DNA of 24,415 nucleotides from a virus (lineage: Duplodnaviria; Caudoviricetes): the IMG/VR virus record IMGVR_UViG_3300011338_000116, positions 1 through 24,415 of that record. One strand, 5' to 3'. The position numbers and the translations under genes were made by a program. Of the stretch, positions 1-24,415 are shown in pieces. Below the pieces are notes generated by a model. That model saw nothing but the letters and a program-made list of their open reading frames with translations. It was not told the origin of the DNA and did not search any database. Numbering within the stretch: position 1 is the stretch's first letter; each line of letters begins with the position of its first letter.

Positions 1-242
1 TTCTTCTCCTTCAAAGCCCGTTCCACAGCTTCCATAAACACCAGCCAGTCAGCAGACATGGCCCCACACTCAAGCGCAATAGCCTCGCGCTCCCACTCGG
101 TCAGCCCCACCCATTGCCGGTTTGAGGAATGCTCTTGAGGAATCTGAGGAATGCCTTGAGTAATGGGCTGTATCTGGTCAAACATCTCTTTGCCCCTGCT
201 GTAGAAGTCGTGGTTTTTCCCTGTGATGTAGCTTTTTTTCAT
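1..242 (-). CDS. Hypothetical phage protein of the 'WVGLT...LKEKN' family (3' end truncated by window edge; absent from ORF track)
   Basis: Manual translation from ATG 242: MKKSYITGKNHDFYSRGKEMFDQIQPITQGIPQIPQEHSSNRQWVGLTEWEREAIALECGAMSADWLVFMEAVERALKEK...; starts 1 nt after the stop of the upstream ORF. The motif is recalled from small freshwater-phage proteins. Confidence 0.75.
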   Translation of the reverse strand, partial: MKKSYITGKNHDFYSRGKEMFDQIQPITQGIPQIPQEHSSNRQWVGLTEWEREAIALECGAMSADWLVFMEAVERALKEK

Positions 243-243
243 A

Positions 244-381
244 TCAATACCCCCATCGAATGCGAAAACACACAAGGTACAGGTGCAGCACGAACTCGTC
301 ACCACTGCTAAAAAACCCAATGGCAAAGCAGGGCCACTTGCGCGGCAAAAACTCAGTCTTCAGGTGTAGGCTCTTTTTCAT
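244..381 (-). CDS. Small hypothetical protein (45 aa, MKKSLHLK...RWGY)
   Basis: ATG 381 overlaps the TGA of ORF 378..635 (ATGA coupling), so it is preferred over the track start at 486. Confidence 0.6.
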   Translation of the reverse strand: MKKSLHLKTEFLPRKWPCFAIGFFSSGDEFVLHLYLVCFRIRWGY

Positions 382-635
382 ATGAGTAAGCTCCAAACCC
401 AAAGCCCCGTAAAGAACAATCCCAAGCAGATCACTGCCAGCACCACCAGCACAGCGCCCACCATCACGCTGCCGATCACCTGCCATGTTTCCGGCACTGG
501 CTCGATGTCATCAGGTACTGCCGGATACGGCTTGACCTTGCGGGTTTCCAACTCTGCCGTGGTGAAGTGGCAGTCCATGCCGCAAGTCGGCTGGCGTGGG
601 CATTCCCGATAACCCGTGTCGCACATCCTGATCAT
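378..635 (-). CDS. Hypothetical membrane protein with Cys-rich N-terminus and C-terminal transmembrane segment
   Basis: ATGA overlaps on both sides; four Cys in the first 22 aa; long hydrophobic C-terminus. Confidence 0.7.
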   Translation of the reverse strand: MIRMCDTGYRECPRQPTCGMDCHFTTAELETRKVKPYPAVPDDIEPVPETWQVIGSVMVGAVLVVLAVICLGLFFTGLWVWSLLI

Positions 636-862
636 GCTTGCCTCGCTTTCAGCATGGCATCTGCCAGTGCGTATGCTTGCGCGGCCACCTCATCCGTTGT
701 GCTGCCTGAAGACAGATTTTTAAACACAACACCAGAGGCAATAAAAGATGCCGCAAAGTAGTCGCGCAGGCTCATGCCGCCCACCGCCATCATTTGCCCG
801 TAGCCTGCATGGTGTTCAAAGGCCGGAAACGCTGGCTCATCTTTAATTTTTCCTATGATCAT
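632..862 (-). CDS. Conserved small phage protein ('PAFP...GMSLRDYFAA...AYxxADAMLKAR' family)
   Basis: All three family motifs are present; translationally coupled to its neighbours. Confidence 0.85.
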   Translation of the reverse strand: MIIGKIKDEPAFPAFEHHAGYGQMMAVGGMSLRDYFAASFIASGVVFKNLSSGSTTDEVAAQAYALADAMLKARQA

Positions 863-1068
863 GTTGCCGCCTCCTCAGTCTTGCCAAGATACGCCTTCAA
901 GCGCTTGACCCTGTTCTTGTTGTAGGTCACCAGTGCTGTCGCGTACTCAACACCACTCTCAGCTTGTAGCAATTCATGCTCCGCATGCAGCAATTCATGC
1001 GCCACGGCCTGCGCCGGCGTCACAGTTTTCAGCATCAATCTCAACTCAGTCCATAAATATCTAATCAT
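859..1068 (-). CDS. Hypothetical coiled-coil phage protein
   Basis: SD GGGAG upstream; ATGA overlaps at both ends. Confidence 0.7.
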   Translation of the reverse strand: MIRYLWTELRLMLKTVTPAQAVAHELLHAEHELLQAESGVEYATALVTYNKNRVKRLKAYLGKTEEAAT

Positions 1069-1232
1069 TGTTTCTCCCTTTTAATAATTCGACCAATTGT
1101 CATATCACTAACTTCAAATCTCTTGGCTATCTCTTTTTTAGTTATTCCTTGGCTGAATAACTTTAATACTCTGCTAATAGATATATTAATTCTCGGTCTT
1201 CCAGCGTTCTTTCTTTTGCCGCCATGCGTCAT
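1065..1232 (-). CDS. 55-aa stand-alone helix-turn-helix protein resembling the Hin/resolvase DNA-binding domain (absent from ORF track)
   Basis: Manual translation MTHGGKRKNAGRPRINISISRVLKLFSQGITKKEIAKRFEVSDMTIGRIIKREKQ; GRPR arm plus HTH pattern; ATGA coupling at both ends. Confidence 0.8.
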   Translation of the reverse strand: MTHGGKRKNAGRPRINISISRVLKLFSQGITKKEIAKRFEVSDMTIGRIIKREKQ

Positions 1233-1465
1233 TTATATCTATCCTCTTTAATCGCAATCTCAATTACTTCCTTCATATCATCGCTGATTAATTCGAATAT
1301 ATCCGCGCCATTTACCCAGACCTCAACCAAAATAACCTGTTCAGGGATAGCCGGCTCAATAACTATGCCGGCCTCTTTAACTTCAGGCTCTGCCGGCTCC
1401 CACTCGTACCAGCACTCCAGTGGCTGGCGGCACAACCCTGTCACATGTTCATGCATCAACTTCAT
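1229..1465 (-). CDS. Acidic hypothetical phage protein
   Basis: ATGA overlap with the recombinase stop; SD AAGGAG upstream. Confidence 0.7.
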   Translation of the reverse strand: MKLMHEHVTGLCRQPLECWYEWEPAEPEVKEAGIVIEPAIPEQVILVEVWVNGADIFELISDDMKEVIEIAIKEDRYK

Positions 1466-2130
1466 GCTGTCTCTCCTTGTAATGCCCTGCGGATTGCTTC
1501 GTGAGAAACAATGACCCCATGGCTGGTTTTTAAGATATTTGATATTGCCCTAAACGAAATCCCTGTCGCCCTCATCTCCTTGGCGTACTTCAGCGCTGCC
1601 TGCTCCTCTGGCTTGGCCACCAGCGTGGCAGCTTGACCAGTGCCTTGGATGGCATACCCGAACTTAGCCGACCCACCTAGATGGCCACCCGCCTTGCGCT
1701 TGGCGGCTTGGCCCTGCTTCTGGCGCTCCTTGAGCACCCTGCGCTCATGGCCGGCAAAGCTGCAAAGGATCTCCAGCATCAACTGGGCGTAGATGTTGCT
1801 GGAGTCAGTCACATCGCCGTGCCCGGTGATGATGAGCTTTATTTTTAACTCCTTGCATTTTTTTATAGACTGCAAGGCATCCAGCAGATCGCGGCTGAAC
1901 CGATCCAGCTTGGCCACAATCACAGTCTCGCCTTCTGCCAGGGTGACTCCGTTGGCCTCGAGCCTTGCAAAGAAGGGGTCAGCGCCACTCACGCCGCCAT
2001 CCTCAATGAACTGGTCGATGACTAAGTTGTGCGTTAGGGCATTGCCCTCGATCTGCCTCTTCTGCTCCTGCATAGAGGTGTTGTCCACCTGCTCCGTAGT
2101 GCTCACCCTCACATATCCAAACACCGTCAT
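1462..2130 (-). CDS. Serine recombinase (resolvase/invertase family)
   Basis: Catalytic motifs GYVRVS, EDGGVSG and KLDRFSRD, helix E (FAGHERRVLKERQKQG), then GG..FGY and a short helical C-terminal domain; SD AAGGAG. Confidence 0.93.
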   Translation of the reverse strand: MTVFGYVRVSTTEQVDNTSMQEQKRQIEGNALTHNLVIDQFIEDGGVSGADPFFARLEANGVTLAEGETVIVAKLDRFSRDLLDALQSIKKCKELKIKLIITGHGDVTDSSNIYAQLMLEILCSFAGHERRVLKERQKQGQAAKRKAGGHLGGSAKFGYAIQGTGQAATLVAKPEEQAALKYAKEMRATGISFRAISNILKTSHGVIVSHEAIRRALQGETA

Positions 2131-2166
2131 AGTTGCGCTCCTTGTTAATTTTTAACTTGTAGCGCA

Positions 2167-2194
2167 ATTATGATAGGGGTTGGCAGGTTGTCAA
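2167..2194 (-). promoter_or_regulatory. Sigma70-type promoter for the recombinase/accessory operon
   Basis: Minus strand TTGACA (2194-2189), 16-nt spacer, CATAAT (2172-2167); A/T tract upstream (UP-element-like). Confidence 0.7.
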
Positions 2195-2335
2195 GGGGTT
2201 TTTAAAAAAAATTTTTTTAGGGATGCAGGGTGGTAGGTGTTGAGTGCCGCATCAGCCGCCCCCGCCAAGGCGCGGGACGGGGGGGGTCGGCGCGGCGGCG
2301 GCCAGCCGGCGGCCACCAGCCTCAGATTCCGAGGG

Positions 2336-2845
2336 TTAACCCTCGTCAATCGTGCCTTTGTCAACCCCGTTTACGGGCGTGACAGATCTGTGCCTCAGTG
2401 CGTCCAGCGCCATGCTGCCAAGGTCGATGTTCACCAGAGGCGCGGCTTTGTCAGAGTATTCGTCACTGAGCTTGCCAGCCAGCCAGCGCCTGGTGTCCAC
2501 CCTCAGCTTGGCCACCTGCGCCTCTTGCGGTGTCGCAGCGTCCGCAATGTCGAGGGTTTGCTCTGCTAAACTCTGCGCACCTCGCGTGCGTGCGCGTGCG
2601 TAGGCCGCGCTGCGCGTCTCGCCGCCTCTGTCAATCCATCTGTCGAATGTCGTAACCGCGACACCCAATACCTTGCACAGTGCGGAAGTCGTGCCGCCGT
2701 TTGCAATGTATTCGAGGACGGCATCCTCACCCCCGAACTTGTGAACGGCTTTGTTGGCTACGCTGAGTTCAGCCTTTTTGCTTTGTGCTGCCGCAATGTT
2801 GGCAGCGCTTTGGTCTGCAATCTCGGCCAATGTGTCACGACTCAT
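2336..2845 (-). CDS. terS: Terminase small subunit (Sf6-like)
   Basis: N-terminal HTH (VLEYIANG...TFDRW), YARAR, and LDIAD...KLRVDTRRWLAGKL..EY motifs. Start reassigned to ATG 2845, overlapping the end of the upstream gene. Confidence 0.85.
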   Translation of the reverse strand: MSRDTLAEIADQSAANIAAAQSKKAELSVANKAVHKFGGEDAVLEYIANGGTTSALCKVLGVAVTTFDRWIDRGGETRSAAYARARTRGAQSLAEQTLDIADAATPQEAQVAKLRVDTRRWLAGKLSDEYSDKAAPLVNIDLGSMALDALRHRSVTPVNGVDKGTIDEG

Positions 2846-3209
2846 CCAAGTACTCCTCGATAAATTTGAAACCCTCATCGGCTGATCTGGCGATAACGCA
2901 CAGGTAGCCTTCACTGTTCAATTGCTTTGCAATGCAACCCTGCTCCTTGCTGACAACCCCGACATTCGTCTTCATCTCCACAAACAACCCGCCAAAGCCC
3001 TTGGATCGCCGCAGGACGCAAAGATCCGGCATTCCAGCCAGTACCCCCTCACCATGCAGCCTAACGCGCTCTGACGCCGTTCTGTCGCCCCCATTCGGTA
3101 TTGCCGCAATCAGCACATCCGGATAAAACGCCCTGACCCGTTGCACCAGCCGCACCTGTTCTTTGTGCTCAATGCTTTTCCTCTTGCGCTTTATGTCAAT
3201 TCCCACCAT
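2835..3209 (-). CDS. VRR-NUC domain nuclease
   Basis: EHKEQ, IPNGG, GVLAGMPDL, FVEMK and SKEQ PD-(D/E)XK motifs. Confidence 0.9.
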   Translation of the reverse strand: MVGIDIKRKRKSIEHKEQVRLVQRVRAFYPDVLIAAIPNGGDRTASERVRLHGEGVLAGMPDLCVLRRSKGFGGLFVEMKTNVGVVSKEQGCIAKQLNSEGYLCVIARSADEGFKFIEEYLDES

Positions 3210-3526
3210 GCAGGTGATTCTACGGACTCGGCAGGCTTTGCGGCATCCTGATCAACAAACAGGTGGCAGCGGTGCGGCACATCCAGAATGCAGTGCAAAT
3301 CCGTTTTTGTACAAAAGTCCTGATTGAACAAAACCCTGACCCATCCGTTCTTGGCCTCAGCTTCGTGAAACATCCACTGCGCTGGCTTTTCGTTGAGCCT
3401 CCTGAACTTCTCAAAGTCCTCTGCCGTGAAGTTCCAGCGCTGTATCCTCGACTCCCGATTCGCGCACTTTTTGCACCAAACGCGGTCATCATCTGCCCAT
3501 CCATCTGCCTGTGGATAACTTTTCAC
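3191..3526 (-). CDS. Cys/His-rich hypothetical protein (possible zinc binding), 111 aa
   Basis: SD AAGGAG precedes GTG 3526; motifs DDDRVWCKKC...C...HC...HRCH. The longer track ORF merely runs through the repeat region. Confidence 0.65.
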   Translation of the reverse strand: MKSYPQADGWADDDRVWCKKCANRESRIQRWNFTAEDFEKFRRLNEKPAQWMFHEAEAKNGWVRVLFNQDFCTKTDLHCILDVPHRCHLFVDQDAAKPAESVESPAWWELT

Positions 3527-3738
3527 TGTCAAGCTCCTTAGTCGAGGATACCAAGTCGAAGATACCCCCCATGGGAAAAATCCTCGGTATCCTCGACTTG
3601 TCAAGCTCCTCAAAAATCGCTGATTAGGCTGTGGATAACCTGTGGATAACTCCACAGGGTTATCCAACAGCTCCATCTTTGTCGGGGTGACGGTATCTTC
3701 GAGGTATCTCCGAGGTATCCTCGACTCCTCGACTTGTC
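3510..3738. other. Putative replication origin: DnaA boxes plus iterons
   Basis: TGTGGATAA (reverse complement of TTATCCACA) at 3510-3518, 3630-3638 and 3641-3649; GGTATCYYCGA repeats at 3586, 3692, 3703 and 3714, with inverted copies at 3540-3552 and 3554-3566; lies directly downstream of the primase-helicase gene. Confidence 0.75.
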
Positions 3739-3752
3739 CAATGGCACTGATT

Positions 3753-5933
3753 TCACCCCTCATGGTGACCACCTTGGGACAAAATGTTCCACGAATTATT
3801 GATTGGATTTGGCGCAAATCTTCTGAAGATGGAGATCCCAATGGCCCGTTTTACATCGCCTTTTGATGAGCCTGGGACTGCCGCATAGATCTCTGCCCAA
3901 TCCAATTTGTAGGCGTTTGGGTAGTCTCGGCAGTCCTTCGGGGCGTTGGAGCCACGCCGGATAACCACCCCTTCGGGATGCTCATTGATGATGGACTGGA
4001 CGAAAGCTGCCGCCGTGTCGCACTTGTCCATGACGCGCAGTGACTTGTTGTCTTCGATCCTTTGTGCCGCCTCTTGCTTTCTGGAGGATTCGGATGTCGG
4101 ATATGGAATGACCGTGATGCACTGGACATCCTGCATGTTGCCGTGCCTTGTGATCACCACCTCATTGTGGATGTGGGTCTGAAAGCTGATCTCTCTGTGG
4201 ATCGGCTCGTATCGGGTCTTGATGAGCCGCATGAACCTGTTCTTTTCCTCGTCCATGAACAGGATGGCGGTCAGGGTGGCATCACCTGTGAAGGCACTGG
4301 CTCCACGGGCCAGAGCGCTGTCATCGTTGGTCTGTGCGGTCTTGGCGGTGTGGGTGATTATTTTTATTGGGGTGGAGAGTTGAGTGTAAATAGTCTGCTT
4401 GATGGCGGCCATGTAACTGCCGACCTCAGAGTTATCATTCTCATTATCTATCTCTAATGTGGCATTAGAAGTGTCAATAATTAAAAATGGCCTTTCAGTA
4501 GTTGTGTGGCGTATGACATTCTCTGCTAATAATAATATCTCCGGCACTTTAGATCGTTTTGATTCAATAACGATAAACCAATTGGCGACTTCAATTGGGT
4601 CGAGATTCCAATACTTAATGTAGGCATAAAGAGATTGCCGGACTTGATTGGCATCCTCGGTGACATAAAGAATCTTTCTACGGGATTCTGTTTTGAGTGG
4701 GGAGTCTGATAAGGTGAATCCAGCGGCAATCAGGCAGACGGAAATTATTGCTGTGGTCTTGCCCACACCAGGCTGGCCGGCTGTCACTGAGAAACTGTGG
4801 GCGAGAAAGCCATCGATTAAGTACTCGACAGGGTAGAGCTTCGTCAGGTCGAGGGTGAGTTCTTTCCAGTACGGGGCTGGCTGGTCTGTAGGCGGCTGGT
4901 CACTGGCGACTTGAGCCTGCTGAGCTTGGATGTAGGTGGAGAAATCCTCGACTGCCGACTTTCGCTCTTCGGCGCGGCTCGGCGCTGAGTACCCGCAAAG
5001 TTTTGCGTGGTGGAACAGCGTGCCGATGGATACGCCCTTGCCTTGGTGGAACGACTTCCAGTGCGTGTCGATGTCCTGCTCTGACTTGTACTTGCTGCCT
5101 TGGCTGCTCCAGTTGGCCCAGAGTTGATGGCCTTGAGCGCCAAAGGCCGTGTGCAGCGCTTGGCCAATCTCAATCCATGTCGTGTAATCAATGTCTGGGT
5201 TGATGTAAGTCAGCGCATCTGTGGCCTTGCTGTAGTCATCGGTGGAGCTTGACAGGGTTGGCTGCCAAACTGGCACATCCGGCTTTGGCCGTGGCACTTC
5301 AGCCGGCTGGTTGGAGTTGTCTTGCTCAATAACGCCCCACATCGTGAGCAGAGACAGCAGATTGTCATGGGTCTCGTTGGAGAGCTTGCCGTTGAGCTTC
5401 TGGCCGGACAAGAGCACTGACTTGCCTGGGCTTGTTGGCAGCCCGAACACCTCGATCTCTTGGCCGCCGCCGAGTTTGTACTTGGGCTTGATCTTGTCCA
5501 GATCCTCATCAGCCACGAACAGGAAGACATGCCGGCCCCTGCCGGAGACGCTTACCTCCGTGAGTTGATCCTGCTGCTTGACCCACTCGGCCATGCGCTT
5601 GATGGCGATATTGGTCGCACCTGTGGAGTGCTTCATGTCCACATCAAGGCAGACAAGGTACGCGCCACTGGACATGGACGGGGTCTGCATCACGATGCCC
5701 AGATAGTCGCCGGCTGGCGCGGCATCCATCGTGAGAACTTCGGATGCAGAGTAAAGCTGGTCGGGTGGAGTGTCACGCGCTACACCTTGGCCGGTCTTCT
5801 TGTAGGGGATCTTCTTGCCATCGGCTGTGGTGGCAAAGGTGCAGAACACTGCTGATGGATGCTGCTCAATCAGCTTGACAGCAATGGCCTGAGAGTTTGA
5901 AAACTCAGCGGCCATTTTGGGTAAAATACTCAT
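3753..5933 (-). CDS. Primase-helicase: Prim-Pol/AEP domain, PriCT-2 domain and AAA_25/RepA-like helicase
   Basis: CLDVD and EVSVSGRGRH (AEP motifs); DYTTWIEIGQALH...WS...KY...WKSF...GTLFH (PriCT-2); Walker A GQPGVGKT, Walker B LIIDT, and ARGASAF. Confidence 0.92.
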   Translation of the reverse strand: MSILPKMAAEFSNSQAIAVKLIEQHPSAVFCTFATTADGKKIPYKKTGQGVARDTPPDQLYSASEVLTMDAAPAGDYLGIVMQTPSMSSGAYLVCLDVDMKHSTGATNIAIKRMAEWVKQQDQLTEVSVSGRGRHVFLFVADEDLDKIKPKYKLGGGQEIEVFGLPTSPGKSVLLSGQKLNGKLSNETHDNLLSLLTMWGVIEQDNSNQPAEVPRPKPDVPVWQPTLSSSTDDYSKATDALTYINPDIDYTTWIEIGQALHTAFGAQGHQLWANWSSQGSKYKSEQDIDTHWKSFHQGKGVSIGTLFHHAKLCGYSAPSRAEERKSAVEDFSTYIQAQQAQVASDQPPTDQPAPYWKELTLDLTKLYPVEYLIDGFLAHSFSVTAGQPGVGKTTAIISVCLIAAGFTLSDSPLKTESRRKILYVTEDANQVRQSLYAYIKYWNLDPIEVANWFIVIESKRSKVPEILLLAENVIRHTTTERPFLIIDTSNATLEIDNENDNSEVGSYMAAIKQTIYTQLSTPIKIITHTAKTAQTNDDSALARGASAFTGDATLTAILFMDEEKNRFMRLIKTRYEPIHREISFQTHIHNEVVITRHGNMQDVQCITVIPYPTSESSRKQEAAQRIEDNKSLRVMDKCDTAAAFVQSIINEHPEGVVIRRGSNAPKDCRDYPNAYKLDWAEIYAAVPGSSKGDVKRAIGISIFRRFAPNPINNSWNILSQGGHHEG

Positions 5934-5959
5934 GTTGTTGATCTCGCGGTTGACGACAA
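5930..5959 (-). CDS. Putative 9-aa leader peptide (M)SSTARSTT translationally coupled to the primase
   Basis: SD AAGGAG (5971-5966), 6 nt, TTG 5959; its TGA (5932-5930) overlaps the primase ATG (5933-5931). The primase ATG has no good SD of its own. Confidence 0.55.
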   Translation of the reverse strand: MSSTARSTT

Positions 5960-6023
5960 GTTGTTCTCCTTCTAGCTGGAGCTAGTTACCCCTGATAGTT
6001 CACGCTGTCAGGGGTTTTTCTTT
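5934..6023 (+). ncRNA. Predicted antisense (countertranscript) RNA to the primase leader
   Basis: Plus-strand -10-like TAAAAT at 5922-5927 (TTGAAA at 5897-5902, suboptimal 19-nt spacing) and a plus-strand intrinsic terminator at 5988-6023, with no credible plus-strand gene nearby. Confidence 0.5.
5988..6023 (+). terminator. Intrinsic terminator, oriented antisense to the flanking genes
   Basis: ACCCCTGATAG-TTCACG-CTGTCAGGGGT forms an 11-bp stem (one G.U pair, valid only in the plus-strand RNA) followed by TTTTCTTT. Confidence 0.75.
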
Positions 6024-6037
6024 GCGGGACAGCAATT

Positions 6038-7090
6038 CTAGTCTTTGGACTTTTCTTTCACCAAACTGGCAGCAGCGTGCTTCTTGCCAATCAGGTCTTC
6101 GCTGATCTGGATGTCCAGCTTGGCAATGGCCGATGGCGACTTGAGATCGAATGCTTGCGGATAGGACTTCAAAGCCTCGTAGGCCAAGGCGTAAGACTTC
6201 CAGAACTTGGTCTTGCGACCTGGTCGCAGTGTCCAGCCTTGGATGGGTGATCCGCTGGTGATCTGACGGTTGGCTGACTCCAGCACCGCCTCCGACCACA
6301 TGGCTGCAAGCTGGGCCAATTCAATCTCCTCGCCAGTGACATGCGGCACTGCAATGGTGTCATCCTTATCGGCCTGCTTGACAAGGTCGGCAAACTCTTT
6401 GCGTGCGTTGTCCTGCACCTTCTGCCGCATGGACGGGCAGATGGGCTTGGCCTTGCAGTACTTGCAATTGCTGGTCGATGGGTTGGTTGGTGCGTCATCG
6501 GTCAGCGCGAGGTTGGCAGCGGCCAGTAGGTCGTGGCCGTGCGAGATCAGGTCAGTGCCTGAGACTGTCCACTGGCTGTGACCGGCGCGGGGCTGGAATA
6601 TGTGCATGGTGCATTGGATGGATGCAGGCGCATTCAACATGCGCATAGCTCCAAGAGCGTAGGTCAGCAATTGCTTGTTGTTTTCGGCATCGACTAAGAC
6701 CCTCCCAGTTTTTAAATCGCAAATATGTAAATGATCACCATCCACCAGTACGGCATCAGCCGTGCCGCCCAGAGCATGGTGCAGGGTCTTGAGGCCAGCG
6801 TCCACATTTACCTCGATCATGCGCTTGCGGGGATTGATGACAAGCGTGTTGATAAAGGTGGCGTATTCGTTAGCCATGTCCAGATGGTCATCAGGATAGT
6901 CTTTGGGATTGACTGCCTCGCCTCGTAGAATTTTTTCTGAGAGTTCATGGATCGCCGTGCCGATGGCAGCGGCCTCACCGGCTGGCTCATAGGGCATCTT
7001 CTCTTCCAGCCGGTATGAGCCTGGGCAACTCATCACCCTGTCCATGCGGGATGCTGAGAGTCGGGCGTGCTTGCGGTCAGTGTGCTGCAT
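6038..7090 (-). CDS. DUF2800-type PD-(D/E)XK (Cas4-like) exonuclease
   Basis: HARLSAS, CPGS, GTAIH, GTAD, DLKTG, QLLTYALGA and CKYCKAKPICP (1+3 Cys pattern). Confidence 0.9.
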   Translation of the reverse strand: MQHTDRKHARLSASRMDRVMSCPGSYRLEEKMPYEPAGEAAAIGTAIHELSEKILRGEAVNPKDYPDDHLDMANEYATFINTLVINPRKRMIEVNVDAGLKTLHHALGGTADAVLVDGDHLHICDLKTGRVLVDAENNKQLLTYALGAMRMLNAPASIQCTMHIFQPRAGHSQWTVSGTDLISHGHDLLAAANLALTDDAPTNPSTSNCKYCKAKPICPSMRQKVQDNARKEFADLVKQADKDDTIAVPHVTGEEIELAQLAAMWSEAVLESANRQITSGSPIQGWTLRPGRKTKFWKSYALAYEALKSYPQAFDLKSPSAIAKLDIQISEDLIGKKHAAASLVKEKSKD

Positions 7091-7232
7091 GTTGTTCCTT
7101 GGTTAGCTTGCTGATGAGTGCCTTGACCTTCTCGGCCTGCGGCTTGGTGAGGTAGTACTCGACTCGCACAAGGCCAGCATCCTTTCGGCGCTGGCGCAGT
7201 GCGGCCACTCGTTGTGTGGGGGTGAGGGTCAT
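7077..7232 (-). CDS. 51-aa basic, ribbon-helix-helix-like DNA-binding protein (absent from ORF track)
   Basis: Manual translation MTLTPTQRVAALRQRRKDAGLVRVEYYLTKPQAEKVKALISKLTKEQHAAH; ATGA coupling to the upstream ORF; basic helix, G, beta-strand, helix pattern. Confidence 0.7.
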   Translation of the reverse strand: MTLTPTQRVAALRQRRKDAGLVRVEYYLTKPQAEKVKALISKLTKEQHAAH

Positions 7233-7438
7233 GCGTAGGTGTCAATCTTCATGTTGGCGCGATCAATTGCATCCGTCCAATTGGGAATCCAGCGAAATGA
7301 ATAGGTTTCGACTTCATGTGCTGATGGGCTGCTGTCGTAGCCACGGGCAAAGGTAAAACGCTTGCGCTGGTTGTCACGGGTAATCTTGACCCACTGACTA
7401 GCTCTGCGAATTGTTTTCTCTGTGTAGCGTGTTGTCAT
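7229..7438 (-). CDS. Hypothetical protein (69 aa)
   Basis: SD GGAG and its own promoter upstream; coupled to the next gene. Confidence 0.65.
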   Translation of the reverse strand: MTTRYTEKTIRRASQWVKITRDNQRKRFTFARGYDSSPSAHEVETYSFRWIPNWTDAIDRANMKIDTYA

Positions 7439-7469
7439 GTCGTTTGCTCCGTTGTGTTGTTGACAGCGC

Positions 7470-7500
7470 TATCTTAACACTGTTTCCGGTAACGCAACAA
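7470..7500 (-). promoter_or_regulatory. Extended -10 promoter with an embedded operator-like palindrome
   Basis: Minus strand TTGTTG, 18 nt, TAAGAT preceded by TGT; near-palindrome GTTTCCGGTAAC at 7482-7493 lies in the spacer. Confidence 0.55.
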
Positions 7501-7521
7501 CTAAATCGTAGGTGTTTACCC

Positions 7522-8745
7522 TTAGATGATCTGATTCACGATGTTTTGCTTCTTGAGCACCTTGGCCAGCACATTGTGGTCGAGTGATGCCCTAATGGTC
7601 AGCAGGTAGATCACCGGCTTGACCCCTGACTTGTTGATGTTCTCCACCCTGCTGGATGCCTGCTCCAGCGCAGAGGTTGACCAGGTGCACTCAACAAAGA
7701 CAATCGTGTCAGCGGCACTCAGGTCAACACCTTCACTCATGGCAGCGATATTGCCCACGATCACCTTAATCTGGCCGGATTGAAATGCGGCAATGTTCTC
7801 TGTGCGCTTGGCACTTGGCGTGTCGCCCACCACCACCACCGGCTTGTGGTCTTTGAGTTCTTCCACCAGCCCATGCACGACATCCTTGTGATGCGCGAAC
7901 ACCACGATTGGCTCACCGGATTGCAGCAAGTCGCTGATGAATTCGGATGCCGCCTTGATCTTGCGCATGCCTGCCTCTTTCATAACTTCGGCCAAGCCCT
8001 CAAAGGCCATCAGGGCGTTTGGATTGGCCACCAAGGCATCGGCATCAAACTGCTGCTCACGCTTGTCTATGGGCAGATCAAAGGTCACCAGACTGACCTG
8101 TGGCTGCTTGTAGTCCATGAAGATGTCCTCCTTCTTCCTGCGCAGGACATGAGGCCGCATCAGGGCCTTGAGTTCGGGAATGTTGGACGCACCAGAGACA
8201 TCCATGCCCCAAGGTGCAGACCACATCTTGGCGTACCGCGCCGCAAAGTCAAACCAGCCGCCTCGATAGATGCCCAGCCCATGAAGGATTGGCCAGAGTT
8301 CGATGGGCCGATTGGGGATGGGTGTGCCACTGAGCGCATAGACCCTGTCGATCTTTTTCATCATCAGCATGGCCGCCTTGGGGCGGATAGCCTTGTTGTT
8401 TTTGAGCCTGTGGCACTCGTCAAACACCACAGTTTTAATTCCTGTAAAAGCCGTGACACTGCTCAGGATGTCGTAGTTAACGATGGTCACGCCGGAGCAA
8501 ATAATCTCTGCCGCCTGCTTCTTTCCATTGATGACCCGCACTGGCACTGACGGGTCGAGCTTGTTGAATGCCGCCTCCCAGACAGTCTTGGCAATGGCTG
8601 GGCAGACAATGATGGCCGGCAGGTGTTGCAGTGCCGCCGCAGCCGCCGGCAGGGTCTTGCCCACGCGGGGCTGGTCGGCAAGGATGCAGCGCCTGTTGGC
8701 CAGCAGGAATTGCTTGGCCTCTTCTTGGTGTGGAAATAAAGTCAT
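7522..8745 (-). CDS. SNF2-family (SF2) helicase
   Basis: LFPHQ, LADQPRVGKT, VNYD, FDECH, LSGTPIPNRPIELW, LRRKK, VVFAHH, EGVDL and QASSRV motifs; likely start ATG 8745. Confidence 0.92.
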   Translation of the reverse strand: MTLFPHQEEAKQFLLANRRCILADQPRVGKTLPAAAAALQHLPAIIVCPAIAKTVWEAAFNKLDPSVPVRVINGKKQAAEIICSGVTIVNYDILSSVTAFTGIKTVVFDECHRLKNNKAIRPKAAMLMMKKIDRVYALSGTPIPNRPIELWPILHGLGIYRGGWFDFAARYAKMWSAPWGMDVSGASNIPELKALMRPHVLRRKKEDIFMDYKQPQVSLVTFDLPIDKREQQFDADALVANPNALMAFEGLAEVMKEAGMRKIKAASEFISDLLQSGEPIVVFAHHKDVVHGLVEELKDHKPVVVVGDTPSAKRTENIAAFQSGQIKVIVGNIAAMSEGVDLSAADTIVFVECTWSTSALEQASSRVENINKSGVKPVIYLLTIRASLDHNVLAKVLKKQNIVNQII

Positions 8746-8845
8746 GTCCTGAGTCTCGCACAAAAAACTTTTTAGAACAACAAATAATTGATATACAATG
8801 CAACTGCCGCATGTCGCGGCTTAAACGCTAAACAGGAAAAACGCT

Positions 8846-9409
8846 ATGACTACACGGGTTGTTACCGGCAAATGCCGCTTTGTTTATTGCTCAGTGATGA
8901 GCGCACGCAAGAATGAGATGAACGGCAAGGATGAGTTCAGCACGCAAGTGCTTGTCCCCAAGGCCGACACCGAGACAGTGGGGGCGCTGAAGGCTGCCGC
9001 CAAAGAGGCTCTGATGGCCAAGTTTGGAGACAAGATCCCCAAGAATGTGCGCAACCCCTTGCGTGATGGAGACACTGAAACCAAGGCCGATGGTGCGCCA
9101 CTGGGCAAAGAGTACGCCGGCCACTTCTTCTTCAACACCAAGAGCACGAATAAGCCTGGGGCTGTTGACGCCAATGGCCAAGACCTGCTTGGCAGCAATG
9201 ACATCGTCAGTGGTGACTATGGTCGGGTGTCTTTGAATGCCTATGCCTACAGCCAAGCCGGCAACAATGGCGTGTCGTTTGGCCTGAACAACATCATGCT
9301 GGTGGCCAAGGGTGAGCCTCTGGGCGGTGCGCGGCCAAGTGCTGCATCAGACTTTGGCATCAGCAAGTCAGCCGCGCCTGCTGCTCCTGAGTCTGACGAT
9401 AACTGGTAA
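8846..9409 (+). CDS. ssb: DUF2815 single-stranded DNA-binding protein
   Basis: NPLRDGD, SGDYGRVSLNAYAY, GNNGVSFGLNNI and GEPLGG motifs; acidic C-terminal tail ending in an aromatic residue (ESDDNW). Confidence 0.92.
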   Translation: MTTRVVTGKCRFVYCSVMSARKNEMNGKDEFSTQVLVPKADTETVGALKAAAKEALMAKFGDKIPKNVRNPLRDGDTETKADGAPLGKEYAGHFFFNTKSTNKPGAVDANGQDLLGSNDIVSGDYGRVSLNAYAYSQAGNNGVSFGLNNIMLVAKGEPLGGARPSAASDFGISKSAAPAAPESDDNW

Positions 9410-9415
9410 AAAATC

Positions 9416-9476
9416 GGGGGGAAAGCGGATGCTGTGGCGTGCAGTGAAATGAAACACAGACGCAGCGAGTACCCCC
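9416..9476 (+). ncRNA. Candidate structured RNA element with a loop-E motif
   Basis: GGGGG/CCCCC closing stem, GAA opposite AGTA, and a CTGTG/CACAG inner stem; fills the ssb-RHH intergenic gap. Confidence 0.5.
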
Positions 9477-9492
9477 ACCTTTTGAGGATCAC

Positions 9493-9684
9493 ATGAAATA
9501 CATTGCAGCCCACATTCCTGATGAGACTATGACCAAGCTGTCAGCAGTGGCCAGCGGCCTCAAGATGTCGCGGTCTGCTTTGATTCGGCTGGCGCTGGAG
9601 TCTTATCTTGACCGGCCACATCGCCTTGTGAAAGCCGATCAAGCGCAGCAGCCAGCGCCTTCACAGATGACCACAGAGGGCTGA
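9493..9684 (+). CDS. CopG-like ribbon-helix-helix regulator
   Basis: YIAAHIPDETMTKLSAVASGLKMSRSALIRLALESYL fits the RHH pattern; SD GAGG. Confidence 0.8.
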   Translation: MKYIAAHIPDETMTKLSAVASGLKMSRSALIRLALESYLDRPHRLVKADQAQQPAPSQMTTEG

Positions 9685-9802
9685 CAGAGCCAGACATCCA
9701 TCTGGACACCTGTGGCTGCTGGATGCCAGCCTCGCGGCATACGGCATTCATCCTGATCCCGCTGGCCTTGGCCCTGTCTCTGATGTCTTGAACTGATTCC
9801 AT
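9560..9802 (-). CDS. Cro/CI-type (XRE) HTH regulator
   Basis: GIRMNAVCREAGIQQPQVSRWMSGSVSP HTH; divergent from the early operon. Confidence 0.85.
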   Translation of the reverse strand: MESVQDIRDRAKASGIRMNAVCREAGIQQPQVSRWMSGSVSPLWSSVKALAAALDRLSQGDVAGQDKTPAPAESKQTATS

Positions 9803-9897
9803 AGGTGTATTTTAATCGAATAATTAAAATTATTGACTACTATGCAAGTTTCTTTATTTGGCGTAAACTTCGTCACACATTAACTCAAGGGGACAAC

Positions 9898-10002
9898 ATG
9901 AACAAATTAAGCAATCGCGCCGATGCAGCGCTGGACTACCTGCTGTGCTTGGTGATCGGCTGCGGCTTGGCTGCGGCACTGGTGGCGTGGTGGTCAGCAT
10001 GA
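9898..10002 (+). CDS. 34-aa single-transmembrane protein
   Basis: SD AAGGGG before ATG 9898; MNKLSNRADAALDYLLCLVIGCGLAAALVAWWSA; coupled to the next ORF. Confidence 0.65.
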   Translation: MNKLSNRADAALDYLLCLVIGCGLAAALVAWWSA

Positions 10003-10160
10003 ATAAGACACCACCACCATCACTGAACAAAACGCTCGGGGCGTATGTCCCTCTTGAACTCAAACCCTTCACCGGCAGACCTGGTGCTATGGACGCATTC
10101 AAGCTGCCGTCCTTGATCGCCAATGTGCAGGTCTTCAGGAAAGATGCAGAAAAGCTATGA
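9999..10160 (+). CDS. Small conserved phage protein ('RPGAMDAFKLPS' motif)
   Basis: ATGA coupling at 9999; motif recalled from betaproteobacterial phage early genes. Confidence 0.7.
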   Translation: MNKTPPPSLNKTLGAYVPLELKPFTGRPGAMDAFKLPSLIANVQVFRKDAEKL

Positions 10161-10345
10161 GTGAGCCAGTTTTAGAGCCAGCGCTTGAGGCGGCCATCGA
10201 ACTGATGGATGATCTGCTGTCGCCAGAGGTCTACGGCCATGCAATCCCCAAGGATGCCCACACTCGAGCCTTTGTGGTGCGTGCCATGCTGCGCCGTGAG
10301 GACACCCGCCGGATGCAAGATGCGCGGATTAAAGCCGGTCTATAG
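10157..10345 (+). CDS. Hypothetical protein (62 aa)
   Basis: ATGA coupling; LLSPEVYGHAIP motif. Confidence 0.65.
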   Translation: MSEPVLEPALEAAIELMDDLLSPEVYGHAIPKDAHTRAFVVRAMLRREDTRRMQDARIKAGL

Positions 10346-10700
10346 AGCCGCCCTCGTCCGGCTGCTGAGCATTGGCCCGTTGAGCGTGGCCGAGATAGCC
10401 TTGCGCCTGCCATGCTGCCTGACCACTGCCTACGACAATGTGCGCGCATTACGCAAGGCTGGCGTGGTGCGGGTGCATGGGTATGAGAAGTCCGGCAACA
10501 TGACCACAGCACTGATGACTCTGGGCAGTGAGCCGGATGCGAGAAGGCCGCAGTCCTTCACGGCAGCGGAGCGCATGCGCAAAAAGCGCCACAACATGAG
10601 CGCGGATGACAAAGACTTTTTAAATGCACGCCGCCGTCAGAGGAATCGAAAGATCAAGATCGACCCGCTGACGGCTGCGTTTTTTGGGGGGATGAGATGA
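10320..10700 (+). CDS. Winged-helix DNA-binding protein
   Basis: GPLSVAEIALRL..LTTAYDNVRALRKAGVVRV wHTH pattern, basic C-terminus and DPLTAAFFG end; start reassigned to ATG 10320. Confidence 0.75.
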   Translation: MRGLKPVYRAALVRLLSIGPLSVAEIALRLPCCLTTAYDNVRALRKAGVVRVHGYEKSGNMTTALMTLGSEPDARRPQSFTAAERMRKKRHNMSADDKDFLNARRRQRNRKIKIDPLTAAFFGGMR

Positions 10701-10930
10701 CTGTTGAATATTTTTCTAAATTAACGAATGCGCAGCTTGATGTTTACTATTCAAAACATTCAGCAGCAATACCATTGCCATTCTCGGGTATCAAAAACAA
10801 AAATTACAAAGTTATTGATAATTGTCTTCATAGCTACCAAGCAGCCCAACAGGAACAACCGCGGGTAACCCCTTCGGGCCAAACTCCTGAAGATATTTCA
10901 AAAAGCCTTGATACCCCTGGCGGCCAATGA
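10697..10930 (+). CDS. AT-rich hypothetical protein overlapping the 3' end of the convergent gene
   Basis: ATGA coupling and a G-rich SD, but 119 nt of antisense overlap with 10812..13319. Confidence 0.4.
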   Translation: MTVEYFSKLTNAQLDVYYSKHSAAIPLPFSGIKNKNYKVIDNCLHSYQAAQQEQPRVTPSGQTPEDISKSLDTPGGQ

Positions 10931-13319
10931 TGTCTCTCATTTTCATTACATCAGCCCTTGGAGACATTTTGTTTTGCTCCAAAAACTGTTTCATAAATTC
11001 AGTTTGCTGCGCGTTAACTTGCGGCACTCCAGCCGAGTCCAGGCGCTGCGCAAAATTCTGAATGTCAGGCCGTGTCAACTGGCCTTGCAAGTACTGGGCT
11101 ACTTGGCCACTTCCCTCTGCACCCCAAGGTGGCGTTTGAAGATTTGACTCAAACCGGCCAGCAAATAATTGCCCGTCTTGAATATTTGCTTTAGCTTTTT
11201 TGACTGCTTCTTGAATTTCTTTTCCATTCAAAGACCCGTCATATTTTCCAGCGTGCAAAGCACCTCCAACATCAACAACATCCAAGCCTTGCGCCTCCAG
11301 GGCAGATTTTGCCTTGGCTATTTGTTTTGGCAACTGGCTTGCGTCTTGACTTCCCGTCAACATAGGCTGAAACCTTACGCCAGTTTTTTCAACTGCTTTC
11401 ATGCTTGAATTTGCAGGGGTAAATTTGTTCCAGCCGACCCCCTCTTGCAAGTCCATAACAGCGCGAACAGCAGAAGTCGCATCAAGCAAACCGCGCCCAG
11501 GCTTGTCCAACATAGGGCCGCCGCGGGTAAGTTTCCCTGTTGATGTTTTTAGTTCTGATCCAATTAGGCCAACTAACGGCTGGGCCACAAATGCTGGGTT
11601 CCGCTCAACCACACCAGCGCTATTAAGATATTCGCCCATGACCGATTTCACCGGCAACTGGTACGCCTGCAGCGCCCCAATGTACGGATCACGCGCACCC
11701 ATCGGGGCTTGCATTCCTTGTGAATAAGCAAGCCTCACATTTTCTTCAGCCGTGTTGAGTCCTGGCATGACATTTTCACCAGGGATATATTCATAGGTTT
11801 GTGAGGCAATTTGTCTTTGCATTGCGTCATCAATGCCAGCCCTAGCTCTTGCGCGAATAGACTCGTCAGACTCTTTTCCGATATTTTTTAAAGATGGTTT
11901 TTGAGGTCTTTCGCCTTTGCCTGTTTGCTCCCACTTAGCCAACTGCTTTTCATATTTGGCGGATGACTTTGTAAACCTGTTTATCTCAGCATCTCTGGCG
12001 GCCTTGTATGAAATCTCTCGTTCAGCACCCCATGTAGCTGCTTGCGCTGCCCTTGGGTCAAAAATAAAGTCAGGTGATGTATCTGGAACATCTAATTTCC
12101 CAGCCAGCCTTTTTTGTTCTGCCCTGTCAGCAAGCAACAAATTTTCACCCGTTAAAAAACCATGCTCTTGCGGAGTAAAGCCCCGACTAAATGTTGTTCC
12201 ACCTGGGTCGCTGTAGCCCATGACTCGGCCATGCCATATGTCGCTTGCAGTTTTGTATAAATCCGTTGAAGGAATTGTTGGGTCTTTTGCGTCAGCATAC
12301 GGCCCTGTTTTTTTACCCAAACGAATTGCTTGAGGATCTAAAACATACATTCCTGTGGCTGGATCAATGTTGTACGCTTTGGCAACATTTCTTGCCTGTG
12401 AGCCTGTTCTTGGAATAATTTGCTCACCACCAATAACCTGCGCATTGTGTTGACGAATAAAAGAATTCATCTCTGTTGGTGGAGTTGCTTGTGGGCTGTA
12501 TGCCGCGCCTCCCCTAGCAAACAAAGACGCCATATTTGTATCTGCTACTGTCGGCATAGCGGGGTTGTACCCAGTCGCGTCTGCCGCGGCCTGTCTTGCT
12601 CTGTCGTACCACGATGCATTAAAAGCGCCGGCCTCAACTTTCTCATCTGCCTTTCTTCGCATATTTGACAATGCGCCAGGGCTGTCCACAGTCAAGCCAA
12701 CTGGGCCGGTTGACCTGGGGCCGCCAATGTACTGGCCTGACGGATCTTGTTTTAAATGAGCGCCCTTTTGGGCCAGCTTCATTGCTTCGTTGTAGTCAGT
12801 GACATTGTCAAAAACAGTTGCAACAGATCCCTTTTTTACATTTCTTGCAGATGCTTGAGACACTTTTGGCGGAACAGCATTAAGCATCAAGCCTTGCTGC
12901 TGCAAAAAGTTTTCAGCCATGTTGGCCGCGGTTGGGCCAAGTGCTTGAGCACCCGCACCCATCGCCCTGACTGCTGGGGCGGGGTTTAGCGGGACAAATG
13001 ATCCCGCTTGACCGGCCACTTCGCCAGCCCTTGATGTTGGAGCTAGTGGCAGAGTTTTAAGGAAACGCTCTGTGTCGGGGTACTTGTACTGTTCTTGGCC
13101 TGATAAGCCTTGCATGGCCAACTGTGCAACTCTGGCTGGCGTAAATGCAATGGGCTGGTTAACGACATCACCAAAAATTCCAAGCAGCCCAGCCAGCCGT
13201 CCTCGCAGCACATCCAATGGCAAGTTTGCTGCATCTTGTGGGTTGCCGTAATTGCCTCTGAAGGCGTTGGGGTAGATGCCAAACGCAGCGCGGTTTTCTT
13301 CATCATCAAGCAAAGCCAT
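10812..13319 (-). CDS. Large probable virion-ejected protein with a putative HhH-glycosylase-like domain
   Basis: Last gene of the ejection cluster; GLLG motifs at both ends; central motif series WY...AAYSP...N...GKK..PY...DIWHGR..GY...P..AQAATW. Confidence 0.7.
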   Translation of the reverse strand: MALLDDEENRAAFGIYPNAFRGNYGNPQDAANLPLDVLRGRLAGLLGIFGDVVNQPIAFTPARVAQLAMQGLSGQEQYKYPDTERFLKTLPLAPTSRAGEVAGQAGSFVPLNPAPAVRAMGAGAQALGPTAANMAENFLQQQGLMLNAVPPKVSQASARNVKKGSVATVFDNVTDYNEAMKLAQKGAHLKQDPSGQYIGGPRSTGPVGLTVDSPGALSNMRRKADEKVEAGAFNASWYDRARQAAADATGYNPAMPTVADTNMASLFARGGAAYSPQATPPTEMNSFIRQHNAQVIGGEQIIPRTGSQARNVAKAYNIDPATGMYVLDPQAIRLGKKTGPYADAKDPTIPSTDLYKTASDIWHGRVMGYSDPGGTTFSRGFTPQEHGFLTGENLLLADRAEQKRLAGKLDVPDTSPDFIFDPRAAQAATWGAEREISYKAARDAEINRFTKSSAKYEKQLAKWEQTGKGERPQKPSLKNIGKESDESIRARARAGIDDAMQRQIASQTYEYIPGENVMPGLNTAEENVRLAYSQGMQAPMGARDPYIGALQAYQLPVKSVMGEYLNSAGVVERNPAFVAQPLVGLIGSELKTSTGKLTRGGPMLDKPGRGLLDATSAVRAVMDLQEGVGWNKFTPANSSMKAVEKTGVRFQPMLTGSQDASQLPKQIAKAKSALEAQGLDVVDVGGALHAGKYDGSLNGKEIQEAVKKAKANIQDGQLFAGRFESNLQTPPWGAEGSGQVAQYLQGQLTRPDIQNFAQRLDSAGVPQVNAQQTEFMKQFLEQNKMSPRADVMKMRDIIGRQGYQGFLKYLQEFGPKGLPAVVPVGLLGSYEDNYQ

Positions 13320-13324
13320 GTCAG

Positions 13325-15178
13325 TTACTCCGGTGTTGCGCCAATGATAGATCCGTAGCCAAGTTCCTCGGCCTTCTTGCGCAATGACTTGGCCAGTGGC
13401 TCGACCTTCATCATGTTTGCCTTGCTCATCATTGATGCGGCCAATTGCGGGTCAAGCATAGCCTCAACCAAAAGACGCTGCACCTGCTGGTCGGGCAGCT
13501 TGTAGAGCCAATCCAGTGGTCGGGTCATGGTGCGCAGCGTGGTGTTGTCGGCCATAGACTCGCTGAACACTCGGCCAATCAAATTGCCCATGCTCAGATT
13601 CTGGAAGGTGTTGGAGCCTGGTGCGCGAACACCTGGCGCTGTCGCCGCTTGGCCTCGGTTGATCTCGTTGATGATGTTGTCAATATTTCTCTGTGCAGCC
13701 GGTGACAGATCAGTGCCAAGCTCCTCACGCTTGGCCGCCAACTGCCTGCGCAGTGCAGCCGCCGCCAGCACAGGCTCACCCGTCATTATGTTGGGCTGGC
13801 CTGTCGTGACCTTGCTCTGGATCGCTTGCAGCAACTCCATCTGATCAATCGGCTTTGATGACTTGGCAAACTGCTCCATGTACTTGCTAAAACCTGGCGC
13901 ACCGGACTCAATAGTCCGATCAATGACGGGCAGCAAGTCGGCCAACTGGCCACGCGCCAAGCGCAGGTTGGCCAAGTCGCCGGACAGCTTGCCGGCCATC
14001 GCATCGGTGATGTCCTTGCGCACGCTGTACAGCGCCATAGGGTTGATCGTGCCTGTCTTAGGGTCTACGCGCTTGACCAGCAGGTCGGCCACATACTTCA
14101 TGGCTTGGTCAACTGTCTGGCGCTGAGTCGCTGGGTTGCTGGTAATGCCCTGAATCGCTGCGGCCACTGGCTCCACTGATACAGGTGGAGCGTTCAAGAA
14201 TGCCTGCTCACGCATTGGCGCTGTGATGCTGGCTCGCTTGGCCTCAGCGTAGGGGATAGAGCCAGGTCGGCCAGCAGTGCGCTGGAATGCATCCATCAAT
14301 GCCTGCTGGTTGGCTGACAGTCTGGCTCCGAACAGGTTGGAAGGGTCAAATGTCGCAGACCGCAGTGGCGACTCAAGACCGGCCAGACCAGGATCACGCG
14401 CACCAGCGGCAGTGGTCAGTTGCACACCTGGAACTGTTGGCCTTGCGGCCTGCAAGTTGGCAATGGCTCGTTCTGGATCTGTTGCGACATTGCGCAGCAC
14501 ATTGCCCACCATGACCTCGCGGCCCTGCTGAGTGAAAGGCTGCACCAGCGCCTTGGGGACATTCATTGCACGCTGGGTGGCCGGCAGGCTTGGGCCACCA
14601 GGTGCGGCCATTCCGGCCAGCATAGCCCCGCCAAGCTGGAGCGCTGGCGGTGCGCCACCCCCGCGCAAAGCACCAGCGGCAGTGGATGCCGTCAATGCTG
14701 CTGCCGTCTGAGCCTGTGGGCTTTGGGCAAAGAACTGCGCGACATTGCGGCCCATCTCAGGCAGCATAGGCGCGACTTGTCCCGCAGCCCTGGCCACGCC
14801 AGCCGTGCCGTAGCCAGCGCTGGCAATGTCTTGGACTACACGTTCCTGCGCTGTCCTTGGCTCTGGGAAACCCATGCGTCTGAGGTTGGTTTCTGTGGCC
14901 CGTGTCATGGTCGGGGCATTCGTGCCGGCGGCCAAGTTAAACAAATTCACCAAAGGATCGACAACCATCGGCAGCAACCCGCCGACAGTCATGGCAGCTT
15001 GCGCCATCGGGCGCACAGCCAAGCCGGCCTCGCGGCCAAGTGTGCTTGGGGCTTGCGCTCCAGCAATCTGCTTTAACTGGTCGGGTGGCGTGCTGTTGAC
15101 AAATGCAGCGATCTGCTCATCTGTCGCTTCCGATGGAAACTCAAGAGTTCCGATGCCTTCGATGTTGATTTTTTTCAT
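13325..15178 (-). CDS. Probable DNA ejection/internal virion protein (Ala-rich, helical)
   Basis: Position after the podoviral tail genes; composition; N-terminal EFPSEATDEQI-type module. Confidence 0.7.
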   Translation of the reverse strand: MKKINIEGIGTLEFPSEATDEQIAAFVNSTPPDQLKQIAGAQAPSTLGREAGLAVRPMAQAAMTVGGLLPMVVDPLVNLFNLAAGTNAPTMTRATETNLRRMGFPEPRTAQERVVQDIASAGYGTAGVARAAGQVAPMLPEMGRNVAQFFAQSPQAQTAAALTASTAAGALRGGGAPPALQLGGAMLAGMAAPGGPSLPATQRAMNVPKALVQPFTQQGREVMVGNVLRNVATDPERAIANLQAARPTVPGVQLTTAAGARDPGLAGLESPLRSATFDPSNLFGARLSANQQALMDAFQRTAGRPGSIPYAEAKRASITAPMREQAFLNAPPVSVEPVAAAIQGITSNPATQRQTVDQAMKYVADLLVKRVDPKTGTINPMALYSVRKDITDAMAGKLSGDLANLRLARGQLADLLPVIDRTIESGAPGFSKYMEQFAKSSKPIDQMELLQAIQSKVTTGQPNIMTGEPVLAAAALRRQLAAKREELGTDLSPAAQRNIDNIINEINRGQAATAPGVRAPGSNTFQNLSMGNLIGRVFSESMADNTTLRTMTRPLDWLYKLPDQQVQRLLVEAMLDPQLAASMMSKANMMKVEPLAKSLRKKAEELGYGSIIGATPE

Positions 15179-15184
15179 ACGGCC

Positions 15185-16465
15185 TCATTTAAAAACAAAT
15201 TTAGTGCCGTCCCATTGCATGGTTTTAGTAGCGCTAGCAGGCTGACTTTTTACAATTGATGGGACAGTGGCCGGTGCGCCGAGTGCAGTGTCGAGGTTTT
15301 TGAATCCGTAAGTTTTGCCAAACTGCTCGTACTCTCCACGCTTGTTGTTGTAAGCCTGACCAGCGGCAGCGTAAAGTTCATTGGACAACCTCTGGAAATC
15401 TTCACGCTGAGTAGGTGTCAGCTTTTGTCCGGTCATCAAGTTGTTGAAGTAATTCTGCAAAAGATCCATGCGACCAGCAGCGGCCATTGCAATGCCAAGC
15501 TCAGACTCACGCACAACAGAGCCAGGGTCAAGCAGCTTCATCACCTTCGTAGCGCCAGCGACATCACCGATTGGTGTGCCTTGGGCAAGTGACGATACAA
15601 CTTGGCCGTATGCAGACTTCATGTCGTTAAAGTCTTTGTAGATCGGCTCTTGCTTGAATGCGCCGCTGAGCTTCATCTCGTTTTCAAAGCCCTTTTGCCC
15701 ACCTGTCATGTCCACTGGAACTTTGACATTGACATTGCTTGCCCCAGACTTTCTGAGTTCAATAATGTTTGCAAGCGTAATCGGCGTACCCGTAGCCTGC
15801 AAGATTCTCACCTCTGCTGGTGACGCCTCTGGCTTGTCAAGCAGACGCAAGTTGTCTAAGGTAGGTGGCAAGCCCAAGGCTCGTAGCGTCTTGATTGCGT
15901 CTGGTGATGCCTCTGGTTTCAGAGCATCCAGCGCAAACTGCAAACCCTTCTCGCGTGGCAAGCCTTGCAGCAGATCAAGTTGTTGCTGGTTCAGGCCAGC
16001 AAATGGGCCGGCTGCTGCTGGCCTAGCCATTGCCGCCGTCTCAGACACAAATCTTTCAACAGGCGGCACTGCCACACCCGTCAATGGCTGCATCGCTGTC
16101 CCTGGCTGCCTAGCTCTTTTCAGCATTTCAAAATAATCCACATTGCGCTGACGCTCGTCTTGAGCCTCCTTCAGCTTCTCACCCACCATCAGATCCTGCA
16201 CCGACCCAGCACGCGCCTGTTGGTAGCCCTGCTGGCCAGCCTGCAAGGCCGATCCAAGCGCTTGGCCAAGGCCGATGGGGGTAGTGCTGCGGCCACTGGC
16301 TTGCAGCAGTGCAGCAGCCGCTGACAGGGCTGCATTTCGATTCATCAGCTTGCGCTGGTCTTCGGAAAGCAGTGCGTCCAGACCCGATGGCGTGCCGCCC
16401 TGCATGCCGCCAAACATGCTGCCGATGTTTGCAAAATCAAATGGAGAATCAAATGGAGTAGCCAT
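15185..16465 (-). CDS. Probable DNA ejection protein
   Basis: Gly/Ala/Gln-rich N-terminus; KLLDPGSVVRESE motif recalled from phage ejection-region proteins. Confidence 0.7.
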   Translation of the reverse strand: MATPFDSPFDFANIGSMFGGMQGGTPSGLDALLSEDQRKLMNRNAALSAAAALLQASGRSTTPIGLGQALGSALQAGQQGYQQARAGSVQDLMVGEKLKEAQDERQRNVDYFEMLKRARQPGTAMQPLTGVAVPPVERFVSETAAMARPAAAGPFAGLNQQQLDLLQGLPREKGLQFALDALKPEASPDAIKTLRALGLPPTLDNLRLLDKPEASPAEVRILQATGTPITLANIIELRKSGASNVNVKVPVDMTGGQKGFENEMKLSGAFKQEPIYKDFNDMKSAYGQVVSSLAQGTPIGDVAGATKVMKLLDPGSVVRESELGIAMAAAGRMDLLQNYFNNLMTGQKLTPTQREDFQRLSNELYAAAGQAYNNKRGEYEQFGKTYGFKNLDTALGAPATVPSIVKSQPASATKTMQWDGTKFVFK

Positions 16466-16475
16466 TTTTTATTCC

Positions 16476-17225
16476 TTAAAGCAGACCAAGCAGTGCGCCA
16501 AAGGCAGCACCTGTGCCGCCGCTGATTGCGTTATTAGACAAGCCAGCAATCTGAGAGCCAGCCAAAGCACCGCCCAAAAGACCAGCTCCGACATTGCGGC
16601 TGATTGGCGTTGTTGTGCTGCCACCTAGTGCGGCAGGGTTAAAGCCAAGACCTGATTGAGATACACCCAGACGCTGAATGCCGATGTTGCGCAGCGCATC
16701 CAATTGCTGCTGCTCAAAAGCCTGACGCGCACCGCCCAAGGCCATGACATTCTGACCACCTTGGATGTTTTGGCCACGGGCATATTGCGCCAACTGCGCA
16801 GCTTGGCCATAGCCTTGGTTGCGCAGGTTGGCTGACAGGTCAGCCGCTTGCTTGAGGGCAGCGGCATTGGTCAGTGATGCCTGCACACCTTGTCGTGAAC
16901 CACCGAATGCTCTGGCTTGGGTTGCGGCTTGCCGATCCCTGATGTCTTGCATCTGCCGGCTGGCTTCAATGTCGCCAAGGCTTCGGTCAATGACCTCTTG
17001 CGTGTACGGATTCATAAATGCGCCAATGTCTGCACCGCTGAACGGGGTCAGAGACTGATTGACGATTGCCTCCTCACCAGCCTGATAAAGCGGGTTGTAC
17101 CCTGCAAACTGCTGGACAGGCAATGCACCGGCCACATTTCGGGCCTGCTGGACATTTTGTAGAAACGCCTCTTTGATCTGTGGATCAATCGAGGTGGATG
17201 TTGTTTGTGAGCCGCCTTTAGACAT
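16476..17225 (-). CDS. Probable DNA transfer/pilot protein (P22 gp7-like position)
   Basis: MSKGGSQTTS start, FMNPY and AFGGSR motifs, Gln-rich body and glycine-zipper C-terminus. Confidence 0.72.
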   Translation of the reverse strand: MSKGGSQTTSTSIDPQIKEAFLQNVQQARNVAGALPVQQFAGYNPLYQAGEEAIVNQSLTPFSGADIGAFMNPYTQEVIDRSLGDIEASRQMQDIRDRQAATQARAFGGSRQGVQASLTNAAALKQAADLSANLRNQGYGQAAQLAQYARGQNIQGGQNVMALGGARQAFEQQQLDALRNIGIQRLGVSQSGLGFNPAALGGSTTTPISRNVGAGLLGGALAGSQIAGLSNNAISGGTGAAFGALLGLL

Positions 17226-17235
17226 TGTTTACCCC

Positions 17236-18057
17236 TTATCCCAGTAAAGATTTCATTTTTTTGGCAGGAATCTTGCCATCGTTGATCATGTCCAGCAGCC
17301 CTTGGCCGTACTTCTTGACCGCTGATTTTTTGATGACATATTCGCCAAGCTGCAACATGCCAGCGCCATCATCTGGGCCTGGTGGGTTAGGGCCACTGAC
17401 TCGGTCAACAGGGCCGCCCATGTTGTACTGGCCTTCACCAAATCCGCCACTTGTGTCGCCCGTGCCGTAGCCACCAGCCTCAGAGCCAGCGCTGCTTTGA
17501 TCTGAAATGCTTTGTGCTTGCGCTGCTGCTGTATCTGCGGCCAGCGCATCTTGCATTGACTGCATGGATTGAGCGTTTTGAGCAATAGTGCTTGGATAGC
17601 CAGCATTCATTGCTGCAATCTCACTGGCGCGAAAACTCTCTTTTGCGTTTTGATATGCAACAGGGTCAACACTTGTGAGCAACCTTTGCTCACTCACAAA
17701 GCCTGGGTTAAAGTAGTTTTGCGCCTTTCCATACAGCGTATTCCCAAAAACACTTTGAAGCCCCCTTGTCACCGATGCCATGTTTGGGTTTTCAGCGTAA
17801 TAAGCAGCCCTCTGTGAATTGGTCATGTTGTCCCAATCACTAGGGGTCGGGGTGTAATCGCCACCGCCGCCGCCACCGCCGCCCATGCCACCGCCAACAC
17901 CAAGATTAATCAAACCTGATCCACTTATGCGCCTGTAGAGTTCTGGGTCATAACCACCAAGTGCTTGGCTTGCGCCGGTGTACGGGTTCATGGTTGGCGT
18001 CATCCTCGCCATGATCCGCTGGTACGGGGTCAGATTTAAATCATCAATTGTTGCCAT
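17236..18057 (-). CDS. Low-complexity probable virion protein with a tape-measure-like C-terminal motif
   Basis: Start MATIDD at 18057 overlaps the upstream stop (TGATG); C-terminal YNMGGPV..GP..DD...LQLGEYVIKKSAVKKYG..LLDMIN. Confidence 0.65.
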   Translation of the reverse strand: MATIDDLNLTPYQRIMARMTPTMNPYTGASQALGGYDPELYRRISGSGLINLGVGGGMGGGGGGGGDYTPTPSDWDNMTNSQRAAYYAENPNMASVTRGLQSVFGNTLYGKAQNYFNPGFVSEQRLLTSVDPVAYQNAKESFRASEIAAMNAGYPSTIAQNAQSMQSMQDALAADTAAAQAQSISDQSSAGSEAGGYGTGDTSGGFGEGQYNMGGPVDRVSGPNPPGPDDGAGMLQLGEYVIKKSAVKKYGQGLLDMINDGKIPAKKMKSLLG

Positions 18058-18425
18058 CACAAATCCTTTGCCATAACTGACCACTGTGGGCGATAGCCCT
18101 CGTCTTTTAAAAATGTCTTTGCCCAGCCCTTGCGGCCTGCCAAAGTCACTCTGGTGCAGCCAATCGACTTGCCCCAGGATTCGATCATTGGTCGCATCCT
18201 TGAGAGTTCATCTAGGTCGCCACCAGCCAAGAAGTAATGCAAGTTCTTGAGTCGCGGGTAGACAATGATCTCTGTCAATACCACCGAGTTTGAGGCTGGC
18301 CACAACTGCAATCTGTGATCCCCCACCATCTCGGCAACATCGTTAAAATTGTGTGTGCCTCCAGAGTATTCTAAAGCAGCCTCCACATGATGGCGCAGTC
18401 TCTTCAAGTGCTCCAAATCGCTCAT
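18057..18425 (-). CDS. GNAT-like virion assembly protein
   Basis: LHYFLAGG, GCTRVTLAGRKGW motifs; position between the tail and ejection genes; start MSDLEHL at 18425 by ATGA coupling. Confidence 0.7.
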   Translation of the reverse strand: MSDLEHLKRLRHHVEAALEYSGGTHNFNDVAEMVGDHRLQLWPASNSVVLTEIIVYPRLKNLHYFLAGGDLDELSRMRPMIESWGKSIGCTRVTLAGRKGWAKTFLKDEGYRPQWSVMAKDL

Positions 18426-19900
18426 CGTTTCCCGCCGGCCACCGCCTCCAGCCGCATCACCCCAATACGCCAATCGGCCAGCACCGCCCCCGTCACCTTG
18501 ACATTGACCTGCCGCGCCGCAAACCGGACATCGGTAGGGTTGGCAGCCGTGTATGGGCCGAATGTGGACTGAGCACCTGTGGGGTAATTGCGGGTCTTGA
18601 ATGAAACCACCGCCTCGCCCAAGGTCTGCTCGTCTGGGACAACTTGCCGCACAGACATGATGTTGTCGCCATTGCCAAGCTGCACTGGCCCAGACTCAGC
18701 GTAGACGCTAGCGCCGTCATAAGCAAAGCCCACCTCATGCTCATAGATGTAGCCATCGGCTGACACCAGCAGCGGGTTGGTGAACACACCCGCATCAGTG
18801 CCAGCGGTACGCGCCAATGAGCCGATATTCCAGCTATTTTCCCTGTAGTTATAAATTACATAACTGTCATTTTCATTGCTGCCGCTGCTTGGGTAGTACC
18901 ACCAGATCTCACCAAACTGGCTGTTGTGGACAGCGTAGACCTTGGATGCTTGGTTGAAGTTCATGTTGCTGAACACATAGTCAGACACATCACTTGGCAA
19001 AGGCTTGAGGTAGCCATCGTATGTCCAGAAGCCACTCTTAGCCATCCAGATGGCGGCAGTGTCGATGGCCGCCACAGCTTGAGCCGAGATCAGGCCGCAG
19101 CCAGATCCGGCCTTTTCAAAGCCATAAACGAATGGTGCGCCGATGTAGGTCGCAGTGTGGACATCCACATCTGTGAACAGCAGGTTGACACCCTTCACTC
19201 GTTTACCGGCCAACAGACTGCCAGGGGTGGCCAACTCAAAGTCACCCGCCTGATTGGTGGCCAGTGGCGTCCAGACTGTATTGTCCTCTTGGTCTGACCA
19301 TTGCACCTTGCGCGGATTGCCGCCAGCGCCAAGGGCAAACAGGATGCGCTCGGCAGTCACCAAAAGAGCCTTGTTGCCCGTTGGTGCGTTGGTGATGGCC
19401 GCTGCCAGTGTCGGCGTTGTAAAGCCAAGCTGCCATTCGTAGAGCTTGCCGTCAGCGCTTGAGCACGCCACCAGATACTCGCCCCATGTGTCAAGTGACC
19501 ATGTCGTGGCCGGAATCAGCCCACCTAAGTCTGGTCTGGCCACGCCATAGGCAAAGGAGCCATAGGTGCTGTATCCGTAGCCGGTCTTGATCGTGGCACT
19601 GGCAATGCCGGCAGTGATGCCGGTAGGGGTAATTTCCTTGAGTGTCCCCGCCTCGTTCATGGCGTACAGCTTGGATTGCGTACCAGCGGCAATCCAGCGC
19701 TCTCCATCGTTGTCGCGCCAAGTAATGAAGCCCCTGCACAGACCCGTCATCTGGCTTGTCGAGCGTTTCCTCCAGCCGCCCATAGGTCGCAAGGTGTTCT
19801 CGTACCAGCGCACCAGATTCGCGTCATACCAGCGCCCCGCAGCTTGGTACTCCGTGCCGTTCCTGTAGATGCCTGGTGGTAGTTTTAGTGGGATGTACAT
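18422..19900 (-). CDS. Tail tubular/hub protein (P22 gp10-like, beta-rich)
   Basis: 492 aa; GRWYDANLVRW, VQWSDQED, GCGLIS and EIWWYYPS motifs; podoviral gene order. Confidence 0.78.
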   Translation of the reverse strand: MYIPLKLPPGIYRNGTEYQAAGRWYDANLVRWYENTLRPMGGWRKRSTSQMTGLCRGFITWRDNDGERWIAAGTQSKLYAMNEAGTLKEITPTGITAGIASATIKTGYGYSTYGSFAYGVARPDLGGLIPATTWSLDTWGEYLVACSSADGKLYEWQLGFTTPTLAAAITNAPTGNKALLVTAERILFALGAGGNPRKVQWSDQEDNTVWTPLATNQAGDFELATPGSLLAGKRVKGVNLLFTDVDVHTATYIGAPFVYGFEKAGSGCGLISAQAVAAIDTAAIWMAKSGFWTYDGYLKPLPSDVSDYVFSNMNFNQASKVYAVHNSQFGEIWWYYPSSGSNENDSYVIYNYRENSWNIGSLARTAGTDAGVFTNPLLVSADGYIYEHEVGFAYDGASVYAESGPVQLGNGDNIMSVRQVVPDEQTLGEAVVSFKTRNYPTGAQSTFGPYTAANPTDVRFAARQVNVKVTGAVLADWRIGVMRLEAVAGGKR

Positions 19901-19902
19901 GG

Positions 19903-20559
19903 CTATATTGTCGGTAGGTTGGACACAAAGCTCATCGTGACGATGGCCGATGGCACTGCTGGTCGTGTCGGACTTGTTCCGGCAGCGTACTGCTCAATTT
20001 GAACACCGATGTCGGTTGGCCTCCACATGATCTCCACATAGTCAGTCGCATTCAGGCTCAAGAAATAATTCATGGCCGCAATCGTGTGGTACGGATCTCC
20101 AGCACTCTTTCGTGGTGCAAAACCAAATCGACTGTTTGAGTTTGCCGCATTTGTGCCATTGACCCGAAACCAAATGTCCACATCCTGCGCGGTATTTGTC
20201 GTATTCGTCAATTGAATGGAAAACTGCAAATTCCAGATCCCGCTGTCGGCCACTGTGATTCGACTGTTGCTGGCTATTGTCACGCCATTGCTGAAGTCTG
20301 TCGTGTTGAATGTGACAGCATAGGCTGTGGTGGTGTTGGCCGCAGTCTGGTCGGTTGAGTCCTGAAACGCCCCGTGGGGGTTGTTCATAAACTTACCGCC
20401 CCTTGGCCCAAACAGTGAGCCAAGGACGGAAGTCAGTTTTCTGGCAAAAATGTTCAGTGCGCCGTTGTTCTCGTTCAAGTTCCGGCGTTCATACACCTCT
20501 GGTGGATAACCCAGAGGTGAGAGTGAAGGCGTCTCTAATTGTTGCTTGACATTGGCCAT
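19903..20559 (-). CDS. Tail-associated structural protein with a C1q/jelly-roll-like C-terminal domain
   Basis: VTFNTT...SRITV..SGIWNLQFSIQ...LNATDYVEIMW beta-sandwich pattern. Confidence 0.65.
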   Translation of the reverse strand: MANVKQQLETPSLSPLGYPPEVYERRNLNENNGALNIFARKLTSVLGSLFGPRGGKFMNNPHGAFQDSTDQTAANTTTAYAVTFNTTDFSNGVTIASNSRITVADSGIWNLQFSIQLTNTTNTAQDVDIWFRVNGTNAANSNSRFGFAPRKSAGDPYHTIAAMNYFLSLNATDYVEIMWRPTDIGVQIEQYAAGTSPTRPAVPSAIVTMSFVSNLPTI

Positions 20560-20575
20560 GAGGTGATTATTTCAC

Positions 20576-21082
20576 TTATGCCATGTCTGCGCCTACTTTG
20601 CCAACTTCAGCAACCCTGCGGCTCCAGCCCTTGCCAAAGGTCGGCCAGTGTGGCAGATCCATGAGGAATGACAGCCTGCGCTTGCCATAGTCATCAACCA
20701 GATCACCCTGAAATGCCGCCACAGCCTGCAAAGTCTTTGGGCCGATGCCGCCGTCAGGATCAACACCCACGCACGCTTGCAGCCACTTGGCAGCCCGACC
20801 TGGGCCGCTGTTCACCGCCGCATCGAAAACCACATAGTCCACGCCAGCGGGTAGCTCATCGCCCTTGACCTTGTCCCAATACTTGGATTTGTACATCGGG
20901 CCGACAGTCTCGGGGGTCAGGCCACGCATGGTTTTTTCATCCACCTCATGCCCGACCCACTCCTCCCAGACCTTCTTGGTCACGCCGAGGTTGGTCATGC
21001 CGCCAGGGTCGGACGGATGGTTGACAAAGCCGCCTTCGTGGTGGAGGACAGCAGCCAGTGCGGAGTCAAAGTTTTCTTTCAT
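20576..21082 (-). CDS. Endolysin, glycoside hydrolase family 108, with a peptidoglycan-binding segment
   Basis: HEGGFVNHPSDPGGMTNLGVT, FDAAVNSG, DGGIGPKTL and FGKGWSRR motifs. Confidence 0.95.
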   Translation of the reverse strand: MKENFDSALAAVLHHEGGFVNHPSDPGGMTNLGVTKKVWEEWVGHEVDEKTMRGLTPETVGPMYKSKYWDKVKGDELPAGVDYVVFDAAVNSGPGRAAKWLQACVGVDPDGGIGPKTLQAVAAFQGDLVDDYGKRRLSFLMDLPHWPTFGKGWSRRVAEVGKVGADMA

Positions 21083-21576
21083 TTCACTGGCCCTGCCTTA
21101 GAGAGTAAATCGGTCTTGGCTTGTGAGCCAGCGCTTGATCCAAAATAGTAGGCAATGATGCCCGTCCATGCCGTGCCAAGGCTGCCCAGCATCATCAGGA
21201 TGGCAGGGTTGGCGCTGTCCACTTTGCCAATAAACATCATCACCATGATGCCAAAAAATCCCACTGTGACTGTACCCGCCAGTACTGGTGGCATCAAGCT
21301 GCGGGTGGTGGCCTGCATCTCCCGCGCTGACTTCCTGTCCTCGACCTCCAGCTTTTCAAAGTTGAGGCCAAGCTCTTGCGCTTGCTTTTGCAGTTCGATC
21401 TATGCAATCTTGACTTGAGCGATCTGCTCTGCTGACAGCTTGTTGTTGGAGATCAGGTCGCCCACCTTGTCGGGGTCAACACCGATGGCTTTGGAGATAG
21501 CCGACACCGCCATGCCGGCCAGTGGGCCCCCCATTGCCGTGGCAATCGTGGGTGCAATTTGTTTTAGCCAGTCCAT
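21079..21576 (-). pseudogene. Holin-like membrane protein (165 codons) interrupted by an in-frame TAG at codon 59
   Basis: MDWLKQIAPTIATAMGGPLAG...QVKIA*IELQKQ...DRKSAREMQ...YYFGSSAGS; TAG at 21402-21400; one frame throughout, coupled to both neighbours. Confidence 0.75.
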
Positions 21577-22184
21577 TACTGTTTACTCCTTGAAAGCATT
21601 GTTGAGGCAATTTGCAGCATTGCACGGGCGCTGTCCATGTCTTCTGGCTGGGTAGCCCAGCCGACTGTGATCTGCCCGACAAAGCGCCCTGGCTCCGGTG
21701 GAACTGAAATACGGCATGTGTAGGCCACGCCCTTGGCGATGTACCACAGCCCCATCTCCGACTGCGCTGATCGGTATTCGCCGCAAGGAATTTCGCTGGC
21801 CATCAGCTTGACCACATCCGCATTGTTGGCTGCGTTCTGAGTGAACAGGCCGACATCCAGCCCATCGTTTGTTTTGTCTCTGCCGTTCTTGCCGTAGGCG
21901 CGGTACAGGATGCGAGTGCCAAACATGCTATTTACTTTGAACACCGCCACCACCAGCGCACCAGACTGCTTGAACAGATGCGCTGCCGCATCCTCAACCC
22001 GATCCTCTGCAATGGATGGAATCTTCTTGGACTCCTTGTACGCGCCAATCAGCAGGTCTTGGTTTGCGTAAACAAAGTACCCAGCAAAGGTGAGCACCGC
22101 CATCAGCACCATTGCAAACAGCCTAAAGGGGCTGGACACATAGGCCAGCACTTTGTCAACTAAGCTAAGTTGCTCCGCGCTCAC
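21576..22184 (-). CDS. T4 gpT-like holin (single transmembrane segment plus GAF-like periplasmic domain)
   Basis: One N-proximal TM followed by YKESK; C-terminal YTC...FVGQITVGW...QIASTMLSRSK parallels the T4 T sequence as I recall it; lies in the lysis region. Confidence 0.65.
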   Translation of the reverse strand: MSAEQLSLVDKVLAYVSSPFRLFAMVLMAVLTFAGYFVYANQDLLIGAYKESKKIPSIAEDRVEDAAAHLFKQSGALVVAVFKVNSMFGTRILYRAYGKNGRDKTNDGLDVGLFTQNAANNADVVKLMASEIPCGEYRSAQSEMGLWYIAKGVAYTCRISVPPEPGRFVGQITVGWATQPEDMDSARAMLQIASTMLSRSKQ

Positions 22185-22651
22185 CCGCGCTGCCCCATGA
22201 TGCCAAGGCTAAAATAAATGATAGCGCCGACCAAGCTGAAAAAGACAAGCGCCATCAGCACAAGCTCAATGACCTCGTCCATCTCTTTCTTGTGCCTTGC
22301 CGCAGCCTCTTTTTCTTTGCGTGCTTCATGGGCAGACTCAACATCCATCGCCGCTGCTCTGGACTTGATCTTGTTCCAGACATCGATCTTGCCGGACTGC
22401 ATGAACAGCAATTGAAGCTCGTCCTCAAACCGCTTGGCCTGATCCAGAGCCATCTCGATCTGGATGGCCGTCCCCATTGATGACTTAGATTTCTTGGCTT
22501 GGACAACAGCTTTGCTGGCCGTGGACTTTGCGTCAAAGTATTTGCCAAGCACAGGGCCAAGAGACGATACATCGTCAACAGTCTTGCTGACCTTCTTGAT
22601 CAGCGCGACTGCTGCCTGTATGCCTGCTAGCGCTGTTAGGGGGTCAATAAT
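22181..22651 (-). CDS. Hypothetical protein with C-terminal transmembrane segment (about 156 aa; apparent ATT start)
   Basis: The frame stays open 33 codons upstream of the track start, reading (I/M)IDPLTALAGIQAAVALIKK; GGAGG lies 6 nt before ATT 22651. Confidence 0.7.
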   Translation of the reverse strand: MIDPLTALAGIQAAVALIKKVSKTVDDVSSLGPVLGKYFDAKSTASKAVVQAKKSKSSMGTAIQIEMALDQAKRFEDELQLLFMQSGKIDVWNKIKSRAAAMDVESAHEARKEKEAAARHKKEMDEVIELVLMALVFFSLVGAIIYFSLGIMGQRG

Positions 22652-22802
22652 TTTCGGCCTCCACTACTTTCTTAGGTTCAGGTTTGCCTTTCTCCCGCCA
22701 CTGCAAGCACCAAACTTCTTTGCGATCTGACGACCATGACCACCTCACGCACTCAACTGCTGGCGCTTGAACCACAGGTGGTGGTGGCGGCAGGGCATCC
22801 AT
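22644..22802 (-). CDS. 52-aa Pro-rich, two-Cys, Trp-rich peptide (absent from ORF track)
   Basis: Manual translation MDALPPPPPVVQAPAVECVRWSWSSDRKEVWCLQWREKGKPEPKKVVEAENY; fills the gap between its neighbours exactly. Confidence 0.65.
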   Translation of the reverse strand: MDALPPPPPVVQAPAVECVRWSWSSDRKEVWCLQWREKGKPEPKKVVEAENY

Positions 22803-22804
22803 GA

Positions 22805-23005
22805 TTACATCAGCATCTTTTTCAACAGTTCAGCAGCAAAGCCCGGCCCAAGCAACGTGACTGCAATCAGCGCATACAAAATGTACTCAATGCGAGACAT
22901 CCGCTTGCTGCCTGACTCAAAGCTCTTTTGGATCGCTTGATAGCGCAGCGCACAGACTTCCTCATGCGTTGCAAGCCGAGCGTCTGTGGCGTCTATCTGG
23001 TTCAT
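22805..23005 (-). CDS. Small coiled-coil plus transmembrane protein (XhlA/holin-like, 'HEEVCAxRY' family)
   Basis: Start MNQIDA at 23005 by ATGA coupling; coiled coil followed by one hydrophobic helix. Confidence 0.7.
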   Translation of the reverse strand: MNQIDATDARLATHEEVCALRYQAIQKSFESGSKRMSRIEYILYALIAVTLLGPGFAAELLKKMLM

Positions 23006-23214
23006 GCTGCCGCTGCTTGCAGAGGTGTCAAATCTTCCGTAGTCCAGAAGTCTTTTGCAATCATCAGTTTCAGATGCTCTTTGTTGCGTGACAGGCAGTC
23101 TGCCCAATCAGCGTCAGTCATGTTCTCTGGCTTGCCAGCATTGATGAGGGCTACGCTGTCCATCGCGGCAGAGTAGTGCTTGGCTATTTGTTCTGCGGTT
23201 GTTAGTTCGTTCAT
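23002..23214 (-). CDS. Small tail-fibre-associated hypothetical protein (70 aa)
   Basis: ATG 23214 lies 1 nt after the tail fibre stop; SD AAGGA. Confidence 0.7.
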   Translation of the reverse strand: MNELTTAEQIAKHYSAAMDSVALINAGKPENMTDADWADCLSRNKEHLKLMIAKDFWTTEDLTPLQAAAA

Positions 23215-23215
23215 T

Positions 23216-24415
23216 TCAGTTTCCTTCAAGTTGTGCCACACGGGCGGTTAATTCCTTGACTGCGTTAATCAAGTACCAAGTCAAGTTGTCTGTATCCACA
23301 GTCATTACGCCAGTGGATTCTGTCTTCACGCAATCAGGCAAGACTTGTTGAAGTTCTTGAGCAATCACGCCAAGCTGAACACCAGTTTTTGCAATGGCTT
23401 GGTTTTGAGGTAAGTCTGAGACCTCTTCTGGCAAGCGGTACTCAAAGTTGCGAACACGGATAGACGCTATCTTGCTCAGTCCGTCAGTGTTGTCAACGAT
23501 GTTTTTCTTCAAGCGCTGGTCAGATGTTGTAGACCATGAAGCCGAGTTGTTGCCTTGGTACATACCGCCACCGCCACTAGGGCTAATGATGCCTGTGTTT
23601 GTACCTTTACCCGCTATAAATCGTCCAATAACAATTGAACCACTATTTGTAGCCGCCGCAGTATAAGAGTAAGCCCCAACAATTGTATTAGCGTCTCCTG
23701 TAGTTAGCGCAGTTGAATATTGCCCTGCTTGAAAACCAATAAGCGTATTGTCACCGCCGGTTGTTACGCTGTTTCCCGCTTGATGCCCCACAGCAACGTT
23801 GTTGTTTCCGGTTGTGTTGCTAGTTAAAGCCTGATAACCAATAAATGTGTTGTTGCTACCAGTGGTGTTTGAGTAACCCGCCTCACGGCCCAAGGCCACA
23901 TTGAATGTGCCTGTGGTGTTGAAGCGAAGCGCATTTGAGCCAACTGCCGTACTGTAGCCAACAGTAGTTGCGTAAAGAGCGCGAGTGCCAATTGCAGTAA
24001 TTTCAGGAACAGTTGAAGCCGTGTAAGCAGCCTGATACCCCACAGCGGTGTTGTCGCTGGCGGTGGTGTTGGCATTAAGGGCGTACAAACCAAAAGCAGA
24101 ATTGTTGGAGCCAGTCGTGTTGCTTAACATCGACCATTGACCAAAGGAAGCGTTGTTTGTTCCTGAAGTATTTGCACCCAAAGCATCTCGACCAAACGCA
24201 TCATTGTCTGCCGCAGTGTTGGCATCTAAAGCACCATATCCAACGGCGGTATTATTAGACCCTGTTTGAACAGCCCCTAGTGCATCTAAACCTAATGCCG
24301 TGTTTCTTTGTCCAGTCGTATTGGCATCCAAAGCCTGATAACCAACAGCAACATTGCTTGAGCCTGTCGTATTCGCCGCCAAAGCACTCGTACCAAACGC
24401 AGTGTTGGTAGCCAC
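23216..24415 (-). CDS. Tail fibre/spike with YadA-head-like 14-aa repeats and C-terminal intramolecular chaperone (Peptidase_S74); 5' end truncated by the window
   Basis: Repeated N.A.G..AL..NT.G units; TS|DQRLKKNI cleavage motif; GVIAQEL..VLP..V and LINAVKEL coiled coil. Confidence 0.9.
   Translation of the reverse strand: MATNTAFGTSALAANTTGSSNVAVGYQALDANTTGQRNTALGLDALGAVQTGSNNTAVGYGALDANTAADNDAFGRDALGANTSGTNNASFGQWSMLSNTTGSNNSAFGLYALNANTTASDNTAVGYQAAYTASTVPEITAIGTRALYATTVGYSTAVGSNALRFNTTGTFNVALGREAGYSNTTGSNNTFIGYQALTSNTTGNNNVAVGHQAGNSVTTGGDNTLIGFQAGQYSTALTTGDANTIVGAYSYTAAATNSGSIVIGRFIAGKGTNTGIISPSGGGGMYQGNNSASWSTTSDQRLKKNIVDNTDGLSKIASIRVRNFEYRLPEEVSDLPQNQAIAKTGVQLGVIAQELQQVLPDCVKTESTGVMTVDTDNLTWYLINAVKELTARVAQLEGN

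Follow-up and report, generated by a model that had tools for sequence, protein, structure and literature searches.

There are precedents for a phage replication gene under antisense control: phage P1's lytic replicon is reportedly controlled by an antisense RNA, and the lambda OOP RNA adjoins gene O. In plasmid R1, the rep gene has a Shine-Dalgarno (SD) sequence of its own, hidden in a hairpin, and antisense-driven attenuators of the pT181/pIP501 type carry a sense-strand terminator in the leader. As described in the accessible parts of the papers cited here, the P22 sar RNA, a phage product, acts as a cis-antisense block on a ribosome-binding site (PMC7968456), and the ColE2 antisense RNA acts on the 5' leader of a plasmid gene encoding a primase-type Rep (PMC5304414). 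The Pseudomonas REx-C element comprises three stem-loops and an optional leader peptide and has been exchanged between Rep families (PMC5304414, in part). In the R1 CopA/tap/repA system, a short leader ORF is coupled to the replication gene and combined with antisense control (PMC5717011, in part). Lambda OOP is a short antisense RNA that terminates by itself, with its promoter where the replication gene region begins; it targets the 3' end of cII, with which 52 bases overlap (PMC5869508 and PMC3349717, each in part). In Streptococcus pyogenes, prophage integrases were shown by dRNA-seq to have antisense sRNAs upstream of them (PMC6431027, in part).

Genomic setting and elements of the cassette

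The window, i.e., the whole stretch of 24,415 nt analysed here (IMG/VR record IMGVR_UViG_3300011338_000116), is a tailed-phage contig of ~68% completeness. The annotated record nearest to it, at 80.7%, belongs to an uncultured spring phage; other phage matches lie below 60%, and no cultured close relative was found among them. Primase matches to plasmids are partial and below 60% identity. We only infer a freshwater betaproteobacterial host, because the nearest near-full-length match bearing the name of a betaproteobacterium, a Burkholderiaceae MAG contig, reaches 40%, and an Acidimicrobium MAG contig contains a match of 57%.

The cassette, a unit of ~120 bp, is situated between the DUF2800 nuclease gene and the primase gene (Table 1). 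All long genes near the site are on the minus strand, and there is no plus-strand gene for the SL3 terminator to end. The preliminary description had read this leader as a leader-peptide and antisense-RNA switch on the primase gene, and every element that it named was recovered in place; it had overlooked SL1, which lies over the upstream ORF (uORF), and the sense -10 box. On the plus strand, SL3 forms 12 pairs with a 4-nt loop (z = -6.0).

Taken singly, several of these motifs are weak. AAGGAG occurs 14 times in the window against 11.3 expected, which is no enrichment, and the overlap of the uORF TGA with the primase ATG at 5933 is of a kind found in any ATG-A start, where a codon 2 beginning with A automatically supplies a TGA in the -1 frame. 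A promoter scan of the window returned seven sigma70 matches, and the antisense promoter site was not among them because the TTGAAA at 5897 sits 19 nt away and is unconserved. A TGn extension is absent before the antisense -10 of the window (GGG-TAAAAT).

Table 1. Positions of the cassette elements and flanking genes in the window.
Feature	Position	Strand	Remarks
Primase-helicase gene, 726 aa	3753..5933	-	PriCT_2 + AAA_25; PHROGs DNA primase; likely target
TTGAAA, -35-like hexamer	5897..5902	+	19 nt ahead of antisense -10; unconserved, doubtful
Antisense -10 box TAAAAT	5922..5927	+	Predicted promoter, in primase codons 3-4; TAnnnT in 80/80 cassettes
uORF, 9 codons + TGA	5959-5930	-	TTG start at 5959, 6 nt past SD; lineage-specific
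SL1, 11-bp G-U-rich hairpin, loop UCGC	5933..5958	+	Forms on antisense strand only
Predicted antisense RNA, ~89 nt, three stem-loops	5934..6022	+	Ends predicted
Shine-Dalgarno AAGGAG	5971-5966	-	Sole strong SD in leader
SL2 palindrome	5972..5985		Sequence variable among relatives, pairing maintained
SL3, intrinsic terminator for plus-strand RNA	5988..6023	+	sar-like GUUnnCGC loop, U-tract
Sense -10 box TAGAAT	6040-6035	-	Predicted primase promoter; its TAG is the DUF2800 stop in the window
DUF2800 / PD-(D/E)XK nuclease gene	6038..7090	-	Upstream of primase; other genes instead in many relatives

Elsewhere in the window, a CopG-like ribbon-helix-helix ORF (9493-9684, plus strand) overlaps an HTH repressor ORF (9560-9802, minus strand) after the SSB gene, and in the spring relative each of the two is annotated as a gene of its own. 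The SNF2 helicase and SSB genes are separated by a divergent promoter region (8763-8846) with a sigma70-like site at 8771-8799.

Conservation across relatives

Cassettes were collected from primase relatives down to ~52% identity, in a set of 168 records comprising loci L001-L168 without L042, plus the window, some contigs being included more than once. Sixteen records lacked a primase anchor and two were cut short; the other 150 yielded 80 distinct cassettes, in which the primase start was chosen by means of a residue pattern. TA[GA]AAT followed by an A-tract was located 82-116 nt ahead of the primase start in 80/80 cassettes; both elements were search criteria, yet all anchored, uncut records contained them. 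In 21 of 75 cassettes, the sense -10 is kept where its TAG closes no long upstream frame.

The reverse strand of primase codons 3-4 reads TAnnnT in all 80 distinct cassettes, as TAAAAT (41), TATAGT (16), TATGAT (15), TAAGAT (3), TAGAAT (3) or TAAACT (2), and the box persists across Ile/Thr/Ser and Leu/Ile codon changes. Identical residue pairs elsewhere in the primase genes, used as a control, give TAnnnT in 178/1361 cases (13%), and other gene starts in 6/281 (2%). The 80 cassettes are not 80 independent events, because they fall into few clades, with six codon combinations only. No conserved -35 was found among the cassettes for either promoter. In the upstream-gene comparison, which covered 41 relative loci, two of them cut short, the cassette was kept in 39/39 relatives with contigs reaching past it, while the upstream gene varies.

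Folding, covariation and strand bias

When compared with shuffled sequences, the region 5915-6025 folds with a z of -4.4 on the plus strand and -2.1 on the minus strand. Across the 30 sequences of the window's clade, of which 27 are distinct, 98.3% of the SL1-SL3 cells are paired; 0/500 shuffles reach this value, and slid controls are 27-50% paired. Covariation of the hairpin, which had been put forward in the preliminary description as a check, was indeed detected, with 7/27 pairs compensatory in the window's clade (SL1 1, SL2 2, SL3 4), in an analysis where the shuffle ignores relatedness and the structure tested is the fold of the window itself. The two compensatory pairs of SL2 involve changes in 11 and 10 sequences.

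The pairing is also biased towards one strand. G-U cells on the antisense versus the sense strand number 26 vs 1 in SL1 and 22 vs 1 in SL3, SL2 being neutral. A second clade (37 cassettes), with unrelated leader sequence, has an antisense 5' hairpin of its own, with a mean of -9.9 kcal/mol antisense vs -4.2 kcal/mol sense over 15 haplotypes, and its terminator contains 7 compensatory pairs. In ten short-leader haplotypes the 5' hairpin has no strand bias on average (-3.6 vs -3.3), and over the whole collection the antisense fold is better than the sense fold in 66/80 cassettes. U-rich tails were counted in the 71 cassettes with a recognised loop, the other 9 of the 80 being left unscored; they occur on the antisense side in 71/71, which is partly a result of selection, and on the sense side in 0/71, in agreement with the earlier proposal that the hairpin is oriented to terminate plus-strand RNA only.

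The predicted antisense RNAs measure 69-103 nt across the cassettes (median 89). Between SL1 and SL2 lies the anti-SD, which is unpaired in the minimum-energy fold; in the ensemble it is only partly unpaired (0.36-0.97). The conserved -10, the covarying, strand-biased hairpins and the terminator give good comparative support to a predicted ~90-nt antisense RNA of the kind first suggested for this leader. We consider the antisense cassette to be real and conserved and, judging from these sequence features, probably transcribed. A depth peak at 5918-5991 in run X1, one of eight unstranded contig sets that were mapped, was dropped as transcript evidence because contigs of many relatives collapse on the common element and carry no information on strand; such sets do not show transcript ends either.

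Proposed mechanism and start layouts

We consider it fairly probable that the locus is a conserved sar/ColE2-like cis-antisense cassette that blocks translation of the primase, with tap-like coupling as an addition in one lineage. A promoter within the first primase codons would give rise to a ~90-nt, three-hairpin antisense RNA (~5934-6022), which would pair with the primase mRNA along its entire 5' leader and block the ribosome-binding site. The primase mRNA would begin just past TAGAAT, at ~6028, and both transcripts would therefore overlap over nearly the whole leader. In the window's lineage, ribosomes probably load at AAGGAG/TTG and, after nine codons, start again at the primase ATG that overlaps the stop; a blocked SD would then shut off the primase. 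In most relatives, which have no uORF, the SD is placed on the primase start itself. The physiological effect would probably be a gene-dosage brake or a timing control of phage DNA replication.

The start layouts vary among the cassettes. Conservation of the SD-uORF-ATGA arrangement, which the preliminary description had proposed to examine in related phages, holds within the window's clade and breaks down outside it: an out-of-frame uORF is present in 29/80 cassettes (28 of the window's clade plus L112) and absent from 51/80; in 49 of these, an SD lies at most 14 nt from the primase start, and two (L036 and L039) use the same SD as the uORF cassettes for an in-frame ATG. Among the 49 direct-SD cassettes, 37 have an extra in-frame ATG ~nine codons upstream with no evident SD. 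The 28 uORFs of the clade, 26 with TTG and two with ATG (L034 and L035, where the overlap with the primase ATG is retained), all stop on the primase ATG. In a 33-row primase tree, the order of the uORF and in-frame layouts did not resolve.

The strong SD is invariant in all 30 cassettes of the window's clade and is followed by a start codon 6-9 nt downstream; in the window, no SD precedes the primase ATG at 5933, and no stable sense hairpin forms at the primase start, where the centroid is unpaired. The interchange of TTG with ATG, together with the in-frame variant, points to AAGGAG as the true ribosome entry in this clade, which would make reinitiation coupling likely there. The sequence of the leader peptide itself is likely irrelevant, because substitutions in the uORF change residues and keep SL1 pairing. 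As far as can be judged from the compared sequences, the leader peptide is not the core of the cassette; it is a local, lineage-specific addition. One further sequence, P0012, has a window-type primase N-terminus fused to an L036-type in-frame leader, which suggests that cassettes recombine between strains.

The same substitutions, which preserve SL1 pairing at the expense of the residues, lend themselves to a rather improbable reading in which the antisense unit is real and the uORF incidental: its sequence would be set by SL1, the primase would start at its own SD-less ATG, and the RNA would act either as a cover over the region upstream or through decay of the duplex. The lack of a uORF in 51/80 cassettes and the automatic nature of the ATGA overlap when codon 2 starts with A fit this account, but the invariant SD with its suitably spaced start codon in 30/30 clade cassettes, the TTG/ATG interchange in two lineages and the in-frame use of the same SD by L036 and L039 argue against it.

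With still lower probability, the antisense -10 could represent a convergent promoter that causes transcriptional interference, with the terminator merely insulating the upstream operon and RNA-RNA pairing being irrelevant. The two -10 boxes do face each other, ~110 bp apart, and SL3 would be explained by a terminator alone; however, antisense-specific 5' hairpins in two clades of different sequence and the covariation of SL2 are left unexplained. Antisense-driven attenuation was rejected, given the U-rich sense tail in 0/71 cassettes and no sense-strand terminator in the leader.

Comparison with described antisense systems

In the cis-antisense reading, a predicted promoter and an intrinsic terminator on the opposite strand would bracket the target SD, as in sar-like blockers of ribosome-binding sites. 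The SL3 stem and its GUUnnCGC loop, which is also that of the Rfam sar consensus, resemble the P22 sar terminator; the sar model (RF00262) scored 16.1 bits against the window, under a cut-off of 43, and matched in the terminator part only (model positions 35-62). P22 sar is 68 nt long, has two hairpins and targets the antirepressor gene ant, whereas the cassette has three hairpins and is followed by a PriCT_2/AAA_25 primase gene rather than an ant start. The likeness to ColE2 and REx-C lies in an antisense RNA directed against the leader of a primase-type gene, but those are plasmid systems and the cassette belongs to a phage. Moreover, according to the accessible part of its description, the REx-C core spans 175-194 nt with an antisense promoter proposed inside stem-loop 3, whereas the cassette spans ~120 nt and has its predicted promoter in the coding start.

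The analogy with R1 drawn in the preliminary description stands in part. Antisense control is a common feature, as is a leader ORF that overlaps the rep or primase start, here in the window and in a further 27 cassettes from its clade. The resemblance is otherwise loose: the predicted RNA covers the leader SD directly, the leader is missing from most relatives, and the primase ATG lacks both an SD that a leader ribosome could unmask and a stable hairpin that could hide one. By lying over the SD itself, the predicted RNA is closer to P22 sar or to pMV158 RNAII than to R1 (PMC5717011, in part). In geometry the cassette can be likened to lambda OOP (accessible parts of PMC5869508, PMC3349717 and PMC5415839), but no cII-like gene is overlapped, and the predicted RNA ends ~15 nt before the DUF2800 stop. 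The streptococcal antisense sRNAs face integrase genes, whereas the cassette RNA would face a primase gene, and the two are likened by description, not by sequence.

An Rfam scan of the window gave no gathering-level match, including to plasmid antisense families (ctRNA_pGA1, 14.6 vs 45 bits); the weak matches to NsiR1, sar, HIV SL3 and SpF11 were all under the cut-off and were discarded. No description of the cassette was found in the literature searched. In the viral RNA catalogue PMC10690425, the upstream-domain table has no PriCT_2 row and the searchable files contain no short SL1 motif; its alignment archives, which lay outside the search, may contain the motif. The accessible part of PMC5737381 does not mention the cassette. 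Control of the kind proposed here has been described for plasmids and for phage P22. If the proposal is correct, uncultured freshwater phages of a common group restrain their replication enzyme with antisense control in the manner of plasmids. One RNA switch would then serve three start layouts (direct SD, in-frame leader and coupled uORF) and two primase families, and the layout series offers natural material for testing the origin of leader coupling.

Mobility and wider occurrence

A near-identical cassette is found before a different, Prim-Pol/PriCT_2 primase. It precedes the primase directly in L060, whereas in L046 a 19-codon stub plus a single small gene intervene. In the region L046:1050-1650, and likewise in L063, L076 and L086, the cassette leads into this stub, which retains the antisense -10; next come another small, T-tract hairpin, a small ORF and the different Prim-Pol primase. 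In loci of this type the gene has been exchanged and the switch retained. At L127:1241-1500, a cassette with a stub ORF precedes an int-alpA match above the Rfam cut-off and then the primase; these are two stacked RNA elements, and the int-alpA match is separate from the cassette.

Priming signals formed by hairpins have been described for plasmid primases, and the association of the cassette with two different primase families would suit hairpins that function as DNA, as an origin or a primase-recognition site, or an RNA that serves as a replication primer. We regard this as very unlikely: the oriented U-tract and -10 suit a discrete RNA, and similar units lie before integrases, which require no origin. 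A chance assembly of motifs in a short intergenic spacer, suggested by the shortness of the single motifs and the miss in the promoter scan, is the least credible explanation, since conservation despite changing flanking genes, covariation, the 80/80 TAnnnT box and the G-U strand bias contradict it and the conserved unit therefore lies beyond chance.

The similar units were retrieved with a generic pattern that has an A-tract, a GCGnnAAC-loop hairpin and a reverse -10 built in, and that matched 72 viral loci with 18 distinct hairpins. Of the 17 for which a downstream ORF was scanned, nine precede an integrase or recombinase, two a replication initiator, one an HTH_17 and one an HNH protein, and four gave nothing. 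In L195-L266, unrelated phages carry such GCGnnAAC-loop reverse-terminator units ahead of genes for integrases, excisionase-like proteins, Rep and HNH proteins, and the units possibly constitute a sar-like superfamily absent from Rfam, a wider RNA family to which the cassette also points.

A broader scenario, which we put forward tentatively as rather improbable, is that integrase-less freshwater phages persist as plasmid-like prophages, with a swappable antisense cassette setting both copy number and mutual exclusion and with incompatibility types defined by the variants of SL2 and of the loop. The cassette would in that case belong to an unmodelled, cross-phylum sar-like superfamily with a GUUnnCGC loop, which would guard integrase, excisionase and replication genes. 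Among five complete relatives, a tyrosine integrase was found in 0/5, CbiA/ParA in 0/5 and a serine resolvase in 3/5. The window itself contains a small serine resolvase gene (1462-2130, minus strand), which bears on the question of lifestyle. Finally, the same loop type, together with a reverse -10-like box, occurs before a primase-related region on a proteobacterial MAG contig (L173:1780-1870).
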